This document shows, in pieces, positions 1 through 64,000 of a DNA stretch of 64,000 nt. A model generated the notes under the pieces. That model was given only the letters and a program-made list of their open reading frames with translations, made no database searches and was not told the origin of the DNA. Made by a program: the position numbers and the translations under genes. This DNA comes from an uncultured Acidimicrobiales bacterium (lineage in GTDB: Bacteria; Actinomycetota; Acidimicrobiia; Acidimicrobiales; SZUA-35), in NCBI GenBank assembly GCA_937976305.1, contig CALJSB010000013.1:8643-72642 (forward strand). Reading direction: 5' to 3'. Positions within the stretch are counted from its first letter, which is position 1, and the number at the start of each line of letters is the position of its first letter.

Positions 1-498
1 CTCTGCACCGAGTTCTTCACGCTTCTCCAACAGCTCGGCCCAGAACTCGTCGTGAGCAGCCTTCGACTCAGCGAGCTCGATACGTGCCAGTTCGAGATCC
101 TCGAAGAGCACGGCGTAGGTCTCGAGCGCGTCAGTGTCGGCCCCGATGGCGGCGTCGGTCAGGGTGCCGGCACGAATACCGTCGGTGAGATCACCGGATG
201 AAAAGATGCTGCGACCCGAGCCGGACCGAGTGAAGTCCAAAATGGCGGCGTTTGTGACGCTGGTAGCGAGACCTTCGGCCTCGGTTTCGAGCCGCTCGAG
301 CTCGGTTTCAGCACCCAGGGCACGCAGTTCGAGCTTCGACAATTCCGTCTCAGCATCTGCGATTTCCTGAGAAAGCCGTTCGACCCTGGCCCGGGCTTCG
401 TCAAGCCCCTCGGTCCGTTGTGCGGATGCCGGAACAGCAACGATCAACGCCGTAGCGAAGAGGAACCCCACGAGCGCGGAGAGGGAACGAACACGCAC
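1..498 (-). CDS. Secreted coiled-coil protein, N-terminal part (gene runs off the left edge); probably a cell-wall hydrolase-type protein
   Basis: Hand translation of the minus strand from GTG at 498 gives VRVRSLSALVGFLFATALIVAVPASAQ (signal peptide with an AxA site), then E/L/A-rich heptad-like sequence, open in frame to base 1. It is absent from the ORF track because there is no stop inside the window. The N-terminal layout matches the M23 peptidase at 3070-4959. Confidence 0.6.
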   Translation of the reverse strand, partial: MRVRSLSALVGFLFATALIVAVPASAQRTEGLDEARARVERLSQEIADAETELSKLELRALGAETELERLETEAEGLATSVTNAAILDFTRSGSGRSIFSSGDLTDGIRAGTLTDAAIGADTDALETYAVLFEDLELARIELAESKAAHDEFWAELLEKREELGAE

Positions 499-557
499 AG
501 CCGAAAGGCTACCTGCGACACGATGCAAACAACCATGGGTAGTGGTATTCAATCACT

Positions 558-1718
558 CTACGTGGTGAGAGGAACACCCTCCGATGTGTCGCCCGCTCCG
601 CCATCAGACCCGGTGCTGTTCGCTGCGGCACCGTTTCCTTCAGCTGCACCCGCTGCAGGAGAGCTACCTCCGGAGGCAAGCGCCTCGACGACCTCTTCGA
701 CCGAGATCAGACCCTGTGGGCCGTCGTCAGAGGCAACAACCGCAAGCTGACGTCGCAGTAGGCGCATAATGCGCAACACCTCGATGAGCGGACGATCAGC
801 TCGAACAACCGCCATCTGGCGGGTCATCGAGGCCGGAATCGGACGATGCCGATCAGCGGCGGGGATCTTCAACAGCTCCATCACGTGGAGGTAGCCGACC
901 AGGCTGATCTCGCCATCGCCACCGGTGCCGGAAACGATCGGGACGCGCGTCTCGCCGCTTTCAGTCACCACGCGTTCGGCAACCGCCGCAGTGGCACCAA
1001 AGCGAATCGTGGCGAGCGATTCAATGGGCCGTGCGACCTCGCCGACCGGCCGCTCGGCGAAGGCAAGCGCACCCTGCAGCAACTCAGCCGAGTCGGTTTC
1101 GATGCCGCCCTCCTCTGATGCCAGCCGAACGATCGACGCCAGTTCAGCGGTGGAGTGCGACGCCGTGATCTCATCACGGGGTTCGATGCCGACGGCCCGA
1201 CAGCCAGCGTTGCCGAGCGCGTTGAGGAAGCGGACGAACGGCCGGAAAATCGCCAGGTACACCCGGTAGGGCAGCACCAGCCACCGCACCGTTTGTTCTG
1301 GCCGGGCGATCGCGATGTTCTTGGGCACCATCTCGGCCAACACGAGGTGCAAGAAGACCGTGATGGAAATCGCGCAGACAAACGAGACGGTGCCGGTCAC
1401 CGCCGGCGAGAACGTGTCGCCAAAGGCTCGTTCGAACAGCGAGGCCACCGCTGGCTCGCCGATGTTGCCGAGACCAAGCGTGGCCATGGTGATACCAAGC
1501 TGACTACCGGCGAGATGGTTCGAGAGATCCGAGAGCGAGTCGAGCGATGCGGTGGCAATTCGCTCGCCGTTTTCAGCCCCAGCTTCGAACGCTGATCGCT
1601 TCGCTGCGAGCAGAGCGAACTCGTAGGCGACGTAGATGGCGTTGAGCACGAGCAGCACGACACCGACGGCCAACGACCACCACAGTGCGGGGCCTGATAG
1701 CCCAGCGGCAACCATCAT
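558..1718 (-). CDS. CNNM/DUF21-CBS family membrane protein (hemolysin/CorC-like transporter, lacks the CorC_HlyC tail)
   Basis: 386 aa. The N-terminal DUF21 TM block (YEFALLAAKRS ... GSQLGIT ... LAEMVPKNIAI) is followed by a CBS-pair-like region. The ATG at 1718 overlaps the upstream stop (ATGA). Confidence 0.85.
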   Translation of the reverse strand: MMVAAGLSGPALWWSLAVGVVLLVLNAIYVAYEFALLAAKRSAFEAGAENGERIATASLDSLSDLSNHLAGSQLGITMATLGLGNIGEPAVASLFERAFGDTFSPAVTGTVSFVCAISITVFLHLVLAEMVPKNIAIARPEQTVRWLVLPYRVYLAIFRPFVRFLNALGNAGCRAVGIEPRDEITASHSTAELASIVRLASEEGGIETDSAELLQGALAFAERPVGEVARPIESLATIRFGATAAVAERVVTESGETRVPIVSGTGGDGEISLVGYLHVMELLKIPAADRHRPIPASMTRQMAVVRADRPLIEVLRIMRLLRRQLAVVASDDGPQGLISVEEVVEALASGGSSPAAGAAEGNGAAANSTGSDGGAGDTSEGVPLTT

Positions 1719-3010
1719 CGGCTCTGCTCCGAAATCTCAACCGAAGCGATCCGCAGGTTGTCCATCGAGATGACCTCGAATCGCCAGTCATTCCATGCCA
1801 GTGCGTCGCCAACCTGTGGGATACGACCCAGCTCATCGAGCAGGAATCCAGCGAGGGTTTCGTACTCGCCCTCTGGCATTTCGAACCCGCATGCCTCTTC
1901 GACTTCGTCGCCGTGCAAGGTGCCAGCCACCACCGTCACGCCCTCGGGACCGCTCGTGGTCATTCGTTGCGCAGTGTCGTCGTCGAACTCGTCGTCGATC
2001 TCACCGGTGATCTCCTCGAGCACGTCTTCGAGGGTGAGGATTCCGTCGGTGCCACCGTGCTCATCGATCACGATGAACATTTCTTGCTCGCCGCCCCGGA
2101 AGTCGTCGAGCAGATCTTCGAGATCGCGAGTCTCGGGCACCACGTGAGCGTCTCGCACCAATTCAGTCACCGGGGTCGACGCTCTGGTTGCCGGTGGCAA
2201 CGCAAACACATCGGAGACAACGACGACACCGAGAATGTCGTCGAGGTCTTCAGCGAAGACGGGGAATCGGCTGTGACCAGAGGCAACGGCGAGTTCGATA
2301 AGGTCACCGACTGCGGCGTCAGAGGACAGTGCCTCGACGTGAACCCGAGGCACCAGCACATCGGCTGCTGTTTTCTCGCCGAACTTGATCGTGCGCTCCA
2401 GCAGACTCAACGCGTCGGGGCTGATGGTGCCAAGCTCACCGGAGGATCTGATCAGGTATTCGATCTCTTCGAGTGACCGCACCTCGCTGAGTTCTTCCTG
2501 GGGCTCGATGCCCATTTTGCGAACCAGCCAGTTCGCGACGCCATTGAACACGATGATGAACGGCGACAAGATGCCGTGCACGATGCGTGCGGCCGGCGAC
2601 AGAATGAGCGCCGTTGGATTGGGTTTGGCGATGGCAATGTTCTTCGGGACGAGTTCGCCAAGCACCATTTGAAAGACGGTCGCCAAGAACAAGGCGATCA
2701 AAATCGAGGCCAGCGAATCAGGCTGCCCAACGATCGGCTCAATCAATGGATCGATCCACCGGGCAACGAGCGGTTCGGCCAACGCACCAAGCAGCAGGCT
2801 CGTGATCGTGATGCCAAGCTGCGCCCCGGACAGATGAAACGACATCCGCCGAAGAACCGCGGTCGCGACCTTCGCTCGCCGATTCCCCGCCTCGACCTGG
2901 GCTTTCAGCCGCTGGCGGTCTGCCGCAACCAAAGCAAATTCGACAGCAACAAAGAACGCGTTGGCCGCGACCAACACAAAAACGATGATCAAGCTGAGGG
3001 CTGTATTCAC
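1715..3010 (-). CDS. CNNM/DUF21-CBS-CorC_HlyC family transporter
   Basis: 431 aa. DUF21 motifs (VEFALVAADR, GAQLGITITSL, LGELVPKNIAI), a CBS pair, and a C-terminal CorC/HlyC-like domain (TLAGFLLDELGRIPQVGD). Paralog of the downstream gene and coupled to it by ATGA. Confidence 0.9.
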   Translation of the reverse strand: MNTALSLIIVFVLVAANAFFVAVEFALVAADRQRLKAQVEAGNRRAKVATAVLRRMSFHLSGAQLGITITSLLLGALAEPLVARWIDPLIEPIVGQPDSLASILIALFLATVFQMVLGELVPKNIAIAKPNPTALILSPAARIVHGILSPFIIVFNGVANWLVRKMGIEPQEELSEVRSLEEIEYLIRSSGELGTISPDALSLLERTIKFGEKTAADVLVPRVHVEALSSDAAVGDLIELAVASGHSRFPVFAEDLDDILGVVVVSDVFALPPATRASTPVTELVRDAHVVPETRDLEDLLDDFRGGEQEMFIVIDEHGGTDGILTLEDVLEEITGEIDDEFDDDTAQRMTTSGPEGVTVVAGTLHGDEVEEACGFEMPEGEYETLAGFLLDELGRIPQVGDALAWNDWRFEVISMDNLRIASVEISEQSR

Positions 3011-3069
3011 GTCGGACGGACCATCTTGCTCTCGCCAAGACTACTGCCGTCCTGCCGTTTAGAGATCGA

Positions 3070-4959
3070 TCACTCGCCGATTGCGTCGCGTTCGGCTGCG
3101 CTCGCATCGACGACGGAGTCTTGCGAGGTTGGCGTGGTGGTCGAAGAGCCTTGTTCTCTCGCGGCCGGTTCGCTGCTGGAGGGAGCGACGGGGACCGTCG
3201 TCGAGGAGGGATCGACGGTGGTTGCTGTGTTCTGCGTTGTTGTCGGGCTCTGCAAGTCGGTGGGGTCAGGGGTGTTCGAACCGTCAACGTCTGCGTCGGT
3301 GCTGCCACTGACAGAGTTGGCGTCAGAGTTGGCGTCAGAGTTGGCGTCAGCGTCGGTCTCTGCCGTCGCGGCGGCACTCTCTGGCTCCAACGTCGGCCCA
3401 CCCTCGTACTCGACCTCTTCGAACAGCCCCTCAGCGATCAAGAGCGCATCACGCTCAGCGATGAAGTTGAGCAGCGGATACGGGTTCACGGCCGCACCAC
3501 CGTTGGGGTGAATCTGCAAGTGCAAGTGTGGCGGGGTGCCAACTGCGTTGCCGGTGGTGCCGACGTACCCGAGGAGATCTCCCGCTTCGACGACCTGGCC
3601 CTCGGCAAGGCCGGGAGCGAATGCTGACAAGTGGGCGTAGTACCAATCGGTGCCGCTCTCGCCACGCAGCCAGACTTTCAGACCGCCGAGCTTTCCAACA
3701 CCAACGTCGGTGATGACGCCACGCTCGGCAGCAATCAACGGCGTGCCATGCGGAGCAAAGATGTCAATGCCCTTGTGGACTCGCCCGCCTGAGCGAGGGA
3801 AGTGCCATGAGTTGATCAAGGGCCTTGAGTAGGCACCCGCGATCGGGAACAACACGTTCTCGATGTACACCGAACTCCCCGCTTCAAACACGATGAGTTC
3901 GCGAGCAGCCTGATCGACTGCTCCGAGATGAAACTCGACGTCGGCTTCTGCCTCTTCGGCCAAGTCGTCGATCAAAACCAGCCGATCAAAGGTCGACAAC
4001 GCTTCGGCGTCGAGATCCTCTCGCAGGTCGGTGTATTCAGCGACTGCTGCCCTGTCCAACTCAAAAACGGTGTCGACGAGCGTCTGTTGGGCCTCACGAT
4101 CAAGCACGTCGTCGTAGTTGAGCGAGGGCCCGAAGGAATCACCGCGTACAAACGCAGCGGTTGCTCGTTTGCGAAGTCGCTCCTCGGCAATGAGAAGCAA
4201 CTCGAGGGTTTCCCGGCTCTCTGCATCGAGGGCTCGCACCCGCAGTTCGAGCTCCTTTTTGCGGAGGCGAAGCGACTTCACCTGCGACACGGAGGCCAGG
4301 TGCAACTCTTCGGCCTCGGCCAGTTTCGCTTGCGCTTCTTCGACGCTCGCAACCAACACTTCGGTGGGGGCCCATGGTGAGAAGTCGAAGTCCTCGCCGG
4401 GGATCGAATCAGGAAGCGGAATCGTCACGACGACATCGGGCACCGTTTCGTCTGTTCCGAACTCGCCGGCCGCGGGATCTTCTTCGGTGCCGCAGATCAC
4501 TTCGATCGGATTTCCCTCTTCATCGAGAAGGGGTGCTTGGGTGGTGGTCGAGATTCCGTCCCCTGCACCGCCAAAAGACCCACACGCAACTGGCGCCGTC
4601 GTTTCGGGGGTCGTGTCTTCCTGGAGCGTCGTCGTTGATTCACCCTCGATGGTTGTTGTCGTGGCGCCGTCGGCCACCGTCGTGTCCGCCGACGATGGTG
4701 TTGTTGTGTCTGATTCTGTGACGGGGGGCGCTTCCGTGCTTTCAGCTGATGCGGCTGGCTCCGTTGTGGTCGGCGCTTCTGTCGGGGTGGGCGTCGTCGG
4801 AGGCTCGGTGGGTGCCGGCGCCTCTGTGGGAGCCGGGGTCACCGGAGGGTCGGTTTCGCCCTCTTCCTGAGCGGTGACCGGGGTCGCAAACGACGCAATG
4901 AGCACACTGACAGCGCAGATCAGCGAGCACAGGACGCGTGGAAGGAACCGGGTCGGCAC
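3070..4959 (-). CDS. Secreted M23 family metallopeptidase with N-terminal P/T-rich and coiled-coil regions and an acidic low-complexity tail
   Basis: M23 motifs HKGIDIFAPHGTP ... GNAVGTPPHLHLQIH. I chose the GTG at 4959 (VPTRFLPRVLCSLICAVSVLIASFATPVTAQ, a signal peptide) because the longest ORF (to 5115) would overlap the birA 3' end at 5027. Confidence 0.85.
   Translation of the reverse strand: MPTRFLPRVLCSLICAVSVLIASFATPVTAQEEGETDPPVTPAPTEAPAPTEPPTTPTPTEAPTTTEPAASAESTEAPPVTESDTTTPSSADTTVADGATTTTIEGESTTTLQEDTTPETTAPVACGSFGGAGDGISTTTQAPLLDEEGNPIEVICGTEEDPAAGEFGTDETVPDVVVTIPLPDSIPGEDFDFSPWAPTEVLVASVEEAQAKLAEAEELHLASVSQVKSLRLRKKELELRVRALDAESRETLELLLIAEERLRKRATAAFVRGDSFGPSLNYDDVLDREAQQTLVDTVFELDRAAVAEYTDLREDLDAEALSTFDRLVLIDDLAEEAEADVEFHLGAVDQAARELIVFEAGSSVYIENVLFPIAGAYSRPLINSWHFPRSGGRVHKGIDIFAPHGTPLIAAERGVITDVGVGKLGGLKVWLRGESGTDWYYAHLSAFAPGLAEGQVVEAGDLLGYVGTTGNAVGTPPHLHLQIHPNGGAAVNPYPLLNFIAERDALLIAEGLFEEVEYEGGPTLEPESAAATAETDADANSDANSDANSVSGSTDADVDGSNTPDPTDLQSPTTTQNTATTVDPSSTTVPVAPSSSEPAAREQGSSTTTPTSQDSVVDASAAERDAIGE
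3313..3348. repeat. Perfect 12-bp tandem repeat x3 (AGAGTTGGCGTC) inside the M23 peptidase tail
   Basis: Read directly from the sequence. It encodes the (DANS)x3 stretch in ...TDADANSDANSDANSVSG... Confidence 0.9.
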
Positions 4960-5026
4960 CTCGTCCCATCGGCCCCCGCATGGCCACCGTGAGTCGTCCG
5001 ACCCAGTTCTTGTGGTGTGAAATCGG

Positions 5027-5869
5027 TCAATCTCGCCGCGTGTGCACTTCGCCGGCGTCGAAGGCCTTTCGCCCGTCTGATGTCTCGAGTACGAGGAAAC
5101 CCGCATCATCGACATCGACGGCGGTTCCCTGCACTGGGCCGGCCGGATGCGTCAACTCGACAGACCGACCGATCGTCACACAGCGTCGCCGATAGCGGTC
5201 GACAAACGCTCGCGAGGTCGACTCCATGTCGTCGAGCGTGACCTCGAGGCGGCGAAGCACCGCATCAGCAACGTCATCGCGTCGAATGGGAGTCGCGGGG
5301 AGCTCAGTTGTGTAGAGCGCAGATCCGGACAACTCGGTGAGATCGACGGCTCGTGCCCGCACATCTTCTGGTGCAACAGCGCGCCACGTGTCTCCGAGGT
5401 CGAGGTTGATCCCTGTTCCGACAACCACCGCGAGCGTTGGCACGCTGCCGGCCTGCGGAACGATCACCATCGCCTCAGCCAAGATGCCGGCCAGCTTTCG
5501 GTCTGGGCCGCCATCGGGAGAAACGTGCACAACGTCGTTGGGCCACGTGAGCTGCAGCTCGACGCCCCAGCCGGCTTCGATTGCCTCCACAACGGCGAGA
5601 CCGGCGGCCAACGGCACGAGGGGCGCGACGTCCGGGTCGACGTGAAGGAGTACGGACATCAGCAACGACGAGGCAGGTTGGTCGAACCAGGTTCGCCCCT
5701 GACGACCACGCCCGCGCCGCTGATGATCGGCGATTCGCACAACACCCGGAGCTGCCCCTTGAGCGGCCCGTTCGAGCAGGTCTGCGTTGGTGGAATCTGT
5801 CTCGGCGATGAACTCGATCGCTCGAAATCGTGTGCCGTCTGGGCCAGATACTTCACGCGTGGCTGCCAT
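5027..5869 (-). CDS. birA: Biotin--[acetyl-CoA-carboxylase] ligase, group I (no N-terminal HTH)
   Basis: GRGRQGRTW biotin-binding signature and overall BPL_LplA_LipB-type sequence. I chose the ATG at 5869 (MAATREVSG...) because the longest ORF (to 5968) would overlap the divergent accA start. Confidence 0.85.
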   Translation of the reverse strand: MAATREVSGPDGTRFRAIEFIAETDSTNADLLERAAQGAAPGVVRIADHQRRGRGRQGRTWFDQPASSLLMSVLLHVDPDVAPLVPLAAGLAVVEAIEAGWGVELQLTWPNDVVHVSPDGGPDRKLAGILAEAMVIVPQAGSVPTLAVVVGTGINLDLGDTWRAVAPEDVRARAVDLTELSGSALYTTELPATPIRRDDVADAVLRRLEVTLDDMESTSRAFVDRYRRRCVTIGRSVELTHPAGPVQGTAVDVDDAGFLVLETSDGRKAFDAGEVHTRRD

Positions 5870-5893
5870 CTCGGCTAACCATACGATGTGCCA
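5870..5893. promoter_or_regulatory. Minimal divergent birA/accA control region with overlapping candidate -10 boxes
   Basis: TACGAT (5882-5887, + strand) lies 6 nt before the ATG at 5894. TATGGT (complement of 5878-5883) lies 8 nt before the birA ATG at 5869. There is no room for 5' UTRs or RBSs. Confidence 0.3.
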
Positions 5894-7657
5894 ATGCCAG
5901 CTCCGTTCAAGACCGTCCTCATCGCGAACCGAGGGGAGATCGCTGTTCGAGTCATCCGAGCGTGCCAAGAGCTCGGAATCGAGACGGTGGCGGTCTATTC
6001 AGAACTCGATCGCGAAGCCCTGCACGTGCGCCTCGCCGATCACGCCTTTGCCCTTGGCGGTCAAACCGCAGCTGAGAGCTACCTCAACACCGAGGCCATT
6101 CTCGATGCCATCGAAAAGTCAGGCGCAGACGCCGTACATCCCGGCTACGGATTTTTCTCCGAGAACGCTGACTTTGCTCGTGCCATTACCGAGCGAGGCG
6201 TCACCTTTGTTGGACCGCCGCCCGAAGCGATTGAAGTGATGGGCGACAAGATCAGCGCCCGAGAGGCAGCCGAGAAGGTCGGCGTGAGTGGCGTCCCCGG
6301 CATTACCGAGTTCCTGTCGAACGCCGACGAGGTCGTGGCGTTTGGTTCCGAGAACGGGTGGCCCGTCGCCATCAAGGCCGCCTTCGGCGGTGGTGGGCGC
6401 GGCATGAAGGTCGTGAACAGCGCTGAAGAAGCCGGCGACGCTCTCGAAGCAGCGCAGCGCGAGTCACTTGCCTACTTTGGGCGAGACGAGTGTTATCTCG
6501 AGCGCTACCTCACCAAACCCCGACACATCGAAATTCAAGTGCTGTGTGACCAGCACGGCAACGCTGTCCACCTGAGCCAGCGTGACTGCTCGGCCCAGCG
6601 TCGACACCAGAAACTCATCGAAGAAGCACCCGCTCCCGGCCTGCCCGCAGACATCGCGCTGGCGATGGGCGAAGCCGCCGTTGCGGTGGCAAAGGGCTCG
6701 AACTACACCAACGCTGGCACCGTCGAGTTTCTCTACGAGGACGGCGACTTCTTCTACCTCGAGATGAACACGCGGCTGCAGGTCGAACATCCGGTCACCG
6801 AACTCATCACCGGGCTCGACCTCGTGGCGTTACAGCTCCACGTTGCCGCCGGCGGCGAACTGCCGTTCAGCCAAGAGGACGTGACCGTCACCGGACATGC
6901 CATTGAAGTTCGAATCAATGCAGAAGATCCCGCAGGCGGAGCGTTTCTGCCGAGCCCTGGGCCGATCGAAACGCTGCGGGTGCCATCAGGTTTCGGCGTG
7001 CGCTGGGACGGCGGCTACGAAGCAGGCGACGAGATCAGCCAGTACTACGACAACCTCGTTGGCAAGCTCATCTGCCACGGCAAAGACCGTGACACCGCCA
7101 TCGCCCGCACCCTCCGTGCGCTGCGCGAGTTCGAGATCGCCGGTGTTGCCACCACGATTCCAGCCGACATCGCGATTCTCGACCATCCCGACTTTGCTGC
7201 GATGGAGCACTCAACCAAGTGGGTCGAAGACGTACTCGACCTTTCGGGTGTTTCCGCGTCGAGCCCAGCTCCCGCCGCGGCTGAAGACGATGAGCCCAAG
7301 GTTCGCCGCGACACCGTGGTAGAGGTCAACGGCAAGCGATTCGATGTGGCACTTTGGGTGCCCGAATCAGCAGGCGTGGCCGCCAGCGGGCCGAAGAAGC
7401 CTCGGCGTCGTGCCGCTGCGTCGGGCGGCGCCGCTGCTGGTGGATCTGGCCAGGTGGCCGTGCCGATGCAGGGAACCATCGTCAAGGTGTCGGTCGAGGT
7501 TGGCGACGAGGTTGAGGTTGGCGACACCATCGTCGTTCTCGAGGCCATGAAGATGGAGAACAACGTCGCAGCCGACAAGGCTGGCACCGTTGCCGAGATC
7601 AAGGTTGCTCCTGGCGACGCTGTCGGTGGTGGCGACGTCGTCGCCGTCATCAGCTAG
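5888..7657 (+). CDS. accA: Acetyl/propionyl-CoA carboxylase alpha subunit (biotin carboxylase + BCCP domain)
   Basis: 589 aa. LIANRGEIAVRVIRA, ATP-grasp motifs, and a C-terminal biotinyl domain with EAMKMEN. The start may instead be the ATG at 5894. Confidence 0.95.
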   Translation: MPMPAPFKTVLIANRGEIAVRVIRACQELGIETVAVYSELDREALHVRLADHAFALGGQTAAESYLNTEAILDAIEKSGADAVHPGYGFFSENADFARAITERGVTFVGPPPEAIEVMGDKISAREAAEKVGVSGVPGITEFLSNADEVVAFGSENGWPVAIKAAFGGGGRGMKVVNSAEEAGDALEAAQRESLAYFGRDECYLERYLTKPRHIEIQVLCDQHGNAVHLSQRDCSAQRRHQKLIEEAPAPGLPADIALAMGEAAVAVAKGSNYTNAGTVEFLYEDGDFFYLEMNTRLQVEHPVTELITGLDLVALQLHVAAGGELPFSQEDVTVTGHAIEVRINAEDPAGGAFLPSPGPIETLRVPSGFGVRWDGGYEAGDEISQYYDNLVGKLICHGKDRDTAIARTLRALREFEIAGVATTIPADIAILDHPDFAAMEHSTKWVEDVLDLSGVSASSPAPAAAEDDEPKVRRDTVVEVNGKRFDVALWVPESAGVAASGPKKPRRRAAASGGAAAGGSGQVAVPMQGTIVKVSVEVGDEVEVGDTIVVLEAMKMENNVAADKAGTVAEIKVAPGDAVGGGDVVAVIS

Positions 7658-7697
7658 GTCGGGGTCGGGCTCTCACGAGCTTGCTCCTATTCGCCCA

Positions 7698-7714
7698 GCA
7701 ACGCTGCGCGTTGC
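7698..7714. terminator. Candidate bidirectional hairpin between convergent accA and the antiporter gene
   Basis: Perfect inverted repeat GCAACGC-tgc-GCGTTGC, 41 nt after the accA stop. There is no U-tract, so this is weak. Confidence 0.3.
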
Positions 7715-7806
7715 AGGCTCAGAAGTCGCGACGCTTCGTGAAACCCCCAACCCCTCAGCGTTCAAACGAAGCTTGCGCGGCGCGAAGCCCTCGTGACGCG
7801 CTCCAC

Positions 7807-9579
7807 CTACTGCGGGTCGACGGTGGCGGTTGAGGCGTTGGTGGTGCCGACCGATCGGAGCCACGCCAGCTCTTGGTTGGCCAGAGCTTCGATGGTGTCT
7901 TCGAGATCGCTCAAGTCGACCGTCGCATCGAGATCAGTCTCGAACCGTTCTTCGATGTGATCGAGCGCAGCCAGACGATGGTCGAGTTCGAGGCTCATCT
8001 CTTTGGCCACCTGCCCATCGATGAGGCCGGTTCGTTGCACGTCGCCCAGCGCTGAGCGCTCTGCTGCGAGTGCATCGCGTCTGGCCTGATAGAGCATGGC
8101 GAAGGCCATTTCGGGATGGTCGACGGAGTGTTGGGTCAGATTCGACGCGTGAGAGGCAAGGTCGGCTTGATACGCGGCCTGGAGGGCATCGGCCATGTCG
8201 TCTGCGACCACACCGTCTGCACCGAGTTGTGCCACCTCAGCTTGTCCGGCTCGGGCCATGACGAGGCGAGCCTGATGGCGTTGTTGTTCGAGCGTGCGAT
8301 CGTCTTTGCCGGCCAGCCCGAGACGACGTATCAGCGCCGCGATGGTCGTGCCTTGCACGAGCAGCGTGAACAAGACCACACCGAAGGTCATGACCCGAAT
8401 GGTCTTGACCGTCTCCGCGTCGAACACCTCTTCGGACAACGTCAGGGCCAACGCCAGGCTGATGGCGCCCCGAAGACCGCCCCAGAACATCACGTGCTGG
8501 TAGGCCTTCGGCACGGCGCGCTTCGGGAAGATCACGCCGTTGGTGGCGCTGAGCCCGTAGACGATCAGCACTCGCATGACGACAACGGCCACGATGGCCA
8601 CGACCAGCGCCGTGAATTCGTCGGCCAGGTCGGAAAGGCTGACGGTGAGGCCGATGAACAGGAACACCAGCGAGTTCACGAGGAACGTGACGATCTCCCA
8701 CGAGTGCTCGAGCGTGACTCGGGTGCTGGGTGAGGTGTTGTGGATGCCGAGGTTGCCCTGCAGGAGTCCGGCCACGACAACTGCCAAGATGCCCGAGAAG
8801 TGCAGCCCGTCTTGGCCGATGATGACGCCGAACTCTTCCGCAACGAGGAACGAGCCGTAGGCAAGAGCCAGGCTCGTGGTGGTCTCGATCAACCCGTCGT
8901 CGACCCGGGAGAGGATCACCTCGCTGACGACGTAACCGAGCACCAAGCCAACGGCGATGCCGCCAAACGACACGACAAGGAAATTTTCGAGGGCGCCACC
9001 GACGGTGAACCCGCCACCTTCGGCTGCGGCCACCGCAACCCCAAAGGCGACCACCGCAACCGCATCGTTGAAGAGCGACTCACCTTCGACCAGCACGCTG
9101 AGCCGTTTTGGCGTGCCCAACGACTTGAAGAAGGCAATCACGGCCACCGGGTCGGTCGCCGAAATGAGCGCACCGAACGCAAACGCCGCGGTCCACGGAA
9201 GATCGAGAGCAACGTGCACAACCCCGCCAAGAGCAAGGGTGCCGATGAGCGTTCCGAGCAACGCCACCACAAGCACGGGGCCCAGATCGGCCCGCAACTT
9301 GGCCCACGGGATGTGCAGCGTCGCCTCGAACAACAACGGCGGCACGAGAAGGAACAAGATGAGGTCGGGCGAGACGTCGATCGCGACCAGGTCGCCCAAC
9401 GACGTGGCCGCGAAACCAGCGATGACGAGCGCAACCGTGAATGGGAACTGGAACCGCCGAGCGAGCACGGCAACAAAGGCCGCTATGGCGATCAGAACAA
9501 CGATTGCTGCTTCGGTTCTGATGAGGGTGCTCGTTCCCTCGCCCGCCGCAGCAGCGAACAGCACCTCGAACGCGAACAC
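7807..9579 (-). CDS. Na+/H+ antiporter, CPA1 (NhaP-type) with a long cytoplasmic C-terminal domain
   Basis: 590 aa. About 12 TM segments with CPA1 motifs (ATDPVAV, FEATLHIP, LFNDA), then a soluble helical tail. It starts 2 nt after the upstream stop. Confidence 0.85.
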   Translation of the reverse strand: MFAFEVLFAAAAGEGTSTLIRTEAAIVVLIAIAAFVAVLARRFQFPFTVALVIAGFAATSLGDLVAIDVSPDLILFLLVPPLLFEATLHIPWAKLRADLGPVLVVALLGTLIGTLALGGVVHVALDLPWTAAFAFGALISATDPVAVIAFFKSLGTPKRLSVLVEGESLFNDAVAVVAFGVAVAAAEGGGFTVGGALENFLVVSFGGIAVGLVLGYVVSEVILSRVDDGLIETTTSLALAYGSFLVAEEFGVIIGQDGLHFSGILAVVVAGLLQGNLGIHNTSPSTRVTLEHSWEIVTFLVNSLVFLFIGLTVSLSDLADEFTALVVAIVAVVVMRVLIVYGLSATNGVIFPKRAVPKAYQHVMFWGGLRGAISLALALTLSEEVFDAETVKTIRVMTFGVVLFTLLVQGTTIAALIRRLGLAGKDDRTLEQQRHQARLVMARAGQAEVAQLGADGVVADDMADALQAAYQADLASHASNLTQHSVDHPEMAFAMLYQARRDALAAERSALGDVQRTGLIDGQVAKEMSLELDHRLAALDHIEERFETDLDATVDLSDLEDTIEALANQELAWLRSVGTTNASTATVDPQ

Positions 9580-9581
9580 GG

Positions 9582-10958
9582 CTATTCGGCCGCCTCTCCA
9601 AGAACCTCGGCGAGAGCCGGGTGAACAAACAGGGATTCGACTAGATCAGTGACGGTGAGCCCGGCCGTGACGGCAAGGGCGAGCACCGAGATCAACTCTG
9701 CCGCATGACGGCCCACGATCGAGCCGCCCAGCACAACGCCCGTTGCTGGGTCAGAGACGATCTTCACGAAACCGCGGGAGTCGTTGTTGATCAGCGCCTT
9801 GGCCGACACGGAGAACGGCACCTTGGTCACGCGAATCTTGCGACCCTCTGAGAAGGCATCGGCCTCGGCAAGACCGACGTCTGCGATCTCCGGGTCGGTG
9901 AAGATCGCGGATGCAGCCTTGTCGTAGTCGAGGTGGCGGTGAGGCCCGACGTGCATGCCCATGGCGTGTTGGGCGATCTTGCGGCCCTGCGTTGTGGCCA
10001 CTGACGACAGCGGCAGCTTGCCAGACAAGTCTCCGGCGGCGTAGATGTGCGGCACGTTCGAACGGTTGTTGTGATCGACGGTGACGTAGCCCCACTCATG
10101 TTCGATGCCAGCTTCATCGAGCCCGAGATTCTCGGAGTTCGGAATCGAGCCGATGGCCAGGAGGGCATGGCTGCCGACGGCCGTTCTGCCGTCGTCACAC
10201 CGCACCGTGACTTCTGCACCGTTGACGTCAATGGATTCGGCTCGAGCGCCCATGAACAGACGAACGCCTCGATCGAGGAAGCTCTGCTCGAGTGCCGCCG
10301 CGACTTCTGGATCCTTGCCCGGCAGCACCTGTTGGCGCGACACGATCAGGGTCACCTCGGAACCAAACGAGTTGAACATGTGCACGAACTCGACGCCGGT
10401 CACACCAGAACCAATCACGATCAGATGCTGTGGTAGTTCGGGCGGCGGGTAGGCGTGGCGGGTGGTGAGCACCCGCTCGCCGTCGATGGGCGCCCAGTCG
10501 GGTATACGAGGCCGGCTGCCGGTCGACAAGACGATGACGTCGGCTTCGAGCTCGATGGGTTCTTTCGACTCGTCGTTGGGCTGGGCGACGACGGTGTTTG
10601 GCCCGGTGAGGCGGCCGGTTCCCTCGATGAGCTCGACTCCCTGACTACCGAGCAGCGACGTCACGGATGCTTCGAGTTGGTCTTCGATGCTGACGATGCG
10701 ATCTCGGAGCGCGTCGAAGTCGAGCTGCACATCGACCTTCGCCAGCCCCATCTCTTCGGCGCCCTTCATCATCGACATGGCTCCGCCGGTGGCGATCATG
10801 GCCTTTGATGGGATGCAGTCGAGTAGGTGGGCGGCTCCCCCGATGAGATCCTTCTCGATCAGGGTGACCTCGGCACCGAGGCGGGCAGCGTGCGTCGCGC
10901 ACGAGGTTCCCCCAGGGCCTCCACCGATGATGACAAATCGCTTTTTGGCGCCAGGCAT
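9582..10958 (-). CDS. LpdA-type flavoprotein (pyridine nucleotide-disulfide oxidoreductase fold lacking the redox-active Cys pair); NAD(P)H-quinone-reductase-like
   Basis: FVIIGGGPGG FAD motif and IGSGVTGVEF NAD motif. The site that is GGTCLNVGCIPSK in true Lpd reads GGAAHLLDCIPSK here (single Cys), as in mycobacterial LpdA (Rv3303c type). I chose the ATG at 10958 (MPGAKKRFVIIGG); the longest ORF (to 11006) would overlap the next gene. Confidence 0.8.
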   Translation of the reverse strand: MPGAKKRFVIIGGGPGGTSCATHAARLGAEVTLIEKDLIGGAAHLLDCIPSKAMIATGGAMSMMKGAEEMGLAKVDVQLDFDALRDRIVSIEDQLEASVTSLLGSQGVELIEGTGRLTGPNTVVAQPNDESKEPIELEADVIVLSTGSRPRIPDWAPIDGERVLTTRHAYPPPELPQHLIVIGSGVTGVEFVHMFNSFGSEVTLIVSRQQVLPGKDPEVAAALEQSFLDRGVRLFMGARAESIDVNGAEVTVRCDDGRTAVGSHALLAIGSIPNSENLGLDEAGIEHEWGYVTVDHNNRSNVPHIYAAGDLSGKLPLSSVATTQGRKIAQHAMGMHVGPHRHLDYDKAASAIFTDPEIADVGLAEADAFSEGRKIRVTKVPFSVSAKALINNDSRGFVKIVSDPATGVVLGGSIVGRHAAELISVLALAVTAGLTVTDLVESLFVHPALAEVLGEAAE

Positions 10959-10968
10959 TGGCCCGAAT

Positions 10969-12075
10969 CTAGTCAGTGAGGCGCTCGTAGACCCGCACCA
11001 TCTCATGAACGGTGGTCGACCACGAATATTCGCTGGCTCGTTCTCGACCAGAAGCCACCAAGCGTTGCGCGAACGCGTTGTCGGTCAGGGCCCGGTCGAT
11101 CCCCGCTGCCAACTCAGCTGGATCGCCCGGGTCGACCAGAAGGGCGGCATCGCCGCACACTTCCGGAATCGAACCTCCGGCCGCAGCCACGACGGGCGTA
11201 CCAACCGACATCGCCTCGAGCGGAACCATGCCGAACCCCTCGTGCAGTGCCGAGGACGCCACCACTTCAGCCGAGCGCAGCAGTGCGGCTTTGTCGGCAT
11301 CTGACACGAAACCGGTACGGATCACCCGGTCGTCGAGCCCGACGGTGGTGACGAGCTCGGTGAGGGCCGGCGAGCCGATGTCGTCTCCACCAGCGATCAC
11401 CAACACCAGATCTCGATGATCGGAGGCAAGCTCGGCGAGGGCACGCACCAGATCGCCGAAGTTCTTTCTCGGCACGATCGAGCCGACAGCCAGCACAAAC
11501 GGTCGGCCACCGATCTGCTTGGCCAGGGGGGCTGAGAGCTGGGCCGACGAATCGGGCACATCGACGCCGAGCCCCACGGTGTGAATCCGGTCGGGAGCCA
11601 GGCCCAGTTCTGTTGCCGCGACACCGGCCACATAGTCGGACACGACGTGCACGTGGGCCCCTCGACCGATGGCTCGGGCCACCAGCAGGGGGAAGTCGAG
11701 CGCATCTGCCGAAACGAGCTCTGGTGTCGTCCAGGGGCCGAAGTCGTGAATCGTGACCACTTCGACTGCTCCCCCACCCGGCGGCACAACGAAGTTGGTT
11801 CCGTGCACAACATCGAGAGGGCCAGCCAGATGCGCTGCGGTCGGCACGTTGGCACGAAGCCATGCGGCACGCGCCAACCGGGCCGGAAGTATGCGTCCGA
11901 GCGGCATCCCTGACGGGAGAAGCTGCCCGAGCTGACCACGGCCCCGGGCCGTGAAGGCAAGCCCGGCCAACTCGACGCCGTCGACGTCGACCAGCCCATC
12001 GACAAGACGTCTGGTGAACACGCCGACCCCGGTGAGCGGGCCGACCAGCGGTGTCACATCAAGGCCAACTCGCAC
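10969..12075 (-). CDS. Glycosyltransferase family 4 (GT-B)
   Basis: 368 aa with the C-terminal GT4 signature [33 protein letters not shown] (EX7E). Confidence 0.85.
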
Positions 12076-12162
12076 AGCCGAACCCTAGTGCTTGGTGTTC
12101 GGCGGTTGAGGCGGCTGTCGAGTGGCTTCTTTCGACGAGCGGCACAGAGCTACTCTCTCCGG

Positions 12163-14298
<2,136 letters not shown>

Positions 14299-14333
14299 CG
14301 ATTCGATTTCATCGATGCGCGAAGCTGCCAGCC

Positions 14334-15677
14334 TCAAAACACGGAGAGCCCGAACCCCACGAGACTGCCAGCGGACAGAACGGCAGGCACGGCCCTCGAC
14401 CAGCGTCGCTGATCAGCCACCGCCACGATCAACACAGTGACAAACGGGACGAGCGCCAGGCCGTAGCGGCTGTTGACTTCCGGGAAGTAGATGTTGCGAC
14501 TTCCGAGGGCCAGACCTGCCTGAACAATCATGCCGCTCGCGACGCATCCCACAACCGTTGCGGTTCCCCATATTCGCGAAACGCCATCAGAGTGGGCGAT
14601 GGCCAACAGCGCTGAGGCGACAACGACAAGCCCCAGAACGATTGCCCACGGTTCCTGCCACGACGACTGCAACACGTCGGGAATCGGAAACCAGCTGAGA
14701 CGGGTGGGTGGAAAGAGGTCGTCAGCGCCCTGCACAATCTCACGAATCGGTCCGCCCTCCACCGCCACCCCATTTCCGTTGCCAATCGGATTCACGAAGT
14801 CGCTCGGCCTTCGGCTCGCTGCGAAGGCCATCCACGCTGCATGGACGAGCGCGCCGGTAGCAAGAACAGCCACCGATTCCAGCAACGAGCGTCGCTTCGC
14901 TCCACGCATCAATCCTGACCCGGCAAGCATTAAGCCAAGAATTCCGACGCCGAAGAGTGCAGTTGTCTTGGTCAGTCCGGCGACGACGGCCACAAGCATC
15001 GCTAACCCAAAGAGTCGCGTCGACTGCTCTTCGTGCACGAGGCATCGAGCTGCCACCGCCGCAGCGACTCCCCCGACGGCGTAGACACCTCCGTCGCTAT
15101 TGACGGTTGAGGTCGCGTGGAGCACCGTCGGCATGCCAAGGACGATCACCGGTGACAACAGACCGCTGATCCCACGCACGCCAAGACTCCGCGACGCAAC
15201 AACAGAACCCAACGACCCGATCGAGAGGAACAAGACACCGCTCAGACGAGCCAGTGACACAAACGACAAGCCGGTGATGGCTCGTGCGGGTCCGGCGACA
15301 AGTGCGGAGATTGCGTAATACAGGGGCGGGGATGAGTTGCGCTGAATCCCTTGACCGGCGAACTCCCCCGGAACGAACTCGTCGGACTCGCAGTCAGGCA
15401 GCTGGGAATCAACGAAGTGATGACCACGGCACGCCCATTCGCGCAGCGTCACTTGGTCGTATGGCTCCCCAAGAGTTGGATACTCGAGGTTCGTGAGCGA
15501 CAACGTGTAGTCAATGTGAGTCGGTTCATCGAAGGCCGACAGGCGGGGGTACTGAGCCATGTGGAGCCCCACCGCAATGACGCTCAAAATGACGACGCAC
15601 ACAACGTCGACCGAGGTGACCAATCCGCTCATCGATCCGACGTTGTTCGTGGGTCGGACGTGGGTCGGGCGGGTCAT
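14334..15677 (-). CDS. Polytopic GT-C-type membrane glycosyltransferase (DUF2142/PMT-like)
   Basis: Multi-TM protein. The first-loop motif FDEPTHIDY and a later SPPLYYA match the DExxH...P(P/T)LYY pattern, which is shared with 18688-20289. I chose the ATG at 15677; the upstream extension is Arg/Gly/Cys-rich and non-membrane. Confidence 0.6.
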   Translation of the reverse strand: MTRPTHVRPTNNVGSMSGLVTSVDVVCVVILSVIAVGLHMAQYPRLSAFDEPTHIDYTLSLTNLEYPTLGEPYDQVTLREWACRGHHFVDSQLPDCESDEFVPGEFAGQGIQRNSSPPLYYAISALVAGPARAITGLSFVSLARLSGVLFLSIGSLGSVVASRSLGVRGISGLLSPVIVLGMPTVLHATSTVNSDGGVYAVGGVAAAVAARCLVHEEQSTRLFGLAMLVAVVAGLTKTTALFGVGILGLMLAGSGLMRGAKRRSLLESVAVLATGALVHAAWMAFAASRRPSDFVNPIGNGNGVAVEGGPIREIVQGADDLFPPTRLSWFPIPDVLQSSWQEPWAIVLGLVVVASALLAIAHSDGVSRIWGTATVVGCVASGMIVQAGLALGSRNIYFPEVNSRYGLALVPFVTVLIVAVADQRRWSRAVPAVLSAGSLVGFGLSVF

Positions 15678-15748
15678 GGTGTCGTCGATTGTGCCATGCC
15701 GTAGCACTAGCCTTGAGCCAAGTGAATCGAAGAACGCTCGCCCTCCCC

Positions 15749-16564
15749 ATGATCCGAGCCTCGAGCCGATCGATGAGCGGTGGAGTCGGCCGCACAAGCC
15801 GTCGCCATGCGTTCGTCCTGTCGACCGGACGAACGGGCACACAGTTCCTCGCCACCCACTTCGCGCAAAAGCCCAACACCGTGGCCGTTCACGAACCTCG
15901 CCCATCTTGGCGATTGCGCCTGCTCTCGGGAGCCCGGCTCGAAGGCATGGCCACCGACGAAGAGTTGGCTGGCCATCTACGGGCCTTGCGACAATCGGTG
16001 CTGAACGATGCGTCGTCAGACATCTACGTCGAGTCCAACCCGTTCCTCTACGGATTTGCCGCCGCCATCCCCGAGGTCTTCGGCAACGCGGTCGTGGTCC
16101 ACATCGTGCGCGACCCCCGCCATTACGTGCGCTCGGCCATCGACCATGGCAACGCCCACGGAATCAAACACGCCTTCAACCACCATGTTCCGTTCTGGAC
16201 CGCTCGGGCCGATCGCAGCGACGAGACAGCGAATGTCACGCCCCTTGAGCGGCTGGCCATCTACTGGCGAGACATCAACACGCTCATCTCTTCGACTGCC
16301 GACCCGCAGCACTACCTCGTGGTCCGTTTCGAAGATCTGTTCGGGTCACTTGGACCGATCAATGAGATCGAGCAGGCCCTTGGGGCGAAGCTGACCACCG
16401 AAATGGCGGCGCTCGGCACCCGCATGAACCAGTCACCAACGAGAAAGCAAGATTGGGAGGATTGGGAACTTGAGGAGGTCCGCACCCTCGATCGGATCTG
16501 CGGCCCGATGATGTCCGACTTCGGCTACGGAACCGAAGCGGCTTGGACTGACATGGTCAGCTAG
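15749..16564 (+). CDS. Sulfotransferase family protein
   Basis: 5'-PSB-like loop VLSTGRTGTQFL, 3'-PB-like HIVRDPRHYVRS, and a later VVRFEDLF. The start is uncertain (ORF opens at 15689; ATGs at 15749 and 15773). Confidence 0.65.
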   Translation: MIRASSRSMSGGVGRTSRRHAFVLSTGRTGTQFLATHFAQKPNTVAVHEPRPSWRLRLLSGARLEGMATDEELAGHLRALRQSVLNDASSDIYVESNPFLYGFAAAIPEVFGNAVVVHIVRDPRHYVRSAIDHGNAHGIKHAFNHHVPFWTARADRSDETANVTPLERLAIYWRDINTLISSTADPQHYLVVRFEDLFGSLGPINEIEQALGAKLTTEMAALGTRMNQSPTRKQDWEDWELEEVRTLDRICGPMMSDFGYGTEAAWTDMVS

Positions 16565-17559
16565 GAATCGACCGCAACCGGAAGCTCTCGATCAGCCGCG
16601 AGCCTCCAGAGACTCAGAACCGCAGCCAGCAGGCCAACCGTTACCAGCGTCACGGCCCGCTCGGCCAGGCTCGCGGCGAGAACGTTGCTCTCAGAGACTC
16701 CGACTGAGACGGAAAAGACCGTCAAAACCGCCTCCCGGATACCAAGCGCCCCTGGAGTCAAGGCCACGAAGATCGTCAGGTTGGTCACGGCGGCGATGAT
16801 CACAACGGCTTCGATGCTTGCGTCGACCCCCAACTCCGCGAACAAGAAGGCGAACATGCCGAGCCGAGCGAAGAAGTTGACGATCACCACGGCAATCATG
16901 CGACGAAGCAGTCCGAGATCACCGGCGATGGTCTTCCACCCTTCGATGACGTTGCGGATTCTGGTCGCGGATGCCGCCACGAACCGTCCGCCAACTCGCT
17001 CGACCAAGAACACCAGCAGCTCATCGAGCCGCAACCGAGGTGAGATGAGCGAGATGGCAAGGCTGGCCATGGCGACGAGCGTGATGAACACAATCGCCAC
17101 CGACGTGTTCCACTCCACCGACGGGGCGAGCAGTAGGGTGGCTGCGATCGTGGCGTTCACCAAGATCAAGATGATGTAGTTGCCGTACAAGGTCACGACG
17201 AACTTCTCGTACGACAGACCGTGGTAGCGCTTGAGATAGACCGCTCGCACGCCCGCCCCACCCCGAAACGGCAGGAAGTAGTTGGCGAGTGTCGACACCG
17301 CGGTGGTGTGCAGGCTCGTTGGCATGTCGATGCGATTGGCGAGGTTGTCGACGACGACCTTCAAGAAGTAGGCCAGCGACAGCATCTGGAGCACGGCGAA
17401 CACAGAGCCGATCAAGAAGGTGCGCCCGCTCAGAGTTGCCAGCTGATTTCTGAGCTCGTCGTCGCGAACGACGGCTCGTATCAGCAAACCGAGAACGATG
17501 ACAACGATGGCAACACGGATCACCCGGCGCGATGCGGGCACCTCGGCGGGAGAGGTCAA
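16561..17559 (-). CDS. Flippase-like polytopic membrane protein (UPF0104 / LPG_synthase_TM-like)
   Basis: 332 aa with about 8 TM segments. It sits immediately downstream of a polyprenyl-P GT2 and overlaps it (TTGA), which is a common pairing. The TTG start is uncertain; an alternative GTG lies at 17541. Confidence 0.5.
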   Translation of the reverse strand: MTSPAEVPASRRVIRVAIVVIVLGLLIRAVVRDDELRNQLATLSGRTFLIGSVFAVLQMLSLAYFLKVVVDNLANRIDMPTSLHTTAVSTLANYFLPFRGGAGVRAVYLKRYHGLSYEKFVVTLYGNYIILILVNATIAATLLLAPSVEWNTSVAIVFITLVAMASLAISLISPRLRLDELLVFLVERVGGRFVAASATRIRNVIEGWKTIAGDLGLLRRMIAVVIVNFFARLGMFAFLFAELGVDASIEAVVIIAAVTNLTIFVALTPGALGIREAVLTVFSVSVGVSESNVLAASLAERAVTLVTVGLLAAVLSLWRLAADRELPVAVDS

Positions 17560-18686
17560 GTCGATGTGGCGTCGCCAGGGGCAAGCACCAGACCGCTCGC
17601 TTCCTGGGGATCCAACTCGATGTCAGGTTCCGGCGAAGCATCGACAGGCTCGCTCGATCCCAAGGACGTTCCGGAGCGAGACTCCACAGCTCGCGCATCT
17701 GAAAGACCCTGCTCTGCGGTCGACCCGTAGCGGGCCGCCTTCAGTTCGCGGATGATCTTCTCCTGGTTACGCGTGCTGCGTCCCAACATGTCGGCCAACA
17801 GGCCGACAACGAAGATGATCAGACCGAGCGAGAACAAATAGGCGCCCAGAATTCCCAGCGAGGTCCACGGCGATGTCTTGCCGGTCCGCAGCCAATTGAC
17901 AAAGACAAACCCAGAGGCGCCAGCGCCGGTGACGAGCGGAATGATCCCGAGGCCGAAGAAGAAGCGCAGAGGAGCGAAGTCACGAAACGCTCTGAGAATG
18001 CTCACGCCCGAGTTGACGAGAAAGTGCCAAAAGTTGGTGACAACCCGAGACTTCCGACCGGGGAAGTACGTGACATGCACAGGGATCGATTGGATCGCGA
18101 CCTTGTTGTACGCCAGGAGCTGAAAAGACTCCTGGGTGTAGGTGTACTTGTTGTTGATGTTCAGCGCGAGCAGGGCGTGCCGGTTGTAGGCCCGGAACCC
18201 ACAGGTCACGTCCGCAAACCGTTCACCGCTGAGACTGCCGACGATGCGAGCACCCAGCCGATTGGCGTAGAACTTGCCCTTCGGCATGTTGTCAGGCCGA
18301 CGACGCTCGCCCGTGTCCGGATCGGTAAACCGATCGGCAGCGACGAAATCAGCTTCGCCGGCGATGACCGGCGCGACGAACTTGGGGATCTCTCGAGGGT
18401 CGAACTGGAGATCACCGTCGATGTTGAGGGCGATATCGGCACCCCGGGCCAGCACTATCTCGACCGCTTGTTGGAAGCGGTAGGCAAGACGCTGCTGCTT
18501 GCGGCCTTCGATCACATGAGCGCCATGGGCTCGAGCAATGGCGGCGGTGTCGTCGGTGCTGCCATCAGAAATGACGAGCTTCTCGATCTCGTCGACGCCA
18601 TCGATCTCCGTCGGAATGAGATCAAGAACCTCACCGATCGTCGCCGCTTCGTCTTTGCAGATCGAGAACACGATCAGTTTGACCAC
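17556..18686 (-). CDS. GT2 polyprenyl-phosphate glycosyltransferase (DPM1/GtrB/CsbB-like) with C-terminal TM helices
   Basis: LIVFSICKDEAATIGEVL ... VISDGSTDDT ... DGDLQFDP (DxD region), plus two C-terminal TM helices. I chose the GTG at 18686, 1 nt after the upstream stop; the longest ORF extends to 18770. Confidence 0.8.
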   Translation of the reverse strand: MVKLIVFSICKDEAATIGEVLDLIPTEIDGVDEIEKLVISDGSTDDTAAIARAHGAHVIEGRKQQRLAYRFQQAVEIVLARGADIALNIDGDLQFDPREIPKFVAPVIAGEADFVAADRFTDPDTGERRRPDNMPKGKFYANRLGARIVGSLSGERFADVTCGFRAYNRHALLALNINNKYTYTQESFQLLAYNKVAIQSIPVHVTYFPGRKSRVVTNFWHFLVNSGVSILRAFRDFAPLRFFFGLGIIPLVTGAGASGFVFVNWLRTGKTSPWTSLGILGAYLFSLGLIIFVVGLLADMLGRSTRNQEKIIRELKAARYGSTAEQGLSDARAVESRSGTSLGSSEPVDASPEPDIELDPQEASGLVLAPGDATST

Positions 18687-18687
18687 G

Positions 18688-20289
18688 TCAGCCTCCGAGG
18701 CGGTTGCTTCGTCGTTGGTCGGCGACGGCAACCATTGCAGGTGCGCCGACAATACACATTGCGGCGGCAATCAAGAACGCATAGCTGATGCCTGCGCCGA
18801 ACGGAGCCCACGCACCAAGCGTTCGCAGCTCGGCCCCGATCGTCGCACCTTCCCAGTAATTGTCCATGATCGCTCGAATCGCTGCGCCATGCACAATGAC
18901 CGCCGCAGTGCCGAACAGAACGGCGGGGAACCATCTTGTCCGATCGCTTGCCGAGCCAACACGTTCTGCGCCCAACCCGATCACAGCGGCAAAGCCACCG
19001 AGCCCGAGAAAGATGTAGCGCCCCTGAATCCCTGCTGTCACACCGGTGGAGGCATAGAGCAAATAGGTCCGCACGAACAGACCGACCGCCGTAACGAGCA
19101 GCGGGGTGAGCGCAATGAACAACACACCGGGCTTGGAGCGAAGTTTGGACAATCCAACGAGCAGACCAATCGCAAGCACCGCTGTTGCGAACCAACGGGC
19201 GTCCGACGACATCCGCACGTCGAAGTACCCGAACCAGCCAAAGAATCGTTCGGCCATCCAACGAAACCACAGCTCGACGTACCACCCCGTTCGGGGCTCA
19301 AACGCTGGGTCATCGGGGAATGGAAGCGGACCGACTGGGGTGAGGAGCTGACCGAATCTGACGATCCGAACAATCCAGAACCAGCCCCCTCCGATCAACG
19401 CGGCCCCTGCCATTGCTCCGGCCGGCTTGATCCCCGGCCACCCGAAGCGTTTGACCTGCAAGAGCGGGCCGGCGATGCCGAAGATCGTCAGGGCAGGAAG
19501 GGCCGTTCCCTTCGACAAAGACGCGACACCAATGACCAGTCCCGTGATGACGGCCGATCGCATCGTCAAACGACGAGTTGCCAACCGCACCGTCATGAGC
19601 GTGGCCAGACTCATCAGTACCAGTGCAGAATCGTCGTTGTTGATCGCCCCTCCGATGTGAGCCAGCTGGGGAATCAAGAACAGAACGAGTATCGAAAGAC
19701 GTTCGGCACTCGGCCCTCCACCCATTTCCCGAGCAATCAGAGCGAAGAGCAGTGGGACAGGCGCCTGAAGAAGTGCCGCAAAAACACGGAGTGCCGCGAT
19801 GCGCCGATCGTGAGCGGTGATCGGGTCGCCGGGGAGCACCCAGTCGACGAATCGCACCGTGTTGCCGATCACGTAGTAGTAGAGCGTTGGCTGCTGTGTT
19901 CCGCGGTTGAGCGTCGTACTGGGTTCGCCACGTCCGATGTCGACAAGGCTCGGCCGCTCTGGCCGAGGAACCGCATCGGCTTCGAGACGTGGATCGTTGT
20001 TGGCCAATGACAACGCCGAGCTTCGGTAGGCGCCTGACGAGATGAACCGACCCTCGTTCAGAACATTCAACGGCCCAGCCTCTTCGTGGTGCAGGATCAG
20101 GTCGATGTGGACGATCTCATCAGGGGACTCGAAAAGCGGGAAAAGGGTGCCGTACCCCAACAGCATCGCGATCCACGCGGCGGTGAGAAGCCAGAGGTCC
20201 CACCGTCGATTTGGGGCTTGGTCGCCACCATCGGCGAGTTTCGCGAGTCCGGCTGCGTGAGGCGTTGGCTGGGTCCCCATGGGGCTCAT
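18688..20289 (-). CDS. Polytopic GT-C-type membrane glycosyltransferase (DUF2142/PMT-like), paralog of 14334-15677
   Basis: More than 10 TM segments. First-loop motif FESPDEIVHIDLILHH, then QQPTLYYYV. The start is uncertain (ATGs at 20289 and 20280; the ORF opens at 20484). Confidence 0.6.
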   Translation of the reverse strand: MSPMGTQPTPHAAGLAKLADGGDQAPNRRWDLWLLTAAWIAMLLGYGTLFPLFESPDEIVHIDLILHHEEAGPLNVLNEGRFISSGAYRSSALSLANNDPRLEADAVPRPERPSLVDIGRGEPSTTLNRGTQQPTLYYYVIGNTVRFVDWVLPGDPITAHDRRIAALRVFAALLQAPVPLLFALIAREMGGGPSAERLSILVLFLIPQLAHIGGAINNDDSALVLMSLATLMTVRLATRRLTMRSAVITGLVIGVASLSKGTALPALTIFGIAGPLLQVKRFGWPGIKPAGAMAGAALIGGGWFWIVRIVRFGQLLTPVGPLPFPDDPAFEPRTGWYVELWFRWMAERFFGWFGYFDVRMSSDARWFATAVLAIGLLVGLSKLRSKPGVLFIALTPLLVTAVGLFVRTYLLYASTGVTAGIQGRYIFLGLGGFAAVIGLGAERVGSASDRTRWFPAVLFGTAAVIVHGAAIRAIMDNYWEGATIGAELRTLGAWAPFGAGISYAFLIAAAMCIVGAPAMVAVADQRRSNRLGG

Positions 20290-20389
20290 CGATTGCTCTG
20301 CATCCTCGCCGACAACACCGAGCGCAAGGCTAGCTCCATTCGGCGGGGTAAGCCTCGATCCATGGGTTACGCAAGCTACGCTCGCGCCG

Positions 20390-21094
20390 GTGATCCGCTC
20401 TGCGTACATCAACGGCGTGCAGGCCATCCGACGGCCCCTTGACTCAGTCGGCTTCCTGGCATTTCTCGACCGTCGCGCCGACAACCGATGGGTGCATTGG
20501 TTTCGGTCCTTGTTCGCGATTTACAACGTCGAAGATCTCGTGGGGCTATCAACACCCTGGTGGACCTACAAAGCAACCGATGAAGTAGAGCGGTGGATCG
20601 GCGACCGCTCCACGCCCCTGCGGGCCTTCGAGTGGGGCGCAGGGGCATCGACGATGTGGTTGTCATCGCGCGTCGCCGAACTCCATTCGGTCGAGCATCA
20701 CCCGGATTTCGCAGACACGGTTCGGTCTATGGCTCCCGACCACGTGACGCTGCACGTTGTGGAGCCCAAGACCACAGGGGCCAACCCGGTGGCGCCGTCG
20801 ACCAAACCGGGCCACGAGCATCTCGATTTCGAGGAATACGTGGCAACGATCGGCGATGTCGGCGGTTCGTTCGATCTGATCGTGATCGACGGCCGAGCTC
20901 GCTCGACCTGTCTCGCAGCAGCACTCCCCCATCTCGCCGACGACGGAATGATTGTGTTCGACAACACCAATCGCGATGAATACCGCCAAGCCATGTCGTC
21001 ACACGGCGTCGAGCCGAATGACTTCCGCGGCCTCACCCCCGCTGCCCCGTTTCCCACGACCACCTCGTTGATTCACGGAGGCGCCAACTCGTGA
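20390..21094 (+). CDS. Class I SAM-dependent methyltransferase-like protein (putative glycan O-methyltransferase)
   Basis: FEWGAGASTMWLS (a GxGxG-like SAM loop) ... LIVIDGRARSTCL ... DGMIVFDNTNRDEY. The start is ambiguous: the ORF opens at 20279 and candidate GTGs lie at 20390, 20417 and 20492. The stop overlaps the next gene (GTGA). Confidence 0.55.
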   Translation: MIRSAYINGVQAIRRPLDSVGFLAFLDRRADNRWVHWFRSLFAIYNVEDLVGLSTPWWTYKATDEVERWIGDRSTPLRAFEWGAGASTMWLSSRVAELHSVEHHPDFADTVRSMAPDHVTLHVVEPKTTGANPVAPSTKPGHEHLDFEEYVATIGDVGGSFDLIVIDGRARSTCLAAALPHLADDGMIVFDNTNRDEYRQAMSSHGVEPNDFRGLTPAAPFPTTTSLIHGGANS

Positions 21095-22347
21095 GCCGCA
21101 GAGTTGCAATCATCGGTCAGGGTTATGTCGGCCTGCCGGTTGCGATGCGGGCCGTCGAGGTCGGCCACGACGTCGTGGGATTCGACGTCGACTCCCGCAA
21201 GATCGAGGGCCTCGCTGCGGGGAGCTCCCACGTCGACGACATCACAGACGACGACATCGCCAACGCGCTGGCGACCAACCGCTACGAACCGAGCCTCAAC
21301 CCCGAGTCACTCAAGGATTTCGACATCGCAGTGATCACGGTGCCAACCCCGCTACGCGACGGTGTTCCTGATCTCAGCTTCATTCGCTCTGCCGGTGAAC
21401 TGTGTGCCCCTCATTTGCAGGCCGGCGCAACCGTTGTGCTCGAGTCCACGACCTACCCCGGCACAACCGACACGTTCCTCGCAACCATTCTCGAAGAGGG
21501 TTCGGGTTTGCTGGCCGGTGCCGACTTCCATCTCGGCTTCTCGCCAGAACGCATTGACCCCGGTAACACCACGTGGGGATTTCGCGAAACGCCAAAGGTG
21601 GTGTCCGGTATCGATGCCGCTTCGCTGGAGGTCGTGCAGACGTTTTACGACGAACTGGTCGATCAAACGGTGGCGACGGTGGGAACTCGCGAAGCCGAAA
21701 TGACCAAGCTGCTCGAAAACACCTTCCGCCACGTCAACATTGCGCTCGTGAACGAACTGGCGATCAACTCGAAGGCGCTGGGTATCGACTTTTGGGACGT
21801 GATCGGTGCCGCGAAGACCAAACCCTTCGGTTTCATGCCCTTCTATCCCGGCCCCGGTGTTGGCGGACATTGCCTTCCCATCGACCCAACCTATTTGTCG
21901 TGGCAGTTCGAACGCGAGCTGGGGACGGTCTCGCGTTTTGTAAAGACCGCTGACGACATCAACCGAGGGATGCCCAAGTACGTGGTCTCTCGCATCCAGG
22001 CTGGCTTGAACGATCGGCGGAAGTCGGTCAACGGAGCCAACATCGTGGTGCTCGGCATCAGCTACAAAGCCGACTCGAGAGACGCTCGAGAGACCCCAGC
22101 AACGGCCGTGATCGAAGGCCTCTGTGACTTGGGAGCGAACGTGCAGGCTCATGATCCGGTCGTCACCGACTACGCACTCGATGAGCGTGCGAATTGGGTC
22201 GACCTCGACGCCGGCACCGTGAGCTCAGCAGACTGCATCGTGTTGCTCGCAGCGCACACTGCGGTCGACTACGGCCTGCTCGATCAAGCCGACTACGTCT
22301 TCGACACACGCCGACAACTGCACGGACCAAACGTCGAATCGCTCTGA
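21091..22347 (+). CDS. Nucleotide-sugar 6-dehydrogenase (UDP-GlcNAc/ManNAc dehydrogenase, WbpA/WecC-like)
   Basis: VAIIGQGYVGLPVA Rossmann motif and the catalytic-Cys motif GPGVGGHCLPIDP. 418 aa. Confidence 0.85.
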   Translation: MSRRVAIIGQGYVGLPVAMRAVEVGHDVVGFDVDSRKIEGLAAGSSHVDDITDDDIANALATNRYEPSLNPESLKDFDIAVITVPTPLRDGVPDLSFIRSAGELCAPHLQAGATVVLESTTYPGTTDTFLATILEEGSGLLAGADFHLGFSPERIDPGNTTWGFRETPKVVSGIDAASLEVVQTFYDELVDQTVATVGTREAEMTKLLENTFRHVNIALVNELAINSKALGIDFWDVIGAAKTKPFGFMPFYPGPGVGGHCLPIDPTYLSWQFERELGTVSRFVKTADDINRGMPKYVVSRIQAGLNDRRKSVNGANIVVLGISYKADSRDARETPATAVIEGLCDLGANVQAHDPVVTDYALDERANWVDLDAGTVSSADCIVLLAAHTAVDYGLLDQADYVFDTRRQLHGPNVESL

Positions 22348-23183
22348 TGACAACGATGCAGACCGGCCGCCGCCAGACCGGCGCAAGCAACTTCAAGCCC
22401 CTCGTCATCAACTTCGCCCGCCGAGAAATGCGCGCTCGCTACAAGCGCAGCCTGCTCGGCTGGTTCTGGTCACTTATCAACCCACTTTCAACCGTGCTCA
22501 TCTACGGGTTGGTATTCGGTGTCTTCCTACGCGCCTTACCTCCCGACCTCGGCAACGGCAACGAGGGAGTATTTGCCGTCTACCTCTTCAACGGGCTCGT
22601 CACGTGGGCGTTGTTCGCTGCGATCATCAACGGCTCAATGGATTGGCTGGCCGGGGTGATGGACCTTCGCAAGAAGGTCTTCTTCCCGACCGAAACGGCC
22701 ATTCTTGGCGGGGCGATCGCCACCGCAGTCCAAACGGCGTTCGAGCTCGCAGTGCTCTACGCCATCATGCTCGTCCTCTGGAACGTGGGATGGACCTCGC
22801 TCTTGTTGCCGTTGATTCTGGTCGGGATCGCCAGCTTCGCCCTCGGCATCGGCTTTGTGATCTCGGTTCTGAACGCCCGCTACCGCGACGTGCGCTACCT
22901 CACGGGCATCGCCCTCAGCCTTCTGTTCTTCCTCGCTCCGATCGTGTATCCCGCATCGATCTTGGAAGGTGCTGATCTCGATACCTACGGTCTCCCCGCC
23001 GCGGAAATCGTGGCGTGGAACCCGGTGAGCGTGTACGTGCAGTCGGCGCATGACGTCACCTACTTCCTGCGAGTCCCGTCGCTTGGCCGCATCGCCGTCA
23101 TGGTGGTGTGTTCCACCCTGTCGCCCATGCTCGGTCTGGCGTTCTTCCGACGGCGTTCGATGGAAATCAGCGAGGCGCTCTAG
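22347..23183 (+). CDS. wzm: ABC-2 type polysaccharide exporter permease (Wzm/TagG-like)
   Basis: N-terminus ARREMRARYKRSLLGWFWSLINPL followed by 6 TM segments. The ATG at 22347 overlaps the upstream TGA (TGATG); the ORF-track start at 22194 is a read-through extension. Confidence 0.9.
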   Translation: MTTMQTGRRQTGASNFKPLVINFARREMRARYKRSLLGWFWSLINPLSTVLIYGLVFGVFLRALPPDLGNGNEGVFAVYLFNGLVTWALFAAIINGSMDWLAGVMDLRKKVFFPTETAILGGAIATAVQTAFELAVLYAIMLVLWNVGWTSLLLPLILVGIASFALGIGFVISVLNARYRDVRYLTGIALSLLFFLAPIVYPASILEGADLDTYGLPAAEIVAWNPVSVYVQSAHDVTYFLRVPSLGRIAVMVVCSTLSPMLGLAFFRRRSMEISEAL

Positions 23184-24442
23184 TGACCTCACCAGCGATC
23201 TCCATCCAGAATGTGTCGAAGCGCTTCGAGCTGAGCAGCGGCGGTGCATCGTCGATCAAAGAAGCGCTGGTCAGCCGGCGCCGAGCAACAACCAAAGAGT
23301 TCTGGGCCCTTCGCGACGTCTCGTTTGACATCCCAGCGGGATCGTTTTTCGGCATCATTGGCCACAACGGGTCTGGCAAGTCGACACTGCTGAAACTGAC
23401 TGCCGGCATCCATCGACCGACGAGCGGCACCATTGCGGTCAATGGCCGCATTTCGGCCCTCCTTGAGCTCGGGTCCGGGTTCCACCCCGACCTCACCGGG
23501 CGCGAAAACGTGTTTCTGAACGGAGCGATCCTCGGCCTGTCGCAGAAACGTATGGAATCGACGATCGACGAGATCGCCGAGTTCAGCGGCATCGGCGAGT
23601 TCATCGATGCGCCCGTGAAAGTCTACTCGAGCGGCATGCACGTGCGCCTTGGCTTTGCCATCGCTGTTCACGTCGAGCCAGAGATTCTCCTTGTCGACGA
23701 AGTGCTGGCGGTTGGTGACGAAGAGTTCCAACGCAAGTGCTTTGATCACATCTATTCGCTTCGCCGCAAGGGCACCACGATCATTTTGGTGTCACACGAC
23801 TCCAACGCGATGCACACCTTGTGCGACGAAGTCGCGTGGCTCGATCACGGTGAGCTCCAACAAGTCGACGAGCCATCCGTCGTTGTCGACGCCTATCTCG
23901 CCCACGTCAACGCCCAGGAAAACGAGCGGCTCGCCGACGAGCCCGAAGAAGAAGCCACACCCACGATTGCCGTCGAAACTGACGATCGCCGTGGGTCAGG
24001 CGAGATGCGAATCAGCAGGGTCTCCTACCACAACGAGACTGGCGCCGAAATTCCCGCCGCATCGAGTGGAGATCACCTCACGATTCGGCTGCACTTCGAA
24101 GCCGCCACCAGTGTTCCCCATCCGGTCTTCGGAATCGGCGTGTATCACGAGAACGGCACACACTTGGCCGGCCCGAACAACAAACTCGTCGACGTCGAAC
24201 AGCCCATCATCGAGGCGGGAACCGGGTCGATCGACATCACGATCAATCAGCTGTCGTTGCTTCCCGGTCTCTACTTCCTCACCACCGGCATTTACTCCGC
24301 CGACATCCTGCACTGTTTCGATTCGTGGGACCGTGCCCACAAGCTCACGGTGCAGCCCGGTTCAGCGATCGAACGCTACGGACTCGTGAGCCTCGATACC
24401 GAGTGGTCCGTGGCTACTACGATTCCCGGGCGTTCGGACTGA
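23183..24442 (+). CDS. wzt: ABC polysaccharide exporter ATPase with a C-terminal Wzt_C-type carbohydrate-binding domain
   Basis: Walker A GHNGSGKST, signature YSSGM, Walker B LLVDE. The ~155-aa C-terminal beta-rich domain (about 23975-24439) resembles Wzt_C. The GTG at 23183 overlaps the wzm TAG (TAGTG). Confidence 0.85.
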   Translation: MTSPAISIQNVSKRFELSSGGASSIKEALVSRRRATTKEFWALRDVSFDIPAGSFFGIIGHNGSGKSTLLKLTAGIHRPTSGTIAVNGRISALLELGSGFHPDLTGRENVFLNGAILGLSQKRMESTIDEIAEFSGIGEFIDAPVKVYSSGMHVRLGFAIAVHVEPEILLVDEVLAVGDEEFQRKCFDHIYSLRRKGTTIILVSHDSNAMHTLCDEVAWLDHGELQQVDEPSVVVDAYLAHVNAQENERLADEPEEEATPTIAVETDDRRGSGEMRISRVSYHNETGAEIPAASSGDHLTIRLHFEAATSVPHPVFGIGVYHENGTHLAGPNNKLVDVEQPIIEAGTGSIDITINQLSLLPGLYFLTTGIYSADILHCFDSWDRAHKLTVQPGSAIERYGLVSLDTEWSVATTIPGRSD

Positions 24443-24453
24443 GACCGACCTCG

Positions 24454-26169
24454 TCAGCTGGCAACGACCTCGTCGCGGTCAGACTCGGCTCGTGCATCTG
24501 GCGGCCAGATCCTGGCCGGCCATCGCCAGCCCGAAAGCTCGCGCAACCGAGTCAGTGACGCCGGGGGCGCCAGCTCGTCGACTCGGTATCCCATCAGATT
24601 CGGGTTGTCCCACGGATCATTCGACAACGCGTGATGCCAACGGTCGTTCATGAGGCCCACTTCCCACGCGTCAACACGTACAGGGCGGCTCGAGGTCTCG
24701 AAGTGAACAACCCGCAGCCGGTTGTCGAGCACGGATCGCCAACCCTGGGCCAGGAGCTTCATGCACAAGTCAACATCGTTGAAGTTCATCGGGAACTCGT
24801 AGGAGAACCCTCCCACGGCATCGAAACGATCCCGACGGAGACCAAGGCATGCCCCAGTCACGGCGAGGCTGTTGAGCGTGATCAGATGGGCGTTGAAGTA
24901 CCCGTGAGAGTCAGCGGCCAAGCCAGCCGAACGATGGAACGGCTCCCCTCGACGCGAGAAGACTCCGGCCTGCTGGATCCGACCATCGGGATACTCGAGA
25001 CAGCAGCCGACCGCTCCGACGTCTGGTTGATCCATCCAAAGCACAAGTCGTTCGAGCCAGTTCTCGGTCACGATCTCGGTGTCGTCGTTCAGGAAGACGA
25101 GGCGGTCGCCTTTGGCATGGCTGACGCCGAGATTGTTGGCACCGGAGAAACTGAACGGGTTCGGGTCGCGGACAACGCGGATCTTGTCGCCAGCAATCCC
25201 CGATACCCGTTCGATCAGTTCATCGGTGCTGTTGTCTCGGTCGAACACCATCACAATCTCGTAGTTGTCGTAGGTCGAACGCTCAACCACGGAGCGAACG
25301 GCTCGCTCGACAAGGATGAATGTTTCGCCAGCAACCGACCTCACGAACCCACCGGTCAGGATGATGATCGACACCAACGGTTTGTCGACGAGATTTGGCT
25401 CGATCTCGATGATCATCCGGTTGGTTTCGAGGGTGGCGGTCGCGTCCAGGCCGGTGCGATCGATATGACTCTGCACAGCACGAACTCCGGCATCAAAGGC
25501 CCACGTCTTGGCTGCGGGGTCGAGCGCAGTCGAGTTTTCGCCCTGGCGCCAGTGGTACAGCACTCGCGGGATGTGGGCGACCTGCCGAGCCCGCTCGGTG
25601 GCTCGCAGCGCCAGGTCGTGATCCTGCGCCCCGTCGTAACCGGGGCGAAGGGCACCCAACTCTTCGATCAATGCGCTGCGATAGGCCGCGAAGTGCCCGA
25701 TGTACATCTGCGCTCTGAGACGCTCGGGCGACCATCCGGGCTTGTGAAACGGGTCGTGGCGCTTGCCGTCGAGATCGAGCTTGTCCTCATCGGTGTAAAT
25801 GACATCGACGGTCGAGTGCTCCTCATAGACGGCGCGAACCGCGGCCACAGCGTCGTGGTGGAGAACATCGTCGTTATCGAGAAATGACACGAACTCGCCG
25901 GTGGCGATCTCGACACCTGCGTTCGTGGCGCCGATGATCCCCTGCTGTTCGGACAACCGCCTCACGATGATTCTCGGATCGTCGAGCCCTTCGAGGATCT
26001 CGTTCGTCTCATCGGGTTGTGGACCATCCGCAACGAGCAGGAGCTCCCACGCCGGGTCGGTTTGACTCAACACCGAGTCGATTGCTTCAACAAAGACCTC
26101 GGTGTCGGGCTGGTAGACAGGAACGACGATCGACAGATGCGATCCGTCGCCGTTGGCAGAAGCCATCAT
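24454..26169 (-). CDS. Two-domain GT2 glycosyltransferase, paralog (a); both halves have intact motifs
   Basis: N-terminal half: SIVVPVYQPD ... LLLVADGP ... FLDNDDVL ... IYTDEDK ... PGWSPE. C-terminal half: VSIIILTGG ... FLNDDTEIV ... AVTGACL ... NFNDVDLC ... HFETSSR. The ATG at 26169 overlaps the upstream TGA (ATGA). Confidence 0.85.
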   Translation of the reverse strand: MMASANGDGSHLSIVVPVYQPDTEVFVEAIDSVLSQTDPAWELLLVADGPQPDETNEILEGLDDPRIIVRRLSEQQGIIGATNAGVEIATGEFVSFLDNDDVLHHDAVAAVRAVYEEHSTVDVIYTDEDKLDLDGKRHDPFHKPGWSPERLRAQMYIGHFAAYRSALIEELGALRPGYDGAQDHDLALRATERARQVAHIPRVLYHWRQGENSTALDPAAKTWAFDAGVRAVQSHIDRTGLDATATLETNRMIIEIEPNLVDKPLVSIIILTGGFVRSVAGETFILVERAVRSVVERSTYDNYEIVMVFDRDNSTDELIERVSGIAGDKIRVVRDPNPFSFSGANNLGVSHAKGDRLVFLNDDTEIVTENWLERLVLWMDQPDVGAVGCCLEYPDGRIQQAGVFSRRGEPFHRSAGLAADSHGYFNAHLITLNSLAVTGACLGLRRDRFDAVGGFSYEFPMNFNDVDLCMKLLAQGWRSVLDNRLRVVHFETSSRPVRVDAWEVGLMNDRWHHALSNDPWDNPNLMGYRVDELAPPASLTRLRELSGWRWPARIWPPDARAESDRDEVVAS

Positions 26170-27272
26170 CGACCGCGGACGCGTCGGTATGGGGCCATGA
26201 CCTGGTAGCCGACCTTCCACGTGGTCGAGCTCTCCACTGCGTCGAGTCGATTCTTGGTTCGCTCGAGTTCGGCGATGACCTCGTTGGTTTGCTGCACATC
26301 GACTCGGTGCTCAAGCCCTTCGACCAGTTGGTCCCAGTGTTCCTGATGGGCCAGGGCCGCCATCAACTCACCGCGCAGCCGCTCCGACTCGGCCAACGCC
26401 TGTCCACGGCCAACATCAGCGCCGATCGCAGCATCGCGGGCCATCAGCACCTGGGCCTCGAGTTCGACGATCCGCTGATTTGCGGCGTCAAGCTCTTCTT
26501 GTTGGGCTTGGGCCTCTGCGTCCGTTTGCTCCGTTGACTGCCGCACCACTTCCAGTTCGTCGTTCAGCGCACCTTCGCGGATGTGCTGCTCGAAGGATGC
26601 TCTTCGAAGCTCCACGACCTCGGCTCGATGCCGGAACTCACTACGCTCGAAATCTCGAGCCAGGGAGGTCAGCGTGACTGGCTTCGACTCGAAAAGTCCG
26701 GCCCACGAGGTGAGGTAGCTCGCATCGTGGTCGACGTTTCGAAACATGCCGTGTTCCGCCATCAACTCGGCCCAGTACTCGACGGGCCGAACGTTCAGAT
26801 GGGTCGGTTCGGCGTAGTCGTGCGGGGTGCTCGACAGCAGGATGCGATCGCTGGCGGCCACCATGTTGGCGAGCAGCGTGCGGCCATCGTCGGCGTCGAG
26901 ATGTTCGATCACTTCAACACACGTGATGAGATCAAATCGGCCCTCGATGGGCTCCAGCCCGCTCACGACAGAACAGTGGCCCACGGCAGAACCGCCCACC
27001 TGGCTGATGGCGTACTCGGAGACATCGGTACCGATCGCGTCCACACCGCGGTCGCGCAGTGCCTCGACCAGGAAACCGAAGGCACACCCAACATCGAGCA
27101 CGGTGCGGGGGTTGAGCGTGGCAACGATTCGGTCAGCAACCTTGCCGAAGAAGTTCAGCCAATGATCATTGCGCTCGTAGGGAATGCCCAAGTGGTGGGC
27201 GTAGTAGTTCTGGTCGTAGCCGCTGTCATCGACGTTGTTGTCAACGCTGGCCTCGGGATCGCTCATCCCCAA
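26166..27272 (-). CDS. SAM-dependent methyltransferase fused to a long coiled coil with an STTW...PYR tail (WbdD-like chain terminator/regulator candidate)
   Basis: N-terminus VLDVGCAFGFLVEAL ... ITCVEVIEHL (class I MTase). Residues ~215-340 are E/A/L/Q-rich heptads. The C-terminus is LDAVESSTTWKVGYQVMAPYRRVRGR. Confidence 0.8.
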   Translation of the reverse strand: MGMSDPEASVDNNVDDSGYDQNYYAHHLGIPYERNDHWLNFFGKVADRIVATLNPRTVLDVGCAFGFLVEALRDRGVDAIGTDVSEYAISQVGGSAVGHCSVVSGLEPIEGRFDLITCVEVIEHLDADDGRTLLANMVAASDRILLSSTPHDYAEPTHLNVRPVEYWAELMAEHGMFRNVDHDASYLTSWAGLFESKPVTLTSLARDFERSEFRHRAEVVELRRASFEQHIREGALNDELEVVRQSTEQTDAEAQAQQEELDAANQRIVELEAQVLMARDAAIGADVGRGQALAESERLRGELMAALAHQEHWDQLVEGLEHRVDVQQTNEVIAELERTKNRLDAVESSTTWKVGYQVMAPYRRVRGR

Positions 27273-27301
27273 AGACTAGGCCCCTTGCCCATCAGGCGAG
27301 G

Positions 27302-28870
27302 TCATGCGTCGACAGGACGTGGCAGCGAGCTGGGCGACGCCAGCACCGGCCGAAAGAGCTGCTCTCCGGCGTCCCCCCGCAGTGCACTGAGCGCAACCGG
27401 GCGAGGGATCTGAGCCACGCCGACGACGCGCAGATTCGGATTGTCGTAGGGGTCGTCCCACAACACCGAACCCCATTCGTTCTGGAGTAGGTCGTGTTCC
27501 CAGCTCTCGCTGCCGACCGATCGCGACGACGTTTCCAGGTGGGTCATCACTGTCGTGCCGTCGAACACGGTGCGATAGCCCCGAGCACCAAGGCGAAGAC
27601 ACAGGTCGACATCGTTGTAGTTGAGCGGCAACTCCTCGTTCATTCCACCGACCGCGTCCCACTGGTCACGTCGAACCGCAAGGCACGCTCCAGTGACGGC
27701 GAGCATGTTGCAGGCGCCGGCGAGAACCCCATGGTGACCAGCGGAGTCACCGGGGTACCCGTGATAGAGGTGATCAGCGCTGCCGCCGCGAGCGACAACC
27801 CCTCCGTGTTGCAGCCTGCCGTCTGCATACAGGAGTCGAACACCGACGGCACCGACATCAGGCACTTCGGTACGGGCGACGAGCCGTTCGATCCAGTCAG
27901 GCGTCACTACTTCGGTGTCGTCGTTGAGCAACACAACGACCTCGCCTCGGGCATGTTCGACTCCGAGGTTGCACGTGGCGGCGAAGTTGAACGGCCGCGT
28001 GTCACGGATGACTCGCACCCGATCATCGATGGCAGCCAGACGCTCGCCGAGCTCGTCAGCACTCGTCGCGTCGATCACCGCGACCACTTCGTAGTTGGGG
28101 TACGTCGAATGTTCGACGACCGATGCGACCGCGTTCGTGACCAGCTCGACCTCGGCCCCTCGAACGGTGCGGAACGATCCGCCCGTCGGCACGATCAGGC
28201 TCACAACCGGAAGCGACCTGAGCTTGGGCTGGTAGGCAGCGACCTGTTCGCAGGTGGCATGGACTTCGGCCTCGATCGGCAGTCCAATTCGTTCGGCGTG
28301 CCGGGTCACTGCGATGGGATCGAGGTCGTCGGCCCGGGCGGCACCGTCCTCACGGCGGATCGAGGCCACGAATCTCGGAATCGAAACGACCGAGTCGACC
28401 CGCTCAGAAACCCTCAGCGCAAGGTCATGAAGGCCGTTCAGGTGCTCCGCGGTTTCGACGACCAACGTAAGCACGTCGGCTCGGGCCCACCACAAGCCGC
28501 CGATGTACATCTGCGACGTCAGCAGGTCGGGCGACCACGCTGGGCGGTGTAGGCCAGCGCTCCGACCGGCCGTGATGTCGATGGCATCGCCGTAGATGAG
28601 GCCGACCTCGGGGCGTGCGTTTGCGACCTGCTCAGCCCACCCCCACGCTTCTTCACACACCGTGTCGCCAGCCACCATGAACCCGACCAGGTGGTGACGA
28701 TCTGACAGCCCAAGACCGACGAGATCCCAGAGTCGTTCGAGAAGAGTGCCCGAAGACGCTTCGACCACGTTGCTCACCGCAGCCACCGAAGAGATACTCG
28801 CCTTGAGGCCAACGACGTTGGATTCGGCGACCTCCTCAGGGGCGACAACGACGGTCGATCTGCGCACCAT
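27302..28870 (-). CDS. Two-domain GT2 glycosyltransferase, paralog (b); the N-terminal half is degenerate
   Basis: The C-terminal half is intact (VSLIVPTGG ... LLNDDTEVV ... AVTGACL ... NYNDVDLC ... HLETSSR). The N-terminal half aligns to paralog (a), but DNDD becomes AGDT and TDED becomes GDAI. The ATG at 28870 shares one base with the upstream TGA (TGATG). Confidence 0.8.
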   Translation of the reverse strand: MVRRSTVVVAPEEVAESNVVGLKASISSVAAVSNVVEASSGTLLERLWDLVGLGLSDRHHLVGFMVAGDTVCEEAWGWAEQVANARPEVGLIYGDAIDITAGRSAGLHRPAWSPDLLTSQMYIGGLWWARADVLTLVVETAEHLNGLHDLALRVSERVDSVVSIPRFVASIRREDGAARADDLDPIAVTRHAERIGLPIEAEVHATCEQVAAYQPKLRSLPVVSLIVPTGGSFRTVRGAEVELVTNAVASVVEHSTYPNYEVVAVIDATSADELGERLAAIDDRVRVIRDTRPFNFAATCNLGVEHARGEVVVLLNDDTEVVTPDWIERLVARTEVPDVGAVGVRLLYADGRLQHGGVVARGGSADHLYHGYPGDSAGHHGVLAGACNMLAVTGACLAVRRDQWDAVGGMNEELPLNYNDVDLCLRLGARGYRTVFDGTTVMTHLETSSRSVGSESWEHDLLQNEWGSVLWDDPYDNPNLRVVGVAQIPRPVALSALRGDAGEQLFRPVLASPSSLPRPVDA

Positions 28871-29208
28871 CAGCGACCCGTTTTGTGGCGCACGAAGCGA
28901 TACGGAGACAGAGCTGTCTGCGTGACTCGCCATGTCGTGCTGGATTCGATCGCCTCGAACCGCTCTCGACACTGCCGCAGCTCTTCTCGCTGCTCGGCAA
29001 GGAGCTGATCCCACTCGGCCTGCGCGGCCACGGCAGCGGCCAACCGTTCAGACGTCTCGATGAGCTCACCCTGTACTTCCCCGAGCGCTTTCTCAGCGGC
29101 GGCAGCAGCCTCGAGCGCGGTGGCGAGACGTGCCTGCAGAACTGCACTGTCCAGATCGGCCGCACGTTCCACATCAGCGACGTCATCGCTCGGAGTGTCC
29201 ACGAGCAC
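28870..29208 (-). CDS. Small coiled-coil protein with an STTW...PYR tail (b)
   Basis: C-terminus ...AEWDQLLAEQREELRQCRERFEAIESSTTWRVTQTALSPYRFVRHKTGR. I chose the GTG at 29208 (or 29202) because the longer ORF (to 29505) would run through the divergent rmlC gene. Confidence 0.6.
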   Translation of the reverse strand: MLVDTPSDDVADVERAADLDSAVLQARLATALEAAAAAEKALGEVQGELIETSERLAAAVAAQAEWDQLLAEQREELRQCRERFEAIESSTTWRVTQTALSPYRFVRHKTGR

Positions 29209-29295
29209 GATCCTACGGTGCCCGCGACAGCCGGGAGCGAATGGCGCCTCAGCTGCTCCGCCTGAGCGAAGAGCCCCCAACCTAAGCTGCAACAC
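29209..29295. promoter_or_regulatory. Divergent promoter region between the GT operon (minus) and rmlCBDA (plus)
   Basis: 87-bp gap. TAAGCT (29283-29288) lies 7 nt before the rmlC GTG (leaderless-type spacing). There is a short inverted repeat CTCAG-n9-CTGAG at 29248-29266. Confidence 0.3.
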
Positions 29296-29859
29296 GTGAA
29301 AGTTCTGAACCGATACTTCGACGCTGCGCTCGAAATCGAAACGAAGCGATTCGGCGACGACCGGGGCTGGTTCAACGTTCCCTGGGAATTCGAGGCTGCG
29401 GCCGCGATTGGCATCGACAAGCCGTTCGTGCAGGACAACCACTCGCTGTCCGTCGACGTGGGCACGATTCGAGGCATCCACCTTCAACTCGCACCGTATG
29501 AACAAGGCAAACTCGTGCGGGTTGCCACCGGTGCGGTGCTCGACGTGATCGTGGATCTTCGCCCCGGGTCGCCAACCGTCGGCGAATGGGCTGGCATCGA
29601 ACTCTCAGCAGAGACCGGCAACCAACTCTGGGTTCCCCGCGGCTTCGGCCACGGGTTCTGCACCAGAGAACCCAACACCCACCTGCTGTACAAGGTCGAC
29701 AACGCCTACCACCCTGATGCTGAGCGCAGCCTCGCCTGGGACGACCCGTCTGTCGGCATCGATTGGGGCGTCGACCCCGCGGCAGTGACCCTGTCGGAGA
29801 AAGATCAACAGGGTGCCGACCTCGAGACCATCCTGAACGACATCAGAGGAGCACAATGA
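29296..29859 (+). CDS. rfbC: dTDP-4-dehydrorhamnose 3,5-epimerase
   Basis: 187 aa with RmlC cupin motifs FGDDRGWF ... NHSLS ... IRGIHLQ ... [11 protein letters not shown]. Confidence 0.95.
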
Positions 29860-30929
29860 GCGCCAACCAAACACCAAAGCGACTGATTGTCACCGGAGGT
29901 CTCGGCTTCATCGGCTCTGCCGTCATCCGTCGCCTGATCGAACACACCGAGCACACCGTGCTCAACCTCGACGTGATGACCTACGCCGCAACCACAGGGT
30001 CGGTCGAACCCGTTGCCGCCAACGACCGTTACCAGCATCAGAAGGTCGACATCACCGAGGGAAAGGAGCTCCGCAACGTCTTCACCGAGTTCGCTCCCGA
30101 GGGAGTCATCCACCTCGCCGCTGAGTCCCACGTCGATCGGTCGATCGATGGGCCAGGAGCGTTCATCCAAACGAACGTGATCGGCACCTTCGAACTTCTG
30201 CAAGCAGCTCGAGCTGAAGCCGAGAACCGAGACATCGCCGACTCGTTCCGGTTCCTTCACGTGTCGACCGACGAGGTGTTCGGAGCACTCGGCCCCGACG
30301 ATGCTGCTTTTGACGAGAGCACGGCGTACGACCCTCGCAGCCCCTACTCGGCGTCCAAAGCATCATCTGACCACCTGGTGCGGGCCTGGCACGAGACGTT
30401 CGGCCTGCAGACGATCATCACCAACTGCTCAAACAACTACGGACCGTTCCACTTCCCCGAAAAGCTCATTCCGCTGATGATCATCAAGAGCCTCGCTGGG
30501 GAGCCACTCCCCGTCTACGGAGCAGGTGAGAACGTGCGCGACTGGCTGTTTGTGGACGACCACGCCCGAGCCATCATCTCGGCGTTCGAAGACGGATCGC
30601 CGGGCGAGACCTACGCCATCGGCGGCAACGCCGAGCGAACCAACATCGATGTGGTGAAGACCGTGTGCGATCTCATCGACGAACTCGCCGAGCCGCTCTC
30701 CTCGGGCGAACCACGCCGCAGCCTCATCGAGTTCGTGACCGACCGGCCCGGCCACGATCTGCGCTATGCCGTCGACGCGTCCAAGGCCAAGGCCGAGTTG
30801 GGCTGGGAACCGTCGGTCACCTTCGAAGAAGGTCTGCGATCCACCGTCGAGTGGTATCTCGCCAACGAGGCCTGGTGGCGCCCGATTCACGATGGGCGCT
30901 ACAGCGGCGAACGTCTCGGCTCCGGCTGA
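29856..30929 (+). CDS. rfbB: dTDP-glucose 4,6-dehydratase
   Basis: [21 protein letters not shown] ... [10 protein letters not shown] ... TNCSNNYGP. The ATG at 29856 overlaps the rfbC TGA (ATGA); the ORF-track start at 29763 is an extension. Confidence 0.95.
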
Positions 30930-31804
30930 TGCACATTGTTGTCACCGGGGCCAACGGCCAAGTGGGCCGAGAGCTGCTGCGGGCCACCTGGCCTGCGGGC
31001 ACCACCGTCACCGGCCTCACCTCTGCCGAACTCGACATCACAGACGAAGCCGCAGTGAGCGCCGGTCTTGGCGATCTCGCACCGGACGTCGTCGTGAACG
31101 CCGCGGCCTTCACCGCCGTTGACACCGCAGAAGACGAAGAGGAGCGAGCCACCGAGGTCAACGCAACAGCGGTCGGCAATCTGGCCACTTGGATCAACGC
31201 TGCAGGAGCTCTGCTCGTGCACTATTCGACCGACTACGTGTTCGACGGTTCGAATCCCGATTGGTACGACGAGGACGACTCGCCGGCACCCATCGGTGCG
31301 TACGGCCGTTCGAAGCTGGCTGGCGAACAGGCCGCAGCCACCGCCGACCGCCACATGATCCTGCGCACCGCATGGGTCTACGGGGCACTTGGCTCGAACT
31401 TCGTCACCACGATGCTTCGACTCGCCGCTACTCGAGACGAACTCGGCGTCGTCGACGATCAGGTGGGTTGCCCCACCGCAGCAATCGACATCGCCGCAGC
31501 GACCGTCGATCTCATCAGCACAACGCCCGAACCCCACGGCATCATCAACGTTGCATCACCAGACCAGGCAACCTGGCACGAGGTGGCAATGGCCACCTTT
31601 GAGGCGTCGAAGGCGGGCTTTGACGGCACATGCAAGAAGCTCAGGACCGCTGAATACCCGACCAAGGCCGTTCGGCCGCCGAACAGCCGCTTGAGCACCG
31701 ACCGGCTGGAGTCGCTCATCGGGCGGCGTTTGCCCAGCTGGAAAGAGTCGCTGCCTCGTGTGGTGGCCGAACTCGAATCCGCAGACGAAGGATCCTCATC
31801 ATGA
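30929..31804 (+). CDS. rfbD: dTDP-4-dehydrorhamnose reductase
   Basis: [16 protein letters not shown] ... YSTDYVFDG ... YGRSKLAGE. The ATG at 30929 shares one base with the rfbB TGA (TGATG). Confidence 0.9.
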   Translation: MHIVVTGANGQVGRELLRATWPAGTTVTGLTSAELDITDEAAVSAGLGDLAPDVVVNAAAFTAVDTAEDEEERATEVNATAVGNLATWINAAGALLVHYSTDYVFDGSNPDWYDEDDSPAPIGAYGRSKLAGEQAAATADRHMILRTAWVYGALGSNFVTTMLRLAATRDELGVVDDQVGCPTAAIDIAAATVDLISTTPEPHGIINVASPDQATWHEVAMATFEASKAGFDGTCKKLRTAEYPTKAVRPPNSRLSTDRLESLIGRRLPSWKESLPRVVAELESADEGSSS

Positions 31805-32700
31805 GCGGTACGAACCCATCAGGACGCCGGGGCATCATCCTCGCCGGCGGCACCGGCAGCCGCCTTCATCCGGTCACGCTCGCCGTGTCGAAGCAGCTGC
31901 TTCCGGTGTACGACAAGCCGATGATCTACTACCCGCTGTCCACGCTCATGTTGGCGGGCATCAGCGAGGTGCTGATCATCACAACCCCGAATGATCAGGC
32001 TGCGTTCGAGCGCTTGCTCGGCGACGGCTCAGCGTGGGGTATGTCGATCACCTACGCAGTCCAAGCCGCACCAAACGGTTTGGCCGAGGCCTTCCTCATC
32101 GGTGAAGAGTTCCTCGACGGCCACCCAGCGTGTCTCGTCCTCGGCGACAACCTCTTCTACGGCAGCGGTTTCAGCCGCCAACTCCAAGAGGTCTCCGCCC
32201 AGCCGGATCGGGCCTCACTCTTCGCCCAGCAAGTGGTCGACCCTGAGCGTTACGGCGTTGTTGAAATCGACGCAGAGGGGCGGGCGGTGTCGATCGAAGA
32301 AAAGCCAGACAAGCCAGTGTCGAACTGGGCCGTCACCGGGCTCTACTTCTTCCCTTCCGACGTGAGCGAGGCCGCCAAGTCGGTCGAACCTTCGGCCCGG
32401 GGTGAGCTCGAGATCACCTCGGTCATCGAGTGGTACCTCAACCAACAACTCGTCGACGTTGCCTGTCTCGACCGAGGCTTTGCCTGGCTCGACACCGGCA
32501 CCTTCATCTCGATGGTCGAAGCGTCGGAGTTCGTGCGAGTCATCGAACAGCGCCAGCGAACCCGTATCGCAGCACCAGAAGAAGTCGCTTTCCGCATGGG
32601 CTTCGTCGATGCCAACCAGCTCATGGCGCTCGCCGAACCACTCCGAAAGAGCGGGTACGGCGACTATCTCGCCTCGGTGGCCGAAGAGGGCATGCACTAA
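31801..32700 (+). CDS. rfbA: Glucose-1-phosphate thymidylyltransferase
   Basis: RGIILAGGTGSRLHPVT ... SKQLLPVYDKPMIYYPLS. ATGA overlap with rfbD. Confidence 0.95.
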   Translation: MSGTNPSGRRGIILAGGTGSRLHPVTLAVSKQLLPVYDKPMIYYPLSTLMLAGISEVLIITTPNDQAAFERLLGDGSAWGMSITYAVQAAPNGLAEAFLIGEEFLDGHPACLVLGDNLFYGSGFSRQLQEVSAQPDRASLFAQQVVDPERYGVVEIDAEGRAVSIEEKPDKPVSNWAVTGLYFFPSDVSEAAKSVEPSARGELEITSVIEWYLNQQLVDVACLDRGFAWLDTGTFISMVEASEFVRVIEQRQRTRIAAPEEVAFRMGFVDANQLMALAEPLRKSGYGDYLASVAEEGMH

Positions 32701-32772
32701 GGCCTGTGGTGGGCGAATCTGTCGCCGCGAATCCGTACTGAAGAAATCGACCGATAACGTCGATGGTCACTC

Positions 32773-34953
32773 ATGCACACGTTTGAGCGAGCCCGTGGCG
32801 GACGACGGGTAACAGCGGTTGTTTCTGCGTTTTTCATGGCCGTGGGCCTTGCCGGCTTTGCCGTTGCGACCCCGCCAGCTGACGCAGCGCGCCCGTCAGA
32901 GCTGACCGAACGCTTCCGTATCAGCGCCAACCAGAACAACTACTTCGACCTCTTCACCCCCGAAGCTCGTTCGAGCCCGTCATACGGTGACGTCACCGGA
33001 GATGGTGTGGCCGAGATCGTGATCGGCGGCATGGATGGCCGCCTCATCATTGCCTCACCCAACGGTCAGATCATCGGCCAGCACTACATCGGCAACGGTG
33101 AAATCCAGGGAACACCATCGCTTGGCGACATCGACGGTGACGGCGTGCTCGACATCGTTGTCGGCAACATCGTTGGCGATGTCGTCGCCATGCGTGGCAA
33201 CGGCTCGGAGATCTGGCGCAACAAAACCAATCGCTTCGCAGACATGGGCAAGAGCCCGGCCATCTATGGCTCAGCTGCGATCGGCGACATCGACAACGAT
33301 GGTCGCCCCGAGGTCGTGCTGACCAGCAACGACCACTCCCTCAACGCCTGGAACCACGACGGCTCGATCGTGCCCGGGTTCCCTGTCACCACCCTCGACT
33401 CCTCGTGGTCGACACCGGCCATCGCCGACATCGACGATGACGGTTTCGCCGAGATCATCGGCGCCTTTGATGTCGACTACGTGACCGCTCCCCATGCCGG
33501 GTGTCCGAGCTTCGGCGCCGCTATTCGGGCTTACGACCACACCGGTACGCAGAAGTGGCAAACCTGCATTGCGGGCGAGATCATCACCTCTGGCTCCTCG
33601 ATCGGCGACCTCGACGCCGACGGCGACCTCGACGTGGTACTCGGTTCAGGCGTGTACTTCTCGGCCATCGGTGAAGCCGAAGCACCGGCTCGCCGTGTGT
33701 ATGCCCTCGACGCCAAGACCGGAGCCATGCTGCCAGGATGGCCCGTTGATCTCGGTGCTGTTTCTGACGCCACACCCGCGCTGGGCAACCTCGACGACGA
33801 CCCGCAGCTCGAAGTGGCGACATCGGCCAACGACGGTCGCTTCCACGTGCTCGAACACAACGGGCAAACCAAGTGGACGGCCTGTGGCATGTGGCCATCC
33901 GATGCGTTCGACTGCCAGGGCGGGAACACCCGATTCCCCGGCATCGCGGCGCCCGTCTCGATCGCCGATGTCGACAACGACGGCGATCAAGAACTCGTCG
34001 GCTTCATCCACGCCCAGATCTGGATCCTCGACGGATCAACCGGTGCCGTCGAGCGAGTCTCCGGCGCCGTTGGTGGCACCGCCGGCAACGCATACGCACC
34101 AAAGGGACAGCCGACGGTCGTGAGCCACAACGGTGAGGCCACGATTCTCGTCCAGTACCTCAGGGAAGACTCCGGTCCGCCAAACAGCGGACGAGGCACC
34201 GGAGACGACCTCACCATCGTCGGTTTCGGCACCGGCGACACGCTCGGCCCATCCGATTGGGCCCAGTTCGGCCAAAACCAGACCAACACAGGCTCCGATC
34301 CGGCAACACTGACCGCCAACAACTGGATGGATCCGTGGTTGCGTGCGGTCTATGTCGACCTCCTCGGCCGCCAGGCCGACAGCAACGGCATCTCGTATTG
34401 GTCCGGTCAACTTGCCGGCGATCTCTCGAAGGACGATCTGGCCTTCCAGTTCGCCACCACAGATGAATGGCTCGGCGTTGTCGTCGACGACTTGTACTTC
34501 TCCATCTTGGGCCGAGGCCCTGACCCGGCGGGCCGGGCCTACTGGATCAGTCAGCTCCGGCAGGGCACGCCGACAGCCCAGGTTGTCTCGAGCTTCTTTT
34601 CGTCGCCCGAGTACTTCGAGTCGGTCGGCGGCACCAACCCGCTGTTTGTCGATGCGCTGTATGCCGCCATCCTCGACCGAGCACCCGATGCAGATGGTCG
34701 GGCGTTCTGGGTGCGACGTCTGAATGGCGGCGAGCCTCGAGGCACCCTGTCGAGCCTGGTCTTCACGTCCTATGAGTCGGGAGGCCGTCGTGTCGATGCG
34801 CTGTACGACAAACTCTTGAATCGTGCCCCTGACCCTGCCGGCCGCGACTACTGGGCCACCTTCTTGACCACGGGTGACGAGATCAATCTCGCTGCCCTCT
34901 TGGTGGGAAGCGATGAGTACCAGACAAAGGCCGAGAGCCGCTTCGGCAATTGA
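32773..34953 (+). CDS. Secreted FG-GAP/VCBS-repeat beta-propeller protein with a C-terminal four-repeat DUF4214-type module
   Basis: Signal peptide (VVSAFFMAVGLAGFAVATPPADA). Repeated GD[IV]DGDG/DIDNDG/DLDADGD Ca-binding-like FG-GAP motifs. The C-terminal 212 aa (34315-34950) carries four LLGR/ILGR/ILDR/LLNR-x-PD-x-G-x-YW repeats. Confidence 0.8.
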   Translation: MHTFERARGGRRVTAVVSAFFMAVGLAGFAVATPPADAARPSELTERFRISANQNNYFDLFTPEARSSPSYGDVTGDGVAEIVIGGMDGRLIIASPNGQIIGQHYIGNGEIQGTPSLGDIDGDGVLDIVVGNIVGDVVAMRGNGSEIWRNKTNRFADMGKSPAIYGSAAIGDIDNDGRPEVVLTSNDHSLNAWNHDGSIVPGFPVTTLDSSWSTPAIADIDDDGFAEIIGAFDVDYVTAPHAGCPSFGAAIRAYDHTGTQKWQTCIAGEIITSGSSIGDLDADGDLDVVLGSGVYFSAIGEAEAPARRVYALDAKTGAMLPGWPVDLGAVSDATPALGNLDDDPQLEVATSANDGRFHVLEHNGQTKWTACGMWPSDAFDCQGGNTRFPGIAAPVSIADVDNDGDQELVGFIHAQIWILDGSTGAVERVSGAVGGTAGNAYAPKGQPTVVSHNGEATILVQYLREDSGPPNSGRGTGDDLTIVGFGTGDTLGPSDWAQFGQNQTNTGSDPATLTANNWMDPWLRAVYVDLLGRQADSNGISYWSGQLAGDLSKDDLAFQFATTDEWLGVVVDDLYFSILGRGPDPAGRAYWISQLRQGTPTAQVVSSFFSSPEYFESVGGTNPLFVDALYAAILDRAPDADGRAFWVRRLNGGEPRGTLSSLVFTSYESGGRRVDALYDKLLNRAPDPAGRDYWATFLTTGDEINLAALLVGSDEYQTKAESRFGN

Positions 34954-35003
34954 CCGTCGCCTGAACCAAACCCCGGGTCGGCGCCACTACTCTCGACCTC
35001 GTT

Positions 35004-35999
35004 GTGGTGAGCGCAGACTTACAGAGCCTTGCTGACGCAGTCCGCGCCGGCGAACGACCTGCGCTTGCGCGCGCCGTCACATTGGTGGAATCGACTCGGC
35101 CCGATCATCGAGCCGATGCCAACGCGCTACTCGACGAGCTCTCGGCTGGCAGCCAAAACGCCAAACCAACGATCCGTATCGGTCTCTCTGGCACGCCCGG
35201 TGTCGGCAAGAGCACCTTCATCGAAGCACTCGGCCTTCACCTCGTCGATGCCGGCCACCGCGTTGCCGTGCTGGCCGTCGATCCGTCATCGGCCCGAACC
35301 GGCGGCTCGATCCTTGGTGACAAGACCCGCATGGCCCAGCTCGTGCAGCGACCAGAGGCCTACATTCGCCCAACAGCAGCGATGGGGAATCTGGGTGGGG
35401 TCGCTCGCCGCACCGCCGAAGTGATTCAGCTGACCGAGGCCGCCGGTTACGACGTCGTACTGGTTGAAACCGTCGGCGTCGGTCAGTCAGAGGCTGCCGT
35501 CGCCGATATCACTGACCTTTTCGTGCTGCTGGTCGCCCCCGCTGGCGGTGACGATCTGCAAGGCATCAAACGAGGCGTGATGGAGCTCATCGACGTGCTC
35601 GTCGTGAACAAGGCCGATGGCGATCTGACCTCAACCGCGAACCACACCGCGTCTGACTACGGCAACGCCTTGTCGCTGCTTCGCCCCAGGCGAGGCACCA
35701 CCCCTCCCCCGGTGCTGCAGTGTTCAGCCCTCGAGCACCGCGGCATTGCCGAGGTGTGGAATGCGGTCGAGACGACGTGGTCTGAACTCGTTGCCTCTGG
35801 GCAGCTCGACACGATCCGAGCCGAGCAACGCCTCGGGACGCTCGATCGCGGCGTCAAAGACGCACTCATTTCTGCCCTCGAACAGGGATCGGCCATCGAG
35901 CCTGAGCGGCTCGCCCTCGAAGAGGCCGTCCGGTCGGGGGCTCGTTCGCCCGCATCAGCTGCCGCAGAGTTGGCCGCCCGAATTCTCAGCCAACGATGA
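35004..35999 (+). CDS. meaB: Methylmalonyl-CoA mutase-associated G3E GTPase (MeaB/ArgK)
   Basis: [11 protein letters not shown]-loop [35 protein letters not shown]. Confidence 0.9.
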
Positions 36000-36232
36000 T
36001 GGATCGGGAGGCTGCTGCTCAACGTATGCGTCGGCTGGTCACAGCTTCGAGACACGTCACCGATCAGTACCTTCCACCGGCGGTGGGCGACCGAGTGACT
36101 GGCGCCGCACGCAAGGCCCGCCTGGCCCAACAAGAGCGTCGCCGACAAGCTGCTGGCGACGACGGTGCCTACTTCGACCAGATCGTCGCTGCCGCCATCG
36201 AAGAGGGTCAAACCACGTCGGGTCCGCGATGA
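35996..36232 (+). CDS. Hypothetical 78-aa protein, coupled on both sides
   Basis: ATGA overlap with the meaB stop (35996-35999) and ATGA overlap with the next start (36229-36232). The third-codon position looks GC-rich. No motif was recognised. Confidence 0.45.
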
Positions 36233-39081
36233 CTCCGGAGGCAGTGTCGCTGAAGATCGCCATCGTGGCCCCGAGCCCGGTTCCCGTTGTCGAAGGCGGT
36301 GCCGAGCGACTGTGGCGGGCGCTCGCCGCTGGCCTCGTCGATGCCGGTCACCAGGCCGAGATCGTCACCCTTCCCTTTCCCGAGACCACGTTGGCCGAGG
36401 TCATCGCCGGGTATCGGGCCTTTCGAGCGCTCGATCTGTCGTCGTTCGATGTCGTCATCAGCGGCAAGTACCCGGGCTGGATGGTCGACCACCCGTGCCA
36501 CATCGTCTACATGCTGCATCCGCTTCGCGGGCTGTACGACACCTTCCCGGAGAGTCTGCCTCGGTCGCTGCCGCCCGAAGAGGCCGCAGTCGAGGCTCGT
36601 ATTGCTGCCATCGACGAGATCGATGAACTGATCGATTACGCTGACAAGTTGCTCAAGACGTGGCCAGCCGGTGACCCGATGATGGCCCACCCGAGTCCCC
36701 TCGGTCGGCTCTTGGTGCAGCGGCTCGATCACCTCGCCTTCGCCGGCGACAAGATCCAACATCTGGCGGCCATCTCCGACGAAGTCGCCGGCCGAGCCGA
36801 CTACTTCCCTGCCGATCGGGCCGTGCAGGTCGTTCATCCGGTCAGCGATCTGCCAACGGGACCGCCCGACACCAACGAGGTTGCTGAGTGGGCAGAGGCC
36901 GCTGAAGGGCCGGTGATCTTCACCGCAAGCCGCCATGACGCCCCCAAACGGATCGACCTGATCATCGATGCCTTTCGTCACCTGACCGATGGCCACAATG
37001 ACCGCCAGGCGAGCCTCGTGATCGCCGGTGACGGGCCAGAGCGGGCCAACCTCGAGCAGCGGGCCGGAGCCAATGAACGCATCGAGTTCCTCGGCCGGGT
37101 GAGCGAAGAAGAGCTCAGTTGGCGATATCGCACCGCAGATGCGGTTGTGTTTGCCCCCCAGCACGAAGACTTCGGCTACGTCACCCTCGAAGCCATGCTG
37201 CTCGGCACCTCGGTGATCACCACGAGCGATGCCGGCGGTGCCAATGAACTGCTCGCAGAGGGCGTTGGCGGCATCGTCGTCGAACCGACGGTCGAGGCGC
37301 TGGCTGCCGGGTTTGACCGCATCATCGACAATCCGCATCTTCGCTGGCAGCTCGGCCTCAATGGTCGCCGTCGAGCTGCCCAGGTGTCGTGGGCACCGCT
37401 CGTTGCCGAAATTGAGGAAGCCGCATCCCGCCGCTCCGGCCACGTTGACTCCCAACACACCAGTGCTGTGATGGTCAGCACCTTCGGCGTCGATCCGATG
37501 ATCGGTGGAGGTCAGCGGCGGCTACGAGCCCTGGCCCGATCCCTCGCCGAACACAGCGACGTCACCATCGTTGCCCTCACCGCCCGCCACGACACCGAAA
37601 CGATTCGACGTCGCGTGATCGACCCCGGCATCACCCAGGTCGAGGTTCCTCGCTCGGGTGCCCACGTACGGGCCGAGGCCGAGATCACCCGAGTGGCCGG
37701 GCTCCCGGTCGACGACATCACGTGCGGCAAGCTTTGGCAGTCGACGCCGGCCTTCGGCGCCGAGCTCGACCGGCTGCTACCGACCGCCAGTGTGGTGATT
37801 GCCGATCATCCGTTCCTCGCCCCGGCCATCATCGATCGGCTCGACAACCTCGGGCTCGAGACGCCACTCGTCTACGACAGTCACAACGCCGAGACGCCAT
37901 TCAAAGCGTCGATGATCGAAGCTGCGGTGGCCAGTCCGGCGGCGCGAGCCTGGCTCAACCGTGCTGTTGAAACCGCAGAAGGCGGAGCCGTCAACCGAGC
38001 GGCGCTGGTCACGGCCTGCACGAATGACGACCTCGCCAGTTTCGATGTGCCGGCGGCCACGCCAACCATCGTTGTGCCAAACGGAGTCGACACCTCGGCG
38101 ATGCCCGAACGCAGCCGCGACGATCACCGGCGAGCCAGAGCAGAAGCCCTCGGCCTGTTCGGCTTCAACGACGACGAGCAACGGCCACTTGGGGTCTTCG
38201 TCGGCTCGTGGCACCCACCCAACCTCGAGGCCGCTCGGCTCGTGGTCGAACTCGCTGAGGCTCGATCCGATTGGGTCTTTGGTCTTGCCGGCAGCCACAC
38301 CCTGGGTTTTGACGCAGCAGCCATCCCCACCAACGTGCGCATCCTTCCTGCCTTCGCCGAGGAGTCGCTGTGGCCGATCCTCGCCGGAGCCGATGTGGCC
38401 CTCAACCCGATGCTGTCTGGCGGTGGCAGCAACTTGAAGCTGTACGACTATCTGTCGGTTGGTGTTCCGGTTCTCACCACGGCCACCGGCAGTCGGGGTC
38501 TCGACGATGCGAGCTCGGCGGTGTGGGTTGCCCCACCAACTGCGGTCGGCTTGGGCGAAGGGCTCAGCGCCATCGAGACCGCAGCAGACAGCGTGATCGC
38601 CGAGCGGCGGGCGAATGGCCGCAGGATTGCCGATGAAGCTGACTGGCGACTCCTTGGGTCTCGTTGGAGCCAAGCAGTGATCGACCACGTCGGGCTGCCC
38701 CCGGCAGCACCACGACAACGACCGACGAGCCAACGGCCCTTCTTGGCCGACTCTGCTCCCCCGCCATCAAGCCCAACACTCGAACTGATGAAGCGGCTCG
38801 GTACCGCCGCCCTCGATCCAACACCGCCTCCGGAGACCCCTGCCATGAACCCAAACCTTCGGGAAACCCTCAAGCGCATGAGCGCCAACCGCTATGCCGG
38901 CCGCGAGCTCCCGGTCAACGCGAGGCTCAAGCTGCCCAAGAAGGCGCTGATCCGTGTCGGTGAAGCCATCACGAACGAACAGCTGGTGTTCAACGAAGCG
39001 ACGGTCGATGCCGTGACCCAGCTCACCGAGCAGGTCGCCGCCCTCGAAGCTCGCTTGGCGTCGCTCGAAGACGAGACGTGA
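36229..39081 (+). CDS. Tandem GT4-GT4 (two GT-B modules) glycosyltransferase with a P-rich linker and short C-terminal coiled coil
   Basis: Module 1: KIAIVAPSPVPVVEGGAERL ... FAPQHEDFGYVTLEAMLLGTSVITT. Module 2: VMVSTFGVDPMIGGGQRRL ... NPMLSGGGSNLKLYDYLSVGVPVLTT. C-terminus: TQLTEQVAALEARLASLEDET. I chose the ATG at 36229; the ORF-track start at 35746 runs through meaB out of frame with it. Confidence 0.8.
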   Translation: MTPEAVSLKIAIVAPSPVPVVEGGAERLWRALAAGLVDAGHQAEIVTLPFPETTLAEVIAGYRAFRALDLSSFDVVISGKYPGWMVDHPCHIVYMLHPLRGLYDTFPESLPRSLPPEEAAVEARIAAIDEIDELIDYADKLLKTWPAGDPMMAHPSPLGRLLVQRLDHLAFAGDKIQHLAAISDEVAGRADYFPADRAVQVVHPVSDLPTGPPDTNEVAEWAEAAEGPVIFTASRHDAPKRIDLIIDAFRHLTDGHNDRQASLVIAGDGPERANLEQRAGANERIEFLGRVSEEELSWRYRTADAVVFAPQHEDFGYVTLEAMLLGTSVITTSDAGGANELLAEGVGGIVVEPTVEALAAGFDRIIDNPHLRWQLGLNGRRRAAQVSWAPLVAEIEEAASRRSGHVDSQHTSAVMVSTFGVDPMIGGGQRRLRALARSLAEHSDVTIVALTARHDTETIRRRVIDPGITQVEVPRSGAHVRAEAEITRVAGLPVDDITCGKLWQSTPAFGAELDRLLPTASVVIADHPFLAPAIIDRLDNLGLETPLVYDSHNAETPFKASMIEAAVASPAARAWLNRAVETAEGGAVNRAALVTACTNDDLASFDVPAATPTIVVPNGVDTSAMPERSRDDHRRARAEALGLFGFNDDEQRPLGVFVGSWHPPNLEAARLVVELAEARSDWVFGLAGSHTLGFDAAAIPTNVRILPAFAEESLWPILAGADVALNPMLSGGGSNLKLYDYLSVGVPVLTTATGSRGLDDASSAVWVAPPTAVGLGEGLSAIETAADSVIAERRANGRRIADEADWRLLGSRWSQAVIDHVGLPPAAPRQRPTSQRPFLADSAPPPSSPTLELMKRLGTAALDPTPPPETPAMNPNLRETLKRMSANRYAGRELPVNARLKLPKKALIRVGEAITNEQLVFNEATVDAVTQLTEQVAALEARLASLEDET

Positions 39082-40304
39082 GCACAGCGTTACAGGATGG
39101 GGCCAAGATCGGCCTGGTCAAGCCAGACTTTGGTGTTGCAGGTGGATTCGAGCACCTGCTCGACCGCCTCCAAGCCATCCTGGTGTCGTCCGGGCACGAC
39201 GTCACAACGGTGACCGTTCCGGGCCGGCAGCTCCCACGACCCATCTGGGGTCAGCCCGACGCAGCCAGCCGATGGTTCGAGCATCCCGACTTCTTCAACT
39301 ACCTCGGCATGGTGCACGACACTCGCCGTCTCGAACTCGACGACTTCGACCTTGTCATGAGTACCCAACCACCGTCGTATCTCGCCCCACACGATCGGAT
39401 CCTCGGCCTCTTCTACCACCAGACTCGAATCTTCTATGAGCTGGCCGAGCCTTACATCGAGGCTGGCTTTGTCGACCGGACCTTGCACGAGGCGGCCTGC
39501 CGCCACATTCAGGCGATCGACCAAGCCCATCTCGGCGGGACAGTTGGGTGGCTCGCCGGCTCACAAGAGTGTGCTGATCGACTCGTCGACGCCTGGCGTG
39601 TCTCGGACCCGATTGATCTGCTCTCGGCTCCACCACTGATCGATGATGCGCGCGATCCGTCGCCGTGGCGCGGCGATGGCGCGGTGTTGTGCATCGGGCG
39701 ACTCGAGTGGCCCAAACGGGCCGAACTCGTGGTTGCAGCCGGGCACTTGCTGCAACGAGAGACGGTCATTCTCGGGAGTGGCGGACGCCTGGCCCATCTC
39801 AAGCGGCTCGACGGCGACATCGCGGCGGGGCGGTTCGACCCGCAGTCTCTTCCCGCCACCGTGCTCGGCAACATCGATCAGGCAGCCACCAAACGGTTAC
39901 GGCTGCGGCCATCGACTACCCGCCACACGAGCCCGGTGCGATTCGCCGGACACGTCAGCAACGACGAGCGCAACGATGCTTACCGTGCTGCGTCGATCTG
40001 TATCGCCCCCGCCTACCGCGAGGACTACGGGCTCACTGCACTGGAGGCCATGGCAATGGGCTGTCCCGTCATCGTGTGTGCAGACGGCGGCGGCCTTGTC
40101 GAGATCGTCGAAACCACGGGTGGCGGCATCGTGGTTGATCCGACCCCCGATGCCATCGCCGCGGGCGTGAGACGAATCACCGAAGACCCCGCACTGGCAA
40201 GCGACCTCAGACAGCGAGCCCTCGACGTACGAGGTTCACACACGTGGGCTCGGGCCGAACAGCAGTTGATGACCGCCGTTGAGCGAGCGCTCGCCGCCGG
40301 TTAG
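39078..40304 (+). CDS. Glycosyltransferase family 4 (GT-B)
   Basis: 408 aa. KIGLVKPDFGVAGGFEHL ... APAYREDYGLTALEAMAMGCPVIVCADGGG. GTGA overlap with the upstream gene. Confidence 0.85.
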   Translation: MSTALQDGAKIGLVKPDFGVAGGFEHLLDRLQAILVSSGHDVTTVTVPGRQLPRPIWGQPDAASRWFEHPDFFNYLGMVHDTRRLELDDFDLVMSTQPPSYLAPHDRILGLFYHQTRIFYELAEPYIEAGFVDRTLHEAACRHIQAIDQAHLGGTVGWLAGSQECADRLVDAWRVSDPIDLLSAPPLIDDARDPSPWRGDGAVLCIGRLEWPKRAELVVAAGHLLQRETVILGSGGRLAHLKRLDGDIAAGRFDPQSLPATVLGNIDQAATKRLRLRPSTTRHTSPVRFAGHVSNDERNDAYRAASICIAPAYREDYGLTALEAMAMGCPVIVCADGGGLVEIVETTGGGIVVDPTPDAIAAGVRRITEDPALASDLRQRALDVRGSHTWARAEQQLMTAVERALAAG

Positions 40305-48453: not shown

Positions 48454-49281
48454 TCAGGGCGCGGTGACCATCGGCAACACGTCAGAGATCGAGCCTCGTA
48501 GGACCACATCGGCCAGGTCGTCCATGTCGGTTTCGCTGCCGTTGAGGATGATCACCTTGGCCCCGTTCTGCTTGGCGACGGGCACCACGGCGGCGATTGG
48601 GAAGACGGCGAGTGTCGAGCCGATGGCGAAGAGCAGGTCACAATTCTGGGCCGCCGCCTCGGCTCGCTGGAGATCTTCGACGATCAGGTTCTGGCCGAAA
48701 CTGATCGTTGCTGATTTGAGCATGCCGTCACATTCGGGACAGGCCGGATCTTCTTCTCCCTGACGGACTCGGTCGAGGGCCACCTGCATCGGGGCTCGGT
48801 AGTCGCAGCTCAGACACACGACCTCGCGGATCGACCCGTGCACCTCGACAATTCGATCGGGGTCACTCCCTGCGGCGTGGTGCAAGCCATCGATGTTTTG
48901 CGTGATCAGCAGGCTCATCTTGCGTCGCGCCTCGAGATCGAGAAGGGCGAGATGGCCCTTGTTCGGTTCGGCGGACCACACGGGCGAATCGAGGCGCCCT
49001 CGCCAGGCCCTGACACGCACCTCTCGCTCGGCCACGTAGTTCTGCAGGGTCGCCGTCTTCTCGGCCCCCGGGTTTTTGGTCCACACGCCATTCGGACCGC
49101 GGAAGTCGGGGATGCGGCTGTCGGTCGAGATGCCGGCTCCGGTCAGCAGCACGATGCGCGACGCCTGATCGACAAGTTCTCGAGCGTCAGCGATAGCAGC
49201 CGACAGCTGTTCCGCTGCCTCGGCTGCATCACCAACACCAGTGCCATCTCGACTGCCCGTGCCATTTTGACCATCTGCCAT
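48454..49281 (-). CDS. cobB: NAD-dependent protein deacylase (sirtuin, CobB-type)
   Basis: LTGAGISTDSRIPDFRGPNGVW, QNIDGLH, HGS, and the Zn ribbon CLSC...CPEC. Confidence 0.9.
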   Translation of the reverse strand: MADGQNGTGSRDGTGVGDAAEAAEQLSAAIADARELVDQASRIVLLTGAGISTDSRIPDFRGPNGVWTKNPGAEKTATLQNYVAEREVRVRAWRGRLDSPVWSAEPNKGHLALLDLEARRKMSLLITQNIDGLHHAAGSDPDRIVEVHGSIREVVCLSCDYRAPMQVALDRVRQGEEDPACPECDGMLKSATISFGQNLIVEDLQRAEAAAQNCDLLFAIGSTLAVFPIAAVVPVAKQNGAKVIILNGSETDMDDLADVVLRGSISDVLPMVTAP

Positions 49282-49312
49282 GTCCGCATCTTCGCAGCTC
49301 TAGTCTTTCGGC

Positions 49313-50143
49313 GTGACGTCCATCGCTGACCAACTGCGCAACCGAGCTCGCGATACCGCCCATCAGGCCAAGTCGATACTGCGCGACGGTGTCCCTTCGT
49401 CGCTCCGCAACAAGGTCGGCCCGTCGGCGCAAGGCAGCGACCCTGACGCTCGTCTGATTCAGGTGCTCAACGGGCCAGACAAGAACCACCGCTACGACCT
49501 CCAGACCGCCGTGGTCATCGATCGGGTGCTGAGCGGCGACGACGTCGCGATCGACGTTGGCTGCCACGAAGGAGCCATCCTCGATCACATGCTCGCCGCG
49601 GCCCCCGGAGGTCGACATCTTGCCTTCGAGCCGCTCCCCCATCTCCACTCGGCCCTCATCCACAAGTACCGCGACACCGAGATCCACCGCCTCGCCCTTG
49701 TCGCCGAGCCTGCGGGTGATCTCGAGTTTCATCACGTCGTGTCGAACCCGGGTTACAGCGGCCTCAAGGAACGTCGTTACGACCGACCAGACGAAACCGT
49801 CGAGTTGATCTCGGTGCCGACCGCCAAGCTCGACGATCTCGCAGACGATCGCGCTCCGAAGCTGATCAAGATCGACGTTGAAGGGGCCGAACTCGGTGTC
49901 CTCCAAGGCGGAAGCGAGACCATCGGCAAGCACCGGCCGATCGTGGTGTTCGAACACGGTCTGGGCGGGAGCGACGTGTACGGCACCGACCCGAGCGACA
50001 TCGCCGCCTTCTTCGCCGAGCACGACATGGCGGTGTCGCTTCTCGGCACGTGGCTCGAAGACGGCCCGCCGCTCAGCAACGAGCAGTTCTCGGCCCAGTT
50101 CCACCAAGGGCGCAACTACTACTTTCTCGCCCACCCACGCTGA
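49313..50143 (+). CDS. FkbM-family methyltransferase
   Basis: IDVGCHEGA ... FEPLP ... LIKIDVEGAELGVLQG ... VFEHG. GTG start 31 bp from the divergent sirtuin start. Confidence 0.8.
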   Translation: MTSIADQLRNRARDTAHQAKSILRDGVPSSLRNKVGPSAQGSDPDARLIQVLNGPDKNHRYDLQTAVVIDRVLSGDDVAIDVGCHEGAILDHMLAAAPGGRHLAFEPLPHLHSALIHKYRDTEIHRLALVAEPAGDLEFHHVVSNPGYSGLKERRYDRPDETVELISVPTAKLDDLADDRAPKLIKIDVEGAELGVLQGGSETIGKHRPIVVFEHGLGGSDVYGTDPSDIAAFFAEHDMAVSLLGTWLEDGPPLSNEQFSAQFHQGRNYYFLAHPR

Positions 50144-50173
50144 GCCCGATCGAGGCCGAGACGAGCCGCTCTC

Positions 50174-50230
50174 TTGACGTATCGTTTACGTTCAATTACG
50201 TTTCTTTACGTTCGTTGCATGTGATGCAAC
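50174..50230 (+). promoter_or_regulatory. AT-rich promoter/operator: TTGACG-n17-TACGTT, four 10/11-bp-phased ACGT-core repeats, and a perfect 7-3-7 palindrome
   Basis: TGACGTA at 50175; TTACGTT at 50186, 50196 and 50206; GTTGCAT-gtg-ATGCAAC at 50214-50230. The RBS GAGAGAGG (50256-50263) lies 6 nt before the ATG at 50270. Confidence 0.5.
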
Positions 50231-50269
50231 CAAAGCATGCACCGGCGGGTGCTCCGAGAGAGGCAAAGC

Positions 50270-50713
50270 ATGACCAACCATCTCAGTATCGTTCCGACGT
50301 TTCCCGAACCACAGCTACACGTGGTGCCGTGGCCAGACGAGGTGCTCGATCACCTGGGCCATGACCCACTCAGCGACTATGTCGAGATTTTCTGGGTCTC
50401 CGTCTTGGGACCAACGTCGACGCTTCTCGTTCGGCGCTTGGCCAAACAGTTGGCGGCAAACCCCGACGGCTACACCGTGAACTGTGCCGACTGGGCCAAA
50501 GAACTCGGTATCGGCGACAAGGGCGGAAAGAACAGCCCGTTCTGGCGCAGCGTCGAGCGAGCGTGCCGGTTTGGGGCAGCCCGGCGCAATGGCGCCATCT
50601 TGGCCGTGCGTCCAAAGCTGCCGCCGCTCACGATTCGCCAGCTGAACCGGCTGCCAATCCACATGCGAACCATCCACACCGAGTGGGACGGCTCAGCCTC
50701 CCAGACTGCCTAG
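50270..50713 (+). CDS. Conserved-looking hypothetical protein (possible winged-helix/DNA-binding)
   Basis: 147 aa from the ATG at 50270, which has a good RBS (the ORF opens at 50237). Sequence LGPTSTLLVRRLAKQL ... WAKELGIGDKGGKNSPFWRSVERACRF. I cannot name a family confidently. Confidence 0.6.
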   Translation: MTNHLSIVPTFPEPQLHVVPWPDEVLDHLGHDPLSDYVEIFWVSVLGPTSTLLVRRLAKQLAANPDGYTVNCADWAKELGIGDKGGKNSPFWRSVERACRFGAARRNGAILAVRPKLPPLTIRQLNRLPIHMRTIHTEWDGSASQTA

Positions 50714-50731
50714 GACACCAGACTGCCTAGG
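50701..50731. repeat. 14-bp perfect direct repeat (CCAGACTGCCTAGG) x2, 17-bp period, spanning the stop codon
   Basis: Copies at 50701-50714 and 50718-50731. Each contains CCTAGG and a TAG. They are followed by TAGTTAGTAG between the convergent genes. Confidence 0.9.
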
Positions 50732-50734
50732 TAG

Positions 50735-52261
50735 TTAGTAGGCGCCGTCTGACTTCAGCACCGCGGGAATGGTGCGAGCCAAGATCGTCAGATCAACAAC
50801 GAGTGACCAGTTGTCGACGTAGTACAGATCGAGGCGCGTGTATTCCTCGAACGTGGTTTCGCTGCGCCCGGACACCTGCCACATGCCAGTGATACCGGGC
50901 TTCACTCGAAGACGACCATAGAGGTCCTCGTCCCAGGCAGACATCTCCGACGCCAGCGCTGGTCGTGGACCGACCAAGCTCATCTCGCCCTTGATGACGT
51001 TGAACAGCTGAGGGAGTTCGTCGAGCGAGGTCTTGCGGAGGAATGCGCCGACCTTGGTGATGCGCGGGTCATCCTTCATCTTGAAGAGCGGCCCGGCACC
51101 TTCGTTGTCTTCTTGCAACTCGGCGAGGATCTCTTCGGCGTTGATTACCATCGTGCGGAACTTCATCACATCGAACGGCTCGCCGTCCTTGCCGACTCGT
51201 GACTGCTTGAAGATCACCGGGCCCTCGCTGTCGCGCCGGACGGCGATCCAGAGCAGAGCGAGAACCGGTGAGAGGCAGAGGACACCGAGCGACGCGAGGG
51301 TGAAGTCAAAGGTTCGCTTTGCAACAGCTCGCCACCCGTGCCGCTGCACAGGTTCGACATAGACAACGGGGAAACGTCCAAGCGGTCGGACGGTGAGGCG
51401 TGATGGGTCGATGTCAGCCAGCGTCGAACTGAGCTCAACGTGGATGCCAGCCTCAATGAGATCTCGAATCAGGCGGTTGCTGTGGCGAGCCTCGATGGCG
51501 GTTGCCGCAATGACGACACCTCCGGCATCGGCGTCACGGGCCGCTTGCAGGACCCGAGTGGTGAGCTCATTGGGGTTGCCAACTCGAGTCGGATCGATTG
51601 TGTCGACAACGTCGTAGCCGAGGTGGGTCTCCTCGTCGAACATCTTGGCGAGCAACTGGCTCTCGAGATTGTCTCCGATGAGCAAGACCTGGCGCTGCAG
51701 TTCGCCCTTGGCCCGCATCGTGGCAAAACGTCGGCGCATGACTTCTCGCTCGCCGATCAAACCAATCGCTCCAAAGCTCGCGGCCACAGCCAGCCAGAGT
51801 CGGTCGACCTCCAGATCGAAGGTGAACGCAGCAGCAGCAACCGAGGCCGTGGCGAGAATGCCAGAGTCGAGAATGCGGCGGATCTCATCAGAACGCCGGG
51901 TGATGAATCGGGATGCGTAGAGCCGGAAGCGGCCCATGAACGCGGCCCACCCCACGAGCAGAATCGCTGCTCCAATCACGAAATCGCTACCGCCGGGACG
52001 AACAATAGCTGCGACCAAGAGGCCAGCAAGAGCAACAAGCAGGTCGACACCGACCTGTACCAACTTTGCCTTCGAGGCGCGCGGAGCTCGCACCGTCGGC
52101 CGAATGTTGTTGTTTACTCCACGGTCGATGACTGCCACTGATGTCGTCCCACTCTGCACCACGCTGAAAATCAGCGTTGGAGCGTGTGGACTCTCCATCG
52201 GCGCATTGCGTCGCGAAATGAAGCTGGTTGACCCAGGCCTCCCGATCTCGGCTGAGTACAA
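50735..52261 (-). CDS. Polyprenyl-phosphate glycosylphosphotransferase (large WbaP/CpsE-type initiating sugar transferase)
   Basis: N-terminal TM block, central Rossmann-like region, and a C-terminal bacterial sugar transferase domain (LDELPQLFNVIKGEMSLVGPRP ... RPGITGMWQVSGRS). The start is uncertain; an alternative ATG lies at 52198. Confidence 0.9.
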   Translation of the reverse strand: MYSAEIGRPGSTSFISRRNAPMESPHAPTLIFSVVQSGTTSVAVIDRGVNNNIRPTVRAPRASKAKLVQVGVDLLVALAGLLVAAIVRPGGSDFVIGAAILLVGWAAFMGRFRLYASRFITRRSDEIRRILDSGILATASVAAAAFTFDLEVDRLWLAVAASFGAIGLIGEREVMRRRFATMRAKGELQRQVLLIGDNLESQLLAKMFDEETHLGYDVVDTIDPTRVGNPNELTTRVLQAARDADAGGVVIAATAIEARHSNRLIRDLIEAGIHVELSSTLADIDPSRLTVRPLGRFPVVYVEPVQRHGWRAVAKRTFDFTLASLGVLCLSPVLALLWIAVRRDSEGPVIFKQSRVGKDGEPFDVMKFRTMVINAEEILAELQEDNEGAGPLFKMKDDPRITKVGAFLRKTSLDELPQLFNVIKGEMSLVGPRPALASEMSAWDEDLYGRLRVKPGITGMWQVSGRSETTFEEYTRLDLYYVDNWSLVVDLTILARTIPAVLKSDGAY

Positions 52262-52327
52262 GTGTCAGCCCGCATAGGCCAGACGGACTACGTCCCAGCC
52301 AGACGGGCTACGTCGAGACCATCGGAG

Positions 52328-53767
52328 TTACGTCCAGTTCTCGAGCATCTCCGCAAGAAGGCGAATACCGAATGCCGTACCGCCCTTGGTGATAATGCCG
52401 TCCTCTTTGTCGGACATCGCAGACAGGCCGAGGTCGATGTGGCCCCACGGCACGCCAGCCGTGAACTCTTTGAGGAACAACCCGGCAACAAGGGCACCGC
52501 CGTAGGGCCCGCTGCCGATGTTCTTGAGGTCGGCAACGTTCGAATCAAGCTGCTTGCGGTACTCGTGAGGAAGCGGGAGCCGCCACACCTTCTCGCTGGT
52601 CTTGGCCGACGCCGCTTCGAGCCGCTTGAGGAGGCTGTCGTCTGTTCCCATGATGCCCGCGTACCCCGTGCCGAGTGCTGCGGAGACGGACCCGGTGAGC
52701 GTCGCTACGTCGACGATGGCGTCTGGCTTCTTTTCAGAAGCGAGCGACAGCGCATCAGCCATCACCAGACGACCCTCTGCATCGGTGTTGAGCACCTCCA
52801 CGGTCTTGCCGTTTCGAGCCGTGAACACATCCCCCGGGCGACTGGCGTCACCGTTGATCATGTTGTCGGTCAGCGGGATGTAGGCCGTAACCGCTGCCTT
52901 CACGCCGAGAATCGGGAGCAGGGTCATCACGGCGAGCACAACGGCGCCGCCAGTCATGTCGACCTTCATCGTCATCATGCCGGTGCCCGACTTGATCGAC
53001 AGACCACCGGAGTCGAACGTGATGCCCTTGCCAACGAGCGCAACCTTGCCGGCAGCTCGCCCTTGCGGCTTGTACTCGAGGGTCAGGAATCGCGGCGGAT
53101 GGGTCGAGCCCTGATTGACCGACATGAGACCGCCGAGTCGCTCCTTCTCGATGCGCTTTTCGTCCCAAACGCTCACTTTCACACCGGTGCCCCGGCAAGC
53201 AGCCCTGGCCTTGTCGGCAAACGCTGCCGGGGTGAGCGATCCACCCGGTTCGTTGACCAGATCGCGTCCGAGCGTGACCGCCCCGACGGTCGCAACTCCT
53301 TGGTTGAAGGCAGCTCTGGTGCCAGCACCTGACGCAACAACCGACACTTTGCGCAGCGTCTGCTTTGGTTCAGTGCCCTTGAAATCGGTGAATCGGTAGG
53401 AGGCCAGGCCAACACCCTCGACGACCGCTCGAATGGCCTGGTCACTCGTGACTCGCCGCCCAGGTTTCTCAGCAAGCGTTGTTGCGACGGCCTTGTGCCT
53501 GCCCACTGACCGGACAAACGCAGCAGCGGCTCGACGTAGTTCATCGGCGCCAACCTTTGATCGGGCACCGATGCCCACCAGCACTCGAATCGGCTCATCA
53601 ACAGGCCCGGCGATCACCAACGTCTGGCCCACCTTTCCCTCAAAGCCATGCAACTCGGCCGCTCGAGCCAGTTCGGGGCTCAGCTTGTCGAGTTCGTCGC
53701 TCGCAACAACGAGATCGTGGGCGGAAGCGCTCTTGGGTACAGAGGCGGACAGGCTCAAGGTAGGCAT
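52328..53767 (-). CDS. pepA: Leucyl aminopeptidase (M17)
   Basis: VGKGITFDSGG ... MKVDMTGGA ... NTDAEGRLVMADAL. Confidence 0.95.
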   Translation of the reverse strand: MPTLSLSASVPKSASAHDLVVASDELDKLSPELARAAELHGFEGKVGQTLVIAGPVDEPIRVLVGIGARSKVGADELRRAAAAFVRSVGRHKAVATTLAEKPGRRVTSDQAIRAVVEGVGLASYRFTDFKGTEPKQTLRKVSVVASGAGTRAAFNQGVATVGAVTLGRDLVNEPGGSLTPAAFADKARAACRGTGVKVSVWDEKRIEKERLGGLMSVNQGSTHPPRFLTLEYKPQGRAAGKVALVGKGITFDSGGLSIKSGTGMMTMKVDMTGGAVVLAVMTLLPILGVKAAVTAYIPLTDNMINGDASRPGDVFTARNGKTVEVLNTDAEGRLVMADALSLASEKKPDAIVDVATLTGSVSAALGTGYAGIMGTDDSLLKRLEAASAKTSEKVWRLPLPHEYRKQLDSNVADLKNIGSGPYGGALVAGLFLKEFTAGVPWGHIDLGLSAMSDKEDGIITKGGTAFGIRLLAEMLENWT

Positions 53768-53825
53768 TTGGGCAGCATAGAATCACCCAAGGCGGTGTGG
53801 GCCGAATGTCTGGCAGACTAGTTCG

Positions 53826-55763
53826 GTGCGGGTGAGCGGCGATCAGATTCTTTCAGCACCTCGGCGTCCGGTGGCGGCAGCAGCAGCTGTCCTCATGTTG
53901 GTGGCGTCCGTCTTGGCGATCGTGTCAAGGCCCGAGCCTTCCGCGGCCGAAATCAACTCCGACAGTGAGACAAGCTGGGGTCTTCGCGATCGGGGTAATG
54001 CCACGCTGATCGGCGACTCGACGGCGCTCGGTTGGGCACTCGAACAGGTCGACAACACCATGTATGTCGGCGGCAACTTTCTCACGGTCACCAACGGATC
54101 TCGTGGCGGTGATCAGAGCTACCTCGCATCGTTCGATGCGGATACAGGCGTCTGGCAGTCGTGGTTCCAACCCAACGTGAACGGGGCGGTCTACGCCCTG
54201 CAGGCGGCACCAGACGGCGGCTTGTTTGTCGGCGGCGAGTTCAGCACATGGAACGGCGTCAACACGGGCGGCTTCGTCAAGATCGATCCCGTCACGGGCG
54301 ACCTGTGGCCGGGTTGGGCCCCCCGAGTGTCTGGCGCTCGGGCCATGGTTGTCGATATGAAGATCGAAGCAGACGGACAGCTCTACGTCGTCGGCGACTT
54401 CGGCGCGGTGTCGTCTGCTGCCGGTTCGGTGAGCGCGGCAGACGCCATCAGAATGAACCCGACGACGGGCGTCGTCGATTCATCATGGACACCGAGGTTC
54501 TCGGGCGGGGCGATCTGGGGAGTGGCCCGGAGCCGCACCCAGAACGTCACCTACTTCACCGGGCAGTTCCGCTCGGTCAACGGCAACACGAACGCGGCAG
54601 GGTTTGCCGGCGTGGACGACAGCGCGGCTGTCACCATCGGGGCCGGCATCATCGAAGAGAACAACTGTCAGTCTGCCGACCCGAATACCTGCCACTGGCA
54701 GTTCGATGTCGAGGCCACCGAATTCGGCGACGTGTGGGTTGCCGGCCTCGAACACTCCCTGCGTGTCTTCGACGAGAACAACAACTACGAGTTGAAGAAC
54801 TTCCACTACACCGCCTGCGACCCATCGCGGAACAACAACTGCTCCCCCGGCGATTGGTTTGGCGGCGACTTCCAAGAGATCGAACGGGTCGGCGATCGGA
54901 TCTACACGTCGTGCCACTGCTGGTTCGATCACTACTCCGATACCCAAACCATCGTTCATACAGAGCCGACCGGTCGCCACAGCACCATCGACTCGCTTGC
55001 CGCCTACAGCGCATCCAACACCAACCGCATCGAGAGCTTCCGACCAGTGCTGTCTGGCCGAGCCGGGGCCTGGGCGATCCATGTCAATCCGAGCGACGGT
55101 TGCCTCTGGGCCACCGGCGGCTTCTCGACCTACGGCCCGATTGGGTCACAAACTGTCGCCCGCGATCTCATCCGTCTCTGCGACGAGGCTGGTCCTGGGC
55201 CCACTGCGCAGCCCGATCCCGGACCTCCCGGGCCAACGAGCTGTGACGCTGAGCAGTCAGGCTCGACGATGACGATCGCGTGGCCGGCCGGATCCAATGT
55301 CGAGAAGGTCGTCGTTGAACGCCGAATCAACGCCGGCGGCACGTTCTTCTGGCGTGCGGCACCCGCAGGCGACACAACGACATTCTCGGAGTCGGTTCCG
55401 AACAATTCGACGGTGTATCGCATCGCGTTCTCTTACTTCTCTGGACAACGGTCGTCCTACGTCACCTGCAGCTCCGGCCCTCCAGAACCGGCCGCGTCGT
55501 GTTCGGCTCGAGTCCTGGGCTCGACCCGGGTCGAAGTCAGCTGGGTGTCTGGCGCCAATTCGTCGTCATTCAGGATCTACCGATCTGAGAACGGTGGCGC
55601 CCGCGTTGAAGACGGCTCGATTGGCGGCACCGAGTTCAGCAGCGCTGTTGTCGGCGGCAATCGGTACACCTACGACGTGGTCGCCATCTCCGGCGACGGC
55701 ATGACCAGCGCGGCCACGTCGTGTGGCACTGTTCGTGTGTCGAAGGGTTCAGCCTCCGGCTGA
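53826..55763 (+). CDS. Secreted beta-propeller repeat protein (DUF5122-like repeats) with two C-terminal Fn3-like domains
   Basis: Signal peptide AAAAVLMLVASVLAIVS. Repeated [YF]VGG.F...NG......[FL]......G.....W blades. The C-terminal region has two ~90-aa beta-rich units (TIAWPAGSNVEKVVVER..., VEVSWVSGANSSSFRIYR...). Confidence 0.6.
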   Translation: MRVSGDQILSAPRRPVAAAAAVLMLVASVLAIVSRPEPSAAEINSDSETSWGLRDRGNATLIGDSTALGWALEQVDNTMYVGGNFLTVTNGSRGGDQSYLASFDADTGVWQSWFQPNVNGAVYALQAAPDGGLFVGGEFSTWNGVNTGGFVKIDPVTGDLWPGWAPRVSGARAMVVDMKIEADGQLYVVGDFGAVSSAAGSVSAADAIRMNPTTGVVDSSWTPRFSGGAIWGVARSRTQNVTYFTGQFRSVNGNTNAAGFAGVDDSAAVTIGAGIIEENNCQSADPNTCHWQFDVEATEFGDVWVAGLEHSLRVFDENNNYELKNFHYTACDPSRNNNCSPGDWFGGDFQEIERVGDRIYTSCHCWFDHYSDTQTIVHTEPTGRHSTIDSLAAYSASNTNRIESFRPVLSGRAGAWAIHVNPSDGCLWATGGFSTYGPIGSQTVARDLIRLCDEAGPGPTAQPDPGPPGPTSCDAEQSGSTMTIAWPAGSNVEKVVVERRINAGGTFFWRAAPAGDTTTFSESVPNNSTVYRIAFSYFSGQRSSYVTCSSGPPEPAASCSARVLGSTRVEVSWVSGANSSSFRIYRSENGGARVEDGSIGGTEFSSAVVGGNRYTYDVVAISGDGMTSAATSCGTVRVSKGSASG

Positions 55764-55766
55764 CGA

Positions 55767-56675
55767 TCAGCTGCCGGGGAGCTGCTGCACAAGTTCGAGT
55801 GTCGGCGCAAACAGGTCGCCGAGTTCGTCGATCCGCTCGAGCACCTCATCGGTCTCGAAGCTCAAGACCTCGCCATCGGCACCATCGGCCACCTCGTCCC
55901 AGCTCACCGGGGTCGACACCGTCGGGTCCGTTCGGGCCCGGAGCGAATAGACGGCCGAGGTCGTCTTGTGAAGGCTGTTCTGTGACCAGTCGACGAACAC
56001 CTTCCCCACCCGGTCGGTCTTCTTCATGTTGACCACGATCCGATCTCGATGTTGCTTGGCCAACAACTGCCCCACGGCAAGGGCAAAGCTCGAAGCGTGT
56101 TCGTGCGTGTGCGCATCTGCGCCCTCGGTGTTGAGCGGCACATAGACCTGAAGCCCCTTCGATCCTGAGGTCTTGGGGAAGGCCTCGAGTCCGACGCTGT
56201 CGAGGACTTCCTGCAGCAACATCGCGACCTGACAACACTCGACAATCGTCGCCGGTGCGCCCGGGTCAAGGTCGAACACCAGCATCGTTGGGTTCTCGAG
56301 ATCATCTGCCCGAGCCATCGGCGCGTGGAGTTCGAGGGCAGCCATGTTTGCCGTCCACACCACCGCCGCCTGCTCATCCAGCACGCAGTAGTTGATGCCA
56401 CCGTTCCGGTCGCCGGGGCCGAGCGCCGTCGGCATCCACTCTGGCCGATGATCGGGGCAACGTTTCTCAAAGAACGTCGTGCCATCGATCCCATCGGGAA
56501 AGCGACGGAGCGTGATGCAACGCCCCTCGAGATGCGGAATCAACGTGGGAGCGACGCGGGCGTAGTAGTCGATGACCTGTCCCTTGGTGAATCCAGATGC
56601 CGGGTACAGAACCTTGTCGAGGTTCGACAAGCTCAGGGTGCGTCCGTCAACCTCGACTCGAATCGGCGATGCCAC
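55767..56675 (-). CDS. ligD: NHEJ DNA polymerase/primase domain protein (stand-alone LigD-Pol)
   Basis: VEVDGRTLSLSNLDKVLYP ... TKGQVIDYY ... LRRFPDGI ... FDLDP ... KTSGSKGLQVYVPL. Confidence 0.9.
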   Translation of the reverse strand: MASPIRVEVDGRTLSLSNLDKVLYPASGFTKGQVIDYYARVAPTLIPHLEGRCITLRRFPDGIDGTTFFEKRCPDHRPEWMPTALGPGDRNGGINYCVLDEQAAVVWTANMAALELHAPMARADDLENPTMLVFDLDPGAPATIVECCQVAMLLQEVLDSVGLEAFPKTSGSKGLQVYVPLNTEGADAHTHEHASSFALAVGQLLAKQHRDRIVVNMKKTDRVGKVFVDWSQNSLHKTTSAVYSLRARTDPTVSTPVSWDEVADGADGEVLSFETDEVLERIDELGDLFAPTLELVQQLPGS

Positions 56676-56721
56676 GCTGTGTACCTCGCGCCCGTTGCCG
56701 CTACCGGTCAGAAGTCAGCGA

Positions 56722-57606
56722 TCACGCCGACTTGGCTTCTGGCACATCTTCGTCTGCGGCCTTCTTCTTTGCCTTCTTTCGTTTCGCCGCCGGCTTCTTC
56801 TTGGCCGGATGGCGTTTGCGGGCTTCCTTTGCGGCGCTCACGCTTGCTTCGAGCGCGGCCAAAAGGTCGACGACGCCAGCGTCTTCGGCTGCCGACGATG
56901 CCTCGACGGTGGTGATCTCACCGGCGGCCTTCTTCTCAATCAGTTCCTTCACCTGCACCCGGAAGTTGTCTTCATATCGTTCCGGCTCGAACTCGGTGAT
57001 CAACGACTCGATCAGCTGATCGGCCATCGTTCGTTCGGCGTCGTTGATCTCGATCTCGTCGAGCTCGGCGAGGCCGGGGATCTCAGACGCATCGACGGCT
57101 TCGTCGTGGTAGATCATCGTCGACAACATCAACTTGCCGTCGACCGGCCGAACAGCGGCAAGGTACTGCTTTGTCCTCATCACGAAGTTGGCAATAGCGA
57201 CATGCCCGCTTTCCTCCATTGCCTCCGCCAGCAGGGCATACGATTTCCGAGCCAGCTCGTCTGGAACCAGGTAGTAGGCGGAGTCGTAGAAGATCGGGTC
57301 GATCTCTGACTGTTGGACGAAATCAGAGATGTCGATCGTGCGAGACGCCTTGGGGCTCAACGAAGCGAGTTCGTCGTCGCTGACAACGACATAAGAGTCT
57401 TTGGAGATCTCGTACCCCTTGACGATCTCCTCGTAGGGCACTTCCTCGCCGTCGAGGGCCGACACTCGCTTCTGCTTCACGCGAGCGTTCGTTCGCCCAT
57501 CGAGTTGGTTGAAGCGGACCGTCTGTCGGCTCACGGCCGAGTACAACTTCACCGGTATCGAGACAAGGCCAAAACTGATGGCACCGCTCCAGATGGCTCT
57601 GGGCAT
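56722..57606 (-). CDS. ku: Ku protein (NHEJ) with a lysine-rich C-terminal tail
   Basis: MPRAIWSGAISFGLVSIPVKLYSA. C-terminal tail KKKPAAKRKKAKKKAADE. The ATG at 57606 is preceded by GGAAGGAG; the ORF opens at 57663. Confidence 0.95.
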   Translation of the reverse strand: MPRAIWSGAISFGLVSIPVKLYSAVSRQTVRFNQLDGRTNARVKQKRVSALDGEEVPYEEIVKGYEISKDSYVVVSDDELASLSPKASRTIDISDFVQQSEIDPIFYDSAYYLVPDELARKSYALLAEAMEESGHVAIANFVMRTKQYLAAVRPVDGKLMLSTMIYHDEAVDASEIPGLAELDEIEINDAERTMADQLIESLITEFEPERYEDNFRVQVKELIEKKAAGEITTVEASSAAEDAGVVDLLAALEASVSAAKEARKRHPAKKKPAAKRKKAKKKAADEDVPEAKSA

Positions 57607-57679
57607 GTGCTCTCCTTCCGCTCCGACCGCAGGGCTACGTACCGTAATCCATCGACCCGACAACGCAAACGGTGAAGGT

Positions 57680-58546
57680 TTAGAGGCTCAAGGCGGCGCG
57701 GGCGACCAAGTCGACGCCAAATGCCGTCAGGATCGCAAGATAGAGCAGACCGGTTGCCGCCATGACCGCCGAATACTGGCGCTCGCGAAGCGCGGCAATG
57801 GTCACACCGACCAGCGCAATAGTGGCGACGACACACGCCACCCAAAACCAGCCGAGCATGCCCGCATATCCATCGTCGATGGCGCCGCTGAGTACCGAGA
57901 TCATGCCGGTCGGGATCAGCAGGAGGACAACTTCGGGAAGCCACGTGATGCCAGTCCACCTGACCAACTCATTGAGGGGTTCTCGGCCGAGACCGGGCTG
58001 CACGAGATACCAGTGGCCGAGCAACATGGCGTCGCTCACGGCGCCAAGAAACAAGGCGCCGACGAGCACGCGAGCCAGCTGCAGCCATGCCGGGTCTCCA
58101 GCGTTGAGCCCTGCGCCGATCAGTCCAACAAACCCGAAGACTGGGGCGATGAGATCGAGCCGAGGGTCAAACTCCGGTCCCTCTTCTGCTTTTGTCTGAC
58201 TGGCCCGATCGATGCCGGTCATTGCGGCAACCCGTTCAGAACGCGACTCGGCGACTGCCTTTTGGCCCGACACACCGCGGGCTCGCCGGGTCCATGACTG
58301 AGCGCCCGAAATCACACAACCAGCGATGACGCCCGCCGAACCGATCTCGCGAACCGGTTGCAGGCCAAATGCAAGTCCGAGGTACAGCGCAAGGCAAGCC
58401 AAGAGCCCGTAGGTAATGCGCATGGTCCAGCCATAACCAATGCCGACTTCCCTCCGCCGAGTCGTGACCCAGAGAAAGAGCAGGCCGCCGGTGGACCATT
58501 GCAGCATCACGGTTGCGCCGTGCAGATCGAGCATCGCGAAGGTCAT
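57680..58546 (-). CDS. Polytopic membrane protein, unknown function
   Basis: About 7 predicted TM segments from the ATG at 58546 (the ORF opens at 58639). No motif was recognised. Confidence 0.55.
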   Translation of the reverse strand: MTFAMLDLHGATVMLQWSTGGLLFLWVTTRRREVGIGYGWTMRITYGLLACLALYLGLAFGLQPVREIGSAGVIAGCVISGAQSWTRRARGVSGQKAVAESRSERVAAMTGIDRASQTKAEEGPEFDPRLDLIAPVFGFVGLIGAGLNAGDPAWLQLARVLVGALFLGAVSDAMLLGHWYLVQPGLGREPLNELVRWTGITWLPEVVLLLIPTGMISVLSGAIDDGYAGMLGWFWVACVVATIALVGVTIAALRERQYSAVMAATGLLYLAILTAFGVDLVARAALSL

Positions 58547-58735
58547 GCACTGATGGCGGCGAACATTGGCTTCAGCGTACCGGCGCGACTGCTTCAGACC
58601 GGGGTCGGACGACGGCGCAAATGGGAGCCGGGGCCGCACGACCCCCTCAAATTGGGCCCAATGGACCCTGTGACAAAACCGGCCCCCGCCGACAGGTTGT
58701 AGGCAGGCGGGAACCTAGCAAGCAACAGGGCAGAA

Positions 58736-59434
58736 GTGACCACGAACACGACCGATTTTGGCGGAAAAGCAAGTGAGCTCCATACCGACGAACGGCTCGC
58801 CGTTCAGCGGATTGGAAGCACACTTGAACAGTTGAGCTCGCGGCTCGAAGCCGTTCGCTCAGCACATGATCTGTCGTGGCGTGGCCTTCTGTCCGAGCAA
58901 CGCAAGATCGGCTCGCTTCGGCGGGCTGGCGTTGCCCCAACTGCTGATGAGTTTTGGGCCGAAACGGCGCTGCCGATGGCAAACAAACTTCGATCAGCTG
59001 CCATCGTCGTGATTGACGATGAGCTCGAGTCGGCCACGGCCGCCATGGAGCAGCTGCGCCTCGTCTGCGATCAAAACCGATCATCACGAACGATCTCGAA
59101 TCCAACCGCCACGCTGGCAACATTGCCAGCCCCACGGCTGAGCAGGGTGCCCCTCGATCAGGTCGGAGCATGCTGGCAGCGTCGGTTGCGCGTGACCTCG
59201 ATTGCTCGAATCGTCGTGCCCCTTCTCATTGCGCCAGCAAGCCAGACGCACGACCGGGTCCTGCAGTCCGAGCTTCAACTCCTGACCAGAGCTCCATGGC
59301 AGCACGGCGATCGCCTGCTCAGTGCCTATGAGACAGCCCACGGCGAGATTCGCGAGTACCTCAGAGAAGCCGTCGATCTTGCCGTCCAGCCGGCAGCTGC
59401 CGACGACGACTCCATCATCCTCGGTCTGCCCTAG
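58736..59434 (+). CDS. Hypothetical soluble protein
   Basis: 232-aa ORF with a GTG start. It is helical and Leu/Ala/Arg-rich, with no recognisable motif. No better ORF lies on the other strand. Confidence 0.45.
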   Translation: MTTNTTDFGGKASELHTDERLAVQRIGSTLEQLSSRLEAVRSAHDLSWRGLLSEQRKIGSLRRAGVAPTADEFWAETALPMANKLRSAAIVVIDDELESATAAMEQLRLVCDQNRSSRTISNPTATLATLPAPRLSRVPLDQVGACWQRRLRVTSIARIVVPLLIAPASQTHDRVLQSELQLLTRAPWQHGDRLLSAYETAHGEIREYLREAVDLAVQPAAADDDSIILGLP

Positions 59435-59481
59435 CTGACTCAGACGAGCGATCTGGGCCGAAAGCGGGCAGGCTAGAACGC

Positions 59482-59733
59482 GTGCATCCCGTGTCGACCG
59501 TGCTGTTTCTCGTTGGCTACGGGCTCGCGCTCCCACCGTTGTTCCGATGGGCTCAGGTTCTTGCTCGTCGCAGCAGCCTCGCCCTTGCCGGCCACCAACT
59601 CGGCATGGGCATCGCGATGCTCGGTTGGTTCCTCCGGGGTCGAGTCGTCATTGGTGTCGCCCACCTTGCATGGATGGTCGGGGCGAAGATCTGGTTTGAG
59701 GTAGCCGCCAAGGCGCCCAAGAGATCGACGTGA
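59482..59733 (+). CDS. Small membrane protein (2-3 TM)
   Basis: 83 aa with hydrophobic segments VLFLVGYGLALPPLF, GMGIAMLGWFL and VVIGVAHLAWMVGA. The stop overlaps the next start (GTGA). Confidence 0.5.
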   Translation: MHPVSTVLFLVGYGLALPPLFRWAQVLARRSSLALAGHQLGMGIAMLGWFLRGRVVIGVAHLAWMVGAKIWFEVAAKAPKRST

Positions 59734-60281
59734 AGATCAACATCGCCGGCGCCTCAGGCACGGGGAAAACCACGCTTGCCACAGCTCTCGCGAATCGTCT
59801 CGATGTCCCCATGCTCGACTCCGATCAGTACTACTGGCTGCCCACCGACCCGCCGTTCACGACGACGCGCCCGGTGGAAGATCGTCGACGGCTGTTGCGA
59901 GCCGATTTCGATCGCCATCCCACGCTTGTGCTCAGCGGGGCGATGACCGGCTCGTGGGGCTCCGACTGGGACGGCGACCTCGACCTGGTGGTCTTTCTGC
60001 TGTTGCCGCCCGAGGTTCGCATGGACCGGCTCCGGGCTCGCGAAGAGCAGCGCTACGGCGCCGCTCTGCGAAACGACGCCCCCGTGGCCGCCAACTCTGC
60101 TGAGTTCCTCGAGTGGGCAGCGAGCTACGACACATCGAGCGATGACCCAACCAGCCGCAACGGCCATGAAGCCTGGCTCGCCGGGCTCACCTGTCCGGTT
60201 TTGCGGCTCGAATCAACGAGCAGTGTCGAAGTGCACGTCGAGCGCATCGTCGCTCACATCGAGCACTCTCAGACGACCTGA
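59730..60281 (+). CDS. P-loop NTPase/kinase-like protein (adenylate-kinase-fold, topology-modulation-like)
   Basis: KINIAGASGTGKTTLA Walker A at the extreme N-terminus. 183 aa. Confidence 0.7.
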   Translation: MKINIAGASGTGKTTLATALANRLDVPMLDSDQYYWLPTDPPFTTTRPVEDRRRLLRADFDRHPTLVLSGAMTGSWGSDWDGDLDLVVFLLLPPEVRMDRLRAREEQRYGAALRNDAPVAANSAEFLEWAASYDTSSDDPTSRNGHEAWLAGLTCPVLRLESTSSVEVHVERIVAHIEHSQTT

Positions 60282-61957
60282 GCCGCTGCGCTCCCCGCAT
60301 GATGGCTCGAACGAGTCAGCGGGCTTGACTCGACGTGGGCAATGCCCAACTGCGTTTCGCCGATCTCTTTGAAGTGGGCGAATTCGTCTGGGCTGACCCA
60401 ACGGTTGATCGGCAAGTGATGGGTCGTCGGTCGCAAGTACTGCCCGATCGTGACGATGTCGACGCCGACGGCTGCGAGGTCAGCCATGGTGGCGACGACC
60501 TCGTCGAACGTTTCGCCCATACCAACAATGAGGCCCGACTTGGTCCGCATGCCGGCGGCCTTTGCTCGAGCCAGAAGCGTGAGGCTCCGGGCGTAACCAG
60601 CTGACGGCCGAACCGCTCGCTGCAGCCGAGCCACCGTCTCGATGTTGTGATTGATGATGTCGGGGGCAGATTCGACGATGGTCTCGAGCGACGATCGAGA
60701 ACCCTTCAGATCGGAGATCAGCACCTCAATACCGGTACCGGGTGTGCGCTCTCGGATGCGTTCAACCGATTGGGCGACGATTGCGGCACCGCCATCGTCG
60801 AGATCGTCGCGGGCAACCATGGTGAGAACGGCGAAGTCGAGCCCCAGCGAGGCAACCGCATCGGCGATGCGATCCGGCTCACTGGTGTCGACAGCTTCGG
60901 GTTTGCGGGTGTCGACGAGGCAGAAGCCGCAGGCTCTCGTGCACCGCTCCCCCAGCAACATGAACGTTGCCGTGCCCTCGTTCCAGCAATCGAAGATGTT
61001 GGGGCATCCGGCCTCTTCACACACCGTGGTGAGCCCGAGATCCTTCGAGACCGATTTGAGCCGACGAAACTCCGGACTCGTTTCGAGCTTCACCCGCATC
61101 CACTCTGGTTTTCGGGTGCCGATATCGAGACCCCCCTCGACGCCTGCCTGGTCGAGGCGACGCCCGAGCTGAACCGGAACCGTCCGAGCGGGTTCGTTGG
61201 CCGGCGGCTCGTCAGTCTTCGAAGGCCGGATGATCTCGCCTGGGCCCTCGCCCCGAGAAAAGGCCGAGAGATCGGTGGTCAGGTGACGGAACGCAACATC
61301 TTGCCGGTCTGCGGTGCGCCCCGGGAACAGGTGAGGCTGGGCGCTGGCGGCCACCAGATCGACAACCTCTTGGATCGATACATCGATGCCTTCGGCTTGC
61401 AGCGACGTGACCCCTTTGTCGGTGATGCCGCACGGGACGATGTGGCTGAACCAATCGAGGTCGACGTCGACATTGAGCGCAAATCCGTGCATCGAGCGAC
61501 CTCGACTGAGGCGCACGCCGACCGCTGCGAGCTTGCGAGGGCGCACACCATCGGGATCGACCCAGACCCCTGCCGCACCCTCGACTCGACCAGTCTCGAG
61601 ACCGAGCTCGGCAACCGCATCAATGAGCGTTTGTTCGACCGCAGTGATCCAGTTCTTGGTGTCGGCAAAGCCGCCGCCCCGCTTGCCGGGAACGGCCATG
61701 ACGGGGTAACCCACGAGTTGACCAGGACCATGAAACGTGACGTCGCCGCCACGGTTGACCTGGTAGAGCTCGGCTCCGATGGTGCTGGGGTCAACCAGGA
61801 CGTGCTCGGTGACGCCGCGGATTCCGTGGGTGAACACCGGAGGGTGCTCGAGCAACAGCAAATGGTCAGCGTCGCCCTCGAAGAGACGGGACTGCAGGTC
61901 CCAGGCCTCGGCGTATGAAACGTTGCCGAGCCAGCGAACCCTCACGGGTTCGCTCAC
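60269..61957 (-). CDS. lipB-lipA: Fused octanoyltransferase-lipoyl synthase (LipB-LipA in one reading frame)
   Basis: N-terminal part: LLLLEHPPVFTHG ... NRGGDVTFHGPGQLVGYP ... RKLAAVGVR ... PCG (LipB). C-terminal part: KPEWMRVKL ... TVCEEAGCPNIFDCW ... CTRACGFCLVDT ... RSSHHAG (LipA). No stop lies between them. I chose the GTG at 61957 (or 61945); the longest ORF (to 62110) overlaps sucB. Confidence 0.85.
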   Translation of the reverse strand: MSEPVRVRWLGNVSYAEAWDLQSRLFEGDADHLLLLEHPPVFTHGIRGVTEHVLVDPSTIGAELYQVNRGGDVTFHGPGQLVGYPVMAVPGKRGGGFADTKNWITAVEQTLIDAVAELGLETGRVEGAAGVWVDPDGVRPRKLAAVGVRLSRGRSMHGFALNVDVDLDWFSHIVPCGITDKGVTSLQAEGIDVSIQEVVDLVAASAQPHLFPGRTADRQDVAFRHLTTDLSAFSRGEGPGEIIRPSKTDEPPANEPARTVPVQLGRRLDQAGVEGGLDIGTRKPEWMRVKLETSPEFRRLKSVSKDLGLTTVCEEAGCPNIFDCWNEGTATFMLLGERCTRACGFCLVDTRKPEAVDTSEPDRIADAVASLGLDFAVLTMVARDDLDDGGAAIVAQSVERIRERTPGTGIEVLISDLKGSRSSLETIVESAPDIINHNIETVARLQRAVRPSAGYARSLTLLARAKAAGMRTKSGLIVGMGETFDEVVATMADLAAVGVDIVTIGQYLRPTTHHLPINRWVSPDEFAHFKEIGETQLGIAHVESSPLTRSSHHAGSAAAQVV

Positions 61958-62000
61958 GTCGACACGCTCGGGCGCCGACGCAGCCGGGGCGTCGTCGATG

Positions 62001-63455
62001 TCAGCCGAGCTCAGGTTCCCAGTCACGGGTCTCGATGATCTCGCGCACTCGGGCGAGGAAGGCGGCGGCGTAGGCGCCGTCGATGGCCCGGTGGTCCCAG
62101 GCCATGGCAAGCACGCCGACGGAGTGAATCACGATCGATTCGTTGCCGTAGCTGTCTTCGACGACGACTGGCTTGCGCTTCACGGCGTCGGTCGACAGGA
62201 TCGCCACCTGCGGCTGGTTGATGATCGGGAACTGCATCATCGTGCCATAGCTGCCGGCATTGGTCAGCGTGAAGGTTCCGCCCGACAGCTCATCAGGAGA
62301 CAGCTGCTTGGCCCGAGCCCGACGGGCAACATCAGAGATGCCACGGGCGATGGCCCGCATGCGCATGCCATCGGCGCCCTTCACAACCGGGGCCAGGAGA
62401 CCCTGGAAGTCGAGATCGACGGCGACGGCCATGTTGATGTCGGAGTGGACGATCAACTCACGATCACCGATCGATGCGTTGAGGTGCGGATACTCGCGAA
62501 GGGCGTCGACTACGGCTCGCGTAATGAACGGCAGGTAAGTGAGGCTGAAGCCTTCCTGCTCCTTGAATGCCTTGCCGTGGGCGGCTCGGACTTGGTCAAC
62601 GCCTTCGTAGTCGATCTCGATCGCCGTGAGCGTGTGAGGGGCGACCGCCTTCGACATGACCATGTGCTCGCCAGTGCGCAGGCGAATGTTGGACAGGGGC
62701 ACGACCGAGTCGCGAGCGCCGACGGCAGGAACTGGCGCCGTAGCAGCGGGGGCGGGAGCCGCTGAAGGCGCTGCCGGAGCAGGAGCAGCAGGAGCCGGAG
62801 CTGGCGCTGCCGGAGCAGCAGCGGCGGGAGCGGGAGCCGGCGCGGCAGGAGCAGCCGGGGCCGCCGTGGCCTGCAACTTGTTGGCTTCGATGTAGCGCTG
62901 CACATCGTCGCGAGAGATCCGACCGCCAAGGCCGGTTCCCGAGATCTGATTGACGTCGATCGCGTATTCGGTCACGAGGCGTCGAACGACGGGTGAGAGC
63001 ACCTTGCCTGCGGTGTTTCCAGCGGAACCGCCAGCCGGGGCAGCTGCGGCCGCCGGAGCTGGAGCCGCTGGAGCTGGAGCTGGAGCTGGAGCTGCGGGGG
63101 CTGGAGCTGCCGCAGGAGCAGGCGGAGCCTCGGCAGCAGGAGCCGGTGCGGGGGCTGGCTCCGGAGCAGGAGCCTCGGCCGCAGGAGCCGCGGCGGCTGC
63201 CGGAGCAGCTGCGCCTCCAGCGCTGTCGCCGAGCACAGCAAGGACGGTGCCGACTTCGACGGTGTCTCCCTCAGGAACGACGATCTCCGAGATGACGCCT
63301 GCGATCGGTGACGGAACTTCGGTGTCGACCTTGTCGGTCGAGACCTCGAAGAGCACCTCATCGACGGCGATCGAGTCGCCAACTTGCTTGAACCATCGGG
63401 TGATGGTTCCTTCCGTTACGGTCTCGCCCAGTTGGGGCATCTCAATTTCGGCCAC
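62001..63455 (-). CDS. sucB: Dihydrolipoamide acyltransferase E2 (lipoyl domain, A/P linkers, PSBD, catalytic domain)
   Basis: MAEIEMPQLGETVTEGTITRW ... EVSTDKVD (lipoyl-Lys), LSPVVRRL (PSBD), DHRAIDGA (catalytic). Confidence 0.95.
   Translation of the reverse strand: MAEIEMPQLGETVTEGTITRWFKQVGDSIAVDEVLFEVSTDKVDTEVPSPIAGVISEIVVPEGDTVEVGTVLAVLGDSAGGAAAPAAAAAPAAEAPAPEPAPAPAPAAEAPPAPAAAPAPAAPAPAPAPAAPAPAAAAAPAGGSAGNTAGKVLSPVVRRLVTEYAIDVNQISGTGLGGRISRDDVQRYIEANKLQATAAPAAPAAPAPAPAAAAPAAPAPAPAAPAPAAPSAAPAPAATAPVPAVGARDSVVPLSNIRLRTGEHMVMSKAVAPHTLTAIEIDYEGVDQVRAAHGKAFKEQEGFSLTYLPFITRAVVDALREYPHLNASIGDRELIVHSDINMAVAVDLDFQGLLAPVVKGADGMRMRAIARGISDVARRARAKQLSPDELSGGTFTLTNAGSYGTMMQFPIINQPQVAILSTDAVKRKPVVVEDSYGNESIVIHSVGVLAMAWDHRAIDGAYAAAFLARVREIIETRDWEPELG
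63055..63094. repeat. GGAGCT/GAGCTG hexanucleotide microsatellite in the E2 Ala-Pro linker
   Basis: GAGCTG x4 is perfect at 63071-63094, with flanking imperfect copies. It encodes (AP)n on the minus strand. Confidence 0.8.
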
Positions 63456-63572
63456 GTCGGTGCTCGCTCCTGCGGGTTACTTTTTCTCGAACTTGTGTCG
63501 TGCCGGAGCTCTTCCGGACTTGCGGGTTGTGTGACGCCACCGAGATCAAATGCGGCGTCGGAAGGTGTCAGT

Positions 63573-64000
63573 TTAGCCGTGCAATGAACGGCCGGTGAGG
63601 GCGAGAACACTCTCGCCGAAGAGTTCACTCAGTGTCGGGTGCGGCTGGATGAACTGGGCCACTTCGTTCACCGTGGCTTCCCAGTTGACGGCGAGATAGG
63701 CCTGGCCCAATTGCTCGGTGACCCACGGGCCAGCCATGTGCACACCAAGAATGGTGCCGCCCGTTCCGTCGGGGAGCTTCTCGGCCACGATTTTCACCAA
63801 CCCCTCGGTTTCGCCGACGATCATGGCCCGGCCGTTGCCAGTGAAGCGGTGCTTCGAAATGACAACGTCGTGGCCAGCTTCTTTGGCCTCGGCTTCGGTC
63901 ATCCCAGCAAAGGCAACCTCGGGGTGGCAGTAGATGCACCACGGCAACTTCGAACCATCGAGTGGTACGGCGTCTTCGCCGAGGATGTCGGTGATGGCGA
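63573..64000 (-). CDS. lpd: Dihydrolipoyl dehydrogenase, C-terminal dimerisation domain (gene continues beyond the right edge)
   Basis: ...CIYCHPEVAFAGMTEAEAKEAG ... FTGNGRA ... IQPHPTLSE. The frame stays open upstream of the ORF-track TTG at 63947 through to base 64000. Confidence 0.9.
   Translation of the reverse strand, partial: AITDILGEDAVPLDGSKLPWCIYCHPEVAFAGMTEAEAKEAGHDVVISKHRFTGNGRAMIVGETEGLVKIVAEKLPDGTGGTILGVHMAGPWVTEQLGQAYLAVNWEATVNEVAQFIQPHPTLSELFGESVLALTGRSLHG

What the first reader, a model, noticed from the sequence alone, without database searches (positions are those of the whole stretch)
50174..50240. AT-rich promoter with four helically phased ACGT-core repeats and a perfect 7-3-7 palindrome
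This stretch stands out in an otherwise GC-rich window. It reads TTGACGTATCG TTTACGTTCA ATTACGTTTC TTTACGTTC, with ACGT cores at 50177, 50188, 50198 and 50208 (spacing 11, 10, 10 bp, so all on one helix face). It is followed immediately by GTTGCAT-GTG-ATGCAAC (50214-50230) and GCATGC (50235-50240). TTGACG-n17-TACGTT fits a sigma-70-type -35/-10 pair, which would place the palindrome at the transcription start. The downstream ORF (50270-50713) has a strong RBS and a helix-rich, basic segment, so it could be an autoregulator. The arrangement looks like a cooperative multi-site operator or an iteron array.
Basis: seen in the sequence. Interest (0 to 1): 0.55.

Follow-up and report, generated by a model that had tools for sequence, protein, structure and literature searches.

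The report
Phased-repeat promoter of orphan winged-helix gene
This AT-rich stretch is the promoter of a small, uncharacterised winged-helix protein found throughout Acidimicrobiales bacteria; its 10-bp repeats recur, with different sequences, in front of the same gene in many relatives, so they are most likely a docking array for a repressor, possibly the protein itself.

Summary
The ACGT cores, the three TTACGTT copies and the 7-3-7 palindrome sit exactly where stated. The four-core chain never appears in 200 shuffles, and this is the most AT-rich 67 nt in the 64 kb window. TTGACG-N17-TACGTT is a genuine sigma-A-type promoter: the -35 is conserved in about 60% of 80 orthologous loci, and in two relatives the same TACGTT lies 7-8 nt before a leaderless ATG, which puts the start near 50208-50210. 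Only repeat units 2 and 3 are conserved in the closest relatives. Unit 1 and the palindrome are not, and the first "ACGT" is just the flank of the -35. Across Acidimicrobiales, however, 33% of 49 orthologous promoters carry a direct repeat of at least 8/10 identity at a period of exactly 10 bp (1.6% in shuffles), and no other period is enriched. These motifs occur only upstream of this gene in 590 kb. The gene encodes a family with no sequence match (no Pfam, NCBIfam or PDB hit) whose confident model is a winged helix of the DnaD/replisome-organiser N-domain type. The best reading is a phased direct-repeat operator over the core promoter, probably autoregulatory. Binding is inferred, not shown. 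An iteron or origin reading is not supported.

The parts
49313..50143 (+). Upstream gene: FkbM-type methyltransferase. Its stop codon marks the 5' edge of the 126-bp intergenic region.
   Evidence: Pfam PF05050, E=4e-18; ORF list.
50174..50179 (+). -35 hexamer TTGACG, inside the conserved block CTCTTGACG.
   Evidence: Invariant in the window, L001, L007 and L002. A [C/G]TTGAC is found in 49 of 81 orthologous upstream regions.
50185..50194 (+). Repeat unit 1, TTTACGTTCA, in the promoter spacer.
   Evidence: It is absent in L001, L007 and L002. A homologous unit is present in L036, L099, L031, L021 and L019/L020.
50195..50204 (+). Repeat unit 2, ATTACGTTTC. It contains the -10 hexamer TACGTT (50197-50202), 17 nt after the -35.
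   Evidence: Invariant in close relatives. The same TACGTT lies 7-8 nt upstream of the ATG in the leaderless orthologs L036 and L099. It fits the actinobacterial TANNNT consensus (PMC3898074).
50205..50214 (+). Repeat unit 3, TTTACGTTCG. It covers the predicted transcription start (about 50208-50210).
   Evidence: TTTAC is invariant and TTTACGTTC is kept in L001 and L007. The start position is inferred from the -10 and from the leaderless relatives; it has not been mapped.
50214..50230 (+). Perfect 7-3-7 palindrome GTTGCAT-GTG-ATGCAAC, at about +5 to +21 of the predicted transcript. It is specific to this lineage.
   Evidence: Unique in the window. Not conserved in L001, L007 or L002. A 5'-terminal hairpin is predicted in only 3 of 11 subclade members. 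Chance level is given.
50239..50252 (+). Conserved 5'-UTR hairpin GCACC-GGCG-GGTGC, inside the invariant block ATGCACC(T)GGCGGGTGC.
   Evidence: Identical in four lineages, with the loop 4 or 5 nt long. Predicted in both the MFE and centroid folds.
50256..50263 (+). Shine-Dalgarno-like GAGAGAGG, 6 nt before the ATG.
   Evidence: Sequence; the purine-rich block is conserved.
50270..50713 (+). 147-aa ORF, a winged-helix protein from a family with no sequence match. It is monocistronic, because the next gene is convergent.
   Evidence: The upstream ATG at 50237 is out of frame in L002. No Pfam, NCBIfam, PHROGs or PDB sequence hit. AF2 pLDDT 87. Fold hits to DnaB(1-300)/DnaD-type and to a phage replicon-initiation protein. 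The family has 2586 clusters at 50% identity.
50735..52261 (-). Convergent downstream gene: a bacterial sugar transferase.
   Evidence: Pfam PF02397, E=8e-69.

Best explanation
The stretch is the core promoter and 5' leader of a monocistronic gene for a small winged-helix protein that is conserved across Acidimicrobiales. RNA polymerase with the housekeeping sigma factor uses TTGACG (50174-50179) and TACGTT (50197-50202) and starts near 50208-50210; this is supported by conservation and by leaderless relatives. Three head-to-tail 10-bp units, TTTACGTTCA, ATTACGTTTC and TTTACGTTCG (50185-50214), lie on one face of the helix and cover the spacer, the -10 and the start site. They form an operator on which a DNA-binding protein multimerises cooperatively and blocks the promoter; this is inferred from their position and from the conserved period-10 architecture. 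The most likely binder is the gene's own product, which would give negative autoregulation. This step is also inferred: the array is found only at this gene, the repeat sequence changes clade by clade along with the protein's recognition helix, and the product has a winged-helix fold. The palindrome and the GCACC/GGTGC hairpin belong to the transcribed leader. Only the GCACC/GGTGC hairpin is conserved.
For: Promoter. The blocks CTCTTGACG and TTCAAyTACGTTTmTTTAC are invariant among the window and relatives of 93%, 93% and 71% identity, while the flanks diverge. TTGAC is conserved in 49 of 81 loci. L036 and L099 have TTGCAT-N17-TACGTT followed 7-8 nt later by an ATG that opens a conserved coding N-terminus with third-position changes, so they are leaderless. 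TANNNT centred 7-12 bp upstream of the start is the actinobacterial norm (PMC3898074). Array. Of 49 orthologous promoters, 33% have a direct repeat of at least 8/10 identity at a period of exactly 10, against 1.6% in shuffles, with no excess at periods 5-9 or 11-16. The repeats begin 8-40 nt after the -35, that is over the spacer, the -10, the start and the early transcribed region. The three-unit test is significant in 21% of 80 loci. Exclusivity. TACGT-N5/6-TACGT, TGAAA-N5/6-TGAAA and TGAAAnnnCAyGA occur in 590 kb (102 loci, both strands) only on the sense strand just upstream of this gene. The array is unique in the 64 kb window. Binder. The protein model is confident (pLDDT 87) and has a winged-helix core. 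Arginines R55, R97 and R114 are invariant or nearly invariant. The recognition-helix sequence splits by clade in step with the repeat type: SPFWRSxxRxCRFG with TACGT units, SPFMRALxRCCQF with TGAAA..CACGA units, and SPLARS with TGAAAT-N4-TGAAAT units. No regulator gene is a consistent neighbour. There is mechanistic precedent for wHTH proteins multimerising head-to-tail on variable numbers of 9-bp direct repeats (BldC, PMC5859096).
Against: There are no experimental data: neither the start site nor any binding has been shown. Unit 1 is missing in the three closest relatives, so the number of sites is not conserved. The link between repeat type and recognition helix is confounded by phylogeny. 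Many orthologous promoters (about two thirds) fall below the 8/10 repeat threshold, and the 49 promoters are not phylogenetically independent. The best structural matches are replication proteins (the DnaB/DnaD N-domain, whose known role is mainly oligomerisation), not transcription factors, and they are weak (E about 0.01, TM 0.43-0.62). In some lineages the repeats lie wholly downstream of the likely start, so a role at the RNA level there is not excluded. Only a few kb per genome could be scanned, so other genomic sites for the same motif cannot be ruled out.
Confidence: 0.5

Rival explanations
1. The repeats are an operator, but for a different trans-acting regulator encoded elsewhere, for example a response regulator or a BldC-like protein that binds direct repeats. 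The 147-aa protein would be its target, not its own regulator.
For: The position and the period-10 architecture fit any protein that binds direct repeats. OmpR/PhoB-type regulators and BldC bind such arrays (PMC5859096). The best fold matches of the encoded protein are not transcription factors.
Against: The motif is found only at this gene in 590 kb from about 100 genomes. The repeat sequence diverges strongly between clades, which is unusual for sites of a conserved global regulator. No regulator gene is consistently adjacent.
Confidence: 0.2
2. No dedicated binding protein is involved. The phased A/T tracts or the tandem -10-like hexamers are promoter architecture. This could be intrinsic curvature that tunes RNA polymerase binding, or a -10-like copy one turn downstream (TACGTT at 50207-50212) that causes sigma-dependent promoter-proximal pausing.
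For: Every unit in every clade carries an A3 or T3 tract (TTTAC, TGAAA, GATAAAC). In the window subclade the repeated unit is itself the -10 hexamer. A -10-like element about 10 bp downstream of the true -10 is the known geometry of sigma-70-dependent pause sites (established knowledge of lambda PR'; not tested here).
Against: Identity between adjacent units reaches 8-9 of 10 and extends beyond the A/T tracts, which curvature alone would not maintain. In several clades the units lie 15-30 nt downstream of the likely -10 and do not resemble it (L029, L045, L071). The extra unit lies upstream of the -10 in some relatives and downstream in others, which is inconsistent with a pause element.
Confidence: 0.12
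3. The repeats are neutral products of replication slippage in an AT-rich promoter and have no function beyond the -35 and -10.
For: The number of units varies even among close relatives, and unit 1 is lost in L001, L007 and L002. The palindrome is similarly unstable.
Against: The period-10 excess is specific (33% against 1.6%, no other period) and recurs in clades with unrelated unit sequences. Slippage gives no reason for exactly 10 bp, or for restriction to this one gene.
Confidence: 0.1
4. The array is an iteron-like origin or replisome-organiser site bound by a DnaD/replisome-organiser-like protein, in the way phage SPP1 gp38 or plasmid Rep proteins bind direct repeats in or next to their own genes.
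For: The best structural matches are Geobacillus primosomal DnaB(1-300) (prob 0.99) and a Brevibacillus phage 'putative replicon initiation protein' (TMq 0.62, rmsd 2.9 A). SPP1 gp38 binds direct repeats located within its own gene (PMC6316719). A 37%-identical paralog sits on an Iamia plasmid near a MobF relaxase.
Against: The units are 10 bp, not about 17-22 bp. There is no excess of DnaA boxes and no GC-skew switch. The gene is a chromosomal core gene with conserved synteny (MoeZ, Sir2, PepA) in many genomes. The protein lacks a DDBH2-type C-terminal domain and has no sequence similarity to DnaD or Rep families. There are no homologs in 50,697 phage records. The array overlaps a promoter that leaderless relatives pin down.
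Confidence: 0.05

Closest known systems
BldC-type head-to-tail direct-repeat operators (Streptomyces BldC; PMC5859096)
   Same: Both have short units of about 9-10 bp arranged as direct repeats on one helix face. Both have a variable number of units (2-4) at different sites or in different lineages, AT-rich cores, and a small wHTH-only protein as the proposed binder.
   Different: BldC is a 68-aa MerR-like protein with a large regulon and a 9-bp AATTxxxxC unit. Here the period is exactly 10 bp, the motif is seen only at one gene, and the protein has no sequence relation to MerR or BldC (no Pfam hit). Binding has not been shown.
OmpR/PhoB-family response-regulator boxes (e.g. CpxR GTAAA-N5-GTAAA, the TorR decamer 'tor boxes'); recalled from knowledge, not tested
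   Same: Both are tandem direct repeats at a 10-11 bp period read by winged-helix domains. The window array reads TTTAC-N5-ATTAC-N5-TTTAC, the complement of a GTAAA-N5-GTAAA pattern.
   Different: These boxes usually lie upstream of or at the -35 and activate transcription. Here the array covers the -10 and the start site. The encoded protein has no receiver domain and no Trans_reg_C hit.
DnaD / Gram-positive DnaB N-terminal winged-helix domain and phage replisome-organiser N-domains
   Same: These are the best fold matches in the PDB (5wtn) and in BFVD (phage SecTim467 replicon initiation protein): a winged helix with an N-terminal strand/helix extension and a C-terminal helix. Replisome organisers bind direct repeats near or inside their own gene.
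   Different: There is no sequence similarity, even with a 79-sequence profile, and no C-terminal DDBH2 domain. The E-values are only about 0.01. The context is a chromosomal, non-origin locus.
Actinobacterial sigma-A promoters (TANNNT -10; leaderless mRNAs; PMC3898074)
   Same: The -10 TACGTT fits TANNNT. A purine start 6-8 nt downstream is available. Some orthologs are leaderless.
   Different: The -35 is unusually well conserved and close to consensus (CCCTTGACA/G), whereas no -35 motif could be found in M. tuberculosis. The -10 hexamer is duplicated in tandem.
Plasmid iterons with autoregulated Rep genes
   Same: Both have direct repeats next to a winged-helix gene, and autoregulation is a theme in both.
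   Different: The unit length, the origin features, the location on a mobile element and the Rep sequence families all fail (see the membership test).

Membership tests
Sigma-70/sigma-A-type promoter | A -35-like hexamer and a -10 hexamer (actinobacterial TANNNT) separated by 16-18 bp | tested here: met
   TTGACG (50174-50179), a 17-nt spacer, then TACGTT (50197-50202). The strict TATAAT-based scan did not call it, because only 3 of 6 positions match.
Sigma-70/sigma-A-type promoter | Both hexamers conserved upstream of orthologous genes while the flanks diverge | tested here: met
   Both are invariant in the window, L001, L007 and L002. TTGAC is present in 49 of 81 loci.
Sigma-70/sigma-A-type promoter | The -10 is correctly placed relative to a known 5' end | tested here: met
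   Indirect evidence: in the leaderless orthologs L036 and L099 the TACGTT is 7-8 nt before the conserved ATG.
Sigma-70/sigma-A-type promoter | An experimentally mapped transcription start | not testable with these tools
   No transcriptome or 5'-end data are available for this organism.
Phased direct-repeat operator (BldC / response-regulator type) | At least two similar units in the same orientation, spaced about one helical turn apart | tested here: met
   The window has three units at a 10-bp period. Period 10 is specifically enriched in orthologs, 33% against 1.6%.
Phased direct-repeat operator (BldC / response-regulator type) | The array is conserved at orthologous promoters | tested here: met
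   The architecture is conserved, but the unit sequence and unit number vary. Units 2 and 3 are kept in close relatives and unit 1 is not.
Phased direct-repeat operator (BldC / response-regulator type) | Demonstrated cooperative protein binding | not testable with these tools
   Needs EMSA, footprinting or ChIP.
Phased direct-repeat operator (BldC / response-regulator type) | The binder belongs to the MerR-like BldC family or the OmpR/PhoB family | tested here: not met
   The neighbouring protein has no Pfam or NCBIfam hit at all. So the locus may work like these systems but is not a member of them.
Plasmid/phage iteron array | Repeat units of about 17-22 bp | tested here: not met
   The units are 10 bp.
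Plasmid/phage iteron array | Adjacent origin features: DnaA boxes, a DUE, a GC-skew switch | tested here: not met
   DnaA-box-like sites number 14 against 10.8 expected, with none in the intergenic region. Cumulative GC skew is monotonic across the locus.
Plasmid/phage iteron array | Located on a mobile replicon with a Rep-family initiator | tested here: not met
   Chromosomal synteny is conserved. No phage homologs were found. The single plasmid hit is a 37% paralog. There is no Rep Pfam hit.
Palindromic dimer operator (MarR/GntR/TetR style) | An inverted repeat conserved upstream of orthologs | tested here: not met
   The palindrome at 50214-50230 is absent in L001, L007 and L002. Hairpins are predicted in only 3 of 11 subclade members. 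Chance frequency is given.
DnaD/DnaB (DDBH1) winged-helix family | Fold similarity to the N-terminal domain | tested here: inconclusive
DnaD/DnaB (DDBH1) winged-helix family | Sequence-profile membership and a C-terminal DDBH2 DNA-binding domain | tested here: not met
   There are no Pfam or PDB sequence hits, even with a 79-sequence profile. The protein ends after one C-terminal helix.
Known cis-regulatory RNA (Rfam) | A covariance-model match | tested here: not met
   No Rfam match at E<=1 in 49000-52000. The leader fold has z=0 against shuffles.

The most novel reading that the evidence does not exclude
The 147-aa protein founds a family with no sequence match that spans the Acidimicrobiia and has the DnaD/replisome-organiser N-domain fold. 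It polymerises head-to-tail on 10-bp direct repeats laid over its own promoter, and operator and recognition helix co-evolve clade by clade. This would be a new structural family of direct-repeat-binding autoregulators, or possibly a nucleoid- or replication-associated protein that titrates itself, in a bacterial class with almost no characterised regulators.
Probability: 0.3. Interest if true: 0.6.

Novelty: new member of a known kind. Interest (0 to 1): 0.42.

Why it matters
Acidimicrobiia are abundant in soils, oceans and wastewater, yet almost nothing is known about how they regulate genes. This locus offers three things. First, it gives a well-supported sigma-A-type promoter for the class, with an unusually strong -35 and with leaderless variants. 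Second, it gives a gene-specific cis-element with a sharply defined 10-bp period, conserved in architecture across about 100 genomes. Third, it gives a large protein family (over 2500 clusters at 50% identity) with no annotation, a confident winged-helix model and an obvious candidate DNA target. That makes a simple experiment (protein plus a 60-bp probe) likely to assign a first function to the family. If the protein does bind, the clade-specific pairs of repeat and recognition helix would form a natural data set for studying how wHTH specificity evolves on direct repeats. If it does not, the finding reduces to an ordinary promoter with some decoration.

Tried and rejected
- **RNA element:** Rfam found nothing at E<=1, so no known RNA element is present. 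The predicted leader folds no better than shuffles (z=-0.01). A 5'-terminal hairpin is predicted in only 3 of 11 subclade members, so the palindrome is rejected as a conserved RNA or DNA element.
- **Palindrome significance:** it was rejected on frequency, with nine perfect 7-3-7 palindromes in the window.
- **Generic promoter/terminator scan:** it found nothing. It is uninformative for actinobacterial -10 elements.
- **Other genomic sites for the motif:** there are none in the 64 kb. The one extra TTACGTT (28464) and a GAAATGACACGA (25881) lie inside coding regions.
- **Origin or iteron reading:** rejected.
- **Phage or plasmid origin of the gene:** there are no phage hits and a single distant plasmid paralog.
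- **Family assignment by sequence:** Pfam, NCBIfam, PHROGs and PDB all returned nothing. All 120 best homologs are 'hypothetical protein'.
- **Metagenome scan for closer relatives:** it yielded only 11 loci, none closer than 62% identity, so fine-scale footprinting within the window's own lineage rests on three relatives.
- **CTTCCCC box:** pairing between the CTTCCCC box and the Shine-Dalgarno sequence in distant orthologs is predicted in only 9 of 32 and was left as a side note.
- **Common motif across clades:** I considered whether TACGT-type and TGAAA-type units are one motif (T-R-C-R-T-K-n-A-A-n, or the reverse complement TGAAnGTnnA). The resemblance is too weak to claim.

Full report

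Yes. The sequence at 50174-50240 reads exactly as described. ACGT cores start at 50177, 50188, 50198 and 50208, and the palindrome GTTGCAT-GTG-ATGCAAC lies at 50214-50230. TTACGTT occurs three times here and only once elsewhere in the 64 kb, at 28464 inside a coding region. TTAC-N6-TTAC-N6-TTAC is unique, with 0.01 expected. A chain of four ACGT cores at 10/11-bp spacing was never produced in 200 dinucleotide shuffles. The stretch is the most AT-rich 67-nt window in the whole 64 kb, at 40% GC against 62.8%.

The palindrome is perfect but not exceptional. Nine perfect 7-3-7 palindromes exist in the window, and a shuffled 126-nt region contains such a stem 2.5% of the time.

**2. Context**

The stretch lies in a 126-bp gap between an FkbM-type methyltransferase gene (49313-50143, +) and a 147-aa ORF (50270-50713, +). 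A convergent sugar-transferase gene follows the ORF, so the small gene is monocistronic. The longer 158-aa reading from ATG 50237 is not the real start, because that ATG is out of frame in the 71%-identical ortholog.

The organism is an Acidimicrobiales bacterium. All 80 best genomic matches are Acidimicrobiales or Actinomycetota MAGs. The gene keeps a conserved chromosomal neighbourhood of MoeZ-like ThiF/rhodanese, Sir2 and PepA.

**3. The protein**

The protein has no Pfam, NCBIfam, PHROGs or PDB sequence match, even when searched with a 79-sequence profile. Every named homolog is 'hypothetical protein'. The family is nevertheless large: 2586 clusters at 50% identity with E<=1e-3.

An AlphaFold2 model built on 11 sequences is confident (pLDDT 87, pTM 0.78). 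It shows a winged helix with an N-terminal strand/helix extension and a C-terminal helix. The best structural neighbours are:
- Geobacillus primosomal DnaB(1-300), a DnaD-type N-domain (E 0.011, prob 0.99, TMq 0.43);
- a Brevibacillus phage 'putative replicon initiation protein' (TMq 0.62, rmsd 2.9 A).

**4. The promoter**

Alignment with the three closest relatives (93%, 93% and 71% protein identity) shows four invariant blocks in otherwise diverged DNA:
- CTCTTGACG;
- TTCAAyTACGTTTmTTTAC;
- ATGCACC(T)GGCGGGTGC;
- the Shine-Dalgarno sequence plus the ATG.

A [C/G]TTGAC is present in 49 of 81 orthologous upstream regions. The decisive evidence comes from two orthologs of 58-62% identity, L036 and L099. 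They have TTGCAT-N17-TACGTT followed after 7-8 nt by an ATG. That ATG opens a conserved N-terminus (MNHRFVD..) whose codons differ at third positions. These mRNAs are therefore leaderless, and TACGTT is their -10.

This fits the actinobacterial TANNNT consensus, which is centred 7-12 bp upstream of mostly purine starts (PMC3898074). In the window the start should therefore lie at about 50208-50210. The generic scan missed it because TACGTT matches TATAAT at only 3 of 6 positions.

**5. The repeats**

In the window the real units are TTTACGTTCA (50185), ATTACGTTTC (50195, containing the -10) and TTTACGTTCG (50205, covering the start). The first 'ACGT' is only the flank of the -35.

In the closest relatives only units 2 and 3 are kept; unit 1 is replaced by unrelated sequence. 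In more distant members of the same subclade, an extra TACGT unit lies 10 bp from the -10:
- upstream of it in L036, L099, L031, L021 and L019/L020;
- downstream of it in L001 and L007, and weakly in L008 and L014.

Beyond the subclade the unit sequence changes completely, for example:
- TGAAAnnnCA / CAyGA;
- TGAAAT-N4-TGAAAT;
- TAGATAnACA;
- GGAAGTGCAT;
- GAAACAnACT.

The architecture persists. Of 49 promoters aligned on TTGAC, 33% have a direct repeat of at least 8/10 identity at a period of exactly 10, against 1.6% in shuffles. Periods 5-9 and 11-16 show no such excess: 0-6% of promoters against 1-2.4% of shuffles. The repeats begin 8-40 nt after the -35, that is over the spacer, the -10, the start site and the early transcribed region. 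TGAAA is present in 28 of 49 promoters, with 0.8 expected.

In 590 kb from 102 loci, searched on both strands, the patterns TACGT-N5/6-TACGT, TGAAA-N5/6-TGAAA and TGAAAnnnCAyGA occur only on the sense strand just upstream of this gene.

One caveat applies: the 49 promoters are not phylogenetically independent. At least ten clearly different unit types nonetheless show the period-10 repeat.

**6. Mechanism**

A set of head-to-tail units one helical turn apart, covering the -10 and the start, is the geometry of a repressor that multimerises on one face of the DNA. Three lines of evidence make the gene's own winged-helix product the leading candidate:
- The element is specific to this gene.
- The unit sequence turns over quickly between clades.
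- The recognition helix splits in parallel: SPFWRSxxRxCRFG with TACGT units, SPFMRALxRCCQF with TGAAA..CACGA units, and SPLARS with TGAAAT-N4-TGAAAT units.

The third point is confounded by shared ancestry. The closest mechanistic precedent is BldC, a wHTH-only protein that binds variable numbers of 9-bp direct repeats head-to-tail (PMC5859096). OmpR/PhoB-type boxes are similar in geometry. The protein is not a member of either family.

What is shown is the promoter elements and the period-10 conservation. What is inferred is the binding, the cooperativity and the identity of the binder.

**7. The rest of the finding**

The palindrome is not conserved even at 93% protein identity. L001 has a different 9-bp inverted repeat at the same place, and L007 and L002 have none. 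I treat it as a lineage-specific 5'-leader hairpin at most.

GCATGC is incidental. The conserved feature there is the stem GCACC/GGTGC (50239-50252), whose loop is 4 nt in three lineages and 5 nt in the fourth. That tolerance for loop length favours a hairpin over a dimer operator.

The iteron or origin reading fails on several counts:
- the unit length is wrong;
- there is no excess of DnaA boxes and no skew switch;
- the synteny is chromosomal;
- there are no phage homologs.

It keeps a small residual probability because of the replisome-organiser-like fold, and because such proteins do bind direct repeats near their own genes (PMC6316719).

**8. Verdict**

This is a genuine, conserved regulatory region: a sigma-A-type promoter overlaid by a phased direct-repeat array, in front of an unannotated winged-helix family found across the order. 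It is a new example of a known kind of arrangement rather than a new kind of system, and the central functional claim still needs a simple binding experiment. Interest is moderate (0.42).

Noticed in passing
window 50237-50252: The block ATGCACC(T)GGCGGGTGC is invariant in four lineages whose flanks diverge. It forms a 5-bp stem, GCACC/GGTGC, with a 4- or 5-nt loop, about 4 nt upstream of the Shine-Dalgarno sequence. This is possibly a leader hairpin that affects translation or mRNA stability.
   Followed up: partly
window 50701-50714 and 50718-50731: A 14-nt direct repeat, CCAGACTGCCTAGG, with 17-nt spacing straddles the stop codon (TAG 50711-50713) of the 147-aa ORF, just before the end of the convergent gene (50735). 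It looks like a small tandem duplication.
   Followed up: no
window 50231-50239 and 50264-50272: CAAAGCATG occurs twice, 33 nt apart, which gives two in-frame ATGs. The upstream one (50237) has no Shine-Dalgarno sequence, and in L002/L008 it is out of frame and would open a short ORF of about 24 codons overlapping the real start.
   Followed up: partly
Distant orthologous loci, e.g. L063:2920-2990, L071, L055, L064: Most distant orthologs carry a CTTCCCC box 30-60 nt upstream of a GGAGG Shine-Dalgarno sequence (TTCCCC in 14 of 49 promoters, 0.7 expected). MFE folds pair it with the Shine-Dalgarno sequence in 9 of 32 cases, which suggests an anti-SD leader. The window's lineage lacks it.
   Followed up: partly
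L036 about 2860-2920; L099:1440-1520: Two orthologs are leaderless: TACGTT is followed after 7-8 nt by the ATG. So the same gene switches between leadered and leaderless mRNA within the order.
   Followed up: yes
L019, L020, L021 (N-terminal extension of the ortholog): The orthologs carry in-frame 15-nt tandem coding repeats (GAGCCAACCACGACC and variants), giving a variable low-complexity Pro/Thr-rich N-terminal extension.
   Followed up: no
L102 (Iamia sp. SCSIO 61187 plasmid NZ_CP050949.1) 5840-5900 and 5962-6369: A 37%-identical paralog annotated 'hypothetical protein' lies between IS3 transposases near a MobF relaxase, and an identical copy is also recorded on the 5.1-Mb chromosome. Its upstream region has TCGTG three times at a 12-nt period, a different direct-repeat array.
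   Followed up: partly
window 49313-52261 compared with L004 and L006: In other lineages the gene sits directly beside PepA (M17 aminopeptidase). In the window's lineage a polysaccharide-type methyltransferase and a sugar transferase flank it, which suggests local insertion around a stable core gene.
   Followed up: no
L028 about 2740-2790: This ortholog has two CGACGTTC units 16 bp apart upstream of the -35 rather than over the -10. The ACGTTC core is the same but the placement differs.
   Followed up: no
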